A stretch of DNA of 64,000 nt, from the IMG/VR virus record IMGVR_UViG_3300032294_002877, positions 32,001-96,000 of that record; one strand, given 5' to 3'. Source of the DNA: a virus. Made by a program: the position numbers and the translations under genes. The number at the start of each line of letters is the position of its first letter. Position 1 is the stretch's first letter. Shown piece by piece: positions 1 through 64,000 of this stretch. The notes beneath the pieces were generated by a model, which was given only the letters and a program-made list of their open reading frames with translations, was not told where the DNA came from and made no database searches.

Positions 1-16
1 CAATTGTTGACCGTCT

Positions 17-202
17 ATGCCTTGTGACACTATAAAATTTAGGGTCTTACAAAATCCAGATAATAAAAATGTAAATCTGGAGGTATATCGTCCATACGGA
101 AACAATAACGAGTGGATGAGAGTTGATATTTTTAATGATATGACTCTTAAAGAACTAAAATGTTTAACAGAATATCTGATCGGTATTTTCCAAAAAAAAT
201 AA
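17..202 (+). CDS. small hypothetical protein (paralog of 5001-5195)
   Basis: ORF track; shares pattern with 5001-5195. Confidence 0.6.
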   Translation: MPCDTIKFRVLQNPDNKNVNLEVYRPYGNNNEWMRVDIFNDMTLKELKCLTEYLIGIFQKK

Positions 203-233
203 CATACGTTCTCCATTTTCTTTAAAGACGGTG

Positions 234-261
234 TTGACAAATGCCGATTCTATGGTAAGAT
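234..261 (+). promoter_or_regulatory. sigma70-type promoter with CCGAT in spacer
   Basis: TTGACA-16nt-TAAGAT with TG extended -10, in intergenic gap upstream of 290. Confidence 0.7.
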
Positions 262-289
262 GATTGTGTAAATCACACTGAGGTTACGA

Positions 290-529
290 ATGAATAAACA
301 AAACAGATACGCTGATTTCGGCCACTTTATGAATTGTGTTGCCGAATATATTGAGCAAGAATATGTTGATCTTGATCTCTCGTCTGGTTTTACGGACGAT
401 GAGCGATATACTATCAAAAATATTGTGACCGCACATTACGAGGATGGTGACGTTGCTTGTAATGCGGCTAATAATGTTATGTGTTATCTTCGTACCTCTA
501 GAGAATGGATGGAAAAGAATGAAAAGTAA
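290..529 (+). CDS. hypothetical protein (paralog of 5395-5613)
   Basis: ORF with GAGG RBS after promoter. Confidence 0.7.
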   Translation: MNKQNRYADFGHFMNCVAEYIEQEYVDLDLSSGFTDDERYTIKNIVTAHYEDGDVACNAANNVMCYLRTSREWMEKNEK

Positions 530-710
530 GTTTAGTGTTAAGGCTAAGAATAGTAAGTTTGTTGTGCTGAAGGAAAATGGCGAACCCGTTATTCTTCCGC
601 GTAATGATGTTCCCAACATGGTGGCTGAATTTGATAGTGTTGATGACGCTAACAAGTATATTGGTATTCTTGAAGTTCTGATGAAGAAGAAGGAATATAG
701 GAGTAAGTAA
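519..710 (+). CDS. hypothetical protein
   Basis: ORF; ATG at 519 preferred over the longer 444 start, which overlaps the previous gene. Confidence 0.6.
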   Translation: MKSKFSVKAKNSKFVVLKENGEPVILPRNDVPNMVAEFDSVDDANKYIGILEVLMKKKEYRSK

Positions 711-712
711 TC

Positions 713-1195
713 ATGGGAATGGGTAGTTATGCTGTTGGAAGTTTTGTTATTGAATATAAGGACTTGAAGAAAATTTGTCCCGACGAAATTAAATCTATTG
801 AGAAAGCAAAGTATTTTAAGGATGTTGGTTGGAACACTATAGGAAAATGGCTTGCTTGGGATGATCCAGAAAATCTTAAAGATGAACTTTATGTTTCTGT
901 AGAGGAAGATAAATCTAAGCCTGTAATTAGACTCGGATTGAGTGAGGATCAAATTGTAGAAGATATTTTTCAAGAGTATGAAAACCTCGTAATCTCTCTG
1001 AAAAATTCGTTCAATAAAAAGACCGGACTAACTTTGTATTTTGATATTTATGATAGTGAATGTGGCGACAGATATGATAATCCCGGCGATAAGGAAGGTT
1101 GTATTTTCTGTGTAGATGGTATGGTTCAACTTACTCCTGCCGGAAAGAAATTTAAGGATATTATCTCTGAAAGAAAGTGGACACAATTCGGATGA
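713..1195 (+). CDS. hypothetical protein
   Basis: 160 aa ORF tightly packed in operon. Confidence 0.7.
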   Translation: MGMGSYAVGSFVIEYKDLKKICPDEIKSIEKAKYFKDVGWNTIGKWLAWDDPENLKDELYVSVEEDKSKPVIRLGLSEDQIVEDIFQEYENLVISLKNSFNKKTGLTLYFDIYDSECGDRYDNPGDKEGCIFCVDGMVQLTPAGKKFKDIISERKWTQFG

Positions 1196-1587
1196 AAAAA
1201 GAAGTGGCTAAAAAGTGGGTCAAGGCTTTGCGTAGTGGAAAATATAAGCAAGGCCAAAGTTGGCTCAAACAATATGATAAAAAAGGACAAGAAAGACACT
1301 GTTGTCTGGGAGTTCTTTGTGAACTGTATAATGATGAGATGAAAAAGAAACATAAAAAGTCTTTGAACACAAAGATTGTTGATGGTTGGGCAGAACGAAG
1401 AATCTCGTTTAATAAACAGGATCAAGGCTTGCCAGTTGTGGTTAAAAAATGGGCAGGAATGAAAGATAGTCTTGGTTACTTTATTGCTGATACTGAATTT
1501 AGCGAATGTCTTGCTGACTTAAATGATATGGGTACTAAGTTTAAGACTATTGCAAATACTATTGAGAAAAATGTAGAGAATCTGTAA
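1192..1587 (+). CDS. phage hypothetical protein with HCCLGVLCEL motif
   Basis: ATGA overlap at 1192; W..ALRSGKY.QG and CCLGVLC motifs recognised from phage ORFs. Confidence 0.7.
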   Translation: MKKEVAKKWVKALRSGKYKQGQSWLKQYDKKGQERHCCLGVLCELYNDEMKKKHKKSLNTKIVDGWAERRISFNKQDQGLPVVVKKWAGMKDSLGYFIADTEFSECLADLNDMGTKFKTIANTIEKNVENL

Positions 1588-1622
1588 TTATTGTTATTTT
1601 ACTCTTTTAAAGAAAGTCAATT

Positions 1623-1799
1623 ATGAATAAGGTGCTGGAAAAGGTTTGTTTTTATGCTGGTTTTGCTAGTATCGCTGCTAGTATTGCTATTTGGTTTCTC
1701 AGTAAGGAACCAGATGTTGCTCATGGAGAGCGATTCGGTATTTTCGTTGGACTTTGGGCTCCTACTTTTTTTACTCTTAGTAATCATTTTCGTAAATAA
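1623..1799 (+). CDS. small two-helix membrane protein (58 aa, absent from ORF track)
   Basis: manual translation MNKVLEKVCFYAGFASIAASIAIWF...ERFGIFVGLWAPTFF. Confidence 0.65.
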   Translation: MNKVLEKVCFYAGFASIAASIAIWFLSKEPDVAHGERFGIFVGLWAPTFFTLSNHFRK

Positions 1800-1806
1800 A
1801 ATCTAA

Positions 1807-2163
1807 ATGAATCACGATTTAGAGCATGATTTATACCATAGCAATACTATAAAGTCTAAATGTAACAATAGCGAAATTTATAGTCAAAATTTATACGCTG
1901 CTCTTTGTAACAACCGTTTCTTCTATAATAATGAAGAATGGACTGTTTCGTGGAGAGGTGCTGGTGCTATAGTGAGCGAGATAAATAAAGGCGATCAATA
2001 TGATTATATGGACTACTATTGTTCTGGTATGGGAAATTGTAATGGATTTGTATGCGAAGGTTTTGTAACAGAAGAGATACGATTAGATTTAATAAAATTA
2101 GGATGGATTATTAAACCTTATGAGCCTAGATTAGAGCCAGGACTTTATAGAAACGAATGGTAA
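1807..2163 (+). CDS. conserved phage hypothetical protein
   Basis: YSQNLYAALCNN motif; ORF packing. Confidence 0.7.
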   Translation: MNHDLEHDLYHSNTIKSKCNNSEIYSQNLYAALCNNRFFYNNEEWTVSWRGAGAIVSEINKGDQYDYMDYYCSGMGNCNGFVCEGFVTEEIRLDLIKLGWIIKPYEPRLEPGLYRNEW

Positions 2164-2166
2164 ATT

Positions 2167-2808
2167 ATGATTACTGTTATAGGAGATGTTCATGGTAAGC
2201 ATGATGCTTATCGTGATCTTATTTACAGAACTAACGGATATACTCTGCAACTAGGAGACTTTGGTTTTAAGTATGATATTCTACAAAGCGTAGATTCAAC
2301 CAAGCATTTAATTCTCCCTGGTAATCATGACAATTATGATATTTGCTACAAGTATCCTCATTTTTTAGGAGACTATGGATATACATCTCTTAATAAGGTA
2401 GAATTCTTCTATTACAGAGGGGCTTATTCTATTGATCGTAAGTATCGTACAATAGGAATAGATTGGTGGGAAAGAGAGCAAGTTAATATTGAGGGTTTCA
2501 TGAAGGCCCGCGAACTTTATCGACAGCAAAAGCCGGATATTGTTATTACTCATGATTGTCCAGAAAGTATTGCGTACCAGATGATTCCGCCGGGACAACG
2601 AGTTTATCAAAATGTTACCAATTGGGCATTACAAGAGTTGTTTAATATACACGAACCAAAACTGTGGATATTCGGCCATTACCATAAGTCTACAACAATA
2701 GATAGTGGACGAACAAAGTTTGTGTGTCTTGACGAACTAGAAACTTATGATATACTGAACGATACGGATAATGCAGAATACTACCAACAAGTATACTACA
2801 AGTATTAA
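2167..2808 (+). CDS. calcineurin-like metallophosphoesterase
   Basis: GDVHG, LGDFG, GNHD, THD, GHYH motifs. Confidence 0.9.
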   Translation: MITVIGDVHGKHDAYRDLIYRTNGYTLQLGDFGFKYDILQSVDSTKHLILPGNHDNYDICYKYPHFLGDYGYTSLNKVEFFYYRGAYSIDRKYRTIGIDWWEREQVNIEGFMKARELYRQQKPDIVITHDCPESIAYQMIPPGQRVYQNVTNWALQELFNIHEPKLWIFGHYHKSTTIDSGRTKFVCLDELETYDILNDTDNAEYYQQVYYKY

Positions 2809-2810
2809 TT

Positions 2811-3272
2811 ATGGATCAAGAACTACAAAACGAACTATTCCAAAAATATCCTGACCTTTTTTCTAACAAAGATAAGGGTATAAAATCCAGTTGCATGGCA
2901 TGGGGAATAGAGTGCGGGAATGGCTGGTTTGATATAATCTCCCCACTTTGCTGGATGATTAAACAGCACGAAGGTAATATACGACGGAGACAGGAATGGA
3001 AACAAAAACAGAATTCTGAAGTTCAAAAAGATTTTAATGTTAGCGTAGAAGGAGATGAACCAGAATACTTTCCTGTTAAATTCGATCAAGTTAAGGAAAA
3101 GTACGGTGGATTACGAGTTTACTTTACTGGTGGTGATGATTATGTTGAAGGTTTAGTGAGTATGGCTGAGAGTTTTAGTTACAAAATTTGTGAAGTTTGC
3201 GGAGATAGAGGAAGTCCGAATGAGGGTGGATGGATTAGTACGCTTTGTGATAAATGTAGGAATCAAGCATGA
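2811..3272 (+). CDS. conserved phage hypothetical protein
   Basis: ECGNGW, QVKEKYGGLRVY and C-terminal CxxC..CxxC motifs. Confidence 0.75.
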   Translation: MDQELQNELFQKYPDLFSNKDKGIKSSCMAWGIECGNGWFDIISPLCWMIKQHEGNIRRRQEWKQKQNSEVQKDFNVSVEGDEPEYFPVKFDQVKEKYGGLRVYFTGGDDYVEGLVSMAESFSYKICEVCGDRGSPNEGGWISTLCDKCRNQA

Positions 3273-3487
3273 ATAAAACTTGGCAAGAAAAACAAAAAGA
3301 AATGGTTCAATCTGGCTATAATAGAGCCAAAGAGTTAGCAAAAGAAATATGGATAGAGGGAAATCACGAAGGAAACCCTAATGATTTCTATTACTTTGAG
3401 TGCGGATTTGTGGCCGGATTAAACTATCAAAGATTACAGGCTTTAGAAAAATTAAGCGAACTTGACCAAGAATTGGGATTAGAATGA
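3269..3487 (+). CDS. hypothetical protein
   Basis: ORF with ATGA overlaps. Confidence 0.6.
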   Translation: MNKTWQEKQKEMVQSGYNRAKELAKEIWIEGNHEGNPNDFYYFECGFVAGLNYQRLQALEKLSELDQELGLE

Positions 3488-3996
3488 AAAATAAATTTTC
3501 TATTACAGACTTGGCGATCATCCTTGTTGCTGCACTAATTTTAGTATTGCCTACATTTTTTGTACCAGAAAAGTATAATCTCTATGATTATTTGAAAGCC
3601 AAACGATTAGAATCATATAATCAGAAACACAAAGAAGTCTTCATAACTTGCATATACTGTAAAGGAACCGGCGAAAGAATTGAGGATGTTAATCGTATTA
3701 TATTCATGGCTAAAGTTCAACTTTACTTAAATAAACATTTAGCGGTTGACAAGTGCAAAAAGTGTGTTAAAATACCCGAAACTGGCATTTATATCTACTG
3801 TGACGAGGCTAATAACCAATATTCCATTTTTCTTAAAGAGTATGGTGCTGCTGGGCCGAAAATGGAAAAGACAAGTTGTGGCGAATGTTTGGGAATGGGA
3901 CAGTTTTCTTCATTTGATATAAAAACTCAAAGATATTTAACACAACAAGAATACGAAGATAGAGAACGAAAGAAACAAAATGAAAACAACAGATGA
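3484..3996 (+). CDS. membrane-anchored protein with DnaJ-type CxxCxGxG zinc-finger repeats
   Basis: N-terminal hydrophobic helix; CIYCKGTG and CGECLGMG. Confidence 0.6.
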   Translation: MKNKFSITDLAIILVAALILVLPTFFVPEKYNLYDYLKAKRLESYNQKHKEVFITCIYCKGTGERIEDVNRIIFMAKVQLYLNKHLAVDKCKKCVKIPETGIYIYCDEANNQYSIFLKEYGAAGPKMEKTSCGECLGMGQFSSFDIKTQRYLTQQEYEDRERKKQNENNR

Positions 3997-4165
3997 ACTT
4001 AAAGAAAGACTGAAACATCTTATAAATGAAACATTTGTTGATGAGTGGCTAGATTCTCCTAATCCGGCTTTTGATAACAAAACTCCACGACAACTTATAG
4101 TAGAACAAAATACTGATCAGATAGAAATGATGCTGTACAGATTAGGTAGCGGAGAACCAACATAA
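3980..4165 (+). CDS. Xre/MbcA/ParS toxin-binding domain (DUF2384-like) protein
   Basis: WLDSPNPAFDNKTPRQLI matches the W L..PN.AL.G.TP..LL pattern. Confidence 0.8.
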   Translation: MKTTDELKERLKHLINETFVDEWLDSPNPAFDNKTPRQLIVEQNTDQIEMMLYRLGSGEPT

Positions 4166-4449
4166 TGAAAACCTTTAAGGAACAATTAAGAAGAGTTGTC
4201 GATAACGTACATTGTGATTGCTGCGGAAGAAGCACAACTCATTACAGTGAAATTGGGCCAGATTATGCAACACTTGAAAGTTGTTGGGGATATGGTTCAA
4301 TAAATGATGGAACTAAATATAATATTGATCTTTGTGAGAGTTGTTTCTTTGAGGTTTTAGGTTTTATCAAACAGAAAAGAAAAAGTGTCTTGGGGCCATT
4401 TAATTATCCGTATGATAATGATCCTTTGGATGGAGTCAAATACCTATAA
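4165..4449 (+). CDS. hypothetical Zn-binding protein
   Basis: CDCCG and DLCESC motifs. Confidence 0.65.
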   Translation: MKTFKEQLRRVVDNVHCDCCGRSTTHYSEIGPDYATLESCWGYGSINDGTKYNIDLCESCFFEVLGFIKQKRKSVLGPFNYPYDNDPLDGVKYL

Positions 4450-4467
4450 TTCAATAAAGGGAAAATT

Positions 4468-4761
4468 ATGATCAAATATGCACTATGTTTTGTACTATTA
4501 CTAACTGCTGGAATATGTAATGCTCAAGAGTGGATTCCATACAATCCTACTAATGTTTATCAAATTAATCAGCAGAGTATAACATCAGTCTCCACAGTAT
4601 ATCAGCAGCGATATCAACCAGTTGTTGTTTATCAATTGGTTCCTATAATTACTTATCAAAATTATGTTGTAGAAAAACAATGCTTTTTTCACAGAATACA
4701 AACTGTAACAACACAACCAGTAGTTCAATGGACTTATCAGCCAGTTTTAATCTATAGGTGA
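4468..4761 (+). CDS. putative secreted protein, Q/V/Y-rich
   Basis: signal peptide MIKYALCFVLLLTAGICNA-Q. Confidence 0.6.
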   Translation: MIKYALCFVLLLTAGICNAQEWIPYNPTNVYQINQQSITSVSTVYQQRYQPVVVYQLVPIITYQNYVVEKQCFFHRIQTVTTQPVVQWTYQPVLIYR

Positions 4762-4764
4762 TAT

Positions 4765-5004
4765 ATGGGTTGGGAATTTAGAGTTGTAAAGAGCGAATGG
4801 AATCATAAATACTTTCACGAAATTCGTGATACTTATGCTGTCCACGAGGTTTATGTTAATGATGAGTCTAATAAGATTGTGAAAGTAGAAAACGAGCCAT
4901 ACCATTTAATGGAAACAGATTTTAATACTCTCCAAGATCATGTAGTTAAACTTAATGAGTGTTTTTCTAAACCTATGATTGATAAAAACGGACAAGAAGT
5001 ATGA
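4765..5004 (+). CDS. phage hypothetical protein
   Basis: W.FRVV...Y.VHEVY motif. Confidence 0.65.
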   Translation: MGWEFRVVKSEWNHKYFHEIRDTYAVHEVYVNDESNKIVKVENEPYHLMETDFNTLQDHVVKLNECFSKPMIDKNGQEV

Positions 5005-5195
5005 ATCCAACAATAGAATTTCGATTAGAACCAACACTAGATAAGAAACAGTTTTATCTAGATACTTTTCGTCCATACTATGACAATGTTGACAATCGCC
5101 GTCTGGTCAGGTATGATAGCATGAAAAGCCTAACCCGCGAAGAACTCAAACAACTAGCAGATTTTATCACAAAATATCTTGAGGATAATCCATGA
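5001..5195 (+). CDS. hypothetical protein (paralog of 17-202)
   Basis: ORF; shared motif with 17-202. Confidence 0.6.
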   Translation: MNPTIEFRLEPTLDKKQFYLDTFRPYYDNVDNRRLVRYDSMKSLTREELKQLADFITKYLEDNP

Positions 5196-5398
5196 ACTTG
5201 ATAGTTGATACGAAATACGATCATATACTTTCGCATGAAAGCGGACACAAATTCCTCATACAGTATATTCATGATAAAGGAACATTATTCAAGTGGAGTG
5301 ATATTGGTGGCTGGAATCATATTGTTTCAGTCTATAATAGTAATGGACGAGATAGTGTAATTGAAGAACTTAAACTTATTATTCCGGGTTTTGTATGA
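5192..5398 (+). CDS. hypothetical protein
   Basis: ORF with ATGA overlaps. Confidence 0.6.
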   Translation: MNLIVDTKYDHILSHESGHKFLIQYIHDKGTLFKWSDIGGWNHIVSVYNSNGRDSVIEELKLIIPGFV

Positions 5399-5613
5399 AC
5401 AAAAAAGCAAACAAACTTGTTGCTACTTTTTTCAAAAGCGTTTCTTCGTATATGAAGCAAGAATACAAAAGCAGATACTACAGATTCTATAATGATCCTG
5501 TAATGATTGATGAGATGATTAGATTAACATCGTCCTATTATTGGGGAGGAAATAGTGTGCCTAGTGCTGCTGGTGATCTTGTTGATTATATGAAAAGCAA
5601 GTATAATGTTTAA
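5395..5613 (+). CDS. hypothetical protein (paralog of 290-529)
   Basis: ORF; shared motif with 290-529. Confidence 0.6.
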   Translation: MNKKANKLVATFFKSVSSYMKQEYKSRYYRFYNDPVMIDEMIRLTSSYYWGGNSVPSAAGDLVDYMKSKYNV

Positions 5614-5717
5614 TAACGAAGCACCAATACTGGGTTTGGAAATTAATGACGGTAAAAATGCTCCATTTGCTGATTTGTATTTAGACACTTTTCCAGAATG
5701 GTACGAGGTAGAATAAT

Positions 5718-5927
5718 ATGGATGTTGGAGTTGATCTTGATGATTATATCAATAAACTTCATAGACAAATAGAAGATTTGCAAAAGATTAATGCTTCACT
5801 TAGACGAGAAATAAGAACACAAAGATACGAAATTGCAGAACTAAGACAGCAGAGAGCATTTATTATAGAAGACGATATGAAACCTCCAGAATATTATAAA
5901 GGATTATGGGAAGATGCTCAGGATTAA
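5718..5927 (+). CDS. coiled-coil hypothetical protein
   Basis: heptad-like central region. Confidence 0.55.
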   Translation: MDVGVDLDDYINKLHRQIEDLQKINASLRREIRTQRYEIAELRQQRAFIIEDDMKPPEYYKGLWEDAQD

Positions 5928-6531
5928 AAATCAGCCTCATAATAGCGTATGGGTTTGGGCGGATTCTCAGGAAGAACTTGGACTGACGTTTATGCGTTTC
6001 CAAGAACACTATGAGAGTCCTAATCCATTATTTAGAAACAACATATTCACGGTTGGTCAATTAAGACAGTGGTACTCTATTCAGTACGGAGGAAATACAT
6101 ATCACCATGATTGGCAAGGATTTAACTTTCCTAGTAAAGTGCTAACTCCTTTCAAGGAAGGACTATTTGATCCGTTAACTAGCGAAGAACATAATTTACT
6201 CAGTCTTTTCAGATACCGTAATGATAATTTCTATATTATCGGGGCTCAAAATAGATCGGTATTGCGACACGAATTAGCACATGCACTATATTCTCATAAT
6301 AGTACATATCAACATTGTGTAGATAAACTTTGTTTAAAATACAGAAAAGAACTCAATAAAACACGACAATATATCTTAAAAAAGGGATATGATCAATCTG
6401 TGCTTAATGATGAAATGCAGGCATATATTACAGATAATGATGACGAGTACATTATCAAACATACTCCATCGAATGTAATACAACAGTTCAATCTGCTCTA
6501 TAATAAATATAAGGAAAATACTGATGAATGA
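5914..6531 (+). CDS. hypothetical protein with HExxH motif (possible metallopeptidase fold)
   Basis: LRHELAHALY and downstream DEMQAY. Confidence 0.55.
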   Translation: MLRIKNQPHNSVWVWADSQEELGLTFMRFQEHYESPNPLFRNNIFTVGQLRQWYSIQYGGNTYHHDWQGFNFPSKVLTPFKEGLFDPLTSEEHNLLSLFRYRNDNFYIIGAQNRSVLRHELAHALYSHNSTYQHCVDKLCLKYRKELNKTRQYILKKGYDQSVLNDEMQAYITDNDDEYIIKHTPSNVIQQFNLLYNKYKENTDE

Positions 6532-6703
6532 AGAATTATCAGATGAAGAAAAGAGTTTTCACGAATGGCTTGCTGAAAATACACAGTATGTGTCTCAAAA
6601 TAAATACTCTATTAATGTAATGAAGAGATTATATTTAGCTGGTTTTTCTGCCGGGTATATGTATAAGAAAAAACACGACGCTATGGAACAATTACAAAAA
6701 TAA
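6524..6703 (+). CDS. small hypothetical protein (59 aa, absent from ORF track)
   Basis: manual translation; fills gap with overlaps at both ends. Confidence 0.55.
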   Translation: MNEELSDEEKSFHEWLAENTQYVSQNKYSINVMKRLYLAGFSAGYMYKKKHDAMEQLQK

Positions 6704-6924
6704 TGACCAATAATCAATTAGATGTTCTGATAAATATATGTAATTTAGCACTAAGTCGCTCTTATGGTTTAACTAAGAGTCAAATTCAAGACATTGACAA
6801 TGCAAGGAAAGCGTTGTATAATGAAAGATATTCTTTGGGAGATAAAAAATGCTCTGGTCTGAAGTTAAAAAGTGGGCTAAAGAAAACGGCTACGAAGTTG
6901 TCAAAGAAAAAGATGACTCTGTAA
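6703..6924 (+). CDS. hypothetical protein
   Basis: ORF; 3' part overlaps next ORF, so uncertain. Confidence 0.4.
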   Translation: MTNNQLDVLINICNLALSRSYGLTKSQIQDIDNARKALYNERYSLGDKKCSGLKLKSGLKKTATKLSKKKMTL

Positions 6925-7103
6925 ACGGTGCTTCTTATTATTGGGCCAATATGACAAATACTTCGCTTAGTGGGGTTTCTCTTAGCGTAAGTAAACTTGC
7001 TAGAGATATTTATAATTCTATAACTAGCAATGAATGGGTGGAGCATCAAACACAATTTCAGATAAAACTATCAGAAGAAGAAAATATTAATTATGAAAGT
7101 TAG
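6849..7103 (+). CDS. hypothetical protein
   Basis: ORF directly upstream of thyX. Confidence 0.65.
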   Translation: MLWSEVKKWAKENGYEVVKEKDDSVNGASYYWANMTNTSLSGVSLSVSKLARDIYNSITSNEWVEHQTQFQIKLSEEENINYES

Positions 7104-7737
7104 CGTTGTTAGCGTTACTCCAGATGCAGAAAAAACTATGGCCTATTGTGCCAGAGTTAGTAACCCGTCTAATCAAGATAATGAAAACTATGCTAAACTC
7201 TTAAAATATTGTATAGACCACCAGCACTGGAGTATTTTTGAGATGGCTTTTATGACTCTGCAAGTCGATACAACAAGAGGCATCGCTGCCCAAATACTAA
7301 GACATAGAAGTTTTACCTTTCAAGAATTTAGTCAAAGATATGCAGATACTACTTTACTTAGCGAAGAAATTCCACTCTTTGAATTAAGAAGACAAGATAC
7401 AAAAAATAGACAAAACAGCATTAATAATATAGATGCAGAGATTAAGAGTAAATGGAATAGTCAAATACGGCAGCATTTTTCTAAAGCAAAAGCAATTTAT
7501 GATGGCATGATCGCAGATGGCATTGCTAAAGAATGTGCGAGATTTGTTTTACCATTAGCAACTCCAACACGCATTTATATGAGTGGTAGTGTACGATCAT
7601 GGATTCATTATATTAATTTACGTTCAGCAAATGGTACGCAAAAAGAGCATATGGAAATCGCTAATTATTGTAAACAAATTTTTATTGAACAATTTCCAAC
7701 TATAAGCGAGGCTTTGTTATGGAATCATCAGTCTTAG
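7093..7737 (+). CDS. thyX: flavin-dependent thymidylate synthase ThyX
   Basis: RHRSFTFQEFSQRY signature, HWSIFE. Confidence 0.97.
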   Translation: MKVSVVSVTPDAEKTMAYCARVSNPSNQDNENYAKLLKYCIDHQHWSIFEMAFMTLQVDTTRGIAAQILRHRSFTFQEFSQRYADTTLLSEEIPLFELRRQDTKNRQNSINNIDAEIKSKWNSQIRQHFSKAKAIYDGMIADGIAKECARFVLPLATPTRIYMSGSVRSWIHYINLRSANGTQKEHMEIANYCKQIFIEQFPTISEALLWNHQS

Positions 7738-7850
7738 TACAAATTATACTGTGGATGATAGCGATTTATCTCGCTTTTGGTTTGTCTTTTCTTGGTGTTG
7801 GTCTTTGTTTCTTTTTCGTATCTTTTGTTAAGACATTTTGGAGAAAATAA
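7719..7850 (+). CDS. small membrane protein (43 aa, absent from ORF track)
   Basis: manual translation MESSVLVQIILWMIAIYLAFGLSFLGVGLCFFF...; stop overlaps next ATG. Confidence 0.5.
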   Translation: MESSVLVQIILWMIAIYLAFGLSFLGVGLCFFFVSFVKTFWRK

Positions 7851-8044
7851 TGAAAGAATTTGGCATATCCGCACAAGTATTTAAAAATAATGATCTTTCT
7901 AAACAAAATTTACTGATTATTGAAGTGCATACTGGATTTTCGTCAGAAGAAGCATTGTCTAGTTTTAAACTACATTTTCCCTCTATAGAATATTCTCTAG
8001 TAAAAGTCTTATCTATAGAAGAAATACCTCAAGTCGCATCTTGA
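7850..8044 (+). CDS. hypothetical protein
   Basis: GGAG RBS, ATG 7850. Confidence 0.6.
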   Translation: MKEFGISAQVFKNNDLSKQNLLIIEVHTGFSSEEALSSFKLHFPSIEYSLVKVLSIEEIPQVAS

Positions 8045-8068
8045 CTTTAACCGATACTGTGGTATAAT
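8041..8068 (+). promoter_or_regulatory. sigma70-type promoter with CCGAT in spacer
   Basis: TTGACT-16nt-TATAAT, TG extended -10, upstream of uvsE. Confidence 0.8.
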
Positions 8069-8086
8069 ACCGCACAAGGAGTTTTT

Positions 8087-9004
8087 ATGACTAATCGGTT
8101 GGGTCTTTGTTGCATTTCTCTCAAACTTAAAGAGCAGGGTTTTGGTCATCAAACAATGACCTATAAGAGATTTAATTCGTTGCCAAGAGAAGAAGCACTA
8201 GAAATTCTTGGTAGCAGAATTCAAAACAATCTTATGGTAACAGATAAGACTATTGAATTTTGTGCAGAAAAGAACTATGTTTATCGTGTGAGTAGCGATA
8301 TTTTCCCGCTAATTACATTCGATGAGGCTAATGTCAGTCTTGAAGATTTGCCCAACCATGACGCTATTCAAGACGAGTTCGATAATATCAGCAACACCAT
8401 AAAGCGAACAGGAGTTCGCGTATCTTGTCATCCTAGCGAATTTAATAGTTTATCTAGTTTGACTCCTAAAGTAGTCGATAAAACAATTGTAGAACTAAAC
8501 TTTTATAGTAGTTTTTTTGATAGAATTGGTTTGCCAGCCGATACAAATGCTCCCATGAATCTTCATGTCCATAACAATAATGGAACACGCGAAGAAATTA
8601 GTCATAGATTTTATGAAAACTTCAAGCGTTTAGACGAAAATTGTCAGAAACGTATGACAATCGAAAACGACGACAAACTTAATTGCTGGAGTGTGAGAGA
8701 ATTGGTAGATATTTTCCATCCTATTACCAGCATACCGATTTGCTTCGACTATTTGCATCATAAGTGCCATCCTAATAATCTTACTGAATGTGAGGCTATT
8801 AATATGTGCTATGATACATGGCAAACTCGTCCTCTTTTCCATTATAGCGAAAGCAGGCCCGGAAATAATCCAAGGGCTCATGCTGATTATGCAGAAAATA
8901 AATTCGACCATTATGGTTTAGAATTTGATGTTGATATGGAACTCAAAGGTAAAGACAATGCTCTTGAAATGTACGAAGAAATTGTTAAAGGAGTAACAAT
9001 ATGA
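8087..9004 (+). CDS. uvsE: UV-damage endonuclease UvsE/Uve1
   Basis: LGLCC, YRVSS, HPSEF, ENDD, DYLHH, HYSE..RAHAD motifs. Confidence 0.95.
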   Translation: MTNRLGLCCISLKLKEQGFGHQTMTYKRFNSLPREEALEILGSRIQNNLMVTDKTIEFCAEKNYVYRVSSDIFPLITFDEANVSLEDLPNHDAIQDEFDNISNTIKRTGVRVSCHPSEFNSLSSLTPKVVDKTIVELNFYSSFFDRIGLPADTNAPMNLHVHNNNGTREEISHRFYENFKRLDENCQKRMTIENDDKLNCWSVRELVDIFHPITSIPICFDYLHHKCHPNNLTECEAINMCYDTWQTRPLFHYSESRPGNNPRAHADYAENKFDHYGLEFDVDMELKGKDNALEMYEEIVKGVTI

Positions 9005-9150
9005 GCGGATGGCTTATAGCATTTACAGGATGTGTGTATTTATATGTTGCACTAGAGCAATATGTCGTTCATAAAAATATTGGTATGTTTATTACTTATG
9101 TTGGTTATGCTTTTGCAAACGTCGGATTGTATATGCTGGCATCTAAATAA
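9001..9150 (+). CDS. small membrane protein (49 aa, absent from ORF track)
   Basis: MSGWLIAFTGCVYLYVALEQY...YVGYAFANVGLY, a recurrent phage small protein pattern. Confidence 0.6.
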   Translation: MSGWLIAFTGCVYLYVALEQYVVHKNIGMFITYVGYAFANVGLYMLASK

Positions 9151-9162
9151 AGGAATAGTTTT

Positions 9163-9357
9163 ATGACAAAAGAACCAAACAAAATTAAAATGAATGATAC
9201 TCCATCACCATCTAAACCTATAAAAAAAATACCGCTACCACCAATAAATCCAAATAAATATGACATTGATATGAGTGACGATACTTATATCAGACCGGAT
9301 AATGATTCTGTTTACAAGCCTATTGAAAATGAAAATAATTCAGAAAACAATTCGTAA
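9163..9357 (+). CDS. proline-rich hypothetical protein
   Basis: ORF with AAGGA RBS. Confidence 0.5.
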   Translation: MTKEPNKIKMNDTPSPSKPIKKIPLPPINPNKYDIDMSDDTYIRPDNDSVYKPIENENNSENNS

Positions 9358-9793
9358 AGCGTATTCTTATTGGAATCCTTGTTGTTTAATCAGATGCTAC
9401 CACTATGCTGCCGCATTTGATGGTAACAAGATGATTTGTTTCACCAAAAACAACCCGATTAAAACCCATACTGGGGCTTATAGAATAGGCGAAGACTTTA
9501 ATTTACCTAAATATAAAGAATTTCCATTCTATCATAGCGAAAGTCGCTTGATTGATAAATTATTGAATAAATACAATTCTATTAATCCTTCTTGGAAGAT
9601 TGTGGTTATGAGAATTAATAGGTGCGGTAAAATTCTTGGAAGCAAACCCTGCATTAACTGTCATAAACTCCTTAATGCTGTAGGATTAAATCAAATATAT
9701 TACAGTACAGATAGTGGATCGTTTGTCAGTCCAAATGCTGATATAATTTATCTTAAACCTTTCAACCAGTTATCTTTTACTAATAATGCTTGA
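9329..9793 (+). CDS. cytidine/dCMP deaminase-like zinc protein
   Basis: HSE and PCINC zinc-deaminase motifs. Confidence 0.75.
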   Translation: MKIIQKTIRKAYSYWNPCCLIRCYHYAAAFDGNKMICFTKNNPIKTHTGAYRIGEDFNLPKYKEFPFYHSESRLIDKLLNKYNSINPSWKIVVMRINRCGKILGSKPCINCHKLLNAVGLNQIYYSTDSGSFVSPNADIIYLKPFNQLSFTNNA

Positions 9794-9825
9794 ATATTAG
9801 AATAAAAAATATTTAGGATTCCGGT

Positions 9826-10383
9826 ATGAAACCTTCCGAACGAATTTATTTGAAATATGATGAGTTAAATTCTATAGAAAAAGATATTCTTGTGAGAAGG
9901 CATATCGAGAGATATTCTATAATAAGACAATGGTGTAAGGGAGTGGTTCTTGATTTTGCTTGCGGTTGTGGCTATGGTTCCTATGTGATTTCTAAAAATC
10001 CAGATGTTTCTTTTGTTTTTGGTTTAGATATAGATAAAGACAGTATTTCTTGGGCGAATGAAAACTACAAAACAGAAAAGATTATTTTTTTTCAACAAAC
10101 ATTAGAAGATTTTAATGAAAAAGTTGATTTACTTGTTTGTTTAGAAACTATCGAACACATTAAAGATAAAAATTTCTTACCTAAACAAGTGAATAGATTA
10201 GGTATCAATAAGATACTTCTGTCTTTTCCTTCAAAAAAAACAACTCACTATAATCCTTATCATTTTCATGATTATAAAACACAAGATGTGTTGGATTTAT
10301 TTTCTGATTTTGAATTGATTGATGAAATTGATCTCAATAGAGAAGTTAAAATTTTAAATTTGCTTCGCAAATTATCTCAATGA
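9826..10383 (+). CDS. class I SAM-dependent methyltransferase
   Basis: VLDFACGCGYG, GLDID, ETIEH. Confidence 0.9.
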   Translation: MKPSERIYLKYDELNSIEKDILVRRHIERYSIIRQWCKGVVLDFACGCGYGSYVISKNPDVSFVFGLDIDKDSISWANENYKTEKIIFFQQTLEDFNEKVDLLVCLETIEHIKDKNFLPKQVNRLGINKILLSFPSKKTTHYNPYHFHDYKTQDVLDLFSDFELIDEIDLNREVKILNLLRKLSQ

Positions 10384-10908
10384 GTTGTATATAGATAGAA
10401 CTTTATCTATGTGTAATGGGTTTTTTGCTATTTTATAGCAATCTTTAACAAACACTCCATCACATATAAGTGAATTTTCCCACACAATACCCTTGCGTAG
10501 TTCCGATGATACAATAAAATTATGAGTGTCTATTGCATAGGGTGTCGGGTATCCTCTGCTTCTAATAGTATTATTTTTTAATGCTTGTAGAAAAGAGATG
10601 AAGTCATGATCGGTTTTATCATGTATATTTTCCCATAGTTCTTTATGTATTGTTGTGTCATCATCATTAAAATAGATATGTCCATTTTCAACTAAACCTA
10701 GGCCAAAATTTCTTTGCTGACTACCGGCCACGCTTCCACTGACTTTATGAGCATATACTTCGGCTATATTTGGAATTGGCACATCTGGTATCTCATTCTT
10801 ATCAAAAACTATTATCCATCTAAAATTTTCTCTTGGTATATTGATTGACTCTTCAATTTTATTTAAATTTTCTGGTCTAGTGCAAGGTGTGATTATGTTT
10901 AAAAACAT
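10372..10908 (-). CDS. GT-A fold glycosyltransferase (GT2-like)
   Basis: IITPCTRPENL, QRNFGL, FNDDD (DxD). Confidence 0.75.
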   Translation of the reverse strand: MFLNIITPCTRPENLNKIEESINIPRENFRWIIVFDKNEIPDVPIPNIAEVYAHKVSGSVAGSQQRNFGLGLVENGHIYFNDDDTTIHKELWENIHDKTDHDFISFLQALKNNTIRSRGYPTPYAIDTHNFIVSSELRKGIVWENSLICDGVFVKDCYKIAKNPLHIDKVLSIYNSLR

Positions 10909-10992
10909 ATATTAAGTACCTAAAATAATTTTTTCAAAGTAAAATACACCAAATAACAGCATTAACAAAGAAGAATTTTTCAAGGATTCGGG

Positions 10993-11020
10993 TTGACAGT
11001 GCCGATAACTATGGTATAAT
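10993..11020 (+). promoter_or_regulatory. sigma70-type promoter with CCGAT in spacer
   Basis: TTGACA-16nt-TATAAT, TG extended -10. Confidence 0.85.
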
Positions 11021-11040
11021 CCGCTCAACGGAGGATACCA

Positions 11041-11259
11041 ATGAACTGCATTTACTGCAAGAATAGTGTTGGCATTGATCGTTATGAGTTTCTTGTTGAA
11101 ACTGGTCGTAAAATTATCTGTAAGGAATGTAGTGTTGAGGATCGTGCCGTAGGATTTATGGACTGGGGACATAAAACTGCTCCTAGTCTTGTTATGGTTC
11201 CGGCTAATGCTACCGAAACTATTCGTAAACTGGATCGTGCAAATAGGAGAGCCAGATGA
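11041..11259 (+). CDS. C4 zinc-finger protein, DksA/TraR-finger-like
   Basis: CIYC...IDRYEFL...CKEC spacing. Confidence 0.55.
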   Translation: MNCIYCKNSVGIDRYEFLVETGRKIICKECSVEDRAVGFMDWGHKTAPSLVMVPANATETIRKLDRANRRAR

Positions 11260-11447
11260 AATATCAAACAAAACTTTTTGAACTTAAAACCAAAAATGGT
11301 TCTAATGAAATTAACGAATGGTTAATGAATAATCCAGATATTACTATTATTTCGGCAGGAACTTTTGCTAACAATACTGGATGGGGATATATTATTCTTT
11401 ATACCAGTGATAAATCTCGCTCTGGTTTTTTTAACAGGAGAACATGA
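11256..11447 (+). CDS. hypothetical protein
   Basis: ORF in operon. Confidence 0.55.
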   Translation: MKYQTKLFELKTKNGSNEINEWLMNNPDITIISAGTFANNTGWGYIILYTSDKSRSGFFNRRT

Positions 11448-11650
11448 TGACTTGGCTTGATCTTTATAGTTATCTTAATGAACGAGCGAATGATATTAAG
11501 AATCCCGGCAGTTTCCCTTGGCAAGAAACTGTAGAAGTATGGGATTGGGAAACATTAGATTATTATCCCACAGATTTTATTCAGATGCCATCGGATGAGA
11601 AGATTTCTCTCTCAGTAGATACTTACCAACCACCGGAGATTACACAATAA
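11444..11650 (+). CDS. hypothetical protein
   Basis: ORF in operon. Confidence 0.6.
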   Translation: MMTWLDLYSYLNERANDIKNPGSFPWQETVEVWDWETLDYYPTDFIQMPSDEKISLSVDTYQPPEITQ

Positions 11651-11895
11651 TGGACTTGGAAATTGAAAGTTTGCTTTTTAAGCAAGTAGAGAAGCCTAAA
11701 AATCATCTGATGACACGCATCATTAATGTGTTTGAGAATAGGTATCGTATCAATGTGTATATTGAAATTGAAGAAGATGGTTTGACCAAGAAAAGGATTC
11801 ATAGTAGTTATTTTGCACACTATAAGCCCGGTGAACTTAAAATTATTCCAGACTGCGATAAAGATTCTGGAGAATCGCTAAAGAAACGCTATTGA
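11650..11895 (+). CDS. hypothetical protein
   Basis: ORF in operon. Confidence 0.65.
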   Translation: MDLEIESLLFKQVEKPKNHLMTRIINVFENRYRINVYIEIEEDGLTKKRIHSSYFAHYKPGELKIIPDCDKDSGESLKKRY

Positions 11896-11919
11896 CAAAA
11901 CCGATTAGAGTGGTATACT
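11892..11919 (+). promoter_or_regulatory. sigma70-type promoter with CCGAT in spacer
   Basis: TTGACA-16nt-TATACT, TG extended -10. Confidence 0.85.
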
Positions 11920-11950
11920 TGAGTCATATCACCAACCAAGGAGAATAACG

Positions 11951-12367
11951 ATGGCTAAAGGCAAGAAAACTTGTGAGAAGTGTGGAACGCAAACCGGCCC
12001 CCGTGCCTATATGTGCAAGAAGTGTAATACTCCTTTTATCTTCAAGGCCAAAAGTAAAGAACACAAGAACACAAAGATTATTAGAGATTTTAATTGGCGT
12101 GAACTAGTCAAGGGTGATCGCATCAGAGTTGCTGGTGGCCCGTATTATGTCAGTAAGGGGGAATTTATCCCTATGGGTTATCGCGGACGATTTGTTGTAG
12201 AAAAGATTGATGAGTTTGGTATTCATGCTTGGGGTCAAGATAAGCATACTGGTTTTGCTCATATTTGGATGGCAGGAGATATGCAAAATAAAGAGACTGG
12301 AGTATGGAAGACTAAGCACAAGATTATGAAACTCAAACCTAAAGAAGTTGTCCATGAGTCTAACTGA
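11951..12367 (+). CDS. zinc-ribbon-containing hypothetical protein
   Basis: CEKCG...CKKCN N-terminus; AAGGAG RBS. Confidence 0.75.
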   Translation: MAKGKKTCEKCGTQTGPRAYMCKKCNTPFIFKAKSKEHKNTKIIRDFNWRELVKGDRIRVAGGPYYVSKGEFIPMGYRGRFVVEKIDEFGIHAWGQDKHTGFAHIWMAGDMQNKETGVWKTKHKIMKLKPKEVVHESN

Positions 12368-12632
12368 AGAACAGAAGAAACAAATAGATAAACTTATTGA
12401 GCACAGGGATGCCATTGTCGATAGTCTGGCAAATATACAGCATATTCTTAAACAATATTTTCCAGAAGAATTTGATTTAGCCTATCAGCACTATATCCCA
12501 CAAATTACCACCGCTTTATACGAAGATAAAAAGTGGCTATCTAGAGGCGGATATAGTATGCAGGACACTATAAATCATTTGACAGATAAATCCAACAACA
12601 ATAAATTTTCAGGTGTAAGTAAATATATCTGA
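12354..12632 (+). CDS. hypothetical protein
   Basis: ORF, ATG 12354. Confidence 0.65.
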   Translation: MSLTEEQKKQIDKLIEHRDAIVDSLANIQHILKQYFPEEFDLAYQHYIPQITTALYEDKKWLSRGGYSMQDTINHLTDKSNNNKFSGVSKYI

Positions 12633-12643
12633 TTGGTGAAATT

Positions 12644-13039
12644 ATGAATGATAAATATGCTATTATGGATTTGGACGGTTATGTTATGGAGATGAGAAGT
12701 GCGGCGGCACTATCTATTGCTCCAGACAATACAGACAATCTAGATGACTATATCACAATATCTCAAATGAAATATTTGGTTAATTCTTGGTGCATTGGAT
12801 ACGATAATCAACAAAGACCCATTTTAGATGAAGAATCTAACCAAAACATTTTTGAAGATGCTAGAATTTGGATCAGTAATGTTGGTTTGGCTAAATTAGC
12901 AGCAGAAGGATGCCTTGAATGTGCATGGGATTCTGATGCTAATGATATGATTTTTTGGCCCCGCAATCAAACGGAGAATCATAATGACAAACCAAAACCT
13001 AAACGAAAAAATAAGAGACCTAAAAGAAAAGATACATGA
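12644..13039 (+). CDS. hypothetical protein
   Basis: ORF. Confidence 0.65.
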   Translation: MNDKYAIMDLDGYVMEMRSAAALSIAPDNTDNLDDYITISQMKYLVNSWCIGYDNQQRPILDEESNQNIFEDARIWISNVGLAKLAAEGCLECAWDSDANDMIFWPRNQTENHNDKPKPKRKNKRPKRKDT

Positions 13040-13148
13040 GTGCAAAGACTACATATCGTCAGATTTTTGTAGAAACTGTGTTGATATGTACAAAAAAATT
13101 GAGCAATATGAACAAGAAATAAAAGATTTGGAAAATGAATGTACTTGA
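12984..13148 (+). CDS. small coiled-coil protein with CxxC (54 aa, absent from ORF track)
   Basis: GGAG RBS; manual translation MTNQNLNEKIRDLKEKIHECK...FCRNCVDM. Confidence 0.55.
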   Translation: MTNQNLNEKIRDLKEKIHECKDYISSDFCRNCVDMYKKIEQYEQEIKDLENECT

Positions 13149-13680
13149 TAGTCTGAAAAATTATAGTATTCCAGATATTACGAAATATTGCTATAGCAAT
13201 AGTATACCAGCAAGTGTTGGAATGGTTAATATTGGTGGAGATTTTAATCTTAGTACGATGGTTCGTAATGCGAACTTTTTTGGATTCAGAAGTGTGCATT
13301 ATGTAGGAAAAAAGAAATGGGATAAAAGAGGTAGTGTTGGAACACATCACTATACTCCTGTTTATCATCATAAAGATGAAGAGTCTTTTATTTTACAATG
13401 CTCTGGTAGGAGTATTATTGCTATTGAGAATAATATTCCAGAGTATGCAAATAAGACTGTTGATCTTTTTGATTACAGGTTTGATAGTAGAGTAGGTCTA
13501 ACTCAACCCATATTCCTTTTCGGAGAAGAAAATAAAGGACTATCAAATTTCATTTTGGATCGGTCTGATGTTATCCTCACTATCCCTAATTATGGCAGTG
13601 TTCGTTCTCTCAATGTTGGAACAACTAGTGGGATCGTTATGAGTATTTTTAGAAATTTTATTGAGCAAAACAAATGCTAG
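13135..13680 (+). CDS. SpoU/TrmH-family (SPOUT) RNA methyltransferase
   Basis: N..GDFNLSTMVRNANFFG, FGEENKGL, IPNYGSVRSLNV. Confidence 0.9.
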   Translation: MNVLDSLKNYSIPDITKYCYSNSIPASVGMVNIGGDFNLSTMVRNANFFGFRSVHYVGKKKWDKRGSVGTHHYTPVYHHKDEESFILQCSGRSIIAIENNIPEYANKTVDLFDYRFDSRVGLTQPIFLFGEENKGLSNFILDRSDVILTIPNYGSVRSLNVGTTSGIVMSIFRNFIEQNKC

Positions 13681-14606
13681 AAAATGCAAAAAGCAAATAT
13701 TGCATCATCTCTGGTCTTGCTGGATTCAATGATTTTTTGAGCACTCTTTTAAGAGGTTGTCAACTAGTAGAATACGGAAGATCAAAAAACATAGATATTA
13801 AACTCATAACTACTTGGATGGGATTTGGAAATATATTTTGGAGTTTTTTTGATTTCACGAACATTATTGATGCGGAATTGAATAATTCGCAATATGTACT
13901 GCAAAATCTTACTTCGTATAAGCCTCATCCACAAAAATATACTTTTAAAGATACTCATATCGAAGTAAACAAAACAAATAATCCTCTTGATATACGATGG
14001 GATCATCTAAATGATTGGGATTATATCGTAGAGTTCTTTAGTGGTCAATGGGATTATCATAGTCTTTTTTTTAAATATCTGAGATTAAACAATGAGTTCA
14101 AAAAAGAACTCAAACATATTCTAGATTTTTTAGACGAATCTAACTATGTATGTGTTAATTTTAGGATGCAAGAAATGATAAAAGTTATCTATGGTAAAGA
14201 AGCAGAGACTCAGTATAGTCTCAAACTTGAAGAATATTCAAATCAAATTATACAACTAGCAGATAAACACAATACCAAAAAAATAGTAATATGTACGGAT
14301 TCAATTGATCTTGTTAACAGATTTAAAGACCATGAGAATATCTTTAGTTTCGGGTATGCAAAAAAACTAATAGATTCAGGTATTGATACTAAATCCATAG
14401 ACAGATTTAGAGGTATACATATGGACTACTATAAAAAAATAAATCTTACCTCCTATGATATTTGTAAGCATACTTTTATAGACTATTTTTTAATGATTAT
14501 GTCAGAAACTTTATATCCCGCCGAGTTTGGTCATTTTGGAAAATCAGCACTAAAATTTCAAAACCACATAAAATCAAACAAAAATATAAAATCTCTTATA
14601 TACTAA
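13674..14606 (+). CDS. putative fucosyltransferase-like glycosyltransferase (GT-B, NodZ/O-FucT-like)
   Basis: GLAGFND start, VCVNFRM, IVICTDS motifs. Confidence 0.55.
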   Translation: MLENAKSKYCIISGLAGFNDFLSTLLRGCQLVEYGRSKNIDIKLITTWMGFGNIFWSFFDFTNIIDAELNNSQYVLQNLTSYKPHPQKYTFKDTHIEVNKTNNPLDIRWDHLNDWDYIVEFFSGQWDYHSLFFKYLRLNNEFKKELKHILDFLDESNYVCVNFRMQEMIKVIYGKEAETQYSLKLEEYSNQIIQLADKHNTKKIVICTDSIDLVNRFKDHENIFSFGYAKKLIDSGIDTKSIDRFRGIHMDYYKKINLTSYDICKHTFIDYFLMIMSETLYPAEFGHFGKSALKFQNHIKSNKNIKSLIY

Positions 14607-14645
14607 AATAAATACAATTTAATCATTCAAATCCTCTCTCAAGTC

Positions 14646-14674
14646 TTGACAGCGACAGGTCGATATAGTAGAAT
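14646..14674 (+). promoter_or_regulatory. sigma70-type promoter for tRNA/tmRNA
   Basis: TTGACA-17nt-TAGAAT, CGAT in spacer. Confidence 0.75.
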
Positions 14675-14691
14675 AGAGAAACGAACAATAC

Positions 14692-14765
14692 GGGGCGTTG
14701 CAGCCGGTAGTTGCACATACTCTTATAAGGTATTCAAAAGGTAGGTTCGACTCCTACACGCCCTA
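14692..14765 (+). tRNA. tRNA-Ile(UAU), atypical D arm and variable region
   Basis: acceptor GGGGCGT/ACGCCCT+A; anticodon stem ATACT/GGTAT with loop CTTATAA; T arm GTAGG-TTCGACT-CCTAC; no encoded CCA. Confidence 0.7.
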
Positions 14766-14785
14766 TTTTCGGTGTAATTAATTTC

Positions 14786-15139
14786 GGGGGTATAATAGAT
14801 TCGACTACATAATGGAGATTATATTAGCAAGTAGTGGTTGATCGACAGGCCACTATAAAAGTCGATTAAACGCTTTAACTGGCGAAACTCAGTTAGCCCT
14901 TGCTGCTTAATTAAATAACAGCAACAATCTTAGGAAGCGATGAAGGTAGCGTCCAAAAGATTGTCGTAAAATCCTTCGGCTCCTGTTAGTGGTGACGGTT
15001 AACAGGCTAAGATGTGTCACTAGGATTGATGACTGTTGTTCATTCTTTAATCAAATCCGAATGTTTATGAATGAACTAAACTTGTAGAAGATATTTTCAA
15101 ATTTATGCTAGGACACGGGTGCAAATCCCGTTACCTCCA
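14786..15139 (+). ncRNA. ssrA: tmRNA; tag peptide (A)GETQLALAA at 14881-14910
   Basis: acceptor GGGGGTA/TACCTCC+A with G3.U70; 5' GATTCGAC; pk1 GTAGTGG/CCACTAT and ATCGAC/GTCGAT; T arm ACGGG-TGCAAAT-CCCGT; tag ends ALAA-stop. Confidence 0.93.
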
Positions 15140-15142
15140 CTT

Positions 15143-15283
15143 ATGAGTTTCTGGAAAAAGGTATTCAAGAAGTATAAGAAAGAAAAGAAACAAGATTTAG
15201 AAAGTCTTGTAGAGGATAAGTATTTTCAAAAATTACAAAAGAAACTGAGCAAACATAACACTAAACATAAAAAGAAAAAATGA
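15143..15283 (+). CDS. small lysine-rich protein (46 aa, absent from ORF track)
   Basis: manual translation; ATGA overlap with vWA gene. Confidence 0.5.
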   Translation: MSFWKKVFKKYKKEKKQDLESLVEDKYFQKLQKKLSKHNTKHKKKK

Positions 15284-17163
15284 TAGATAAAATTAAGGCG
15301 ATATTATCTTCACAAGAGTGTGAGTATTTTAGTATTGCTTTTCTTTATCATTGTATAGTTATAGGTTTGTTAGCCTTTTGTTTTGTTGCTATTGATAGGC
15401 CAGAAAAAGTATTTAGTATTATCATTCAGAATGATGATGTTGTAATTGATACTGAGACTTTTACAGAACCGGAGATCACCAACTTCGATCCTACACAAAC
15501 ATCTTTTGAAGATTCTCCAATCGTTCCGTCTAATGAATCTTCACTATCTGTAGACAATAAAATTGACGTTCCTTCTACTGTGGAATTATCCAATTTGGAA
15601 ATTAGCGAGCCGGATTTTATAGGATCAAACTCTGGAGATATTTTAGCGGGTGTTGGGAAGTTGATCGGCAAAGGAATATCGGCAGAACAAAATACTGGTG
15701 GTGCGTTAGATAGATTAACGGCAGAAATTGTTAGCAATGCGTCCGATAAAAATTTGAATGTGTTATGGCTATTAGACGCCTCAATTAGTTTATCTCATCA
15801 ACGACAAGATATTAGAGAAAGATTCGACAAGATTCTATCCGAGATTAGTTTTAGCCAAAATACAAGTCATACCATTAACCATGGTATTTTTAGTTTTGGT
15901 CTTTCTCATAATAAGTTGTGTGATTTTACTAGCGATGCTAATGTTCTCAAGGACAGTTTTGCATCCATAGTTTTAGATACTTCTGGCACAGAGAATATCT
16001 TTCAAACTATTCTTGAATTATCTAATACTTATGGCAAAAAAGATCCACGATTGATGATCGTGGTTTTCACTGATGAAATAGGTGATGATGTAGATTATCT
16101 AGACAGAGCGGCAGTATCATCCCGTAAAAAAGGAACTATGGTTTATGTTGTAGGAAGCCCAGCACCTTTTGGCAAAAGCAAAACACAATTCAAGTACGTC
16201 GATCCCGATCCTAATTATGATCAAAGCGAAAAGTGGGTAGAGATTCAGCAGGGGCCGGAAACCTTATACCCAATGATTCTAGACATTCATGCCTTACCAA
16301 TTGACGAACAAACACTAGACAGCGGGTATGGGCCGTTTGCTTTGTGTTCATTGTGTTCAGAAACCGGAGGAATATTTTTCAGCGTTCATCCTAACAGATC
16401 GTCATCGGTTCTATCTAAGAAAGATATTAGTCCACTAGCCTCTAACATCTCTAAGTTTTTTGATACTGATGTAATGAGAAGTTACAGCCCAGATTATAGA
16501 TCATTTGCATTACAGGCCAAGGAAAATCAAACCCACAGAATAAAGAACGCTTTAGTACAAGCAGCATCTACGAAACTAGATATTCGTGGAGAACAAACGC
16601 TAAAGTTTAATGCTTTTACAGAAGGGGATTTTGTAAACGAATTAGGCAAAGCACAAAGATTCTCTGCTAAAATAGAACCTAAAATTAATCAGATACTAAC
16701 CACGCTACAGAATACAGAGAAAGAATTTGATACTCTAAAGGACAAAAGATGGAAAGCGTCATATGCTTTGGCTATGGGAAGGATATTAGCCACAAAAACA
16801 AGAATTGAATTTTATAACCAAGTATTAGCAGAAGCAAAAACTGGTCTAAAAAAGAAAGACCAAAAGAGTAATGTTTGGGTATTAAATCATACGGATAAGT
16901 TTGCTACTACTAATAGTCAACTTAATAAAAACTACAAACAAGCACGGTATTATCTAAATTATGTAATTGATACATATCCAGATACTCCTTGGGCCTATAT
17001 TGCTAACGAGGAAATAAAAACTCCTTTTGGATACGAATGGACTGAGAGTTATATTGAGCCACCAAAAATGGGTGGCGGAGGTAATAACAATCCTAATCCT
17101 CCAAAGGATGATACAATCAAAAAATTACAACCTAAACCACAAAGAAAGATAGAAAAAATATGA
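15280..17163 (+). CDS. membrane-anchored von Willebrand factor A domain protein
   Basis: N-terminal TM helix, acidic linker, MIDAS DASIS, VVFTDE. Confidence 0.8.
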   Translation: MIDKIKAILSSQECEYFSIAFLYHCIVIGLLAFCFVAIDRPEKVFSIIIQNDDVVIDTETFTEPEITNFDPTQTSFEDSPIVPSNESSLSVDNKIDVPSTVELSNLEISEPDFIGSNSGDILAGVGKLIGKGISAEQNTGGALDRLTAEIVSNASDKNLNVLWLLDASISLSHQRQDIRERFDKILSEISFSQNTSHTINHGIFSFGLSHNKLCDFTSDANVLKDSFASIVLDTSGTENIFQTILELSNTYGKKDPRLMIVVFTDEIGDDVDYLDRAAVSSRKKGTMVYVVGSPAPFGKSKTQFKYVDPDPNYDQSEKWVEIQQGPETLYPMILDIHALPIDEQTLDSGYGPFALCSLCSETGGIFFSVHPNRSSSVLSKKDISPLASNISKFFDTDVMRSYSPDYRSFALQAKENQTHRIKNALVQAASTKLDIRGEQTLKFNAFTEGDFVNELGKAQRFSAKIEPKINQILTTLQNTEKEFDTLKDKRWKASYALAMGRILATKTRIEFYNQVLAEAKTGLKKKDQKSNVWVLNHTDKFATTNSQLNKNYKQARYYLNYVIDTYPDTPWAYIANEEIKTPFGYEWTESYIEPPKMGGGGNNNPNPPKDDTIKKLQPKPQRKIEKI

Positions 17164-18404
17164 ATCGCAGACATTTCCTTAGCCATCTCGCTGGTGCTGC
17201 CGCATTATCATCTCCAGCAATCGACTTTACTAATACTATTCTAGCAAATGCTAACGATCTTAAAAAGGAACATAAGAGTGCTATTCTTTTGTGGATGGGT
17301 GGTGGCCCAAGCACAATGGATATATGGGATTTAAAGCCCGGTACTCCTACTGGTGGCCCTTTTAAACCTATTAGCACAAGTGCTGACGGTATTCAAATCT
17401 GCGAACATATGCCACTCATGGCAAAACAAATGCATCATATGAATATTGTGCGTAGTATGAGTACCAGAGAAGCAGATCATATGAGAGGTCGCTATTATAT
17501 GCACACAGGATATGTTCCAACACCAACAATTGAACATCCTAGTTATGGTGCTGTCGTTGCTCATGAATTAATTAGCGATGTTCCACAACTAGAAATTCCA
17601 CCATTTATTAGTGTTGGTGGAGGTAGTGTTGGGCCAGGATTTTTAGGTATGACTTATGCTCCTTTCGTTGTTAATTCAAATGGAAATGTTCGTGATTTAA
17701 GTATGGGTGTAGACGATGCTATTCTAAATCAAAGACTACAAATGCTTAGAACAATTGAGGATAGATTCATATCTGAAAAACGAGGATCAACATCAATAGA
17801 CCATGATAAAGTCTTAAACAAGACACTAAAACTTATGACCAGCAAACAAATGGACGCTTTAAAGGTAGCCAAAGAACCAGAAGAAGTTCGTGAGCGTTAT
17901 GGTAATACTGGTTTTGGGCGAGGTTGTCTAATGGCCCGCAGATTAGTAGAGACAGGTGTTCCATTTATCGAGGTTGATTTAGGTGGCTGGGATAATCATG
18001 CTAATATTTTTCCAACATTACAGGACACTAAACTTCCAGAATTAGACAAGGCTATGAGTGCTTTGATTAGTGATCTACATGATCGTGGATTGCTAGAAAC
18101 TACTGCTATTATATGGATGGGTGAATTTAGTCGCACACCAAATATTAATGGCAATACTGGTCGTGATCATTGGGCTAGAAGTTGGAGTGTAGTCGTTGGT
18201 GGTGCTGGTTTTAATAAGGGTATTGTTGTTGGCGAAACAAGCAGCGACGGTAAAGAAGTAATCACCGAACCATATAGTTCACAAGACTTAATGGCTAGTG
18301 TTTTAAAATCCTTAGATATTTCACTGGAAACAACATTTACCTCAAAAAATGGTCGTCCAATGAAGATAGCAAATTCCGGCAAAGTTATCAAAGAATTATT
18401 CTGA
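17160..18404 (+). CDS. DUF1501 protein with Tat signal
   Basis: MNRRHFL; LWMGGGPSTMDIWDLKP; GGWDNH; GEFSRTP; GRDHW. Confidence 0.92.
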   Translation: MNRRHFLSHLAGAAALSSPAIDFTNTILANANDLKKEHKSAILLWMGGGPSTMDIWDLKPGTPTGGPFKPISTSADGIQICEHMPLMAKQMHHMNIVRSMSTREADHMRGRYYMHTGYVPTPTIEHPSYGAVVAHELISDVPQLEIPPFISVGGGSVGPGFLGMTYAPFVVNSNGNVRDLSMGVDDAILNQRLQMLRTIEDRFISEKRGSTSIDHDKVLNKTLKLMTSKQMDALKVAKEPEEVRERYGNTGFGRGCLMARRLVETGVPFIEVDLGGWDNHANIFPTLQDTKLPELDKAMSALISDLHDRGLLETTAIIWMGEFSRTPNINGNTGRDHWARSWSVVVGGAGFNKGIVVGETSSDGKEVITEPYSSQDLMASVLKSLDISLETTFTSKNGRPMKIANSGKVIKELF

Positions 18405-18748
18405 TGAGAAAAATTTGTTCGTACTGTGGTAAAAGAAAGAATAACAAGTCTTTCCCTAAACATAGTATGTATAAAGATAATCTTGATAGCAGATGTAGGG
18501 ATTGTGTTAGACAACAATCAAGAGTAAGATTCTCTTTACATAAAAAAGCACCAGATAAACCAGAATTATGTGAATGTTGTAAAAAGAAACCATTAAAATG
18601 GTGTCTTGATCATGATCATTCTAATAATAGTTTTAGAGGATGGATTTGTGAAAGATGTAATACTGGATTAGGTAAACTGGGAGATAATTTAGAAGGTATA
18701 GTTAATGCTATGAACTACTTATTATCGAGAAAAAATGATCCTAATTAA
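18404..18748 (+). CDS. recombination endonuclease VII-like (His-Me finger) nuclease
   Basis: CECC...LDHDH...RGWICERCNTGLG..GD. Confidence 0.88.
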   Translation: MRKICSYCGKRKNNKSFPKHSMYKDNLDSRCRDCVRQQSRVRFSLHKKAPDKPELCECCKKKPLKWCLDHDHSNNSFRGWICERCNTGLGKLGDNLEGIVNAMNYLLSRKNDPN

Positions 18749-18941
18749 AAAATGGTATAAACATTTAAAAGATAATAATATGACGTATTTAGAGCATATG
18801 GTTTTTGCCCTGTCTCATGGTTTATTGTGTCTACTTGGTGGTTTCTATCTTATAGTACATGGAATTTTACCTTGTTTTTTCCAATCTGCTGGCAGCGATC
18901 TGGTTAATAGACTGAGCGAAAAATTCAAGAACCGTCAGTAG
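18735..18941 (+). CDS. conserved small protein (DUF6356-like)
   Basis: HL...MTYLEHM.FA....LIVHGILP.FF pattern. Confidence 0.6.
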   Translation: MILIKKWYKHLKDNNMTYLEHMVFALSHGLLCLLGGFYLIVHGILPCFFQSAGSDLVNRLSEKFKNRQ

Positions 18942-18953
18942 AATTACCGATAC

Positions 18954-18982
18954 TTGACAAGGACACTGGCGTATGATAGAAT
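18954..18982 (+). promoter_or_regulatory. sigma70-type promoter for ligase
   Basis: TTGACA-17nt-TAGAAT; CCGAT immediately upstream of -35. Confidence 0.75.
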
Positions 18983-19007
18983 ACGCTAAACACAGGAGAC
19001 TATTTGG

Positions 19008-20321
19008 ATGACTCACGATTTTGATTATGTTGAGGGCATGGTTCGTGATCTTCGTGCTACCAGTAGCACTAAAGATAAAGAAGGAATTATTCTAGACTAT
19101 TGTGGACACAACAGTCCCGCAGCATCTTTTACTAAGAAAGTTCTTCTCTATACTTATCATCCGTTGTGGCAATATAATGTCACCAGCGACAATCTCAAGA
19201 AGAAGAATCATCTTGTAGCAAGAAAGAACGAGTACAAGAATTTCTTTGATTTACTTGATGCTCTAAAGAGTCGTAAAATTACGGGGCACGACGCTATTGC
19301 TGCTGTGAATAGTTTTATTGAACATTATTCTATTTACGAAGAACTCATTCATTGTATTATTGACAAGGATTTGAAAACCCGTGCTGGTGATAAAATCATT
19401 AATAAGGCTATTCCAGATCATATTCCAGAGTTTAGTGTTGCACTTGCGGATAAGTATGAGCCTAAACTCGTAGATTGGAAGGATGGGTGGTATGTTAGTA
19501 GAAAAATTGACGGGGCAAGATGTATTGCAGTGGTTGATAACTCAGGAGATGCAACTTTCTTTTCTAGGACTGGCAAAATGTTTGATACTCTTGGTGTTGT
19601 GGCTGGCGGCATCAAGTCTCTTGGAATATCTAATGTCGTGCTTGATGGAGAGTTGTGTTTGGTTGACGAAGATGGTAATGAAGATTTTCAGGGGATTATG
19701 AAACAATTGAAAAAGAAGGATCATACAATTCCTAATCCTTCATTTAAGATTTTTGATATGATTAGTCATGATGAGTTTTATAGCAAGAAAGGAGAGCATA
19801 ATCGACCATATTCTATTAGACTTGCAAATCTTAAAGAGTCTATGAAAAATAATGAATGTCCTTGTCTTACTGTGTTAGAGCAAGATAAGATTAGAGATGA
19901 CAATCATTTTGCCGAATGGACTAAACGAGGTAATGATTATGGTTGGGAGGGTGTTATGCTAAGAGCAGACGAACCGTATAAAGGCAAGCGTAGTAAAGAC
20001 CTACTCAAAGTTAAAAAGTTTTTTGACGATGAATATGAGGTTATTGATACCGAAATGGGGCCGTTTCGATATGTTAAGAATGGTGCTGAATCTGAGGAAA
20101 CAATGCTTAGTTGTGTAACCATCAAGCATAAAAACCATCTTGTGCGAGTCGGTAGCGGTTTCACTATTGAACAACGTCAAGAGTTTTATCAAAACCCCAA
20201 AAAGATTCTTGGTAAAGTAATTTTAGTGCAGTATTTTGAGGAAACTAAGAACCAAGACGGAGGTATCTCTTTAAGATTTCCTACATTTAAATATCTTTAT
20301 GGAGAACATAGGGATACTTAA
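19008..20321 (+). CDS. lig: ATP-dependent DNA ligase
   Basis: motif I KIDG, LDGEL, EGVML, LLKVKKF, OB-fold VGSGF, LRFP. Confidence 0.95.
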   Translation: MTHDFDYVEGMVRDLRATSSTKDKEGIILDYCGHNSPAASFTKKVLLYTYHPLWQYNVTSDNLKKKNHLVARKNEYKNFFDLLDALKSRKITGHDAIAAVNSFIEHYSIYEELIHCIIDKDLKTRAGDKIINKAIPDHIPEFSVALADKYEPKLVDWKDGWYVSRKIDGARCIAVVDNSGDATFFSRTGKMFDTLGVVAGGIKSLGISNVVLDGELCLVDEDGNEDFQGIMKQLKKKDHTIPNPSFKIFDMISHDEFYSKKGEHNRPYSIRLANLKESMKNNECPCLTVLEQDKIRDDNHFAEWTKRGNDYGWEGVMLRADEPYKGKRSKDLLKVKKFFDDEYEVIDTEMGPFRYVKNGAESEETMLSCVTIKHKNHLVRVGSGFTIEQRQEFYQNPKKILGKVILVQYFEETKNQDGGISLRFPTFKYLYGEHRDT

Positions 20322-20345
20322 TTCTTCAAAGTATTGGTTACATTT

Positions 20346-20360
20346 GGTGTATCTTTAATA
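20346..20360 (+). promoter_or_regulatory. GGTGTAT-class putative phage (late) promoter
   Basis: GGTGTATCTTTAATA just before RBS of HNH gene; motif recurs upstream of several genes. Confidence 0.55.
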
Positions 20361-20374
20361 TAAGGAGATACCGA

Positions 20375-20980
20375 ATGAAACAATATAAAATATGCGGAAA
20401 ATGCAATAAAAAACATAAAGAATGGACAAAAGGAACTCAATGTAATAATTGTAGATCCTTAATGAAACAAAAGTCTTATCAAAATAATAAACAAAAATAT
20501 CTAGACAGAGTTAAAAATTATTATCAAGAAAACAAAAAAGAAAAATTAAAATACGCTAAACAATATAGAATCAAAAATAAAGATAAATATAACGAATATT
20601 TTTCTATTAATGCTGAAAAAATCTATAAGCAAAGAGCAAAAAGAGAAAAACAAAAAAGAAATACAGATATAGGTTTTAGAATAGAGTCAAATCTACGCAA
20701 AAGATTATATAGAGCAATAACTACAAATAAAAAATATCAATCAACATTAGAATACTTGGGTTGTTCGATAGAAGAATTAAAAATACACTTAGAAAAACAA
20801 TTTAAAAAAGGAATGACTTGGAATAACTATGGAAAATGGCATATAGATCACATTAAACCTTGTGCTAGTTTTGATCTAAGTTTAGAAACTGAACAAAAAA
20901 TATGTTTTCATTATAGCAATCTACAACCTTTATGGGCTATAGAGAATATTAAAAAAAGTAATAAGATCCCTAATTTGTAA
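20375..20980 (+). CDS. HNH-type homing endonuclease-like protein
   Basis: N-terminal CxxC..CxxC, K-rich helix, WHIDHIKP...HYSNLQPLWAIENIKKSNK. Confidence 0.85.
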   Translation: MKQYKICGKCNKKHKEWTKGTQCNNCRSLMKQKSYQNNKQKYLDRVKNYYQENKKEKLKYAKQYRIKNKDKYNEYFSINAEKIYKQRAKREKQKRNTDIGFRIESNLRKRLYRAITTNKKYQSTLEYLGCSIEELKIHLEKQFKKGMTWNNYGKWHIDHIKPCASFDLSLETEQKICFHYSNLQPLWAIENIKKSNKIPNL

Positions 20981-21013
20981 AGTCTTATATGTGCAGATAA
21001 GGAGAATATTATA

Positions 21014-21322
21014 ATGATAAGAAAAGGAAAAGGAAAGAAAACCTTTAATAGAGAAAAAAGACTATTCTCAAATACTAAAAAGGGCAGAACTCCAACAGAG
21101 ACTCTGCACTTTAAGGTTATTAGTATGCGTACCAGAGATTTAAAAAACATAGTTCAAAATCCAGATACGACGGATTTACTCACCTTATCTTTTGCTAAAG
21201 AAGAATTAGATAGACGTAATTTTAATCAAAAAAATAAGATTGACACACAATCTAAAAGACACAAACTGAACAAAAAATTTCCAGAACATAAACATTTATT
21301 GCGTCGATCCGGCAAACGATGA
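21014..21322 (+). CDS. basic hypothetical protein
   Basis: ORF with AAGGAG RBS. Confidence 0.6.
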   Translation: MIRKGKGKKTFNREKRLFSNTKKGRTPTETLHFKVISMRTRDLKNIVQNPDTTDLLTLSFAKEELDRRNFNQKNKIDTQSKRHKLNKKFPEHKHLLRRSGKR

Positions 21323-21337
21323 TTCAAGAAACAGGTC

Positions 21338-21366
21338 TTGACAAGCCGATACCAGTAGTGTAGAAT
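21338..21366 (+). promoter_or_regulatory. sigma70-type promoter with CCGAT in spacer
   Basis: TTGACA-17nt-TAGAAT. Confidence 0.8.
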
Positions 21367-21376
21367 TGTAGCACAC

Positions 21377-22096
21377 TTGGAGGAAAAAATGATTATTGAG
21401 AATACCGTGTCTGTTGAGCCTAAGAATACCACAATGAATAAGAGTAAGGCGGATCAGTTTTTTGAAACCTTTCCGCGTGATAAAGTTATTACATATAAGG
21501 AGTATTGGGAAAGTGTACGACCACAGAATACCGACGATATTTTCAGGCGTTATTTGTTTGCTTACTGCTCTGTACACACTACTTTTCAAGGTAATGTTAA
21601 GGGTTATCAAGCAATCAAGGATTTTAGTCAGTGGATTGATAACAAAGAAACCCTGAGAGAAAAACTACATAAGAGCGGCGTTGGCTTGCATAATAATCGC
21701 ACAAATTATATTTGGGATTTCAAGGATAAGTTTTGGGCTAATCCTAAAGATTTTTATCTTACCACCAAAAAGTATCATATCAAGAAACGTGATTCTATTG
21801 TAAATAAAATTAGCGGTATTGGTTTAGCAAAAGTTAGTTTCGCACTTGAGATGATTCATCCTAATGAGGCACGGGTATTGTGTGGTGATGTTCATCAACT
21901 TCGACTTTACGATATGGAACATCTGAAGTATAATAAATCACGCTCTGGTACAGATACTTATAAAAAGATGGAGCGTCATTGGGTGGTCAATTGTGCTAAA
22001 AATGGAGTACCATGTTATATTGCACGATGTATTTACTGGGACGCTTTGCAAGAAAAAGAAGATAGCCGATATTGGAGTTTTGTTCTAGAGAATTGA
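21377..22096 (+). CDS. HhH-superfamily DNA glycosylase/AP lyase (8-oxoG glycosylase-like)
   Basis: HhH ISGIGLAKVSFAL with Lys, followed by DVHQLR. Confidence 0.65.
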   Translation: MEEKMIIENTVSVEPKNTTMNKSKADQFFETFPRDKVITYKEYWESVRPQNTDDIFRRYLFAYCSVHTTFQGNVKGYQAIKDFSQWIDNKETLREKLHKSGVGLHNNRTNYIWDFKDKFWANPKDFYLTTKKYHIKKRDSIVNKISGIGLAKVSFALEMIHPNEARVLCGDVHQLRLYDMEHLKYNKSRSGTDTYKKMERHWVVNCAKNGVPCYIARCIYWDALQEKEDSRYWSFVLEN

Positions 22097-22104
22097 CCAT
22101 ATTC

Positions 22105-22117
22105 GGTGTATATTAAT
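22105..22117 (+). promoter_or_regulatory. GGTGTAT-class putative phage (late) promoter
   Basis: GGTGTATATTAAT upstream of second DUF1501. Confidence 0.55.
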
Positions 22118-22145
22118 TGGTTACAATAAAATAAAGGAAGTAATC

Positions 22146-23387
22146 ATGAAACATTCACGCCGAAAATTTACTCTAGGACTAACATCATTAGGTCTTACCG
22201 CTTTTTCTTCTAATATTGCTTTTAGTGTTGAAGAAAATATTCCCAAATGCGATCACAATAACAATAGCGTTATTTACTTGTTTTTAAGTGGTGGCCCAAC
22301 ACATATAGAAACTTTTAATCCAATCCCAAACGCTACATCAGATAGAAAATCTGTTATTGGCGACAGAGCAACAAAAACTCCGGGGTTTGGTATAGGTGGA
22401 TTATGGGAAAAAATATCAACAGTTTCGGATAAATTTTGTGTTGTGAATAGTTTTCATCATAGTGATCCTAACCATGAGAGTGCTGTTCATTGGATGATGA
22501 CCGGAGAAAGAAACGTACCAAATGCTGCACAGAAGTGGCCCAGTTTTGGTAGTGTAGTAGTTGGGCAGTATGGTACGAATATTGATTCTGGTTTGCCGAC
22601 ATACGTTAAACTAAATCCAATACAGCATGACGGTGCATCATGGATGGGTAGTAAATACATGGGTTATGGTGCTTCTGGAGAAGGCGTCAAAGATTTGATG
22701 CTGAAACAAAAAGATCGTTTTGAAAACAGAGCAAATATTCTAAAAACTCTGGATCATTCTCCGGTATTTAAAAGCAACGACACTGCTAGTAAAAACTGGA
22801 TAGAATTACGAAATCAAGCCATTAATGTTCTCTTGGGAACCGCCAACGAGGCTTTTCTAGTAGACAAAGATCCAGAATACGATACTTATAAAAAGGATCA
22901 ATTAGGTAAAGACTTACTAACAGCAATACGATTAGTCGAGCGTGGAGTAAAGTTTGTTACCATAAATTATGGTGGTTGGGATATGCATCAAAATATTAAT
23001 CAGGGCTTGAACAAACTAATTCCTCCATTAGATAATTATCTATATCATTATTTTAATTCAGCACAAAGAAGGGAGATAAATAAGAGGAATATGCTAGTGA
23101 TGACCGGGGATTTTGGACGAACCCCAAAGGTTAATAAAGATGCTGGCAGGGATCATTGGCCTCATCTGGTTCCCTTATTCATCGCCAGCGACAGTTATGA
23201 AATGGGAAGGGTGATCGGTAAGTCTGATTTAAACGCGGAGCGTCCAGACGTTGATCCATATGAACCAGAAGATTTAAAGTGGACTATCTTGAATCATATG
23301 GGAGTCAATAAAAACGCTAACTGGACTAGTATTGAGCAAAGACCTATGATATTTGTGAAAGACACTGCAAAAAATATCCTAGTCTAA
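22146..23387 (+). CDS. second DUF1501 protein with Tat-like signal
   Basis: SRRKFTLG; FLSGGPTHIETF; GGWDMH; GDFGRTP; GRDHW. Confidence 0.9.
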   Translation: MKHSRRKFTLGLTSLGLTAFSSNIAFSVEENIPKCDHNNNSVIYLFLSGGPTHIETFNPIPNATSDRKSVIGDRATKTPGFGIGGLWEKISTVSDKFCVVNSFHHSDPNHESAVHWMMTGERNVPNAAQKWPSFGSVVVGQYGTNIDSGLPTYVKLNPIQHDGASWMGSKYMGYGASGEGVKDLMLKQKDRFENRANILKTLDHSPVFKSNDTASKNWIELRNQAINVLLGTANEAFLVDKDPEYDTYKKDQLGKDLLTAIRLVERGVKFVTINYGGWDMHQNINQGLNKLIPPLDNYLYHYFNSAQRREINKRNMLVMTGDFGRTPKVNKDAGRDHWPHLVPLFIASDSYEMGRVIGKSDLNAERPDVDPYEPEDLKWTILNHMGVNKNANWTSIEQRPMIFVKDTAKNILV

Positions 23388-23395
23388 AAAATAAT

Positions 23396-23512
23396 ATGAG
23401 TCAAAACGGAAAAGGTAGTAGACCAAGACCCAAAAGTGTTAGTGAAAAAACTTGGTCTAAAAATTGGGGAAAAATTTTTGGCAAAAAATTAAGTAAGTCA
23501 AACAAACATTAG
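23396..23512 (+). CDS. small basic peptide (38 aa, absent from ORF track)
   Basis: MSQNGKGSRPRPKSV...W..IF, a recurrent phage micro-ORF pattern. Confidence 0.55.
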   Translation: MSQNGKGSRPRPKSVSEKTWSKNWGKIFGKKLSKSNKH

Positions 23513-23558
23513 TGTATAATTAACTGTCAAATTTTGTCCTTTTAGAAAAGGATACACA

Positions 23559-23756
23559 ATGAAAAAATCGCTAAATAGTTATGTTGGTGATGAGTTAGCA
23601 AATAAAGTAAAGGTTTTGAGTAAAGCCTTAAATCAAGCAGAACTTATCATACTCAAACTAGAGGAACAAAATAAATTCCTCACAGATACTCTTAATAGTC
23701 TAGTATCTCACGAAAATCAAGACTGTGACCACAAAGCAGAAAGAATTTGTGCCTAG
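23559..23756 (+). CDS. coiled-coil hypothetical protein
   Basis: ORF after AGTGTATAAT motif and AAGGA RBS. Confidence 0.6.
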   Translation: MKKSLNSYVGDELANKVKVLSKALNQAELIILKLEEQNKFLTDTLNSLVSHENQDCDHKAERICA

Positions 23757-24018
23757 TCAAGATTCTAAAAAGTCCAATAAAATAACTATAACTCAGATTA
23801 AAGACAATCAATTTTTAATTGAGGGTTATTGCAATAAGATAAAAATATGTGGAGAAAATGAGTATTCTGTTTCCTCTATAGAATACGAATACGGCCCTCA
23901 TATACATATTGGTCATGATTTTATGGGTAGAGGTACAGTCACAGGAATACATATAATCGAAACCGATACTCCTGAATATATAATGGTTAAAATAATTGTA
24001 TCCTTAGATAAGGAATAA
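23725..24018 (+). CDS. hypothetical protein
   Basis: ORF. Confidence 0.55.
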   Translation: MTTKQKEFVPSQDSKKSNKITITQIKDNQFLIEGYCNKIKICGENEYSVSSIEYEYGPHIHIGHDFMGRGTVTGIHIIETDTPEYIMVKIIVSLDKE

Positions 24019-24020
24019 AG

Positions 24021-24212
24021 ATGAGTAAAAAACTAACAAAATCTGACAATAAAATTTTATTCGGTGTTTGCGGAGGTTTGTCAGAATATCTTGATATTGA
24101 CGTATCCCTAATAAGAATCTTATTTGCTTTAGGAGTTATCTTTTCTGGAAGTATTTTATTCTGGATATATTTAGTTCTTGCTATTATTTTACCAAAAAAT
24201 ATTGACCAATAA
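24021..24212 (+). CDS. PspC-domain membrane protein
   Basis: KKLTKS.DNKILFGVCGGLSEYLDID...IR...YLVLAII. Confidence 0.9.
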   Translation: MSKKLTKSDNKILFGVCGGLSEYLDIDVSLIRILFALGVIFSGSILFWIYLVLAIILPKNIDQ

Positions 24213-24236
24213 GAAAAAAAATTCAAGCGTCACCCA

Positions 24237-24264
24237 TTGACAGGACGATACTAGGTTGTAGAAT
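24237..24264 (+). promoter_or_regulatory. sigma70-type promoter with CGAT in spacer
   Basis: TTGACA-16nt-TAGAAT. Confidence 0.8.
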
Positions 24265-24270
24265 AGGAGA

Positions 24271-24309
24271 GTCTGACAGGAAATCGGTCATGTGACCGAC
24301 TTGTGAGAC
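24271..24309 (+). promoter_or_regulatory. leader hairpin/palindrome
   Basis: TCGGTCA-TG-TGACCGA (24284-24299) inside outer stem GTCTGACAGG/CTTGTGAGAC. Confidence 0.55.
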
Positions 24310-24339
24310 AAAAACTTGGTAAAGATTTGGAGGTCGATT

Positions 24340-24621
24340 ATGGCAGAGGTTAACACGGTTGAGAAGCAGACTCGCGTTCGTTGCAGTGACGAGCAGTTCC
24401 TTGAGGCGGTTTTTTCCAGCAAGACTTATGCTGAAATTGCCAGCAAGACTGGTCAGAAGGTTGCTAGTACGATGGCTCGTTATGCTCGTACAAAGGCCGC
24501 TCTGGCTAAGAAGGGCATTGAACTGCCTGCGATGGAACGTGCGAAGCCAACTAAGACGGTTGATAACGTCGAGGCTATGGCAGAGGTTGTTCGTCGCATC
24601 AAGGCCCATACGAATGGTTGA
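24340..24621 (+). CDS. small basic protein, possible HTH DNA-binding
   Basis: GGAGG RBS; KTYAEIASKTGQKVASTMARY; GC-richer codon usage. Confidence 0.65.
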   Translation: MAEVNTVEKQTRVRCSDEQFLEAVFSSKTYAEIASKTGQKVASTMARYARTKAALAKKGIELPAMERAKPTKTVDNVEAMAEVVRRIKAHTNG

Positions 24622-24632
24622 TGTTTCATAAT

Positions 24633-24704
24633 GGTCGCTGACTATTATAATGGAAAAGAGACAGCATTAATGATAAAATCTTATCCTAATAGTAGTCAGC
24701 GACT
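24633..24704 (+). ncRNA. long stem-loop immediately upstream of tRNA-Leu
   Basis: 16-bp stem 24633-24648/24689-24704 (two G.U pairs), 40-nt loop. Confidence 0.45.
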
Positions 24705-24708
24705 TTAT

Positions 24709-25000
24709 GGTCTTTTGGCGGAATAGGCAGACGCAACGGACTTTAGTTAATAAAATTGGAGTGCTTAAAGGGAAACTTTTAAAGTAGAACCTGTCAAAGT
24801 CGGTGAAACCTGTAAAATGGCAATACCGAACCAAACCTAATTATTAGGAAGGCGTAGAGACTTGACGGCAGGAGCCTGTGATATAAAATATTATGGCTAA
24901 GGTAAAGTCCAGACCACAAACCGAAAGGGTAACGAAAGTTATAGTGGTAAGAAAATCCGTTGGGAGTAATCCCGTGTGGGTTCAAGTCCCACAAAGACCA
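24709..25000 (+). tRNA. trnL: tRNA-Leu(UAA) interrupted by group I intron (exons 24709-24743 and 24952-25000)
   Basis: acceptor GGTCTTT/AAAGACC+A; D stem GCG/CGC; spliced anticodon arm ACGGA-CTTAAAA-TCCGT; variable arm GGGA-GTAA-TCCC; T arm GTGGG-TTCAAGT-CCCAC. Confidence 0.92.
24744..24951 (+). mobile_element. group I intron (IC3/trnL-like), 208 nt, no ORF
   Basis: inserted after U34; P1 ACUU-UAGUU/AAUUG-GAGU with U.G at splice site; core AAAGTCGGTGAAACC, GGCAATACCGAACC, GTAGAGACT, AAAGTCC; terminal G. Confidence 0.9.
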
Positions 25001-25034
25001 CTGTAGTTAAATAAGTAGAGAAATAAATTCTTAT

Positions 25035-25049
25035 GGTGTATTCTAATTA
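25035..25049 (+). promoter_or_regulatory. GGTGTAT-class putative phage (late) promoter
   Basis: GGTGTATTCTAATTA upstream of HNH gene. Confidence 0.55.
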
Positions 25050-25073
25050 GACTACATCATAGGAATTTAAATC

Positions 25074-25538
25074 ATGAAAAAATGTCGTAAATGTCAAAAA
25101 GAATTTCCAAATAGAGTTAAAATTAACGGGGCAATTAAGGTTATCAATAGGAGAAAATATTGTTTAGAATGTTCTCCTTTTGGAGAAAGGAATACCAGAA
25201 AACTTCACTTGCCTCAGAGAGATAAAAATACTACCAAAAATTGTCCTCAATGCGGTAAAGATTTTAAGTGGAATAAGAACAATATTTGTTGGACTTGCAG
25301 ATCATTTAATAGAAGACAACTAAATAGAGGAAAAGGTATCAAATATCTAGGATCAAAATGTAAGAAATGCAAAACTAAGGATACTGAGGTTTTAACATTT
25401 CATCATTTAGATAGAAATAATAAATACGATAATCTATCCAGCCTTTGGCATCGTGAGTGGGATATAATTAAATCAGAATTAGATAAGTGCGAATTGCTTT
25501 GTGCTAATTGTCATATGAAACTTCATAAAAGGAAATAA
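25074..25538 (+). CDS. HNH endonuclease with N-terminal zinc fingers
   Basis: multiple CxxC; LTFHHLD...KCELLCANCHMKLH. Confidence 0.88.
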   Translation: MKKCRKCQKEFPNRVKINGAIKVINRRKYCLECSPFGERNTRKLHLPQRDKNTTKNCPQCGKDFKWNKNNICWTCRSFNRRQLNRGKGIKYLGSKCKKCKTKDTEVLTFHHLDRNNKYDNLSSLWHREWDIIKSELDKCELLCANCHMKLHKRK

Positions 25539-25539
25539 A

Positions 25540-25758
25540 ATGAGCAAAAATTCTCTTGAACTTTATAAGATCGGCAGTAAGGTTAAACTCACGGATGATC
25601 TGTATGGTAATATCAGTGCAATTTGTTTGAGGGGTAATAACTATGTGACCTATGAATGTTCTTGGTGGAACGGTTCTTCTCATGATTCTAAATGGTTTTA
25701 TGAATCAGAAATAGAGGTTAGTTCTGATGCCGAGAAACATCGTATAGGATTTGCTTGA
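25540..25758 (+). CDS. small SH3-like hypothetical protein (DUF2158-like)
   Basis: YKIGSKVKL...YECSWW. Confidence 0.5.
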   Translation: MSKNSLELYKIGSKVKLTDDLYGNISAICLRGNNYVTYECSWWNGSSHDSKWFYESEIEVSSDAEKHRIGFA

Positions 25759-25760
25759 TA

Positions 25761-25997
25761 ATGAGAGCGATGTTAAAAATTGGTCCGGTGAAACAAAATG
25801 ATGTTTATGTTCCACAAAGAGGCGAAGTGGTTCAATACGATAGACTTGGAGATGGGTCTTGGTTAACACTTCATGTTGGAGATGGTAAAAATACAGTACC
25901 AAATTTACCCACAGTAGTTGACTATGATCTACATGACAGAGTTCTAAAACTAGAAACAGAAATAGCAAAACTTAAACAGATTAAAAATGAGTTGTAA
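25761..25997 (+). CDS. hypothetical protein with GE...VGDG..LP motif and C-terminal coiled coil
   Basis: PQRGEVV...LHVGDGKNTVPNLP. Confidence 0.5.
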   Translation: MRAMLKIGPVKQNDVYVPQRGEVVQYDRLGDGSWLTLHVGDGKNTVPNLPTVVDYDLHDRVLKLETEIAKLKQIKNEL

Positions 25998-26131
25998 AAA
26001 TCAGTGCGTTAAATATAAAGTTGTGGCTTGGGCCAGAATAAATGACAAAGGGGATTTATATGATCTTCGCACCCAACTCAATCCTTATGTTGATCCTAAG
26101 ACAGTAGTTCCTTTGTACAGAATAATTAAGG

Positions 26132-26470
26132 ATGAATCTGATGGCGTCAACACCAAATAGATTTTATAGAGGATGGTGTTCTAATGAAGGCAATTCACGT
26201 TCTAACATTCTTCATTATCACATATGCACTATTAGGGACTTACCTGACTATGAAGGGTCTATTATACCAGAAGAAGTGAAATCTATTGAAGAGTATTTTA
26301 ATCTGGATGAACAAAGTCTAGGGGAACCTTATTATGCTGTTTATGCTACATTTAAGTTTGATTTTCCTAGAGGTCCGATAAAAATATTTACAACAGAAGA
26401 ACTGCGGGAAGCAATATTTCTTGTGGAAAGTTTAACAGGGAATAAGGTCGTAGAAAAAGATGATCTATAA
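26132..26470 (+). CDS. hypothetical protein
   Basis: ORF. Confidence 0.65.
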   Translation: MNLMASTPNRFYRGWCSNEGNSRSNILHYHICTIRDLPDYEGSIIPEEVKSIEEYFNLDEQSLGEPYYAVYATFKFDFPRGPIKIFTTEELREAIFLVESLTGNKVVEKDDL

Positions 26471-26975
26471 AATAGACTATAGCGACTGGTTTGATGAGGG
26501 TGGATATTGTCAATTCTATCCCATAAAAGATCACCCCTCTTTGGGATTCAAGGAATTCTACTCTAAGAAAAAAGCACTCAAGGCATATTCTGCACAAAAG
26601 AAACTGAGCAAATTTGATCTTGCCCCTAAAGTTTTCACAGACGTTTGTAAATTAGAGATGATAGACGATCAAGACAGAGATTTTACTACTATTAGTGATT
26701 GGGGATATGTAACAGAACTCGCCAAAACTCAAAATAAGTTTGCATTAAAAGATATTCAGAAATTAGTTGGGCAAATTTATGAAAAAACTAAGTTGAAATT
26801 TTGGGATTGTCATTATCATAATATGGGATGGATCAGACGCGGGAAAAATAAAAAACTTGTCTGTATTGATACTGGACTAGAGAGTTTTGATGGTCTAGCA
26901 AATGCTTGGGGTAATGCTGATCCTGGCCCGAAATGCGGCTACTGTAAAAAATATAACTGTAAATGTGAGGAATAA
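26460..26975 (+). CDS. protein-kinase-like fold protein
   Basis: LAPKV, catalytic loop DCHYHN, metal-binding IDTG. Confidence 0.7.
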   Translation: MIYKIDYSDWFDEGGYCQFYPIKDHPSLGFKEFYSKKKALKAYSAQKKLSKFDLAPKVFTDVCKLEMIDDQDRDFTTISDWGYVTELAKTQNKFALKDIQKLVGQIYEKTKLKFWDCHYHNMGWIRRGKNKKLVCIDTGLESFDGLANAWGNADPGPKCGYCKKYNCKCEE

Positions 26976-26979
26976 AATC

Positions 26980-27312
26980 ATGCCTTATGTGGATGAAAAA
27001 TCAAGAAAACAATTAGACCAAAATATCTCGTCAATGGTAGTTGCTCTAAAAACCACTGTTATAGATACTGAAAATCTTTCCGAAGTTGACCAGTTATCAA
27101 ATGAACAACTATTAGCAATTGCTGGCAACATTAATTATGTAGTAAGCAGAATGTGTGGATCGCTGATGGGGAAAATAACATATCCCAAAATAGCCATTAT
27201 AACTGGTGTATTAGAAAATATCAAGCAAGAATTTTATAGAAGGGCTGCTGCTCCTTACGAAGATAAAAAAATAATTCAAAATGGAGATATTAAAGAATAT
27301 AAAGGAATGTGA
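26980..27312 (+). CDS. conserved phage hypothetical protein
   Basis: MPYV...R, GNINY, KQEFYRR.AAPYEDKKI..NGD. Confidence 0.7.
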   Translation: MPYVDEKSRKQLDQNISSMVVALKTTVIDTENLSEVDQLSNEQLLAIAGNINYVVSRMCGSLMGKITYPKIAIITGVLENIKQEFYRRAAAPYEDKKIIQNGDIKEYKGM

Positions 27313-27315
27313 TAT

Positions 27316-27651
27316 ATGTCAAGAGAAATAGAGAATATTTTAAAGCAAATAGAGAAAACCAATAAAGAACTCCATAGTGTAGATACGCACTTTAAAAAAG
27401 ATATTAGTTCCTTAGAAAAAGATATTGCGAATATGCGCAAAGAAATATCTTTCATTAAAAATCAGACAGAACAAATATCCATCAAAATAGATATGATCCT
27501 AGACATATTGCAAAATTTAAGCGTTATGTCATTAGATGATCTTGAAGAGGGGGATTATGACTCCTATGATTCTGACCAGACATGGGTTCCAGAAGAAGAA
27601 GAAGATGAAGACGAAGATGATGATTGGTCAAATCATGAGGATGAAAGTTGA
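27316..27651 (+). CDS. coiled-coil protein with acidic tail
   Basis: heptads followed by D/E run. Confidence 0.6.
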   Translation: MSREIENILKQIEKTNKELHSVDTHFKKDISSLEKDIANMRKEISFIKNQTEQISIKIDMILDILQNLSVMSLDDLEEGDYDSYDSDQTWVPEEEEDEDEDDDWSNHEDES

Positions 27652-27902
27652 TGGCAAGTTTAGCACTAATGGTATCACTGATACTTTTTTGTGTTATATT
27701 TTCCGGCCCAATTGTTTTATTGTTAAGTAAATGTAGTTTTATTCCGAATTATATCGTTTATGTACTATCAATTATTACTATATTTTTTGGTGTTTGGTTT
27801 TTTCTTTTACCTATCGCGGGAATAAGATATTTTGGGGTAATATCTTCTTTGTTAGCATGGTTTGCTATTCAGAATAGGAGATCGGAAACCATTAAAGGTT
27901 GA
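27648..27902 (+). CDS. membrane protein
   Basis: three hydrophobic segments. Confidence 0.6.
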   Translation: MMASLALMVSLILFCVIFSGPIVLLLSKCSFIPNYIVYVLSIITIFFGVWFFLLPIAGIRYFGVISSLLAWFAIQNRRSETIKG

Positions 27903-27927
27903 CAAGATGGTTTGCCGATGGTATACT
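27899..27927 (+). promoter_or_regulatory. sigma70-type promoter for rIIA
   Basis: TTGACA-17nt-TATACT, CCGAT in spacer. Confidence 0.8.
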
Positions 27928-27971
27928 TTGGAGATCACAGGAACGATTCACAGACTTTTTGGAGAAAAACG

Positions 27972-30662
27972 ATGAAGTTGGCAGACAGGACAATTGAGAC
28001 TCACAGTGCTGGTGTTGCTAGTACGAACCAGTTTAGCATTGCTCAAACCAGCAAAATGTTTAAGATTTTGTCGGATTCTTTGTATTCCGATAAGGTTATG
28101 GCGGTCATTCGTGAACTGTCTACTAATGCTTATGACAGTCACGTTAGTGCTGGCAATAAGAATCCTTTTAAGGTAACTCTGCCCACAACGGGCAATCCAA
28201 ATTTCTGCGTAAGAGATTACGGTACTGGTCTTAGTCAGGCAGATATGGAGGAACTGTATACAACATACGGTGCAAGCAATAAGAATGATAGCAATGATTT
28301 TGTAGGTTGCTTGGGTCTTGGCAGCAAGAGTCCGTTTGCCTATACCAAGAGTTTTACTACTGCATCTTATTTTAACGGCAAAAAGTATACCTACATTGCC
28401 GCTATTGATGATAACGGTGTTCCCACTCTGAACCTGTTTAGCACAACAGATACAAATGAGCCTAATGGTCTTGAGATTAGTTTTGCTGTTAAGCAACACG
28501 ATTTTCATGAGTTTAGCAACAAGGCTATGCGTATCTTCCACTATTTTAGAATGAAGCCGATTCTCGAAGGAGGAATCCACAACCACCTGCAAGACCATAA
28601 GTATAGCAATAGCAATATTGTTATTAGTGGAGACGGTTGGAGAGTTTGCAGACTGAATAATGGATATGAATTGTTTCCGAATCATAGTCACAAGATTGAG
28701 AGTGGTATTGTGGCTATCATGGGCAATATCGCTTATCCTGTTCAGTCTAACCAACTTGTTGGTGAAGAGAAACAGGAGCAAACAAACGATGCTATTCAAC
28801 GATGGAATCGTGCTTTCCAAAAAGCCGATATTGATTCGTGGAAAACTTTCGTTAGCGAAATTCTTAATCAAGGCTTGTATCTTGAACTTGAATTTGGCAT
28901 CGGTGAATTGGAGATGGATGTTAGCCGCGAAGGTTTGCAGTATACCAAACAGGTCAAGAGAACTCTGCGTGAAAAGACTCAGGAAATTTTCTTGGAGTTG
29001 AAGAGTACATTTAGTGAGAAAATTGCTGCTGCTAAAACCAAGGTAGAGGCTATCACAACATATTATACTCTTAATGATCTTGCTGGAGGTTGGGGCGTTG
29101 GTGCTTCATGGACAGATTCTAATGGTAAGAGTCATCCTATTAATTCTGGCGAGGACTTGGATTATAAGATTCCTGCCGGTAAGAGTCTGTATGTTTTTAA
29201 TTATAAGAGTGCCGGATACCGATCAAGGCGACTTGTTGCGTTGACCGATAAGATTCATCACGAAACTCTTACGGGTAAGGGTACATACTACTGGAATAAT
29301 ACCAAGAAGTCTGGCGGTATAAAATTCTTCCTGTGCGATGTTAAGGGCGAAGAAAGTGCCAAGAAGATCGTAACACGATTCTGTAATCAGAATGATTGTT
29401 TTGCTTATCTTTTGATGGATACTAAGGATCACACAAAGTGCGACGAGGGTTTTGATAAACTGATTGAGGATGTTGGACAGTCAAATCTACTCAAGGTTTC
29501 AGACTACAAGCATCTTACACAGAGTACCGGACCTCGTAAAACGTACACTCGTAATGCCAAAGGCAGCGTTAGCGACCAAGATGTATTCTATATCTATGGC
29601 GCATCTAAAGATGCCAAGGCAATCAGTAACCAATATAATGATGCTGAGTATCTTAGTATGCTGTCTGAAGATGAACTAGAAGATTTTTTGGAGCAGGATG
29701 AGATAGTGTATGTTCCAATGCTGCGATATGCTAGTGCATCTCTTGAGTACCCGAGCATTAATAGTATTGCTGGTGTGATCAAACAAGAAGCATACAAGGG
29801 ATTAGTCAAGCAACTTTTCGGGTCCAATAAGATTTATGCTATCAAAACTGCGTTCGCTGACAAGTTGAAGAAGGATGGATATAATCTTGTTGATTTTAAT
29901 ACTTTCTTGAAGAATCAACTCAAGAAGATTAATAGTAAAAAGTTTGAGCCTATGGAAACATTTAATTCCGTAGTCAAATACTGCAAGTCTGAATGGGAGA
30001 AGGAAGAAAACCGTAAGAACGGCAGCAATTATTACTATAACAGACTCCCGTCAACAGATAAACAGTTTTTGTTTCACGCTTTAAACCTGTTTGGACTCAA
30101 GTATGCCGATTACATTAAAAACGATAAGTTGGTCAAGGCTCTTGACGATACTATGCTGATTGAGTTCTTTGCCGAGACTGTTCATTGTTCAGTGTTTAAT
30201 ATTCGCAAGTTCTCAGAGTCAGACTACTTTGATCACATGAATAAGATATTCCAGGCTAACGGTATGTCTAGTATTAATAGCAAAGATATTAGAGACACTA
30301 CCGTGGCGTATGGACATCTGATTGGTATCTGTAATAACTTGTATAAAACATCCGATACCGATAATGCTAAGGAGTATATCTCTCTTATCAAGCCATCAAT
30401 TGATACGAAGTATACTCTGCCTAAGATCAGTGAGATTCGTGATAGTATTCGCAATGAACTAGATAAGAATCCTATGCTGAAGTTTATCATATCCACAAAT
30501 CTTAGAGCATCAAGTATTAGGGATCTTGTTGTATCCAATCCTATTAGCCAACTTCATAGTGATGGATATTGGGGGAATAGATCGGAGGATAAATGGTATA
30601 CTGCTATGGATAACAATATGGTCGATTTGTTCAGGGTTCAATTGAGTAGTTTGATCAAGTGA
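27972..30662 (+). CDS. rIIA: rIIA-like protein (GHKL/HATPase N-terminus)
   Basis: LYSDKVMAVIRELSTNAYDSH, RDYGTGLS, GCLGLGSKSPFAY; followed by rIIB; start at ATG 27972 after GGAG. Confidence 0.9.
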   Translation: MKLADRTIETHSAGVASTNQFSIAQTSKMFKILSDSLYSDKVMAVIRELSTNAYDSHVSAGNKNPFKVTLPTTGNPNFCVRDYGTGLSQADMEELYTTYGASNKNDSNDFVGCLGLGSKSPFAYTKSFTTASYFNGKKYTYIAAIDDNGVPTLNLFSTTDTNEPNGLEISFAVKQHDFHEFSNKAMRIFHYFRMKPILEGGIHNHLQDHKYSNSNIVISGDGWRVCRLNNGYELFPNHSHKIESGIVAIMGNIAYPVQSNQLVGEEKQEQTNDAIQRWNRAFQKADIDSWKTFVSEILNQGLYLELEFGIGELEMDVSREGLQYTKQVKRTLREKTQEIFLELKSTFSEKIAAAKTKVEAITTYYTLNDLAGGWGVGASWTDSNGKSHPINSGEDLDYKIPAGKSLYVFNYKSAGYRSRRLVALTDKIHHETLTGKGTYYWNNTKKSGGIKFFLCDVKGEESAKKIVTRFCNQNDCFAYLLMDTKDHTKCDEGFDKLIEDVGQSNLLKVSDYKHLTQSTGPRKTYTRNAKGSVSDQDVFYIYGASKDAKAISNQYNDAEYLSMLSEDELEDFLEQDEIVYVPMLRYASASLEYPSINSIAGVIKQEAYKGLVKQLFGSNKIYAIKTAFADKLKKDGYNLVDFNTFLKNQLKKINSKKFEPMETFNSVVKYCKSEWEKEENRKNGSNYYYNRLPSTDKQFLFHALNLFGLKYADYIKNDKLVKALDDTMLIEFFAETVHCSVFNIRKFSESDYFDHMNKIFQANGMSSINSKDIRDTTVAYGHLIGICNNLYKTSDTDNAKEYISLIKPSIDTKYTLPKISEIRDSIRNELDKNPMLKFIISTNLRASSIRDLVVSNPISQLHSDGYWGNRSEDKWYTAMDNNMVDLFRVQLSSLIK

Positions 30663-30666
30663 GAAC

Positions 30667-30694
30667 TTGACAAGTCTGCTGGTTGTTGTAGAAT
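30667..30694 (+). promoter_or_regulatory. sigma70-type promoter for rIIB
   Basis: TTGACA-16nt-TAGAAT. Confidence 0.75.
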
Positions 30695-30736
30695 ATGCTA
30701 ATCACAGGTATCGAAATCACACTAAGGAGATGAAAA

Positions 30737-31621
30737 ATGGCCGTTCCGTTTATGTTTGTTGATGGTAATTTGACTCTGGTTCTTAATAATAGAACCTATC
30801 AGGTTTTGCCGGATCATATTAATTATAAGATGATTCTGCAAGTGCTTCCGACTGCAACTTCAGAAGAGTTGCTGGAAATTGTGGATATTGAAAAGGCTGT
30901 TTCGGTTTATTCCGATGGTCAGGTAGAAATTAAGAATGGTCAGGTTATGTATGCTGGCGAAGTTGTTCATGGCAGCATCAGCAAGCGTATTCTGGAGTTT
31001 ATGAGTAAGGGTCTGCCTTTCCAGCCCCTCGTTAACTTCCTCAATAATCTGATGGAGAATCCTAGTATGCAAAGCCAGAAGGAACTATATGATTTCCTTG
31101 AGCATGAGAATCTGCCTATTACTGAGGATGGACATTTCTTGGCATACAAGGCTGTTCGCGGTGACTATAAAGACAAGTATCGCGGAGTATTTGATAATAG
31201 GGTTGGTCAAGTTGTTACCATGCAACGTGCAAAGGTTGATGATAATCGTAGCGTAGGATGTTCTCAGGGTCTTCATGCTGGGGCATTAAACTATGTTGCT
31301 GGTTACGGTAGCGTTGAGCATGGTGATCGTATTGTGATCGTCAAGATTAATCCGCGTGATGTTGTGAGTGTTCCTAGCGATTGTAATTGCGAGAAACTTC
31401 GCACCTGTCGTTATGAAGTTGTTGGCGAGTACCAAGGTGAACTAAAAAAGCCATTGTACTCGTCTAACTTTAATGAGGACTCGTATGAGGACGATGAGGA
31501 CGATTATGATCGTGAATACGATTGGGGATGGAATGAAGATGAGGATGAAGAAGATGAGAATTTTGATGCGTATGCCGATGAAGATGAAGACGATTATGAC
31601 CCAGATGGATTTTACAACTAA
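30737..31621 (+). CDS. rIIB: rIIB-like protein with acidic tail
   Basis: PITEDGHFLAYKAV, CSQGLH, VKINPRDVVSVP.D...KLR.CRYEVV. Confidence 0.92.
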   Translation: MAVPFMFVDGNLTLVLNNRTYQVLPDHINYKMILQVLPTATSEELLEIVDIEKAVSVYSDGQVEIKNGQVMYAGEVVHGSISKRILEFMSKGLPFQPLVNFLNNLMENPSMQSQKELYDFLEHENLPITEDGHFLAYKAVRGDYKDKYRGVFDNRVGQVVTMQRAKVDDNRSVGCSQGLHAGALNYVAGYGSVEHGDRIVIVKINPRDVVSVPSDCNCEKLRTCRYEVVGEYQGELKKPLYSSNFNEDSYEDDEDDYDREYDWGWNEDEDEEDENFDAYADEDEDDYDPDGFYN

Positions 31622-31630
31622 ATAAACTTT

Positions 31631-31680
31631 GGGGTAGTCTGGTGACTGGAGCGATCCGGTGGTTCGATTCCGCCGCCTCT
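31631..31680 (+). ncRNA. miniature tRNA-like element lacking a normal anticodon arm
   Basis: GGGGT/GCCTC closing stem; AGTC-TGGT-GACT; GGA-GCGA-TCC; T arm GGTGG-TTCGATT-CCGCC; followed by T run. Confidence 0.55.
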
Positions 31681-31750
31681 TTTTGATGCCGATTATGATG
31701 ATAATGTTTATTGTCCCGGTATCTTCATAGGAAAGATGAAGGAAGTAGTT

Positions 31751-32857
31751 ATGTTTAATGATGTTTTGGACTTTAATCCCTTCGATAAGAATAACGATGT
31801 CTATAATAGAAGATATGCTAATAGAAGATGTGATTTTCTAAACGCTTTCAAACAAAGCCATATTTATTGCTATAATGGTAATCCTCGCAAGAAGATCAGC
31901 AGTATGAATCATACTAATGATGCTAATGAGGCTATTGATGCGAATAGAGATAAGGGTGCTGACGTTTATTTTTATGTAAATGGTGGTCGCAAACTGTACG
32001 CTATCAAACAGTTTACTTGTTGCTTTTGCGATATGGATGCTGGTCGTGATGATCAGGGCAAGTATTTTAAGCCCAGCGTTGTAATGACCAAGAAGAAGCA
32101 GTTCCTAAAGAAGATTAATGAATTTTCGGTAAAGCCTAGTTGGGTTATTGATACTCGTAATGGGTATCAGTGCTACTGGATTTTTGACGATGCTAGTCGC
32201 AAGATTGTTGGTGGAAATAAAACATTTTGGAACGGTCTACAGAAGAAACTGGTAAATTACTTTGGTGGTGATCCAAGGGCTATCAAGCCGAATCAGATTT
32301 ATCGTGTTCCTTATACTTGGTGGCGTAAAGGTTGGGAGGGCAAGGCTCCATACTTTACTAGTATTCTTCCCGGTAGCACTGGCGCTCCAATAAATGTTGC
32401 TGATCTTAAAGCGGCACTTACTGGTCAACCAGCAACGCTACAGATCATTCCTGAAAAATGTAGTGATGAATGGTATAAGGGATATGCCAAGGCTTATAAG
32501 CAGTCTGATATTACGGGCGTTCCAGTATCAGCAAATGTTGCTGCTGATATTCTGAATTCTATGCAGACATTAAATGCTAAAGCAAAAGCGTTTTGTAATT
32601 ATGCCGGAGATGAAGATGACGATGTTGAGGTTGCTCACGGTGATCCGATGCCGGTGTATGCTGGTCGCGTGAGCGAACCGGAGTCGATCCCTGACGAGGA
32701 TTTAAATCTTGACGGCCAGCAGACACGACTCTTAAAAACGGTGGTCGAGTTCCTAAACCAAGTGAGTACACCACTCTACTTTAGTAATAATCGATTCCTA
32801 AGTAGTGCGGCCAAAGACTTGGCTAATCAGATCAGCGACAAGTTTTGCATAGGCTAA
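31751..32857 (+). CDS. RepB-like (AEP-related) DNA primase domain protein
   Basis: CFCDMD, PSWVIDTRNGYQCYW, D..AIKPNQIYRVP; start after AAGGAAG RBS (track start 31736). Confidence 0.65.
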   Translation: MFNDVLDFNPFDKNNDVYNRRYANRRCDFLNAFKQSHIYCYNGNPRKKISSMNHTNDANEAIDANRDKGADVYFYVNGGRKLYAIKQFTCCFCDMDAGRDDQGKYFKPSVVMTKKKQFLKKINEFSVKPSWVIDTRNGYQCYWIFDDASRKIVGGNKTFWNGLQKKLVNYFGGDPRAIKPNQIYRVPYTWWRKGWEGKAPYFTSILPGSTGAPINVADLKAALTGQPATLQIIPEKCSDEWYKGYAKAYKQSDITGVPVSANVAADILNSMQTLNAKAKAFCNYAGDEDDDVEVAHGDPMPVYAGRVSEPESIPDEDLNLDGQQTRLLKTVVEFLNQVSTPLYFSNNRFLSSAAKDLANQISDKFCIG

Positions 32858-32859
32858 AG

Positions 32860-33288
32860 ATGAATGATCCATATGACGATGAGCCATACAACGATTATGA
32901 TGACTATGATGATAGTCACGACTATGATTACAGTCAGTCAGATTGGAAAAAGTTTTATTTCAAATTTGACATTAATCCATACGGATCATTATCAGATTGG
33001 TTCAAAAAAATGATGGAGGATTTGATAAACTATAAAACGCCAACTCTTCCAGAGGGTTTTTCTCCTGTTTCGTTTCCTGTGAATGATTTGTTTTCCCAAT
33101 ATACAGCGAGTGGGAGCAATCCCCTCCTGTATTTGGGGAACAATCATTACAATGAGCCGATATGGAAGAAGAAAGATTTTATCCAAGACAAACTAGGAAT
33201 AGCGTATGTTTTACATTTACAGAGTAATGCTGGGCATTTTATTAGTCAGCCGAGATATTATAAAGGGCTTTTTGACATACTTAATTAG
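32860..33288 (+). CDS. hypothetical protein with D/Y-rich N-terminus
   Basis: ORF. Confidence 0.6.
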   Translation: MNDPYDDEPYNDYDDYDDSHDYDYSQSDWKKFYFKFDINPYGSLSDWFKKMMEDLINYKTPTLPEGFSPVSFPVNDLFSQYTASGSNPLLYLGNNHYNEPIWKKKDFIQDKLGIAYVLHLQSNAGHFISQPRYYKGLFDILN

Positions 33289-33296
33289 GTTTGTAT

Positions 33297-33734
33297 ATGA
33301 ATAAAGATAACTGGTATATAGTAGATGATATAGATGAATTTGTTTTATCCACAAGAAAATTGATCTACAACCATTTTGGCAAAGAAAAATCTAATCAGTC
33401 TAAATTTGATTCTCTTATGCTAACAGAGATTAATCCAGACGAACAAGAAGAATTTGATCAAGTCTTAACTCAAGAAGAATCTTTGCTAATAGCAAAAAAT
33501 ATTTTGAAAAAACAAACGCATAAAAAAAGCAATGAAGTAAGATATTTGGTTTCTGATAATCTCTACCGTGATATGGTAGAAAGTTTGAATGATCGTATGG
33601 TTAGTAATATATTGAATAGTTTAGTTAATAAGGGATACTTAGAAAGTGGATACGATGCCGAATCAAACGATTTCGTATTTTGGATAAAAGAAGACCAAGA
33701 TGAGCAAAATAAAGAAAAACCAGAAACCGATTGA
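33297..33734 (+). CDS. hypothetical protein
   Basis: ORF; C-terminal YDAESNDFVFW resembles WDSDANDMIFW in 12644-13039. Confidence 0.6.
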   Translation: MNKDNWYIVDDIDEFVLSTRKLIYNHFGKEKSNQSKFDSLMLTEINPDEQEEFDQVLTQEESLLIAKNILKKQTHKKSNEVRYLVSDNLYRDMVESLNDRMVSNILNSLVNKGYLESGYDAESNDFVFWIKEDQDEQNKEKPETD

Positions 33735-34059
33735 ATACGACATTCATCTAAAATATAAATGCAAAAACTGCTGTCAAGACCACTGGCTATCTTTTAACGA
33801 AGCATCTACAAAAAATTTCAAAATTGTTTGTTATTGTGGTAATGTTTTTGGAGTTAAAAGAGTAAGTAAATGCAAAATAATCTATACTAAATCAAACACA
33901 GTTAATAGTAAAATCATAAAATCATGCCTAAGTGTTTTATTAGGCTATGGCTATGATAAGGAGAGATCAGAACAAATCATTAGAGAAATATTATCGGCTT
34001 CACCAGAAATAAAACTTGCGGACTTAATAAAAAAATCTTTGGTAAAACTTGGAGAATAA
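33700..34059 (+). CDS. zinc ribbon fused to RuvA C-terminal (domain III)-like helix bundle
   Basis: CKNC..CYC N-terminus; LSVLLGYGYDKERSEQII...LADLIKKSLVKL; directly upstream of ruvB. Confidence 0.6.
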   Translation: MSKIKKNQKPIEYDIHLKYKCKNCCQDHWLSFNEASTKNFKIVCYCGNVFGVKRVSKCKIIYTKSNTVNSKIIKSCLSVLLGYGYDKERSEQIIREILSASPEIKLADLIKKSLVKLGE

Positions 34060-34060
34060 A

Positions 34061-34975
34061 ATGGCAACGAATTTTCGACCCTCTTGCTTTAGCGATATAG
34101 TTGGACAAACAGAATCTATTAACAGACTCAAAATCATAACATACGGATGCAAAATGTCCGATGGTGTTATGCCACATATTCTAATTGATGGGCCTCCAGG
34201 TCTTGGTAAAACAACAATAGCAAGTGCTATTGCTAATGAGTTAAATGTTAATCTGTATACGATTAATGCTGCTAATATTAGAGCAATCAAAAATATTCTC
34301 CCATATATCATGGGTTTATCTCCACGATCAGTTTTATTTATAGATGAAATTCATAGACTACCAAAGATTGTCGAAGAATTTTTGTATCCCATCATGGAAG
34401 ATTTTGTATTAAATATTACTGTAAAAAATGAGGAAGATAAAGACGTTCCAGAAAAAATTGATATTCCTCAGTTTACTCTGGTAGGAGCAACAACAAGCGG
34501 TGGAACTTTAAGCCAGCCTTTCTATGATAGATTTACTATCAAAGAACATTTGAGTTTCTATAAAGACGAAGAATTAGCTAAACTTGCCCGGTTGAACGCA
34601 AATAGACTCGGACTAATTGTTTCTGACGAGGACTTATTAGAAATAGCAAGAAGAAGCAAAGGAACGCCACGAATTCTAAATGCCAGACTACAATGGTATA
34701 AAAATTTTACCGCCTATCATAGTGGTAAAACTATAACAGTAGAGGAGGTATTTAATAGTCAAGGCATCGACAAGGATGGTCTGGATAATTATGATAGATT
34801 ATATCTACAAATTTTACATAAAGCCAAGGGAAGTCCTCTTGGATTAAAGAGTATATCATCAATGACAGGTATAGCAATAGACACAATTGAAAACAGTATT
34901 GAGCCGTTTCTTTTGAGAAAAGGATTTGTTCAAAGGACACAAAAGGGAAGGATTATAGGTTCATATAAGATATGA
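34061..34975 (+). CDS. ruvB: Holliday junction branch migration ATPase RuvB
   Basis: RPSCFSDIVGQ, GPPGLGKTT, FIDEIHRL, GATT, DRF, GTPRI, IEPFL..TQKGR. Confidence 0.95.
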   Translation: MATNFRPSCFSDIVGQTESINRLKIITYGCKMSDGVMPHILIDGPPGLGKTTIASAIANELNVNLYTINAANIRAIKNILPYIMGLSPRSVLFIDEIHRLPKIVEEFLYPIMEDFVLNITVKNEEDKDVPEKIDIPQFTLVGATTSGGTLSQPFYDRFTIKEHLSFYKDEELAKLARLNANRLGLIVSDEDLLEIARRSKGTPRILNARLQWYKNFTAYHSGKTITVEEVFNSQGIDKDGLDNYDRLYLQILHKAKGSPLGLKSISSMTGIAIDTIENSIEPFLLRKGFVQRTQKGRIIGSYKI

Positions 34976-35361
34976 AATACAAGACATGGATTGTTGCATT
35001 ATTTTTTATTTTTTGTACAACTATATCACTAGCAGACAATAAATTTCCTATTTTTGTTGATAGTTTGTTGGATGCTATTGTAGAATCAGAAAATTCTAAA
35101 AAAGATGTGCTGCTAATCTTTAGTGCTGACTGGTGTAAGTTTTGCAGAGTAATGAAGAAAGATATAGATAATAATATACGTGATTTAAACGGTATAATTA
35201 TTAGTTATGTGGATGTTGATAAAGATCCAGAACTAGCAAAAGAATTTAAAGTCAAACAGTTACCGGATTACATAATACTAAGGAATAAGATAGAGATAAA
35301 AAGAAAAGTAGGATACAAAAATTTTGAAACTTTTAAACGATGGTTAAAAGATAATGATTAA
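34972..35361 (+). CDS. exported thioredoxin-like protein
   Basis: signal peptide; FSADWCKFC. Confidence 0.85.
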   Translation: MKYKTWIVALFFIFCTTISLADNKFPIFVDSLLDAIVESENSKKDVLLIFSADWCKFCRVMKKDIDNNIRDLNGIIISYVDVDKDPELAKEFKVKQLPDYIILRNKIEIKRKVGYKNFETFKRWLKDND

Positions 35362-35659
35362 AGAATCAGTATTTATAGTTTTTTCTATATGTGTAATGGC
35401 ATTATTTTTTCTGGTAGGCTATACTCTAGGGAGAATGTCAGCAAACTATGGTGTATATGATGGTGATATTAAATCGTCAATAGTTGATAACAGTAAGAAA
35501 AAACAACAAAAGAACAATATAACAATTGACGACACTAAATATGTTGTTGATATTAAAACGGATGATATTGAGAAAAAGTATCATTCATTAGGAGATAAAA
35601 AAACATCAACAGACAACATCAGTAGTTCTGTAGATAAACTCAAAAACTTAAAGAGGTAA
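35354..35659 (+). CDS. single-pass membrane protein upstream of actin-like gene
   Basis: N-terminal TM helix, charged C-terminus. Confidence 0.65.
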   Translation: MIKESVFIVFSICVMALFFLVGYTLGRMSANYGVYDGDIKSSIVDNSKKKQQKNNITIDDTKYVVDIKTDDIEKKYHSLGDKKTSTDNISSSVDKLKNLKR

Positions 35660-35664
35660 TAATT

Positions 35665-36669
35665 ATGGCAGGAAAAGGTTGTGACGTAGGCACTAGTTTT
35701 ATTGTTTTAGCAAAAGAAACACCTAATGGAATCGAATACAAAGATTTCCGTGATGCTTTTTATGTTATCAAGCCTACGACCCCAGTTTCTGTCAAGATGA
35801 TCGAAAAAGGATTAACAGGCAAAGTTTTTATCAAAGATACTGATGGATCATTTGTTCTTTTGGGCAAAGACGCTATAGAAAAAGCAGTGGAAAGAAACGA
35901 TAATGCTAAAAGACCAATGAAAAAAGGCGTTGTTTCCGCACAAGAAAAAGACGCAAAAAGAATATTAGCGTTTATTCTAAAAGAAGTTGCTGGCACAGCA
36001 TCAGAACCAAATGAGAAACTTATTTTTTGCGTACCAGCACAACCAGTAGATGTTGAAGATGATGATTTTGATATAGGCTATCATGAAGATGTATTAAAGT
36101 CTATATTCCAAGAATGTGGATATGATGCTAGAAGTATCAATGAAGCGGAAGCAATCTGTTATGCGGAACTGGAGGCTGAGGACTATACTGGAATTTCTGT
36201 ATCGGCAGGATCTGGTATGCAGAATGTCTGCGTTATGCTTAATGGTGAACCAACCGTAAAATTCAGCACCACTAAATCTGGAGATTTTATCGACAGAATG
36301 GCCGCTGTTGCAACAGGAGAAAAGGATACTGTAGTTCAAGCGGAGAAAGAGGGTGGTGAATTTGTTATTGGTCAACCTAATGATAATCCAGTATTAGCTG
36401 CCGTATCTGCATATTATGAAAGATTAATTGACTATACAACAAAACAATTAGCAGCATCATTAACAAATCATAAGTCTTTACCAAAATTTAAGCAACCATT
36501 AAGGATTGTGGTAGCCGGAGGAACATCATTAGCCAAAGGTTATGTTGAAATGTTTCATAAAAAATTATTAGAGAATAACTTCCCCTTACCTATTAAAGAA
36601 GTTGTTCATGCCGCTGATCCTTTACATGCGGTAGCAAAAGGCTGTTTAATAGCAGCTAAGATATTGTGA
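35665..36669 (+). CDS. actin-like ATPase (MreB/MamK/FtsA superfamily)
   Basis: phosphate-1 DVGTS, connect-1 INEAEAI, phosphate-2 SAGSGMQN, adenosine VAGGTS, connect-2 AVAKGC. Confidence 0.88.
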   Translation: MAGKGCDVGTSFIVLAKETPNGIEYKDFRDAFYVIKPTTPVSVKMIEKGLTGKVFIKDTDGSFVLLGKDAIEKAVERNDNAKRPMKKGVVSAQEKDAKRILAFILKEVAGTASEPNEKLIFCVPAQPVDVEDDDFDIGYHEDVLKSIFQECGYDARSINEAEAICYAELEAEDYTGISVSAGSGMQNVCVMLNGEPTVKFSTTKSGDFIDRMAAVATGEKDTVVQAEKEGGEFVIGQPNDNPVLAAVSAYYERLIDYTTKQLAASLTNHKSLPKFKQPLRIVVAGGTSLAKGYVEMFHKKLLENNFPLPIKEVVHAADPLHAVAKGCLIAAKIL

Positions 36670-36980
36670 TGTTTGGCATATTTAAACTAAGATATGCCAC
36701 AAGATCGCCTAAATGGTCAAAAGTTAGAGAAAACCATCTGAAAGAAAATCCACGCTGTTGTGCGTGCGGTAAAAATAAGAAGCTAGAAGTTCATCATATA
36801 GTTCCTGTGCATATTGATTCTTCCAGGGAACTTGATCCTAGCAATCTAGTCACACTATGTGCAGATCCTTGTCATATAGTATTTGGCCATTTATTAGACT
36901 TTAAAAGTTGGAATATTGATGTTATAAAAGATTGTGAGGTGTATTATAATAGAGTAAAAAATAAACCCTTTAAAAAATAA
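36666..36980 (+). CDS. HNH endonuclease
   Basis: CCACG...LEVHHIVP...NLVTLC..CH. Confidence 0.88.
   Translation: MMFGIFKLRYATRSPKWSKVRENHLKENPRCCACGKNKKLEVHHIVPVHIDSSRELDPSNLVTLCADPCHIVFGHLLDFKSWNIDVIKDCEVYYNRVKNKPFKK
36938..36950 (+). promoter_or_regulatory. GGTGTAT-class putative promoter for protease pair
   Basis: GGTGTATTATAAT about 40 nt upstream of the 36992 start. Confidence 0.5.
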
Positions 36981-36991
36981 AAGGGATTTTG

Positions 36992-37750
36992 ATGAGATAC
37001 ATTTTAATTCTTATTATAACATTTTTTTGTTCTACTATATCAGCTGGAACAATTGATCCGTCAACTCCTCAACAAAAGTATCTTGAGTACGGAAAAAAAT
37101 TCAGATGCATAGCCAGACTGTGCGGTAAAGATCGTGCTGGAACAACGTATTGCGCATCTGCCGTCGCTATTAAACCAAACTGGTTCCTGACAGCGGCTCA
37201 TGTCGTTAAAGATATTGAAACGTGTCATATTACCATAGAAAACAGAGAGAAAATATGTGTAGATAAAATATATTGTCATAATAAATTTGATGATAATATT
37301 TTTGGATATAATGATATTGCTTTGGGATATGTAGCTCAAGGCTTAGATCTAGATTTTTATCCAGAATTATATACAGACAAGGATGAGACTGGTAAGATAT
37401 GTTCAATGTCTGGTTATGGTTTAACCGGTACGTTTCTAACTGGATCAAAAGATTCTGATTCTAATCGCAGAGCCGGGTCGAATATTATCGACGGGATACA
37501 AAAACAATTATTGATTTGCACACCATCTAAAAGTCACCAGAACTCTACAGAGCTAGAATTTCTTATTGCTAGTGGAGATAGTGGTGGCGGTTTATTTATT
37601 GATTCAAAATTAGCCGGAATTAATTCTTGCGTAATAGCCGCTGATCGTAAACCAGACTCATCATATACCGATGAGAGCGGACACACAAGAGTTAGTGAAC
37701 ATACTGAATGGATTAAATCTATTATAAATAGTAACTCAAATGAGAAATAA
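36992..37750 (+). CDS. secreted trypsin-like serine protease (S1)
   Basis: signal peptide; LTAAH, NDIAL, GDSGG triad. Confidence 0.93.
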   Translation: MRYILILIITFFCSTISAGTIDPSTPQQKYLEYGKKFRCIARLCGKDRAGTTYCASAVAIKPNWFLTAAHVVKDIETCHITIENREKICVDKIYCHNKFDDNIFGYNDIALGYVAQGLDLDFYPELYTDKDETGKICSMSGYGLTGTFLTGSKDSDSNRRAGSNIIDGIQKQLLICTPSKSHQNSTELEFLIASGDSGGGLFIDSKLAGINSCVIAADRKPDSSYTDESGHTRVSEHTEWIKSIINSNSNEK

Positions 37751-38675
37751 AGAATACAGCCTATTACCTTTTATTAGAGAAGATATTCACGGGTTATCCC
37801 CGGACGATGCTCAAATATTTGGTTGGGAAATAACAAAATTTGATATACCAAATTTATGGAAATATTCTACAGGCAAAAGTGTTAAGATAGCTGTGATAGA
37901 TACGGGATGCGATTTGGATCATCCAGATATTAAAAATAATATTATTCAAGGTAAGAACTTCATAGATAAAAATAAAGATCCGTATGACGATAATGGTCAT
38001 GGATCTCATTGTGCCGGAACAATTGCCGCGGAGAACAACGGGACGGGTATGGTTGGGGTCGCCCCTCAAGCAAAGATTATGCCTGTCAAAGTTTTGAATA
38101 GTGCTGGTCAGGGAGGTTTACAAAATATAGTCAATGGTATTATTTGGGCTGTTGATGCTGGGGCGGATATTCTTTCATTAAGTTTAGGTTCTACATCTCC
38201 AGCTATTCCTTTAGAAAATGCTATCAATTATGCTGCATCAAAAGGATGTATAGTATTTTGTGCTGCTGGAAATAATGGAGTAAATTCAGATATTACATAT
38301 CCAGCAAAATACGACCATACTATAGCCATAGGAGCCATAGACAAAAACCTAGAACGTACCCAGTTTACCTGTAGCGGTGAGACGCTTGATTTTCTAGCAC
38401 CAGGGCATGATATTTTAAGTTGTGTACCTGGAGGACATTACGCTTTAATGAGCGGAACCAGTATGAGTACTCCGTTTGCTGTAGGGTGTGCTGCTCTATT
38501 ATTAGACTATACTAGGCAAGTCAAATATTCAGCAATTAATGATATATTAAAAAATACAGAAGATTATATTAATATTTTTAGGAAGAAAAGCAAAAGCTTA
38601 AAAGATCCAAAATTTTCTGGACAGAAGAAGTACGAGGGGTATGGAATACTATACCCTTTTCTTGCTGGTAGATAG
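37740..38675 (+). CDS. subtilisin-like serine protease (S8)
   Basis: VIDTG, HGSH, AAGN, GTSMS. Confidence 0.95.
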   Translation: MRNKEYSLLPFIREDIHGLSPDDAQIFGWEITKFDIPNLWKYSTGKSVKIAVIDTGCDLDHPDIKNNIIQGKNFIDKNKDPYDDNGHGSHCAGTIAAENNGTGMVGVAPQAKIMPVKVLNSAGQGGLQNIVNGIIWAVDAGADILSLSLGSTSPAIPLENAINYAASKGCIVFCAAGNNGVNSDITYPAKYDHTIAIGAIDKNLERTQFTCSGETLDFLAPGHDILSCVPGGHYALMSGTSMSTPFAVGCAALLLDYTRQVKYSAINDILKNTEDYINIFRKKSKSLKDPKFSGQKKYEGYGILYPFLAGR

Positions 38676-39125
38676 TCAGGGCTTGTATACGTTATAAATA
38701 TTTTCTATTGCTTCTTTATCGTACTTACCGCTATATCTTAATCTGGCTTTTTCTTTCTTTTGCCATGCTTCTATATCTCTATAGTAGCTATTAATTTGGC
38801 GACCATTAAAGTAAGTTCTAATTTTTTTATTTTTATTATCCAGCTGCATAGAGTACGCTGTTTGATTATTAATATTTGCTTGAGATTCATTTAGTAAATA
38901 ATTACCTTGACTATTAATAAGTGCAGCTTCACCATTTAATAATCCTTGTTGTTGGGTTGATGCATAGTTATTATTGAATAAAATTCCTTGCAATGCCAGA
39001 TCGGCGGCCTGAAAATTATTTGGATATTGTGCCATAGAGATTTGACAATATAGTATAATTGCAATAGAAATAAAGTATTTTGTTAAGTGTTTCATTGAAA
39101 TCTCTTTTTTGTATGTGTCAACCAC
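38676..39125 (-). CDS. putative secreted Q/N-rich protein
   Basis: signal peptide; ALINSQGNYLLNESQANINNQ repeat-like helix. Confidence 0.65.
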   Translation of the reverse strand: MVDTYKKEISMKHLTKYFISIAIILYCQISMAQYPNNFQAADLALQGILFNNNYASTQQQGLLNGEAALINSQGNYLLNESQANINNQTAYSMQLDNKNKKIRTYFNGRQINSYYRDIEAWQKKEKARLRYSGKYDKEAIENIYNVYKP

Positions 39126-39166
39126 TCATAATAATAAACAGGCCAATTGAAAAAGCAACAAAAAAA

Positions 39167-39814
39167 TTATGCAAGTTTGATTAGAACTCCTAGTTCGTGG
39201 AAAATCTTAAACAATACGTATCTATCGCTATTAATATTTTGTTTGCTTATATAAGTTTCTACGGCTGCTTTTACACCAGGTAGATCTGGTCGTTCATAAT
39301 CATGAAATACAATACAGCCTCCCACAGATAGTCTTGGGTATACTAGAGATAAACTATCAAAAATACTATCATAGAAGTCTCCATCCAAAAAACCAAAAGA
39401 GATACTATCAGGGAGATCCTTGGGACCAATGTTGCTAAACCAACCTTTAGTAATAATTGGCGGAACCAAACCATTTTGTTCAAAATTAGCAATCAAAACA
39501 TCTTGTGTTGTCTTAAGTGTGCCAGATTTCCATCCTGTATTTTTTTCATAGTCACTCAATTCTGGGAGCCCCTCGAAAGAATCATAAACATATAATTTTT
39601 TATGAGATAATTTATTATCTAACATCATTCTGAGATATTTAGACGATTCCCCAACAAAACAACCAAACTCAACAACATCTCCTAGTATATTATTATTAAT
39701 AGTATTTTCTAATAACGATATGAGCATTCTAATTTGATCTTTAGATATGATACTTGCATCAATGCATTGATTAGGTCTTCGTAGTAAAAGATTAGCGGTT
39801 TGAAAGTTTATCAT
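39167..39814 (-). CDS. TylF/MycF-family O-methyltransferase
   Basis: GDVVEFGCFVG, YDSFEGLP, KGWF, LDGDFY, FHDY. Confidence 0.92.
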   Translation of the reverse strand: MINFQTANLLLRRPNQCIDASIISKDQIRMLISLLENTINNNILGDVVEFGCFVGESSKYLRMMLDNKLSHKKLYVYDSFEGLPELSDYEKNTGWKSGTLKTTQDVLIANFEQNGLVPPIITKGWFSNIGPKDLPDSISFGFLDGDFYDSIFDSLSLVYPRLSVGGCIVFHDYERPDLPGVKAAVETYISKQNINSDRYVLFKIFHELGVLIKLA

Positions 39815-39815
39815 A

Positions 39816-40448
39816 TTATTCCTTAATAAAAGATCCCCACGCAACAGAGACCATTTCTTCGTGCATGAAGGGTTTAAGATTATATTTGTCTATAGATAGT
39901 TGTATATCTGAGTCTTTGATTTCGTGCCAATTCCATACTTTGCCCTTCATTGTGGTATTAAAATATTCTGTTGTTGGAGCATAGTCATGTGTCATGATTA
40001 TATCGTCTTTTTTAAGGTATTGTGATAGTATATTGAACTCACAAACTTTGCACCCTCCATCACATAGAACTATCGCTCTGCCATCAAGACCAATAAAATC
40101 AGATACTGAACTATCTATAAGTCTAGTATATGATTCATTAAAAATATTTTGTACTTTTACATCTATAGTATCCGATACCATCTCTTTATACCAAGATCTC
40201 TCAGAAATATCGTAAGATAAAATTTTGGTATTCAGATTATAGTTTCTACAAGCATAATCCAGAAAATTTGTAAATCCACCTAGAGCTGTACCTATTTCTA
40301 AAATTCTATTAGGTTTAGTTGTATGTATAAAATCCCAAAAAATACCGTATGCATGATGAGATTGTTGTGCAGAGTGATTTCTCCATGCTGACAAACCATC
40401 ATTGTTTTCTAAGTCTATTTTTCTAGTAATGTCACTATTAATACTCAT
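39816..40448 (-). CDS. class I SAM methyltransferase (CmcI-like)
   Basis: ILEIGTALGG, SYDI, CDGG, THD. Confidence 0.75.
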   Translation of the reverse strand: MSINSDITRKIDLENNDGLSAWRNHSAQQSHHAYGIFWDFIHTTKPNRILEIGTALGGFTNFLDYACRNYNLNTKILSYDISERSWYKEMVSDTIDVKVQNIFNESYTRLIDSSVSDFIGLDGRAIVLCDGGCKVCEFNILSQYLKKDDIIMTHDYAPTTEYFNTTMKGKVWNWHEIKDSDIQLSIDKYNLKPFMHEEMVSVAWGSFIKE

Positions 40449-41152
40449 TAGAACCTCACATGTAGACGGCCTGATATATCATTAAATTCAAAACAGCTAG
40501 ATAATGATCTTAATTCTTGCCAAGAAAAAGTCATGCCAGCATCTATAACGCTCATGCCAATCTCGACGCCCTCAGCAAAAGTCCAAAGATTATTGTCTAT
40601 GCAAAATTGATTTCTATTTTTCCACGCTTCAACAAATACAGATAATTTATTGGTATTCTTAAGTATAAAAAATTGCTCATTACACACATGAGCGTTGTCA
40701 TATTTTGATGTTTCATTTAAATTATAGGGAATAATTTTATGTTTCCAAAAACATGACCACTCATCATTTTTTCCTGTTCCTATAAGATGAGGTCTTTCGA
40801 AATAAAAATCTAATGTATTGTTATCAAAAAACATATCTAGTTTGCTATAATTGTATCTTTCATGTATCCTCCAGTCAGCATCTGTATATATAATATACTC
40901 AAAATTATAATTTAGTGCTTTTTCTATAGCTTGGTATTTTAGATTATAGTTAAAGCCATTTCCAACTCTGGTAATAGTGTCGGCATCTACAGGAATTATA
41001 GTAGTATTACTAGGCACATCTAAATGAATAAGATCAGATATTATTATTCTGTGAACATCTATGTCTTTTGTTAGAAGCTCATGACTAAACTTCAAAGCGC
41101 GATCAAGATAATCTGTTCCTATCGCTAAAGTAGTATATATATATTTTTTCAT
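40448..41152 (-). CDS. GT-A glycosyltransferase-like protein
   Basis: FNYNLK, YTDAD (DxD), NEQF. Confidence 0.6.
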   Translation of the reverse strand: MKKYIYTTLAIGTDYLDRALKFSHELLTKDIDVHRIIISDLIHLDVPSNTTIIPVDADTITRVGNGFNYNLKYQAIEKALNYNFEYIIYTDADWRIHERYNYSKLDMFFDNNTLDFYFERPHLIGTGKNDEWSCFWKHKIIPYNLNETSKYDNAHVCNEQFFILKNTNKLSVFVEAWKNRNQFCIDNNLWTFAEGVEIGMSVIDAGMTFSWQELRSLSSCFEFNDISGRLHVRF

Positions 41153-41820
41153 AGATTTAAATCATTAAGAAAAGCTAGAGATTTTTGACATAACGGATTA
41201 TCATTTTCGTCTAGTTGTATACCTATAAAAAAAGATTTATTGTCCCTAGGAATATAATTACTAGAATTGTATTCACATCTATAAATATTAGGAGATATAT
41301 AATAATTATACACAAAGCTATTAAGCATCTCTTGGTCTTTACCCCAACCCGTATCGTTTTCAGATATAAACTTGATAAAAAACTCTTCAAAAACATTCCC
41401 AATGTTTCTCATGCCAATTAAACCCCCAGGAACCTGAGAGTGCCACGGATGGTCTCTGATAATAAAAAAGTTACTATCTGAATCTATCCAATTATCTATA
41501 TAAGTTTTTTCTCTGCTAGTCAGACGAGAATCGAGATCCCTTGCTATGCATGGAGTATTATTAAAAAAAGATAAATATCTCCAAAACATTCGGGCATTGA
41601 ATAATTTTTCTCCTAATCCAAATGAATCTGGATCAACAACCGAAACATTTCTATATGTTTTTAATTTTTTAATTGTCTCATAAGACGTTACTTTATCATT
41701 GGTATAAATGGTAACAGTCCAGTCAGGCATGATTTCGGATGCTATCTGTGCATTTTTATATGCTCCTACAACATATTTAGGATCATCTCCATAAAGACAA
41801 AAAGATATAGTTTTATTCAT
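41149..41820 (-). CDS. glycosyltransferase-like conserved protein
   Basis: ISFCLYG, MFWRY, RDLDSR, RDHPWH, DQEML. Confidence 0.6.
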   Translation of the reverse strand: MNKTISFCLYGDDPKYVVGAYKNAQIASEIMPDWTVTIYTNDKVTSYETIKKLKTYRNVSVVDPDSFGLGEKLFNARMFWRYLSFFNNTPCIARDLDSRLTSREKTYIDNWIDSDSNFFIIRDHPWHSQVPGGLIGMRNIGNVFEEFFIKFISENDTGWGKDQEMLNSFVYNYYISPNIYRCEYNSSNYIPRDNKSFFIGIQLDENDNPLCQKSLAFLNDLNL

Positions 41821-41821
41821 A

Positions 41822-42823
41822 TTATTTTTCTTCTATAATTTTTTCTAAAAAGTTTAACAGATATTCTTCATCGAAATATATTGGCAGTTTGTTATCTATA
41901 AAGAATGGTTCGCCAAGCATTTTTACCATTTTAGTTTTATCATTTATTAATTCGTCTAAATAAGAAAAAACATCCTCTAGACTTTGAAATTTATGACAAT
42001 TAACAAAACTGTCAGGATTGAATCCTTCATTTTCTATAAATCTATTGCCCCAGAAAATAGGAATCGTATTCGCAGCAAATGCGTGTATTATTTTTTCCTG
42101 AGTAAGATGATCAGTATCTGTATACTGAAAAGCAATATTAAAAAAACAGTCTTCAAAAAATTTAATTTTATCTCTATATACTAGTCCATCTATTTTCCCT
42201 ATATAGTTTGGATTTGAGTAATTATGATATTGACTCGTATTAAGAGTTTCTTCTGGTGAAACTGTATTTTTGAATGCTCCACTAGCTTTAATCCAGTATT
42301 TTTTTTCTATGATATCACAAAGTTTTTTTCTATCTTCATTAAAACTATTCTGGACTATACTACAAAAATATTTTTTGGTATAGAAAATTTGTCTTGCGTC
42401 TCTTTTTTGTGTTAACCAGCCGAATTTATTTTCAAACAATCCCCCTTCATTATGAAGAACGTATGCATCCAATACATACGTTGGAAATCTAAGATATCTG
42501 TCATGTTCTATGTGTTCATATCCAAGAACATAATTATTCTCTCCACGAGTCAAATGACTATGATATCCGGGATTAGCTTCTCCGCTAATGAATATCTTTT
42601 TTACATTACTGGAATAATCGCCTATTCCTCGTATCTTTTTTTTAGTAAAATAATCTATTTCATTTTCTATGTAAAATAAATTACTATATATAACTATATC
42701 AGGATTTTCGCTATCTATTACAACTTCGTATTTTAGATTCAAGATTTCAATAAAATAATTAATCCAAGAAAAATTTCCAACATTATGAAAATTAGATCTA
42801 GATATTTTAAGTAATTTCTTCAT
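41822..42823 (-). CDS. GT10 alpha-1,3-fucosyltransferase-like
   Basis: FISGEA, FCSIVQN, FNIAFQY...TQEKIIHAFAANTIPIFWG. Confidence 0.85.
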   Translation of the reverse strand: MKKLLKISRSNFHNVGNFSWINYFIEILNLKYEVVIDSENPDIVIYSNLFYIENEIDYFTKKKIRGIGDYSSNVKKIFISGEANPGYHSHLTRGENNYVLGYEHIEHDRYLRFPTYVLDAYVLHNEGGLFENKFGWLTQKRDARQIFYTKKYFCSIVQNSFNEDRKKLCDIIEKKYWIKASGAFKNTVSPEETLNTSQYHNYSNPNYIGKIDGLVYRDKIKFFEDCFFNIAFQYTDTDHLTQEKIIHAFAANTIPIFWGNRFIENEGFNPDSFVNCHKFQSLEDVFSYLDELINDKTKMVKMLGEPFFIDNKLPIYFDEEYLLNFLEKIIEEK

Positions 42824-42827
42824 TGGT

Positions 42828-43430
42828 CTATTGCTTTAGAAAAATCCCTGTAACCAAACCACTTTCAGACCAACGATTATCTTCGATACATTCTAATGTT
42901 TTAAAATTATTTTTTGTAAATATGTCTGCAAGATTTTGACTATTGAAATAATTTACATGAGCAGGATCATTGTAGCATTTTTCGTAAGGTACGCACACTA
43001 TAATATGTCCACCGCTCTTAAGACTGACATAAAATTTTTGTAAGATATAATCCAAATCTTCTGGATATATATGCTCTAACGTATGAAATGTATAGATTGT
43101 ATCAAAATAGTTATCAAAATTTTCATTCAAAAAATTGCCAGATAAAAATTTGACTTTATCTATTTTAAGTTTCTCTTTAGTTTCGATAGCTAGTGATATT
43201 GAATTCTCATTTATATCATAACCTATAACTGAATCAATTGAGCCAATTTCGCTAAGTAAAAAAGTGCAGGCGCCATGATTACAGCCAAAATCTAGGACAT
43301 GCCCTTTCGCTATGTCTGAATAATGTCTCATAATTTGGCCATTAGGATGATCTCTCCATTTATCTGGAATAGGATCTCTTGTTATGTACTGTTCTTTTTC
43401 TTTATATTTTATTATGTCTATATTCGTCAT
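42828..43430 (-). CDS. class I SAM methyltransferase
   Basis: VLDFGCNHG, GYDI, HTLEHI. Confidence 0.88.
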   Translation of the reverse strand: MTNIDIIKYKEKEQYITRDPIPDKWRDHPNGQIMRHYSDIAKGHVLDFGCNHGACTFLLSEIGSIDSVIGYDINENSISLAIETKEKLKIDKVKFLSGNFLNENFDNYFDTIYTFHTLEHIYPEDLDYILQKFYVSLKSGGHIIVCVPYEKCYNDPAHVNYFNSQNLADIFTKNNFKTLECIEDNRWSESGLVTGIFLKQ

Positions 43431-44701
43431 AGGTTTCCTGTTATCCTTTCACACCAACCTTTGCTCTTGCTGAAAGGCCAAACGACCCAATATTTTGGTT
43501 TAACGGCAGTTGGGAATTCTCTCCAAACTTTACAATAATTATCCGGATCATGTTTCATACTATTTATTTCGTTTATATCAGCATCTTTTCGATACAGAGT
43601 ATTATCATTCTCATCATGGAAAGCAACTACCCAAAATTCGTAATCATTTTCTGGAACTTGACTATACTGAATATCTATGCAGTGCTTAAAGATACTAGAA
43701 AAACTACTCATCCAATCTTCTTCGCTATTAAACACATAGGGGTTGGGTGGGTATTGTTTATCTAAAGTATATTGCTGAACAGCTCTTTTAGAAAAAAGAA
43801 TTCCAGCATATTTTTCATAATCTCTTAAAGATCTTTCGGTGCCAAATCCATATATTCCATCGTGGCCCTCTTGTTTTTCTCCATCCATTCCAAAAAGTTT
43901 TCTGTTAGTTAAGTGAGAGGTATTGTTTTTTTCTCCCCATTTAGGATCATCATCCCATTGTTTTGTTCGTCCTTTTCTTGTATATTCATGCCATATAAGA
44001 GCCTTATGAGGATGAAATAGATCATAGCCATAAGTAAATGCTCTGACCCCAACACTGATCTCCTCGCCATGGAAATAGTAATTAGGATTATGCTGGACTT
44101 CTTTGCTAAATTGTCCAAGAGTGAAACAGAAGTGAGCCGAATAAAATCTTGCCGGGACCGGAGAGTCTAATGATTCATGATTAGGTATAGTTTCCGGTAG
44201 AAAGAAAACAGCACCCTCTGGAATAAATCTATCAAAAACCATCCTCCAAGGTTCCCTCGCTCTGCCAGCCGGATCGTTGTTGGGATCAAAAGACGATACG
44301 TACCCTGTAAGTAGGGGTTTTTTGTACCCTTTGGTCTGTAAACTCTCTATCATCTCAATAAATTCAGTATCCCAATTTTTAGCAAATCTCATATGGGAAT
44401 CTATTTGCATAGTATATTTTTCATCTTTATATAATTGCTGAACTTGATGCCGAGCCCAACACACACCTTTAGATTCTTTATATGGGATATTTAATATTCT
44501 GAATCTGTTATCCTGTTCATATTTATCTAGATTATCAAATTTATCTTCAGGATGATATTGTCTTGCTATCCCAAAAACAAGATTTTCTGGATTAGAAGCA
44601 TTATTTAATGCATCTTCAATAGTCAGAACTAATTGAGGATCCCTATAAGAAGCTATTTGTATAAAAATAGTATCAGTTTTCTTTTCTTGCGTTTGATTCA
44701 T
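43427..44701 (-). CDS. GT60-like polypeptide N-acetylglucosaminyltransferase (Skp1 GlcNAcT family)
   Basis: IFIQIASYRDP, GVCWARH, QIDSHMRF...WD, FHGEE. Confidence 0.85.
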   Translation of the reverse strand: MNQTQEKKTDTIFIQIASYRDPQLVLTIEDALNNASNPENLVFGIARQYHPEDKFDNLDKYEQDNRFRILNIPYKESKGVCWARHQVQQLYKDEKYTMQIDSHMRFAKNWDTEFIEMIESLQTKGYKKPLLTGYVSSFDPNNDPAGRAREPWRMVFDRFIPEGAVFFLPETIPNHESLDSPVPARFYSAHFCFTLGQFSKEVQHNPNYYFHGEEISVGVRAFTYGYDLFHPHKALIWHEYTRKGRTKQWDDDPKWGEKNNTSHLTNRKLFGMDGEKQEGHDGIYGFGTERSLRDYEKYAGILFSKRAVQQYTLDKQYPPNPYVFNSEEDWMSSFSSIFKHCIDIQYSQVPENDYEFWVVAFHDENDNTLYRKDADINEINSMKHDPDNYCKVWREFPTAVKPKYWVVWPFSKSKGWCERITGNL

Positions 44702-46322
44702 AAAAGTGAACTCTGTTGTGAAAGATTGGACTAGCTAATAATATTGCCGAAGAAACCTTCTTATCTCTTGTTAAAGAATATATGTGACTCATCCATGTTT
44801 GTTCAAACGGATAGGCCCATGTTGTATCAAGGAATAACTTTTGATTACCCTTCTGACCTATAATATGAGGCCAATTACAATAGTAAATTTCTCCATCAAC
44901 ATACGGGTTTCCGTTTATCGTTTTTATGTTATTAAATACTGTGTTTGGTTTGCTATTTATGTTACCAAAATATTCTATCTTTTTGTCGTGTGGTAAATTA
45001 TGCCAACTCCATTGTTCTCCGTTATGACCATAAAATTCACTAAATGAAAATTTTAGAAAATCATAATCTTCTTTATCCATAATTTTTATTAGAGTATCGA
45101 ATAAATTATTTACTTTTCTTTTGAATCCGAAACCACAAGTTTCATCTATTTCCATTCTTAGTAACATATCGTCTTCAAAAAACATCATATACTGGGATTG
45201 GCTATCTCTAAAGTGTTCTGCGGCTCTTTGTCTTGCTCTGCATATTCCTAAGTTTCCTTCACGTATTTCTTCTACAAAATCGTATTTTCCTATTATCTCT
45301 TCGTAGGCAGGAAACAGTTCTTCTTCAGTTGTGTTGTTTATTAGTATCTTTTTGGTATTATTGAGGAATTTTTGATCATATTTTTCAAATGAATCAAGTA
45401 CCATCTGTAATTGTTCAGGCGAATTAAATGCATTTATATATAGAAGAATATCTTCATTTTTGTGAATAGAATCTTTTCTTTTGATTTGTAATTGTGTCTT
45501 TTCTGTTTTTACATTTTCAAAAAACGTATTAATAAGACCATCACTATTGATCATTTCGTGTTGAAAAATATCTGGTTTTAGATATGTCATCAACGTAAAA
45601 ATACTTTCCTCAGTACCCATAAATCCTTGATTAAGAGTATCATTTAATAATGAATAGTATAGATCGTTTGCCGAAGATATGTAGTCTTTATGGCCACCGA
45701 AGAACCCTCCTCTAGCCACTCTATTGACATTCATATCACATATGTTGTTCATCTTATTAATATCGAAACCGTGTATTTCGCTATTTGTTTCGTAAGGGAA
45801 ACATACAAACAAGAATTTTTTTACAAATTTCTCTATTTTGTCTACAACATTATCACTACTAAAGTATCCGGTATGAACAGTATTACTTATTCCTCCGTCT
45901 AGCCAAAAGTAGTAGTCAGAATCAAATGGGTTGTATAGTTTAGCGTTATGCAAGAGAAACATTTTACTCATAACCATAGGATTATACCATTCCATGGTTG
46001 CTTGAGTACTATCTCTAAGCCACCCAGCTTGAGCCAGCCACGCTTCATTCTGTCTTATTGCTTGTATTTTATCGAAAAATGGAAAAAATCCACCAGAAAA
46101 ATCCTCTTTTCTATGAGGATAAACTACTGTATTGGATCTATCTCGTACCTTCCAAACCATATCTTCTAGAGATGGATCTATAAATATAGCAAGATTGATA
46201 TTTTTAACAGATAATAGGTCGTTAAACTTTGATATATAGTGGTCAAAACCCCTAGACCAACCTTGTGAAAGATCGCCCCTACCTAGATCCCATATACCTG
46301 TGACAATAGTAGTGGAGCGCAT
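44673..46322 (-). CDS. HtrL/YibB-family protein fused to a GT2-like domain
   Basis: TIVTGIWDLGR, MSKMFLL, NPFDSDYYFWLDGG, TEESI; C-terminal NLGICRAR, FFEDD. Confidence 0.8.
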   Translation of the reverse strand: MRSTTIVTGIWDLGRGDLSQGWSRGFDHYISKFNDLLSVKNINLAIFIDPSLEDMVWKVRDRSNTVVYPHRKEDFSGGFFPFFDKIQAIRQNEAWLAQAGWLRDSTQATMEWYNPMVMSKMFLLHNAKLYNPFDSDYYFWLDGGISNTVHTGYFSSDNVVDKIEKFVKKFLFVCFPYETNSEIHGFDINKMNNICDMNVNRVARGGFFGGHKDYISSANDLYYSLLNDTLNQGFMGTEESIFTLMTYLKPDIFQHEMINSDGLINTFFENVKTEKTQLQIKRKDSIHKNEDILLYINAFNSPEQLQMVLDSFEKYDQKFLNNTKKILINNTTEEELFPAYEEIIGKYDFVEEIREGNLGICRARQRAAEHFRDSQSQYMMFFEDDMLLRMEIDETCGFGFKRKVNNLFDTLIKIMDKEDYDFLKFSFSEFYGHNGEQWSWHNLPHDKKIEYFGNINSKPNTVFNNIKTINGNPYVDGEIYYCNWPHIIGQKGNQKLFLDTTWAYPFEQTWMSHIYSLTRDKKVSSAILLASPIFHNRVHFYESNARKEN

Positions 46323-46367
46323 AAAGACTAATTATTACCTAAGTAGTATATCTACCCGACCTGCATA

Positions 46368-46396
46368 ATCTTATGCTCAAAATGATGTTATGTCAA
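46368..46396 (-). promoter_or_regulatory. sigma70-type promoter for minus-strand glycosylation block
   Basis: reverse strand TTGACA-17nt-TAAGAT. Confidence 0.7.
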
Positions 46397-46429
46397 GAAA
46401 AAAGATTTTTAGACTTCGCATCATGTGTC

Positions 46430-46458
46430 TTGACACAATCGAATCATCAGGTTATCAT
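46430..46458 (+). promoter_or_regulatory. divergent sigma70-type promoter
   Basis: TTGACA-17nt-TATCAT. Confidence 0.7.
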
Positions 46459-46502
46459 ATGGTTGTAAGTTTTAAGTTTACCGTTGATACTTTTTTCAGA
46501 AA

Positions 46503-46709
46503 ATGAACAAAAACAAAGACGATTTTAGTGATAGAAAGGACTTTCGTAGGAAAAACCTTAAAAACAAATCCTTGGATAAAAGGGATAAGTTTGAAGACGA
46601 TGCCTATATCCCAAAAGCTCGAAAAGAAATAAAAAAGAAAGTACAAGATATGCGAGCTGAAGAAATTTGGGAAGACTGGGAAGACTGGGAAGATCACTAC
46701 AATAAATAA
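46503..46709 (+). CDS. highly charged small protein
   Basis: ORF after promoter; WEDWEDWED tail. Confidence 0.6.
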   Translation: MNKNKDDFSDRKDFRRKNLKNKSLDKRDKFEDDAYIPKARKEIKKKVQDMRAEEIWEDWEDWEDHYNK

Positions 46710-46721
46710 AAGAATATCCAG

Positions 46722-46967
46722 ATGACTAAATACATTGAAGAACTCAATAATGGAGATTCTTTTACCATAGATTCTATTATCTACATTCTTACCACAGACT
46801 TTAAAAGATCTGGAGAAAGATCCGCCGTATCGACTAAAGATGGGCGTTGTAGGTGGTTTGGTCCAAGTCAGATAGTTAATACTTGCCAACTATATAGTAT
46901 GGATAAAGACAATAACATAATACCTATCAAGATATCAGAGAAACCAAATGCTTTTAATCAAACTTAA
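46722..46967 (+). CDS. hypothetical protein
   Basis: ORF. Confidence 0.6.
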   Translation: MTKYIEELNNGDSFTIDSIIYILTTDFKRSGERSAVSTKDGRCRWFGPSQIVNTCQLYSMDKDNNIIPIKISEKPNAFNQT

Positions 46968-47199
46968 AGTATTTTTGCGGTCTTTATTTTTCCATATCTA
47001 TTCTGGATTTCCAAAATCTACGAAAGAAGAAATACTCTACAGATTTTCTATATGTAAATTATGCACTAGATATAACGCTATTAAATCAGAATGCATGGAA
47101 TGTGGATGTAATCTTAGCGAAAAAAAAATATTTTTAAACAAATTAGCTTGGGCAGACCAAGAGTGTCCTATAGGTAAATGGCCCAAAATCAAAAGGTGA
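46948..47199 (+). CDS. cysteine-rich small protein
   Basis: R..IC..C...C.ECGC.....K......CP..KW. Confidence 0.7.
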   Translation: MLLIKLKVFLRSLFFHIYSGFPKSTKEEILYRFSICKLCTRYNAIKSECMECGCNLSEKKIFLNKLAWADQECPIGKWPKIKR

Positions 47200-47202
47200 A
47201 CT

Positions 47203-47760
47203 ATGAAACCTAGAATGGCTGAGAAATATTCAAATATTATTTATACCAATCAAGATATATTTCATAATGCGACTCAAAGAATACTTGGAGGTAATAATGG
47301 AGCTACTGTCTTTATTCCTCATGTATGTAATAATCTAGATATGTTCGGAGCCGGATTTGCTGCTCAAGTTGCGGACAGATACCCTTCTGTAAAAGCCGAT
47401 TACCATATGTTGGGTAGGAATTTTCTAAAAAATAATTTCGGATACGCCCAAATACTTAAAGTTAATGAAGATTCTAAATATAAACATAAGCTATATATAG
47501 TAAATATGATAGCACAAAATGGCATAAAAAATATCACCAACCCAAGACCTCTGCACTACCCTGCTCTGGTTAGAAGCATGACTCAGATAGCACAATTCAT
47601 AAGCGCCAACACAGGATTCCTAAACAAAACAGAAAATGTAGAAATACATGCTCCAAAATTTGGTAGTGGATTAGCTGGAGGAAATTGGAATTTTATACAT
47701 GACCTCATTGTTGATACTTGGGGCAAATTTTTTGTAACAATCTATAACTACAAGAAATAA
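47203..47760 (+). CDS. macrodomain (ADP-ribose binding/hydrolase) protein
   Basis: HVCN..FGAGFAAQV, NMIAQ, PKFGSGLAGGNW. Confidence 0.85.
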   Translation: MKPRMAEKYSNIIYTNQDIFHNATQRILGGNNGATVFIPHVCNNLDMFGAGFAAQVADRYPSVKADYHMLGRNFLKNNFGYAQILKVNEDSKYKHKLYIVNMIAQNGIKNITNPRPLHYPALVRSMTQIAQFISANTGFLNKTENVEIHAPKFGSGLAGGNWNFIHDLIVDTWGKFFVTIYNYKK

Positions 47761-47762
47761 TA

Positions 47763-48611
47763 ATGGATAAAATATCTACGATAGGACTATTCAGAGACTC
47801 TTCTACAAATATCAAGAATACCCTTGATTCATTAGATGATCTTAAAAAAATATGTTTACCAAGTTTTTATTTTTATGAGAATGATTCCGTTGATGATACA
47901 AAAAACATTATTAAACAATGGATATCTGATCATGACGGTGACTTGTTATCAGAAAATCTAGGAGCACCAAAATATGGCTCTGTAATAGACATTAACAGAT
48001 TTGTATTCTTGTCCTATTATAGAAATAAAGCTAGAGATCTAATAAAAAATACAGAATCTGAATTTACTATTTTATTTGACACTGATATTCTTTTTGATAA
48101 TAATCATATAAACCTATTACTTACAGCAATCAAGAGTTTAGATTGTGCTATGGTAGTATCGAATACAAGACAAGATATACCAGATTTAATGCTAGATGAA
48201 ACACCAGATAGTTTTTATGATGTACTACCGATTAGAGATCTCTATAATAATAGCGGATTATATTTCACAGACTGTCCGTTAGTATTGGATGCGGACAGAG
48301 AAAAATGGCAAGCTAAAGTCCCAGTTAAAATAAATGCAGGTTTTAGTGGATTAGCAATAATAAAAACAGAGATATTAAAAAAATGTAAATGGTCTACATC
48401 CGGTTTAGTGGAGCATATAAATTTTTGTTCAGAGGTCCTTGAGTATAATGATATATATATAATACCAGAATCTAAACCGAGAGTAATATTAGACATCAAG
48501 ACACTACCTATTCATAGGTTTAAAGAGTCAGCGATACAACAGAAACAAATATATCAAAATATTAATATGATATATAATACATCGATATCAAAACATATTA
48601 ACATACAATGA
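47763..48611 (+). CDS. GT-A glycosyltransferase (CAP59/Anp1-like motifs)
   Basis: YENDSVDDT, R...LSYYRN, FDTD, FYDV. Confidence 0.65.
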   Translation: MDKISTIGLFRDSSTNIKNTLDSLDDLKKICLPSFYFYENDSVDDTKNIIKQWISDHDGDLLSENLGAPKYGSVIDINRFVFLSYYRNKARDLIKNTESEFTILFDTDILFDNNHINLLLTAIKSLDCAMVVSNTRQDIPDLMLDETPDSFYDVLPIRDLYNNSGLYFTDCPLVLDADREKWQAKVPVKINAGFSGLAIIKTEILKKCKWSTSGLVEHINFCSEVLEYNDIYIIPESKPRVILDIKTLPIHRFKESAIQQKQIYQNINMIYNTSISKHINIQ

Positions 48612-49570
48612 ATAAATACATTAAAAATATTATAGATGATCAGTTCTCAGTATACGAGAAACCCCAAAACTATAGTATAGATGATATTATGCTTGAGGAT
48701 GATGATATATTATTACAATATGCAGATAATAATATTAACTTAAACGCAAAAGACAATTTGAGCCCAGGATGTAAGTATAGATTAGAACTATTACTGCCTT
48801 ATATTCATAATTATATAACAAATAGAAATATTAAGAAATTTGATCTTCTAATAGGCTTGGGAGATTTGATTAGAAAAGAACACAATATACCATCAATATG
48901 TTTTTCAAAAAATAAAACAATAAATAGCATACTAATTCCAAATATAGATTTTTTCACCGGAGCAATACACCAGTTCTTCACCACTGTACAAAAAACAGAT
49001 ATACCCTACACTCTCAAGCTTAAGAATTCTATATTTATAGGATCATCAACAGGACCATTTAAGAACAATACACGAGCACTGTTCTGTGATATGTGTCTCG
49101 GTTCAGATAGACACAAAGCATATATTCATAACTTATGTCAAAACGACAGAGAAGAATGGATCAAAGAGTATCCGAATATTGAGAAATCTATTGTTGAAGG
49201 TATTGGTATATGGGATCAAATTAAGAGTAAAGTTGTAGTAAATATCGACGGCAATACTGCATGTTGGAGCAGACTGTATTGGCAGATGTTGTCCAACTCT
49301 ATCCCTGTATATATTAATAAAATCGATACTGATATTCAGTTTTTTGACTACATAGATAATAGTAGTACCTACGTATCTTGTTCTTTATCAGACTCTATTA
49401 AAACTATCAATTCTATTTTAGATTTATCTGACAATAATAAACAAATCACAGAGATGAATCAGGCAGGTAAAGAATATGTAACAAATTGCTTCGCCCCCTA
49501 TATGCAAAATCCAGTAGAATTTCTGAAAACTACTATTACAGAAATTTTGGATAGATTACTACTAAATTGA
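48608..49570 (+). CDS. GT90 (CAP10-like) glycosyltransferase
   Basis: FIGSSTG, NIDGNTACWSRLYWQMLSNS. Confidence 0.75.
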   Translation: MNKYIKNIIDDQFSVYEKPQNYSIDDIMLEDDDILLQYADNNINLNAKDNLSPGCKYRLELLLPYIHNYITNRNIKKFDLLIGLGDLIRKEHNIPSICFSKNKTINSILIPNIDFFTGAIHQFFTTVQKTDIPYTLKLKNSIFIGSSTGPFKNNTRALFCDMCLGSDRHKAYIHNLCQNDREEWIKEYPNIEKSIVEGIGIWDQIKSKVVVNIDGNTACWSRLYWQMLSNSIPVYINKIDTDIQFFDYIDNSSTYVSCSLSDSIKTINSILDLSDNNKQITEMNQAGKEYVTNCFAPYMQNPVEFLKTTITEILDRLLLN

Positions 49571-49571
49571 T

Positions 49572-50210
49572 ATGAAAATCGCTCTGATATACTCTGGTCT
49601 GCCATCTTTTGATCAAGAGATATTTGATAATCATTACAAATATATCATCAAGCCATATAATCCTGATATTTTTATAAGCACGTATGAATCAGAAAAGATA
49701 TCTGATATACATAATACATATAAGCCTAAATCTATTCATATAGAAGACTACAGCCTTATAGAACCATATTTAGAAAAATTATCATCTTTTATATTAAATG
49801 TTTGTCATGAAACCAAAGTAGTGAATAGCTTATCTATGTTCTATAAAATACATAGAGGTTTCTGTTTAATTGATAACTCATATGATATTATTATTAGAAA
49901 TAGATTCGATATTAAATTTGATAAACAGCTTGAGATAGAACAAAATGCTTCTCTTAATGTTCCTTTTGGCGGCGATCACAGGGGAGGACTAATGGATATG
50001 TTTGCTTATGGAAACTATGAAAATATGTCGGTTTATAGTAATCTAGTATTGTTTATAGCTAGTTATTTGCGTTATCATAATGCTGTATTTCACCCAGAGT
50101 CTCTTTTAAGAGGTCATTGTAAAATAAATAATATTGATATCAAGAGATTTGATTTTAATATTTATTTAAGAGGTATGTGTTTCAACGATACGGCTCCAAC
50201 ATACTATTAA
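49572..50210 (+). CDS. glycosyltransferase-like protein
   Basis: KIALIYSG, DIFISTY, SMFYKI, IRNRFD, D.FAYG, HPE. Confidence 0.6.
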   Translation: MKIALIYSGLPSFDQEIFDNHYKYIIKPYNPDIFISTYESEKISDIHNTYKPKSIHIEDYSLIEPYLEKLSSFILNVCHETKVVNSLSMFYKIHRGFCLIDNSYDIIIRNRFDIKFDKQLEIEQNASLNVPFGGDHRGGLMDMFAYGNYENMSVYSNLVLFIASYLRYHNAVFHPESLLRGHCKINNIDIKRFDFNIYLRGMCFNDTAPTYY

Positions 50211-50214
50211 TACA

Positions 50215-51585
50215 ATGATTAAACTAATTATTTTCGATATGGATGGAGTATTGGTCGATATCAAAAATATGCATTTTGATACTCTAAATGAAGCATTACG
50301 TAATTATGACCCAAAATTTTCTATATCTTATGAAGAGCATATAGCAAAATATGATGGGTTGAAAACTAAAGACAAATTACATATACTAACAGCAGAAAAA
50401 AATCTACCACCGCAGTCCTATGACACAATATGGAAAGATAAACAAAAAGCAACGATCAAATACGTTAGAACTCTAAAACAAAACACCATAATATACAGCA
50501 CCCTCAAAACCCTAAAAGAACAAGGTTATATTCTGGCAGTTGCATCAAACTCCATAAGAGATACTGTCAAACATGTTTTAGTATCAACAGGATACATAGA
50601 TCATATCGATTTCTTCTATTCTAATGACGATGTTGCACGGTCTAAGCCAGATACAGAAATATATCTAAAATGTATGATTAGAGCCGGAATTGCTCCCAAA
50701 GAAACCGTTATTTTAGAAGATTCTCCAGTAGGTATTCATGGAGCAGAGATGAGCGGAGCCCATGTTATTCAAATTAAAAATACATCAGATATTAATAATA
50801 ATTTAATTAGTAGGATTAATAATATGCATATAAAAACAACAGGATCTAAATGGAATGACCCAAAACTAAATATTGTCGTACCTATGGCCGGAGCAGGGTC
50901 AAGATTTGAACAAGCCGGGTATACATTTCCTAAACCTCTTATTGAGGTTCATGGCCAGCCTATGATCAAAACAATAGTCGATAATCTGAATATTGATGCA
51001 AATTATATTTTTATAGTTCAAAAACAGCATTATGAAAAATATAATCTTCAATATTTAATGAATATGATCACGCCGAACTGTAAAATCATACAGGTTGATG
51101 GCGTTACTGAAGGAGCTGCGTGTACAGTTTTATTGGCTAAAGATCTAATAGACAACGATTCACCATTGCTTTTAGCAAACTCAGATCAGTTTGTAGAGTG
51201 GAATAGTTATGATTTCATGTACTACTGCTCTAATTCTACAACAGATGGATGTATATTAACATTTAAATCCATTCACCCAAAATGGTCATATGCAAAACTA
51301 GATAATAACGGATTAGTAACAGAGGTAGCAGAAAAAAAACCAATATCAGATATCGCTACTGTCGGCATATATTTTTGGAAACACGGTTCAGATTTTGTAA
51401 AATATGCGAATCGTATGATAGAAAAAGATATTAGAGTTAATAATGAATTTTATGTATGCCCAGTATACAACCAAGCTATTCAGGATAATAAAAAGATTAA
51501 TACATATAATATCTCAAATATGTGGGGACTCGGAACTCCAGAGGATTTAAACAAATTCGTAGAAAACTACGAGGGAGATATATGA
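50215..51585 (+). CDS. HAD phosphatase fused to sugar nucleotidyltransferase
   Basis: FDMDGVL, SKPD, EDS; PMAGAGSRF, PKPLI, EKKPIS, GTPEDL. Confidence 0.92.
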   Translation: MIKLIIFDMDGVLVDIKNMHFDTLNEALRNYDPKFSISYEEHIAKYDGLKTKDKLHILTAEKNLPPQSYDTIWKDKQKATIKYVRTLKQNTIIYSTLKTLKEQGYILAVASNSIRDTVKHVLVSTGYIDHIDFFYSNDDVARSKPDTEIYLKCMIRAGIAPKETVILEDSPVGIHGAEMSGAHVIQIKNTSDINNNLISRINNMHIKTTGSKWNDPKLNIVVPMAGAGSRFEQAGYTFPKPLIEVHGQPMIKTIVDNLNIDANYIFIVQKQHYEKYNLQYLMNMITPNCKIIQVDGVTEGAACTVLLAKDLIDNDSPLLLANSDQFVEWNSYDFMYYCSNSTTDGCILTFKSIHPKWSYAKLDNNGLVTEVAEKKPISDIATVGIYFWKHGSDFVKYANRMIEKDIRVNNEFYVCPVYNQAIQDNKKINTYNISNMWGLGTPEDLNKFVENYEGDI

Positions 51586-52361
51586 GAATAGCATTTTGCA
51601 TATCTGGACACTTAAGAGATTATAAAAGTCTTACAGATAATTTTTTTGAATTCAAAACTTTTTGTGAAAAATTTGGAACAGTAGACACATTTATTGCTAC
51701 ATGGGATAAGATAAGTACAAAATATTCGTGGTCAGCAGCGCATAATTTAACACTACATAAGAATACAGAAACTAAAGTTAGATATCAAGACATATCTGAT
51801 CACTATAAAACAAAAGATGTAATAATTTTTGATGATGAATTCTATTCTTCTGACAGAAGTCCATTAAAATATCAGCATTTTACAAAACATCAATACAATT
51901 GGGATCACAGAGGTATTAGCAATAATGTCATACACTCTACGCGTATGTTTTTTTTAATCCATCAAGCTAATGTACTGAAATTAAATAAAGAATATTCTAA
52001 CAATATAAAATACGATTTGGTTATACGATTAAGACCAGATATGCTGTTTCATAAACATCTTTATGAATCTATAGACTTTAATAAAATACTACATACTAAT
52101 AAAATTTTTATTGTTCCACACTCAATGCCTCATAAAAATCACATCTCTTATTGCGACAGATTCATCATAGGATCTTCTAATCTTATGGACAAATTATCCT
52201 CAACTATGTATAATTTATCAATACCATTTAATAGAAATATTTTCGGAGATCCAGAAGATGTTCTCTTTCATGCTATACATAATATAATAGATCAAGACAA
52301 AATAGAATTTATGCAACCAATTGAAAACATTATATCAGAAAATAGTAATTTTTTAAGATAG
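51582..52361 (+). CDS. glycosyltransferase-like protein (related to 49572-50210)
   Basis: RIAFCISGHLR, DTFIATW, IRLRPD, DRFIIG, PE. Confidence 0.6.
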   Translation: MRIAFCISGHLRDYKSLTDNFFEFKTFCEKFGTVDTFIATWDKISTKYSWSAAHNLTLHKNTETKVRYQDISDHYKTKDVIIFDDEFYSSDRSPLKYQHFTKHQYNWDHRGISNNVIHSTRMFFLIHQANVLKLNKEYSNNIKYDLVIRLRPDMLFHKHLYESIDFNKILHTNKIFIVPHSMPHKNHISYCDRFIIGSSNLMDKLSSTMYNLSIPFNRNIFGDPEDVLFHAIHNIIDQDKIEFMQPIENIISENSNFLR

Positions 52362-52375
52362 AGAGCAAGAATAAT

Positions 52376-53008
52376 ATGATTATTATATTTGATGTAGGAG
52401 CTAATTTTGGTACCTTTTCTCTAGACATAACGAGAGAAAACCCAGATATTCTATGTTTTGCTTTTGAGCCTACCCCTTATCTGATAGATCATTTAAAAAA
52501 ACAAAGTCAAGAATTTTCTGATAGATATATTGTGTGTCCATATGCTGTTTCGAATTATGTAAGAAAGGCCCAATTTCATGTTAGTGGGAATGCTGATTGG
52601 GGATGTAGTTCTTTACTACTATTTAATACGAATTTGAAAGAAACATGGCCAGAGAGAAACGACTTTAACGTTACGGATAATATTGAAGTTGATGTTATTA
52701 CAATTGAATATTTTTTAGATAATATATACACTGGAAATATTTCTAAAATAGATTTCTTCCATTGTGATACACAAGGATCTGATCTGAATGTTCTTAAAGG
52801 TACCGGAAGATATATAAAACTAATAAAATCAGGTGAAGTTGAAGCCGCTAATAAACCAGATATTTTATATAAAAACCAAAATACTAAAGAAGATACTATT
52901 AATTTTTTAATAGATAATGGATTTTATATAAAATCCATTCTTCCTAATGATATGCATCAAAACGAAGTCAATATAGAATTTCTTAAAATTAATCATGAAT
53001 ATTTATAA
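52376..53008 (+). CDS. FkbM-family methyltransferase
   Basis: FDVGAN.G, FAFEP, AVSN, HCDTQGSD. Confidence 0.9.
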   Translation: MIIIFDVGANFGTFSLDITRENPDILCFAFEPTPYLIDHLKKQSQEFSDRYIVCPYAVSNYVRKAQFHVSGNADWGCSSLLLFNTNLKETWPERNDFNVTDNIEVDVITIEYFLDNIYTGNISKIDFFHCDTQGSDLNVLKGTGRYIKLIKSGEVEAANKPDILYKNQNTKEDTINFLIDNGFYIKSILPNDMHQNEVNIEFLKINHEYL

Positions 53009-53315
53009 AGAACAAAACTTAATTAAAGGATGGTTTGTTGGTAGCTTTAGTCCAACTGCTTACTCTACAGATAATTGTGAAGTAGCTATTAAAAGATATA
53101 AAAGAGGAGAATGTGAAAGTAAACACCATCATAAGATAGCAACGGAGATCACATTTATCATAGATGGAAAAGTTAAAATGAATGATAAAATACTAAATAA
53201 AGGCGATATTATAGTCATTTTACCAAACGAATCCACAGATTTCTTGGCAATGGAAGACACAATTACTTCTGTGGTCAAAGTTCCGTGCGTAGCAAATGAT
53301 AAATATGAAAATTGA
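52995..53315 (+). CDS. cupin-domain protein
   Basis: GWFVGSF, HHHKIATEIT...G, VVKVP. Confidence 0.8.
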   Translation: MNIYKEQNLIKGWFVGSFSPTAYSTDNCEVAIKRYKRGECESKHHHKIATEITFIIDGKVKMNDKILNKGDIIVILPNESTDFLAMEDTITSVVKVPCVANDKYEN

Positions 53316-53321
53316 CAGCAG

Positions 53322-54116
53322 ATGATAGACCTGTACTGCATAACATATAATAACAATAGGATACTAAACGATTGGTTCTGCCAATCGTTATTAGAATCAG
53401 ATTATCCTAGAGACACTACTTCTATATTTGTTATAGACAATCATTCATCGGCTAAGATAGAATACACATACAGACACTTAAATATTAAAATTATAGAAAA
53501 TTCTTTAAGACCTAACTTTTCTACTGGTCATTTAAGTAGAAATTGGAATCAGTGTATCATTAACGGTTTTGAAAATCTTAATAGCCCAGCATGCGATGCG
53601 GTAGTATGCTGTCAAAACGATACGATACTACAGAAAGATTGGTACTATAGAATGTTGTATCTAAATAATAATCTAGATTTTTATTCCTTTGGTGCTGGAG
53701 ATCAACTACAAGTATTCAATACTAGAGCTATCAAAAAAGTTGGATTGTACGATGAAAGATTTTGCTCAATAGCATACCAAGAAGCGGACTATTTTTTGAG
53801 ATCTGTATTGTACAATACAGAAAAAACTAGTATTAATGACTATTATCATAAGAGAGTTCATAATCCTATAAAACCAGAAATTTGTATGATACAACCTTCA
53901 GAAATAGGATGTGAAAGAGACCCTCATCTACATAATATGGATCATCATAAACTATGTCTTAATCTTTTTCACAAGAAATGGCGAATTAATCCACATAATT
54001 GGAATCATGATAATATAAAAAATCTATCTCCTCAAATAGACTCTTTTATATATTATCCATATTTTGAAAAAGATATTGATAAAGACTCTTTAGTCAAACA
54101 AAAATATTTATTATGA
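53322..54116 (+). CDS. GT2-like glycosyltransferase
   Basis: VIDNHS, LSRNWN, CQND, VGLYDERF...EADY. Confidence 0.75.
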   Translation: MIDLYCITYNNNRILNDWFCQSLLESDYPRDTTSIFVIDNHSSAKIEYTYRHLNIKIIENSLRPNFSTGHLSRNWNQCIINGFENLNSPACDAVVCCQNDTILQKDWYYRMLYLNNNLDFYSFGAGDQLQVFNTRAIKKVGLYDERFCSIAYQEADYFLRSVLYNTEKTSINDYYHKRVHNPIKPEICMIQPSEIGCERDPHLHNMDHHKLCLNLFHKKWRINPHNWNHDNIKNLSPQIDSFIYYPYFEKDIDKDSLVKQKYLL

Positions 54117-54553
54117 TTTTTATTTCGCATAGAGCTAATTTATACGGCAAAGATCCCACACGAGAAAATCGTATTACTTCAGTTAATGAATGTCTGAATC
54201 TTGGTCTACATGTGGAAATAGATGTATGGTTTCATAATGGATCTTTTTGGCTCGGTCATGATAAACCAGAATCTATTATAGATGAAAAATTTTTAGAGAA
54301 TAAAAAACTATGGTGCCATGCAAAAAATTCTGCAGCGTTGTTTCGTATGTTAGATAACGCTAAAATACATTGTTTCTGGCACGACACAGATAAGCATACC
54401 ATCACATCAAATGGTTTTATATGGAGTTTCCCAAATTGCCCAACCAACGAAAAAAGTATTTGTGTACTACCAGAAAAATATAACACTGTTATTGAAAACT
54501 GTTACGGTATATGTAGCGACTACATTCATAATTACATAAGCCAATATGGTTAA
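54113..54553 (+). CDS. GDPD/PI-PLC-like phosphodiesterase
   Basis: ISHRAN, VEIDVW, LGHD, WCHAKN, GICSDY. Confidence 0.8.
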   Translation: MIFISHRANLYGKDPTRENRITSVNECLNLGLHVEIDVWFHNGSFWLGHDKPESIIDEKFLENKKLWCHAKNSAALFRMLDNAKIHCFWHDTDKHTITSNGFIWSFPNCPTNEKSICVLPEKYNTVIENCYGICSDYIHNYISQYG

Positions 54554-54563
54554 CAATAGGTAT

Positions 54564-54592
54564 TTGACCGCACGGTCCCGGTATCTTATAAT
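54564..54592 (+). promoter_or_regulatory. sigma70-type promoter
   Basis: TTGACC-17nt-TATAAT in intergenic gap. Confidence 0.7.
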
Positions 54593-54619
54593 ATGTAAGG
54601 AACTGGTAGCCTGCACACT

Positions 54620-54778
54620 ATGAACAATACTCTACTGCTATTTTTGGCTTTATCAATATTGGGTGGTATTGCTCACGGTCTTCTTAGAACGGTTGAAGTG
54701 AGACATAATCCATCAACCGGAATAAAACCATCTAAGAATCTATTTTCTTTTATTTTTATGGACACCAACAGATACTAA
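54620..54778 (+). CDS. small membrane protein (52 aa, absent from ORF track)
   Basis: manual translation MNNTLLLFLALSILGGIAHGLL...; stop overlaps next ATG. Confidence 0.45.
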   Translation: MNNTLLLFLALSILGGIAHGLLRTVEVRHNPSTGIKPSKNLFSFIFMDTNRY

Positions 54779-55308
54779 TGAACAGACTTAAAAACCAAAG
54801 AGTCTATTTAGCCGGTGCTATGGATAGGGTTGCGGACAGAGGAACAACATGGAGAGATAATATAACTCCTTTTCTAGAAAATTTAGGGGTTGTGGTCTTC
54901 AATCCTATAAAAAAACCAACAGATATAGGTCTGGAAGATAATGAAAGTCACAACGTCAAAACAAAGTTAAAAGCCCAACATAGATACGATGAATTATCGT
55001 CTATGATGAAAACTATACGTGGCGTAGATCTTAGATTGGTAGATATTAGTGATTTTCTTGTGGTAAATTTAGACCTAGATGTTCATCCTTGTGGAACATA
55101 TGAAGAAATCTTTGATGCTAATAGATCTAAGAAGCCAATACTCATACACGTTGAGCAAGGCAAACACTCAACTCCTGACTGGCTTTTTGGAACAATCCCT
55201 CATCAAATGTTTTTTTCTAATTGGGATGATATCAAAAGCTATCTATTGCATATCAATCAAGATGAAAACATTACAACATTCAATAGATGGCGTTTTTTCA
55301 ACATGTGA
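54778..55308 (+). CDS. nucleoside 2-deoxyribosyltransferase-like protein
   Basis: VYLAGAM, VFNP, DL..VD.SDFLVV, GTYEE. Confidence 0.8.
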   Translation: MNRLKNQRVYLAGAMDRVADRGTTWRDNITPFLENLGVVVFNPIKKPTDIGLEDNESHNVKTKLKAQHRYDELSSMMKTIRGVDLRLVDISDFLVVNLDLDVHPCGTYEEIFDANRSKKPILIHVEQGKHSTPDWLFGTIPHQMFFSNWDDIKSYLLHINQDENITTFNRWRFFNM

Positions 55309-55311
55309 TTT

Positions 55312-55515
55312 ATGCCCAAATACTATGTGGTATCAGGACAGATAAAATTTATTATTGATGCAAAAGACGAACTTACAGCTATTTTAGCAACAGTATCTCA
55401 TTATAGAGGCAAAGGATTGCTATTTGGCCCACAAATATGCATTAATCAAAAAGGATTTACAGCACAAAAAAGCAAACAAAAATGTTATGATACAGATAAA
55501 TTTCTAGGAATGTAA
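55312..55515 (+). CDS. hypothetical protein
   Basis: ORF. Confidence 0.55.
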   Translation: MPKYYVVSGQIKFIIDAKDELTAILATVSHYRGKGLLFGPQICINQKGFTAQKSKQKCYDTDKFLGM

Positions 55516-55516
55516 T

Positions 55517-56650
55517 ATGCAAAAAATAATTAATGATACAAAGTTGGATTTTGACGATGTACTTATAGTACCTCAAAGATCTACTCTTACTAGTAGATCA
55601 GAAATTAAACTCGATAGAACATTCAGATTCTATCATTCTCCCAGAGAATGGACAGGCATACCGATAATGTGTGCTAATATGAGTTTTTCTTCTTTCGACA
55701 TGGCTAAAAACTTATCAAAATATAAGATTATTACTTGCTTACATAAATATCATAGTGTTAATGAGTTAATAGAATATTTTACTAATTATCCACAAAATAT
55801 AGATTATACTTTTATTTCAATAGGATATAAAAAAACAGACCTTAATCATTTATTAGAATTTAAAAATAAAACAGGAATACAGCCGAATATCTGTATAGAC
55901 GTACCGAATGGTCATATGGATGTTTTTGTAAAATACTGTAAGAAAGTTAGGGATAGCTTTCCGGACTCTATTATCATAGCCGGTAATGTTACCAATACAT
56001 CGTCAACACAAGAATTGTTAATTTATGGAGGTGTCGATATTGTAAAAGTTGGTATAGGTGGTGGTAGAATGTGTACTACAAGATTTGTTACCGGATGTGG
56101 AATACCACAACTATCATGCTGCTTAGATAATTCCTATATCTCTCATGGACTACAAAACGGTTCCAAAAAATTAGGATTGATATGCTCAGATGGTGGACAT
56201 AAAACAGTCGGGGATGTTTGCAAAGCTCTTTGTGCTGGTTCAGATTTTGTAATGCTCGGTAGTTATTTTGCCGGTACTGACCCTTGCGTTGGAGAATGGC
56301 AATACGAAACAGAATATAGTCAAGAAACCAACTTAGACTACTGGGAAACGCAAAATTTGAACACAACAATAAACAGAAAAAAGACTAAGTTTACATATTA
56401 TGGAATGAGTACACATAAAGCACAAGAAATATTCGAAGATCATATTAAAGATTATAGAGCATCAGAAGGAACTGTCATCACCATACCATACAAAGGACCT
56501 GTAGAAAATGTTGTACAGGAATTGCTTGGCGGTATCAGATCCGCTTGTTGTTATATAGGGGCCTACCATATAAAGCATATGGCTAAATGTAGTCAATTTT
56601 GCAGAGTTAATCACATACATTCAAATAAAAATCCCGAGCTCGGTGTTTAA
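55517..56650 (+). CDS. guaC: GMP reductase
   Basis: LDFDDVLIVP, IDVPNGH, AGNV, KVGIGGG..CTTR..G.G.PQ, SDGG, YRASEG, GGIRSAC. Confidence 0.92.
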   Translation: MQKIINDTKLDFDDVLIVPQRSTLTSRSEIKLDRTFRFYHSPREWTGIPIMCANMSFSSFDMAKNLSKYKIITCLHKYHSVNELIEYFTNYPQNIDYTFISIGYKKTDLNHLLEFKNKTGIQPNICIDVPNGHMDVFVKYCKKVRDSFPDSIIIAGNVTNTSSTQELLIYGGVDIVKVGIGGGRMCTTRFVTGCGIPQLSCCLDNSYISHGLQNGSKKLGLICSDGGHKTVGDVCKALCAGSDFVMLGSYFAGTDPCVGEWQYETEYSQETNLDYWETQNLNTTINRKKTKFTYYGMSTHKAQEIFEDHIKDYRASEGTVITIPYKGPVENVVQELLGGIRSACCYIGAYHIKHMAKCSQFCRVNHIHSNKNPELGV

Positions 56651-57709
56651 ATGAAAATATCCTTATCCGCTCCTATAAACGATACAGGTTATGGTATAGC
56701 CTCTCTGAATATTATAAGGGAGCTAGCAAATCTAGATTATGATATATCTTATTTTGCTTTAGGACAACCGTCTGTTCATAATAGTCAAGACTATGATTTG
56801 ATTAAAAAAATATTGCACAATCAAGATAATTTTGATGTATATGCTCCATATCTTAAAATATGGCATCAGTTTGATCTGGCTCAGAGAATAGGACGAGGTA
56901 AGTATTGTGCGTTCCCTTTTTTCGAACTAGATATTTTTAATAAAAGAGAAAAACTTCACCTATCTGTACCAGATGAAATCATAGTATGTTCGGATTGGGC
57001 GAAACGTATAGTGATTGAAAATGGTATAAAGAATCCGGTTAATGTGGTACCACTAGGTGTGAATAGACTGATTTTTAATGACATGGTTAAAAAACAAAGG
57101 AATGATGATAAGTATGTTTTTATTAATATAGGTAAATGGGAAATTCGCAAAGGACACGATATACTTATAGATATTTTCCATAGAGCTTTTCCTGATAACA
57201 ATAATGTCGAACTTTGGATATTAGCACCAGAACATAATAATTCATATTCTAATGAAGAAGAATTAGAGAGATGGCATAAAAAATATTCTGGCGATAGGAT
57301 AAAACTTTTTAACGGACTACCAACCCATGAAGATGTAGCAAGGCTTATAGCAGAAGCTGATTGTGGTATTTTTCCATCTAGAGCAGAGGGTTGGAATTTG
57401 GAACTACTAGAGACTATGAGTATGGGTAAACCTGTTATAACAACAAATTATTCAGCACACACAGAATTCTGTAATCAAGATAATGCTTATCTTGTAGATA
57501 TTGCTTCTGTTGAACCGGCATATGATGGCAAAGCTTTTTATAAACAGGGCAATTGGGCAAAAATATCTGGTCCTGAGATTGACAAATTTACAGAATATAT
57601 GAAATATGTTGTCAAAAATAACATTAGAAATAATCCTAATGGTATTATAACGGCTAAACAATATAGTTGGAAAAATTCAGCCACAATACTTTCTGGGTGT
57701 ATTAAATAA
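56651..57709 (+). CDS. GT4 glycosyltransferase
   Basis: RKGHDIL, PSRAEGWNL..LETMSMGKPVI. Confidence 0.92.
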   Translation: MKISLSAPINDTGYGIASLNIIRELANLDYDISYFALGQPSVHNSQDYDLIKKILHNQDNFDVYAPYLKIWHQFDLAQRIGRGKYCAFPFFELDIFNKREKLHLSVPDEIIVCSDWAKRIVIENGIKNPVNVVPLGVNRLIFNDMVKKQRNDDKYVFINIGKWEIRKGHDILIDIFHRAFPDNNNVELWILAPEHNNSYSNEEELERWHKKYSGDRIKLFNGLPTHEDVARLIAEADCGIFPSRAEGWNLELLETMSMGKPVITTNYSAHTEFCNQDNAYLVDIASVEPAYDGKAFYKQGNWAKISGPEIDKFTEYMKYVVKNNIRNNPNGIITAKQYSWKNSATILSGCIK

Positions 57710-57710
57710 T
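57696..57710 (+). promoter_or_regulatory. GGTGTAT-class putative phage (late) promoter
   Basis: GGTGTATTAAATAAT followed by AGGAG RBS. Confidence 0.55.
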
Positions 57711-57729
57711 AACCAGGAGATAATATATT

Positions 57730-58275
57730 ATGCCTATTCCATCGCCAAACGGTAACGAAAAAAAAGATAAGTTTGTCTCTCGTTGTATGAGTGATGAGAT
57801 TATGAAAAAAGACTACCCAGACACAAAACAAAGGGTAGCAATATGTTTGGGGCAAACAAAAAAAGATAAATCTACACTTATGGAAGAAATAGATGATAAT
57901 ATTATGGCCTCAAACAGCAATTGGGATGATGAATGGAATGAATTTATATGGGATATAGATTCGCCTAAAAATATCTATGATGAAAATGAAATGATTATAG
58001 CATCAGACAAACCCAAAGACAAAAAAGTAACACTTAACAAACCATTCAGAACTCCTGGCGGTCCTAAAAAATTTAGTGTGTATGTAAAAAATGATAAGGG
58101 TAATGTTGTCAAAGTTAATTTTGGCGATCCTAATATGGAGATCAAAAGAGACGATCCAGAAAGAAGAAAATCATATAGAGCAAGACATAACTGTGATAAC
58201 CCAGGACCAAAATGGAAAGCAAATTATTGGTCATGTAAAATGTGGTCAAAAACAAATGTTTCAGATTTAACCTAA
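57730..58275 (+). CDS. conserved phage protein (modular, possibly virion-associated)
   Basis: MPIP..E...FVSRCM; KPFRTPGGPKKF.VYV...FGD...RKSYRARH.C. Confidence 0.65.
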   Translation: MPIPSPNGNEKKDKFVSRCMSDEIMKKDYPDTKQRVAICLGQTKKDKSTLMEEIDDNIMASNSNWDDEWNEFIWDIDSPKNIYDENEMIIASDKPKDKKVTLNKPFRTPGGPKKFSVYVKNDKGNVVKVNFGDPNMEIKRDDPERRKSYRARHNCDNPGPKWKANYWSCKMWSKTNVSDLT

Positions 58276-58305
58276 TTCAATAAAGAAATAACGGAGAAAT
58301 TGATC

Positions 58306-58845
58306 ATGAGCGATAAAAAAAATATTGAAGAATTATTAGTTGAACAAGAATCACAAACCAAAGCTCAAGAGGTAGAGGGTTATAGCTCGCAAACCGTTAT
58401 TGATTTATTAAAACAGTCTCTTAATATTCATTGGCAACAAACCACAGTATTATCCGCACAGGCTGTTCATTTAGAAAGATGGGGATATAAAAAACTTGCA
58501 GAAACCATTAAAGTAGATGCAGAAGAGGAGCATAAACATGCCATGATTAATTTGCAACGTCTAGAATTTTTTGATGCAGATTATCAACCACTGCTAGTAA
58601 ATCCACCAGCATGGACAAGACATGATATGCTAGCTATGATTCAATACAATCTAAATTCTGTTAGAGAAGCATCTCAAACAGAAAGAGCAACAGTTGTTGC
58701 TGCTAGAGCAGTTGGAGACGAAATGACAGCAAATATGATGATTCCTCTTCTACAAGGTAGCGAAGACGGAATCACGCTATATGAGGGCTATTTAAAACTT
58801 ATAGAACAAATGGGTCTGGATAATTTCTTGAGCATTCAGGCCTAA
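58306..58845 (+). CDS. ferritin-like (bacterioferritin-type) protein
   Basis: four-helix pattern; RWGYKKLA, EEEHKHA, LEFF. Confidence 0.75.
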   Translation: MSDKKNIEELLVEQESQTKAQEVEGYSSQTVIDLLKQSLNIHWQQTTVLSAQAVHLERWGYKKLAETIKVDAEEEHKHAMINLQRLEFFDADYQPLLVNPPAWTRHDMLAMIQYNLNSVREASQTERATVVAARAVGDEMTANMMIPLLQGSEDGITLYEGYLKLIEQMGLDNFLSIQA

Positions 58846-58846
58846 A

Positions 58847-59512
58847 ATGGGTTCCTACAAAAAAATACTTAATGATATTTCGTATTATTTGACATCTAAA
58901 GATATAGATAATATCAAATATGAAGAATTTCTCATCGAGTATCCTGTACCGAATATTGTTAAATTTAACTGGCATGATATACTCCCATCTCCTTATAGAA
59001 ATTCCAGTAATAAGACAATCAGAGAACTGGAGTTGCTAGAACAAAAAACGAACAGTAGATCTACCGAAGACGTAGAAATGCTATTGCTAATTGATGCGTC
59101 TCCAGAATATTATATCAATCAAATTATAGACAAATATAGATTAAACTCACATTTTGAGGCAATGAGAGAATTTTACAATATTATTAAGCCAATATTATTA
59201 AATCTCAAATATAAATTTAATAGACCAAGACCTTATCAATTAGCCAAAATTTATGGCTATGATATAAAGATTGTCAATACTCTAACGCATCACACACCGG
59301 CTTATCCGTCTGGACATACGGTGTATACAGCATTATATAGTAATATTTTATCATATTATTATCCCGAATATGCGACTCTTTTCGATCAAGCAATAGACAA
59401 AACAGCGTATGCTAGGGTTCTCCAAGGAGTTCACTATCCATCCGATAATCAAGCCTCAATTAAATTAACTAAATTTTTATTCGATAACCTATACCCGATG
59501 GTGCTAACATGA
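58847..59512 (+). CDS. PAP2/haloperoxidase-superfamily phosphatase
   Basis: K...RPRP, YPSGH, R..GVHYPSD. Confidence 0.9.
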   Translation: MGSYKKILNDISYYLTSKDIDNIKYEEFLIEYPVPNIVKFNWHDILPSPYRNSSNKTIRELELLEQKTNSRSTEDVEMLLLIDASPEYYINQIIDKYRLNSHFEAMREFYNIIKPILLNLKYKFNRPRPYQLAKIYGYDIKIVNTLTHHTPAYPSGHTVYTALYSNILSYYYPEYATLFDQAIDKTAYARVLQGVHYPSDNQASIKLTKFLFDNLYPMVLT

Positions 59513-60021
59513 CAGATAGAATCTATGAAATACTTAATGACATATCAGAAGCTGCTCAAAAAGCAACAAAAGAAAAATTAGAGACTTCAAACACTAAAGC
59601 AGAAATTGGAGATTTCACACAAATAGAACAATCTGAGGTTGAGACTCCAGAAATGGAACTGATGGAATATAAAAATGATTTCTATCAGATGAGCTTGGGT
59701 GCTATTAAGTCAATAGCGGTTCACGCTCAAGCCATCCTCGACGCCGTAGAAAGCGATTCTGTAAAAGAAGGCTTGACCGAGAGCTGGCTACAGGGTAAAA
59801 TCGCCATAACAGAAGATTACATGCTCACCATTCACAATTTCCTAATGTTCGGAGAGGCAGAAGCCGATATCAATGAGGCAGAAGCGAAAAAAAATCTTCC
59901 AGGACTTTGGGAAAACATAAGGAAGAAAAAAGAAAAGATGGGGAAAAAATATAAACCAGCAAAACCAGGAGATAAAGATAGACCAGATCCTGAAACATGG
60001 AAAAAACTGACAAAAGACTAA
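59509..60021 (+). CDS. conserved phage protein
   Basis: SWLQGKI...DYM; GLWENIRKKK...PGDKDRP. Confidence 0.6.
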   Translation: MTDRIYEILNDISEAAQKATKEKLETSNTKAEIGDFTQIEQSEVETPEMELMEYKNDFYQMSLGAIKSIAVHAQAILDAVESDSVKEGLTESWLQGKIAITEDYMLTIHNFLMFGEAEADINEAEAKKNLPGLWENIRKKKEKMGKKYKPAKPGDKDRPDPETWKKLTKD

Positions 60022-60061
60022 TTCGGAAATTTTTAAGAAACTAATCAAAGGATATTTACTA

Positions 60062-60646
60062 ATGGAAAAACAGTTTGATTCTCTGTCTACATATATTTCT
60101 TTAGCCAAAAAGACCATATCAAAATTTGCTCCAAAGTTTTATAATGGTCTCTCAATAGAGATGCTTAAAAATGAAGAAGCTATCTCGGATGTTGCTACTG
60201 CATTGATGTATGCTGATTGGAGATTTGACGATCAAAGAACGGGAAAAACAGGCAAACAGAAAACACTATATTCGTACAGAAATCAATGTGCAATATGGGC
60301 TATCAAGACATACGTAACGAATAAGTATAAAAAGAAAAAGAACTACAGTATAGACTACGATAATGAAAATGATCAATCAATGAACTCTATGATTGCTGAC
60401 GAATCTCAGAAATCGCCGTTGGATATTCTTATAGATTCAGAGAATGCAGAAATTCTATCTACAGGAATAGAGTGTTTATTAGATAATAACTTATTATCCT
60501 CAAAACAAAAACAACAAATTAGGATGTACTATTTTGAGGAAAAAACTTTGTCAGCGATAGGAAAAGAGTTTGGTGTCTCTAGGGAGGCTGTAAGACAAAA
60601 TATTAAAAGAGGCTTAGATATTATTAAATCCCATGATCACAGCTAA
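60062..60646 (+). CDS. phage-encoded RNA polymerase sigma factor (sigma70 family)
   Basis: region 2-like AIWAI; region 4 HTH KTLSAIGKEFGVSREAVRQ. Confidence 0.8.
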   Translation: MEKQFDSLSTYISLAKKTISKFAPKFYNGLSIEMLKNEEAISDVATALMYADWRFDDQRTGKTGKQKTLYSYRNQCAIWAIKTYVTNKYKKKKNYSIDYDNENDQSMNSMIADESQKSPLDILIDSENAEILSTGIECLLDNNLLSSKQKQQIRMYYFEEKTLSAIGKEFGVSREAVRQNIKRGLDIIKSHDHS

Positions 60647-60980
60647 AATAAAAATCTATATACTGATTTTTAATAAAGTTACACTCAAGCACGACATAGT
60701 ATCTTTAGATAAAGACATATTAAGTATTCCATCAATAGATATATGCGAAGGAATGAATTTGCATAATTCTTTGTGTCAAGTTTTTGAATCTTACATAGAC
60801 TTATCATCTATGTATATGAGATATAAACTTTATGATGTGTCGATAAATAACCAAGAATTACATATATCATATCTAATAATGCTACCATTTGGATCAAGAA
60901 TCAAAAATTGTTTTTTAATACCATCATCAGCGACACAAACTAATAATGAAAATATTAAACAAATTCTTCAGCTTCTTTAA
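60633..60980 (+). CDS. hypothetical protein
   Basis: ORF in operon. Confidence 0.55.
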   Translation: MITAKIKIYILIFNKVTLKHDIVSLDKDILSIPSIDICEGMNLHNSLCQVFESYIDLSSMYMRYKLYDVSINNQELHISYLIMLPFGSRIKNCFLIPSSATQTNNENIKQILQLL

Positions 60981-61383
60981 AAAGCCTCATGAAGAGACAA
61001 TGAATTTAGAAGACGAACAGTATGTTGGTGTGCTGTCTTTTAAAATTACGAACAAAAAAAATATAGATATCAATTGCTCATTACCAGATTTAAAAAATCA
61101 ATCAATTATAGACGTAGAAAACTTAGCCAAAATTTATGCAGAATTTTTATTCTATATCAATGAAGGTTTTTTAAAAGACGACATAATAGGAATCTTACAA
61201 AAAGATATCGATTCTGGTTATTACAAACAAGATGACGATAAAGCCAAAGCAACACTTTTTATAGACAATTTATTATTTAACTGGGCAATGGCTCATATAG
61301 AAAATAGAAAAAAAATAACCAAATCAGAAAAAAGTCATCAACCTATGATTAAACCTTCTTCGGTTTTCAATATATCCAGATAG
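60946..61383 (+). CDS. hypothetical protein
   Basis: ORF; C-terminal PMIKPSSVF. Confidence 0.6.
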   Translation: MKILNKFFSFFKKPHEETMNLEDEQYVGVLSFKITNKKNIDINCSLPDLKNQSIIDVENLAKIYAEFLFYINEGFLKDDIIGILQKDIDSGYYKQDDDKAKATLFIDNLLFNWAMAHIENRKKITKSEKSHQPMIKPSSVFNISR

Positions 61384-61446
61384 ATATTTGCTTTTTTGGT
61401 TTTGTATATTACTATACATAAGCAATATACAGAGCAAAACTATACA

Positions 61447-61887
61447 ATGAATGACAACTCTGATAAAAATATTATAGTCTGGCAGAAATGGGTGGATCCT
61501 TTTGGGGAAGAGGAGTTGTCTGAATTGCTGTCCTCTACAGACCAGTCTAATGAAAACGATGAAGAAATAAGCCAAGATTATATAGACGAAGATAATGATA
61601 AACAAAAAAATATTATTAGTAGAAAAAACATAAAAGTCATTGCAACACCAATGGGTATAATTCCTATAACGGAGAATACAGCAAGCGGTAAAATTTTTAA
61701 TTTTTGGATAGGCCATACAAATTTCAGTATAACTAAAAAAATAGCATCTATAATAGAAGAAATCTCTGGAGTAGAATCATTAGATGTTTTTACTAGGTAT
61801 AGATTTAGAATTGGTGTTGGTAAAGCTTTTAGTGATTCATCCGTAATGAGAAATATCAATGAAGAAATCTACTCGTATCTGGAATAA
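61447..61887 (+). CDS. conserved phage hypothetical protein
   Basis: WQKWVDP, FNFWIGHTNF.I, GVESL..TRYRFRIGVGKAF. Confidence 0.7.
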   Translation: MNDNSDKNIIVWQKWVDPFGEEELSELLSSTDQSNENDEEISQDYIDEDNDKQKNIISRKNIKVIATPMGIIPITENTASGKIFNFWIGHTNFSITKKIASIIEEISGVESLDVFTRYRFRIGVGKAFSDSSVMRNINEEIYSYLE

Positions 61888-61889
61888 AC

Positions 61890-62570
61890 ATGACACCATC
61901 GATTAACAATAATGATTCAGATATATCCAATATTCATCTATATAATATAGATATAGAAAATAGAGAGATATACCTACACGCACCATTTGATAATATAGAA
62001 GAAAGTAATCTTGACTATAGATCTGCTGTTATTTTTGAAAAAAATCTTAGACATCTAAATCTATTATCTCTTGAACCGATATTAGTTCATATGCATATTC
62101 CCGGAGGAGATTGGCAAGACTGTTTAGGTATGTATGATGCTATTAAATTATCAAAAGCTAGTGTTATAATTATCGCATATGCCAGAGCAGAATCTTGTAG
62201 TAGCGTTTTATTACAGGCTGCTGATCTTAGAATTTTGATGCCAAATACTAATGTATTGATTCATTATGGGTCTTTTACTTTAGATGGCGAACACAGTAAA
62301 GCGGCAGCGAGCAGTATAGAATGGAACGAGAGAGAGTGCGACAAGATGGTGGATATCTTCACAGACAGGTGTATAAATAGTAGTATATATAAAGAAAAAA
62401 ACTGGAAGAGAATGATGGCAAAAAAACATATTACATCACAATTAGCTAATAAATGCGATTGGATTTTAACAGCTGATGAAGCTGTTCATTATGGTTTTGC
62501 TGATGGTATTCTTGGTAGCAAAAAATTTCCTAATATAGACTATTTAAAAACTTATATTAAAAGAAAATAA
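61890..62570 (+). CDS. clpP: ClpP-family protease
   Basis: REIYL, PGG, AESCSS (Ser), LIHY (His), DWILTADEAVHYGFAD (Asp). Confidence 0.85.
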   Translation: MTPSINNNDSDISNIHLYNIDIENREIYLHAPFDNIEESNLDYRSAVIFEKNLRHLNLLSLEPILVHMHIPGGDWQDCLGMYDAIKLSKASVIIIAYARAESCSSVLLQAADLRILMPNTNVLIHYGSFTLDGEHSKAAASSIEWNERECDKMVDIFTDRCINSSIYKEKNWKRMMAKKHITSQLANKCDWILTADEAVHYGFADGILGSKKFPNIDYLKTYIKRK

Positions 62571-63229
62571 TGCGCATAGAATACGCCTGCTATGACTATA
62601 GCTTAATAGAAGAAGAAGTCAAAGACAATATAGAACAAGCTATAAAGATGGGCATTACAAATATAGCCCTATATCAATACAGCATTCCTTCCATAAAGTC
62701 TCTATTAGCTAATACAGAGAAACAAATATCGATATCTTGCCCAATCGATTACCCTTATGGTCTTTCTGATTTTAAAAGCCGTAATTTTATGGTTACCCAG
62801 GCGGCAAAACTGGATGTGTCTGTTATTGATTTAGTTATACCGGCCAAATGCGTGACCAATAGAAAATATGATAAAATTCGGGACGACATAAAAAGCAATT
62901 TAGAAATATGTCAAGAAAATAATATAGAGCTAAGATACATATTAGAGTATAGAGTATTTAATCATGAAATTTTAGCCAAAATATGTCAAATACTGAAAAC
63001 AATGGGTGTTAATAGCGTTATCCCGTCTACCGGTCAAATGATAGACGATATTAATGATAATATCATAGCGGCTAAATATTTAAATACCAAATCTGGTATA
63101 AGTACAATAATTAATGGGAATGTTTGGAATAAAACCCAGGCTGAAAATATCAAGCATTCTGGAGTTGAGTCAATAAGACTACACAAATTGTCAAGTATTG
63201 ATTTTTTTATCAAAAATAACAAATCCTAA
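62570..63229 (+). CDS. DeoC (deoxyribose-phosphate aldolase)-like protein, catalytic lysines apparently lost
   Basis: IDYPYG, IDLVI, RYILE, VIPSTG in place of IKTSTG. Confidence 0.75.
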   Translation: MRIEYACYDYSLIEEEVKDNIEQAIKMGITNIALYQYSIPSIKSLLANTEKQISISCPIDYPYGLSDFKSRNFMVTQAAKLDVSVIDLVIPAKCVTNRKYDKIRDDIKSNLEICQENNIELRYILEYRVFNHEILAKICQILKTMGVNSVIPSTGQMIDDINDNIIAAKYLNTKSGISTIINGNVWNKTQAENIKHSGVESIRLHKLSSIDFFIKNNKS

Positions 63230-63236
63230 ACTATTT

Positions 63237-63250
63237 GGGGTATAAATATA
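63237..63250 (+). promoter_or_regulatory. GGTGTAT-class variant promoter
   Basis: GGGGTATAAATATA upstream of AGGAG RBS of 63288. Confidence 0.5.
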
Positions 63251-63287
63251 GTGATTTCGCACACCCCTAATTTTGTAGGAGAAAACA

Positions 63288-63821
63288 ATGTCTATAGTAC
63301 AAGTCGATGGTTCCAGTGTTGTAGGTGGCTATTACGAAGGCGGATCCACAAAAAATAGTGGCGGTGTAGCAGTAAATGCTGGGCTATCTACCACTCTAGT
63401 TAACGAGCCAGTCAGCTCGCCCGATGTGGGAGTATTTGCTTCTGTTGTTGTTGACGGAACAGATACAGACGCCTCTCTGCTTGCTGGTGTTTTTGCTTAT
63501 AGTAACCAAAAACCAGTAGCAAAAAGAGTAACATCTTCATTAGCCACAATCAGCAACAAAGTATTAAGATCCGGCGCTGCTGTACCAAGTTTACAAACAG
63601 ATATTAATAAATTAGAATCTATTATCACCAATAAATTCTCAACATCTTTTAGAGCTGGTAATTTTAATTTATATACTGGCAAGTACAGTAGCGTGACTAC
63701 AGCAACAGATTCGTTTGGTAACGATACAGAGGCTCGCGTAACAAGAAGTGCTCCTGGTAGATTGGCATATCTCATTGGTAAATCCCCAGTAACTGTTGGT
63801 TACAAATCCAAAACAGGTTGA
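63288..63821 (+). CDS. putative virion structural protein (S/T/G/A/V-rich)
   Basis: composition; late-type promoter upstream and terminator downstream. Confidence 0.55.
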   Translation: MSIVQVDGSSVVGGYYEGGSTKNSGGVAVNAGLSTTLVNEPVSSPDVGVFASVVVDGTDTDASLLAGVFAYSNQKPVAKRVTSSLATISNKVLRSGAAVPSLQTDINKLESIITNKFSTSFRAGNFNLYTGKYSSVTTATDSFGNDTEARVTRSAPGRLAYLIGKSPVTVGYKSKTG

Positions 63822-63846
63822 GTATTATACAAAAAACCAAAATACT

Positions 63847-63881
63847 AAGAGCCAATGATGCATAATGTATCGTTGGCTTTT
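63847..63881 (+). terminator. intrinsic terminator
   Basis: 16-bp stem AAGAGCCAATGATGCA/TGTATCGTTGGCTTTT, 3-nt loop, ends in T run. Confidence 0.65.
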
Positions 63882-63909
63882 AGCATATATATATATGTAA
63901 GGAGAAATT

Positions 63910-64000
63910 ATGAACGAAACCATCATCCATTTCTGGGAAAATATTGCAACAACTAGCGTAGGCATAATTGTTACAATGTTAGGATTTTGGATTACTATTG
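63910..64000 (+). CDS. partial ORF, membrane protein N-terminus (truncated by window)
   Basis: AAGGAG RBS; MNETIIHFWENIATTSVGIIVTMLGFWITI. Confidence 0.55.
   Translation, partial: MNETIIHFWENIATTSVGIIVTMLGFWITI

Follow-up and report, generated by a model that had tools for sequence, protein, structure and literature searches.

The locus and its gene context

To our knowledge, the cytoskeletons of phages are tubulin-based (PhuZ, TubZ), with the addition of one prophage actin that works with a DNA adaptor (AlpC/AlpA). The locus described here raises the question of whether a phage can also encode an actin filament together with a protein that ties it to the membrane. It lies in a 64,000-nucleotide stretch (the window) of the genome of an uncultured phage of 180 kb and 35% G+C, which carries rIIA/rIIB and has T4-like lytic features. 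No tubulin gene was found in this genome, and a cytoskeleton of this phage would therefore be actin-based, not tubulin-based. An earlier sequence-only reading had described here an ORF with five actin-fold motifs and a serine in place of the phosphate-2 aspartate, set 5 nt after a single-pass membrane ORF with a GGTGTAT motif inside it, and all of this was found again (Table 1): the upstream ORF ends with a TAA at 35657-35659, 5 nt ahead of the actin ATG at 35665; its sole hydrophobic stretch is V6-G26; the heptamer is in place; and the five motifs, with Ser180 at the phosphate-2 position, are all present. An AAGAGG Shine-Dalgarno sequence stands 8 nt before the actin ATG.

The genes upstream of the pair (34049..35361) are tightly packed, with overlapping stops and starts, and their order, RuvB-like ATPase followed by thioredoxin, is seen again in three related loci (L002, L003 and L143). 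The downstream context (36666..38675) is likewise supported by synteny in related loci.

Table 1. Coordinates of the actin-partner module, its sequence elements and the neighbouring genes in the window
Feature	Position	Strand	Basis and remarks
RuvB-like AAA+ ATPase	34049-34975	+	Pfam; upstream context
Thioredoxin with signal peptide	34972-35361	+	Pfam; upstream context
Partner (adaptor) gene, 101 aa	35354..35659	+	ORF list; acidic short N-tail, transmembrane helix, variable linker, conserved C-terminal tail domain
Transmembrane helix V6-G26, conserved G-Y-x-x-G-[RK] end	35369..35431	+	Hydropathy, model, flank charge
GGTGTAT heptamer within the partner's linker	35450..35456	+	Candidate internal promoter element
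C-terminal tail domain I56-R101 (46 residues), amphipathic S-V-D-K-L-K-N-L-K at its end	35519..35656	+	Best-conserved stretch in the partner alignment
Volactin-family actin homologue, 334 aa	35665..36669	+	Pfam PF25216, AF2 model, structure matches
Phosphate-1 motif D7-V-G-T-S	35683..35697	+	D7 and G9 invariant, T10 nearly invariant (34 diverse members)
Connect-1 motif I158-N-E-A-E-A-I	36136..36156	+	Catalytic-type Glu160 invariant, N159 nearly invariant (34 members)
Phosphate-2 motif S180-A-G-S-G-M-Q-N	36202..36225	+	S180 in at least 90% of members; G182 and G184 invariant
Adenosine motif V283-A-G-G-T-S	36511..36528	+	G285 and G286 invariant, T287 nearly invariant (34 members)
Connect-2 motif A323-V-A-K-G-C	36631..36645	+	G326 invariant (34 members)
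HNH endonuclease	36666-36980	+	Pfam and PHROGs; downstream context
Trypsin-like protease with signal peptide	36989-37750	+	Pfam and PHROGs; downstream context
S8 subtilase	37740-38675	+	Pfam and PHROGs; downstream context

The actin homologue belongs to the Volactin family

The 334-residue protein matches the Pfam family Volactin (PF25216) over its full length with 196.6 bits (E 9.7e-58; residues 4-331 against profile positions 3-321 of 321), which exceeds the curated gathering cut-off of 35 bits, and a search of the genome with the Volactin profile confirmed the assignment at 196.2 bits. Since this match is accompanied by 1731 database relatives at E<=1e-3, the best 120 of which are 78-100% identical, the ORF is more than a product of chance. 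Membership of the MreB family was rejected, because the match to MreB_Mbl (PF06723) covers residues 59-132 only and its 30.7 bits lie far under the Volactin score. The N-terminal amphipathic membrane-binding helix of the MreB type is absent from the protein, which begins 6 residues ahead of the phosphate-1 Asp and whose strand 1 starts at residue 3. A phmmer search against PDB sequences returned nothing significant (MreB, E 0.38), and PHROGs holds no family for the actin homologue or for its partner.

Among 34 diverse family members, the invariant or nearly invariant columns spell the signature D-x-G-T, R-P-M, Y-H, N-E-A, S-x-G-x-G-M-x-N, S-G-D-x-x-D and G-G-T-S, which is complete in the protein from the window. 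Ser180 occupies the position of the phosphate-2 Asp of MreB, ParM and actin; judged by this alignment, the serine is a signature of the whole Volactin family and no peculiarity of the present protein, and it could indicate slow or altered ATP hydrolysis. In relatives, inteins occupy two of the most conserved motifs of the actin gene, the one in L053 being located exactly at phosphate-2. The actin homologue had a median identity of 78% over 50 related loci, against 72% for the RuvB-like protein and 45% for the partner. Of the neighbourhood genes that more than 10 related loci yielded, it is the best conserved; the rIIB-like gene reached 84%, but in 8 loci only.

The AF2 model of the protein (pLDDT 96.7) has the four-subdomain actin fold, and a structure search of the PDB placed nearest to it the polymerising members of this fold, not kinases or Hsp70: MamK (Z 28.2), BeeR (27.8), MreB (24.9-26.8) and F-actin (about 26), with the top 50 entries by Z (24.7-28.2) made up of MamK, BeeR, MreB/Mbl, F-actin and Arp, and Foldseek TM-scores of 0.66-0.75 for the top matches. 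In the BFVD viral structure library we found no close relative, the best matches being Hsp70 homologues and Bacillus phage G gp506, at TM about 0.6. These searches bear out the proposal of a phage actin-fold protein, and clustering with non-polymerising ASKHA kinases or Hsp70 was not what the structure search returned. As to the likeness to Mad28/MamK that the sequence-only reading had also suggested, MamK is marginally the best structure (Z 28.2, with 26.8 for MreB), at about 20% identity; judged by sequence, the family is Volactin rather than Mad28/MamK. Neither Pfam nor phmmer gave a match to MamK, and magnetosome genes are absent nearby. From the modelled fold and from one archaeal relative, the protein most likely binds ATP and polymerises into dynamic filaments.

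A predicted membrane protein is the conserved partner of the actin homologue

Pfam and PHROGs recognise neither a family nor a domain in the 101-residue partner. For its transmembrane helix, every relative shows a hydropathy maximum within 2.0-3.1, and modelling of the L003 homologue gave a helix of residues 4-33 at pLDDT 93-98. The charge of the flanks is -1.03 on the N-terminal and +0.91 on the C-terminal side, the latter being higher in 30 of 32 homologues, so that by the positive-inside rule an N-out/C-in orientation with a cytoplasmic C-terminus is predicted. The tail domain at this end is the proposed actin-binding part. In a read-through fusion model of the L003 homologue, made with an artificial 2-residue linker and yielding pLDDT and secondary structure only, tail residues 71-90 were modelled at pLDDT 82-87 as a beta strand and a helix, and the linker at below 50.

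In 45 of 52 IMG/VR loci the partner tail was detected by HMM directly upstream of the actin gene. Where adjacency is broken, the two contigs that were searchable from the actin side both keep the partner on the same contig and strand, as do all four loci found from the partner side, and the separated genes lie 4.4-6.6 kb apart across an inserted cassette. Conversely, a partner-based search recovered the actin gene downstream in 19 of 19 loci. Whichever gene the search began from, the two were found together at every related phage locus so tested. The gene pair that had been put forward from the sequence is thus conserved among related phages, and the upstream 101-aa ORF is a real partner of the actin homologue. 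In more distant phage lineages (actins 40-55% identical) the upstream proteins differ in their N-terminal parts, which may be a transmembrane helix or a coiled coil, and end in the same ...KL[KR]xL tail. Upstream of the actin gene, no transmembrane partner is encoded in two distant huge phages, LR745208 and LR756511, and one relative (L146) has ClpP in the partner's place.

A similar gene pair in Planctomycetota chromosomes

Volactin-type genes also occur on the chromosomes of 62 of the 151 sampled Planctomycetota genomes, with 265-300 bits against the Volactin profile. At 79 of 80 planctomycete loci, the gene comes next after one for an upstream protein that ends in a conserved tail. This bacterial adaptor is a soluble protein of 230-480 aa with a conserved N-domain (LxxLAKRG-x-K-x-VKVLD) and a coiled coil. 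An HMM of the N-domain matched 74 of the 80 loci and 5 fused representatives; it matched no phage locus, the phage adaptor having a transmembrane helix instead. Of 150 family representatives, at least 5 are natural fusions of the bacterial N-domain to the actin (for example P0159, E 7e-23). A phage tail motif that had seemed present in the N-terminal extensions of P0140, P0148 and P0169 was dropped, both the tail HMM and the N-domain HMM being negative.

The partner in the window fits the same arrangement, being encoded by a same-strand gene directly upstream and carrying an LE..//..KL[KR]xL tail within I56-R101. Planctomycete tails read LESN...LAKLKxL, and the phage tail LEKKY...VNKLKNLK. By hhalign, the two aligned over 34 columns with E 5e-4 and a probability of 31.7%; the HMM of the phage tail matched no planctomycete locus, and that of the planctomycete tail reached E 0.58 at best on phage partners. 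The two tails are probably homologous, with the modest support that a short alignment, obtained by profile-profile comparison only, provides.

The actin-adaptor pair appears to be of ancient origin. Between phage and planctomycete actins the identity is 35-38%, and a family tree built by a quick IQ-TREE search puts them in separate clades. A search of 185,579 species genomes with the phage actin yielded no close relative, and hence no binned copy that would hint at the host. The actin of 'Ca. Uab amorphum' was rejected as the same protein, as it is a different, eukaryote-like one. Our literature search found no paper on phage volactins, on planctomycete volactin-type actins or on the present adaptor.

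Comparison with known filament systems

The founding member of the family, Haloferax volcanii volactin (VolA, HVO_2015), assembles into dynamic filaments that contact the membrane with their tips; this archaeal protein is encoded on the chromosome, seems to be essential and takes part in the change from rod to disk shape (Schiller et al. 2024, PMC10869688). In a control search the Haloferax genome also matched PF25216 above the cut-off, and the two proteins have in common the Pfam family, the size class and, as a family-wide feature, the signature S-x-G-x-G-M at phosphate-2. Filament tips that touch the membrane fit a tethering adaptor; no adaptor has been described for volactin, whereas the phage protein is viral and has a dedicated membrane-anchored partner. 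With the planctomycete pair, the phage module shares the actin family, an adaptor directly upstream and a similar adaptor tail, but its adaptor is about 100 aa long with a transmembrane helix, and the bacterial one is soluble and longer.

Like the present module, AlpC and AlpA of the Corynebacterium glutamicum prophage CGP3 are a phage-encoded actin and a co-encoded adaptor, and by the account in Donovan et al. 2015 (PMC4446434) they serve viral replication, AlpA binding DNA and linking the phage DNA to the filament. AlpC, however, belongs to another actin-like family, and the phage adaptor described here is a predicted membrane anchor in which we found no DNA-binding element. MreB-RodZ (PDB 2wus) also joins an actin homologue to the cytoplasmic membrane via a single-pass protein whose cytoplasmic part binds the filament protein, but RodZ binds MreB through an N-terminal helix-turn-helix domain, in the orientation opposite to that of the phage partner, and MreB has a membrane-binding helix or loop of its own, unlike the phage actin, which has no N-terminal amphipathic helix. 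The MamK (PDB 5ljv) and BeeR (PDB 8r2n) filaments superimpose over 293-297 residues at 2.9-3.1 A with only 21-22% identity, and no magnetosome genes lie nearby. The logic of a mobile element that encodes a filament with a positioning function is the same as in ParM/ParR and PhuZ/TubZ, and in ParR it is a C-terminal peptide or helix of the adaptor that binds the filament; the present module, in contrast to ParM/ParR, has neither a centromere nor a DNA-binding adaptor.

A proposed membrane-tethered filament module and its alternatives

We consider it fairly probable that the locus encodes a two-component phage cytoskeletal module, in which an ATP-driven filament of the Volactin family is tethered to the membrane through the adaptor tail and organises the infected cell. 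The actin homologue would bind ATP and form dynamic filaments; the partner, its N-terminus facing outward, would be anchored in the host cytoplasmic membrane by its one transmembrane helix; and, beyond a flexible linker, the cytoplasmic tail, a short beta segment followed by an amphipathic KLKxLK helix, would bind the actin, so that filaments would be nucleated at the membrane or tethered there. We infer both that the tail binds the actin and what the module does in the cell. The module may descend from, or share ancestry with, the chromosomal adaptor-plus-volactin pair common in Planctomycetota, the phage adaptor having kept the tail and exchanged the bacterial N-domain and coiled coil for a membrane anchor. 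It would be expressed with the early or middle replication-recombination genes (rIIA/B, ligase, RuvB-like), and its probable role would be to keep the sites of phage replication or assembly in place with respect to the membrane, or to move them.

The same proteins might instead act on the host cytoskeleton, the phage actin, the anchored tail or both co-polymerising with host volactin-type or MreB filaments, capping them or relocating them to the membrane by mimicry of the host adaptor tail, and thereby blocking division or reshaping the cell. The chromosomal occurrence of the family in Planctomycetota with a near-universal adaptor of similar tail, and the control of Haloferax cell shape by volactin (PMC10869688), speak for such a takeover; the low identity and separate clades of the phage and planctomycete actins, the 35% G+C of the phage genome, and the presence of both components in the phage, which suggests a self-sufficient system, make it unlikely. 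It is less likely again that the pairing is syntenic only, with the actin working alone and the small protein being an early membrane protein of unrelated function, for example in exclusion, the timing of lysis or remodelling of the envelope, along with the secreted thioredoxin and proteases. A signal-peptide thioredoxin and a trypsin-like protease are indeed among the neighbours, the partner has no recognised domain and adjacency is lost in one subclade, yet the genes co-occur from both search directions, even across a 4-7 kb cassette, the charge distribution predicts a cytoplasmic C-terminus, and the tail motif is kept across phage lineages with differing N-terminal parts and resembles that of the planctomycete partner, which is naturally fused to actin in some members.

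We regard as quite improbable a non-polymerising ASKHA ATPase of chaperone-like or regulatory function (EutJ, PilM or Hsp70-NBD type), in which the Asp-to-Ser exchange would reflect altered catalysis. The serine itself, the Hsp70 homologues nearest in the viral structure library and the appearance of EutJ and PilM lower in the PDB list point that way, but the top PDB ranks are all filament-forming actins, with TM-scores above the value of about 0.6 for viral Hsp70, the serine is common to the whole family, whose founding member polymerises in vivo (PMC10869688), and actin filament systems typically have an adaptor with a tail peptide. The gene order of an actin with a small upstream adaptor also resembles parMR, alfAB and alpAC; even so, ParM-like segregation of a plasmid-like prophage genome is very improbable indeed, given an adaptor with a transmembrane helix and no DNA-binding fold, a genome with rIIA/rIIB and T4-like lytic features, and the lack of iteron-type or centromere-like repeats near the module, the region 32800-37100 having given only chance-level two-copy repeats.

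For the membrane-tethered module, the high conservation of the actin together with a dedicated membrane anchor implies an important function at the membrane during infection. The Volactin family was named only in 2024, and here hundreds of large phages from the environment have conserved its actin at about 80% identity. The probable link to the near-universal adaptor beside the chromosomal volactin genes of Planctomycetota gives a handle on what volactin-type filaments attach to, and on which cytoskeleton these bacteria use, many of which lack FtsZ. With small proteins and a proposed binding peptide of about 30-46 residues, the hypothesis lends itself to direct tests, in vitro as well as in E. 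coli. We would go further only speculatively, and hold the following to be rather unlikely: that an ancient and hitherto undescribed cytoskeletal module, a volactin-type actin with an adaptor whose conserved C-terminal tail binds it, is common to the chromosomes of Planctomycetota and to a very large clade of uncultured phages of 180-235 kb, which rebuilt the adaptor as a membrane anchor, and that this anchor, because it has retained the tail, may also capture the volactin filaments of the host, or that host adaptors may serve the phage actin. If true, these phages would have an actin-based equivalent of the PhuZ spindle, with a second use in taking over the cytoskeleton of planctomycetes that lack FtsZ.

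Sequence elements around the module

A scan for sigma-70 promoters over 30500-39300 gave 39 sites against 36.8 expected, which is the level of chance, and a tRNA-like hairpin at 31657 had no match in Rfam. The GGTGTAT heptamer has 12 copies in the window, where 6.3 are expected; since 4 of 100 shuffles reached 12 copies, it is by itself only weakly above chance, and the copy within the gene of the partner can at most be called a candidate for an internal promoter. In several relatives the heptamer lies 206-223 nt ahead of the actin ATG, and in the subclade with the non-adjacent partner it lies 42-43 nt ahead of it.

Phage actin belongs to the volactin family

The 334-aa actin-like protein of the window matched the Pfam Volactin profile (PF25216) over its entire length with 196.6 bits (E 1e-57); its match to MreB_Mbl was limited to residues 59-132, and against the Salactin profile it scored under the Pfam cut-off. 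In Haloferax volcanii the actin homologue volactin, described in 2024, forms dynamic cytoplasm-spanning filaments whose tips contact the membrane (PMC10869688). We built an AlphaFold2 model using an alignment of 34 diverse relatives (mean pLDDT 96.7) and found MamK (Z 28.2), BeeR (Z 27.8), MreB (Z 26.8) and F-actin (about Z 26) to be its closest PDB structures, with 280-297 residues aligned at about 3 A. The Mad28/MamK likeness proposed in the sequence-only reading holds only loosely, by structure; by sequence the protein is a volactin. Invariant in the family alignment were D7, G9, R83, E160, G182, G184, G206, D207, D210, K228, G285, G286 and G326, while S180, which replaces the usual phosphate-2 aspartate, was found in at least 90% of the members and is a signature of the whole family, not a defect of the window copy. 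The actin itself contains no membrane-binding element.

Searching a collection of 5.8 billion proteins returned 1731 relatives at E<=1e-3, the best 120 of which were 78-100% identical and lay on contigs of up to 235 kb; clustering at 50% left 916 family representatives. Viral members are automatically named 'Volactin domain-containing protein' in databases, and some family clusters in the Atlas have Acidobacteriota as their commonest phylum. INPHARED yielded only two matches, both distant (35% identity) and from huge uncultured phages, and BFVD held no close structural relative. Across 50 related loci the median identity of the actin was 78%, as compared with 72% for the RuvB-like, 57% for the S8, 53% for the trypsin-like and 45% for the partner protein, making the actin the best-conserved gene of the neighbourhood among those recovered in more than 10 loci. 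About 15 of 150 family representatives reached some 700 aa. Four cases were checked (L053:3992-6112 and representatives P0137, P0147 and P0175), and in each Pfam confirmed that the actin gene carries a Hint/LAGLIDADG intein. The inteins occupy two different sites: within the phosphate-2 loop after S180 (L053) and just ahead of S-G-D-W-I-D (P0137). Essential motifs of important proteins are typical homing targets of inteins. Another representative, P0145 (729 aa), combines two actin domains in one chain.

The upstream gene encodes a conserved transmembrane partner

In relatives, the partner always consists of a short acidic N-terminal tail, one hydrophobic helix ending G-Y-x-x-G-[RK], a variable linker and a conserved C-terminal block, I-x-I-D-x-x-K-x-V-x-x-I-x-T-x-x-L-E-K-K-Y-x-x-L-G ... 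S-V-N-K-L-K-N-L-K. The gene pair is conserved: in 45 of 52 IMG/VR loci an HMM of the C-terminal block placed the partner immediately before the actin, and in the reverse search, from the partner, the actin lay downstream in 19 of 19. Five of the seven exceptions (L016, L029-L032) carry an opposite-strand cassette of 4.4-6.6 kb between the two genes, and on cassette-bearing contigs a same-strand partner lay farther upstream in the two that could be searched from the actin side and in all four reached from the partner side. The cassette of this subclade (L029-L032 are the same loci as L157-L160) encodes cupin-like and methyltransferase-like proteins and a large unknown ORF; the five-locus subclade also has long minus-strand ORFs of V-G-V-G-V repeats downstream. 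In the other two exceptions, L047 and L054 (actin 55% identical), the upstream gene encodes a transmembrane protein of 195 aa whose tail has diverged and ends R-E-K-L-S-K-L-K-S-K. Among the 45, one locus has a GIY-YIG homing-endonuclease gene between partner and actin (L055:3222-3992), and its partner tail is split over two reading frames, so that the partner gene is possibly disrupted. The flanks of the helix have charges of -1.03 (N) and +0.91 (C), and the positive-inside rule is obeyed in 30 of 32 homologues, which would therefore place the conserved tail in the cytoplasm. We conclude that the small ORF is a genuine partner of the actin.

For structure prediction we used a natural in-frame read-through in locus L003 (actin 87% and partner 50% identical to the window), folded with a block alignment as partner, stop-as-Gly, one codon and actin. 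The model had a transmembrane helix at 4-33 (pLDDT 93-98), a disordered linker at 36-64 (pLDDT <50) and a tail comprising a beta strand (81-85) and a helix (90-97), with pLDDT 82-87 for residues 71-90. The lone five-residue strand gives only a hint, in a model with an artificial linker, of pairing with the actin domain.

A similar pair occurs in more distant phage lineages and in Planctomycetota

In distant phage lineages the partner tail is kept and the remainder of the partner has changed. L143 (actin 52% identical) has both transmembrane helix and tail; L144 (43%) has no clear transmembrane helix and a tail A-I-D-K-L-R-Q-L-K-K; and in L145 (40%) the partner is a coiled-coil protein of 245 aa with K-V-S-K-L-R-N-L at its end.

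Scanning genomes with a bacterial subgroup of the family gave 434 matches, nearly all in Planctomycetota MAGs, and 62 of 151 sampled Planctomycetota genomes had one to four copies over the Pfam cut-off. Paralogues, often two to four per genome and sometimes in tandem, occur in Planctomycetota and other bacteria (G123:C10, G015:C116, G021:C137; L147:4001-6770). In Planctomycetota chromosomes (80 loci, L057-L136), the gene directly upstream of the volactin-type gene encodes a soluble protein of 230-480 aa, in which Pfam found no domain. A conserved N-domain (L-x-x-L-A-K-R-G-x-K-x-V-K-V-L-D) is joined to a coiled coil, a linker rich in Gly and a likewise conserved tail, L-F ... L-E-S-N-x-x-x-V-x-V-K-x-x-K-A-G-G-V-x-x-x-L-A-K-L-K-x-L; HMMs recovered the tail in 79 and the N-domain in 74 of the 80 loci. 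This uncharacterised partner is near-universal beside the volactin-type actin. Locus L147 (unknown taxon, 54% G+C) has the same arrangement, its tail ending S-S-T-V-E-R-L-K-Q-I-K.

When profiles were compared with each other, the final 34 columns of the phage partner aligned with the tail of the planctomycete protein (E 5e-4, probability 32%), which modestly suggests that the two are related; the match is reinforced because each tail sits at the very end of the protein encoded just ahead of a volactin-family gene. In at least five family representatives the N-domain and coiled coil of the bacterial partner are naturally fused to the actin domain (P0159, for instance, is 40% identical to the L121 partner, E 7e-23), Rosetta-stone evidence which argues that bacterial partner and actin cooperate physically. 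In a quick tree the phage actins formed, with other phage-context sequences, their own well-supported clade apart from the planctomycete clade, arguing against recent capture; the pair appears to predate these phages.

A putative membrane-tethered filament

We favour, with somewhat better than even confidence, an ATP-driven filament tethered to the membrane through the adaptor. In this proposal the filament, or its end, is bound by the adaptor tail and anchored to the cytoplasmic membrane through the transmembrane helix, which would give membrane-nucleated or membrane-tethered ATP-driven filaments in the early or middle phase of infection. Candidate cargo would be sites of replication or recombination, capsids, or the membrane. 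The module falls among actin-plus-adaptor cytomotive systems, an already known kind: ParM-ParR, AlpC-AlpA, MamK-MamJ and MreB-RodZ follow the same design principle, and here a membrane anchor would take the adaptor role. Our literature search found no publication on phage volactins, the adaptor or the planctomycete module.

Among other explanations, the least improbable, though we think it unlikely, is that the phage takes over the host's own volactin or MreB cytoskeleton, a reading that overlaps with tethering and hinges on the host. Less likely still is that the pairing reflects synteny alone, given a pair found from both search directions. We regard a non-polymerising ATPase as improbable: the top structural neighbours of the actin model are all filament formers, so that clustering with kinases or Hsp70 fails and the original assignment as an actin stands. 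ParM-like segregation is very improbable, since the module has neither repeats nor a DNA-binding adaptor.

Genomic context and the GGTGTAT heptamer

The window spans bases 32001-96000 of its source record, an IMG/VR virus of 180,460 bp (35% G+C) that is complete per CheckV. The record encodes rIIA, an ATP-dependent ligase and glycosyltransferases; we found no close cultured relative of it and no tubulin homologue in this phage genome. The 5-nt spacer, Shine-Dalgarno sequence, five actin motifs and GGTGTAT at 35450 read from the window are all present. Proteases recur beside phage volactins, and in other lineages (L145, L146) ClpP adjoins the volactin gene, replacing the window's protease neighbours. 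A hairpin elsewhere in the window, not called by ARAGORN or Rfam, resembles a terminator that either derives from the 3' half of a tRNA or mimics it.

Features of the window around the actin module and elsewhere
Feature	Position	Strand	Remark
Hairpin with tRNA T-arm sequence (GGTTCGATTCC), then U-run	31625-31685		just past ORF ending 31621
RuvB-like AAA+ ATPase	34049-34975	+	tightly packed string
Thioredoxin with signal peptide	34972-35361	+	same string
Partner, 101-aa ORF	35354-35659	+	same string
Actin, 334-aa ORF	35665-36669	+	same string
HNH endonuclease	36666-36980	+	same string
Trypsin-like protease with signal peptide	36989-37750	+	same string
S8 subtilase	37740-38675	+	same string
GGTGTAT near starts	20346, 22105, 25035, 36938, 57696, 62368	+	with TAtAAT-like sequence

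GGTGTAT occurs 12 times in the window, 10 of them on the plus strand. Six plus-strand copies lie 29-51 nt before start codons with a TAtAAT-like sequence next, so the heptamer may belong to a phage promoter. The copy within the partner gene supplies linker codons for G-V-Y and is also found in several relatives, 206-223 nt ahead of the actin ATG. Because the heptamer recurs there, and sits nearer the actin ATG (42-43 nt) where the partner is non-adjacent (L016, L029, L030, L032), an internal promoter yielding a separate actin transcript is possible.
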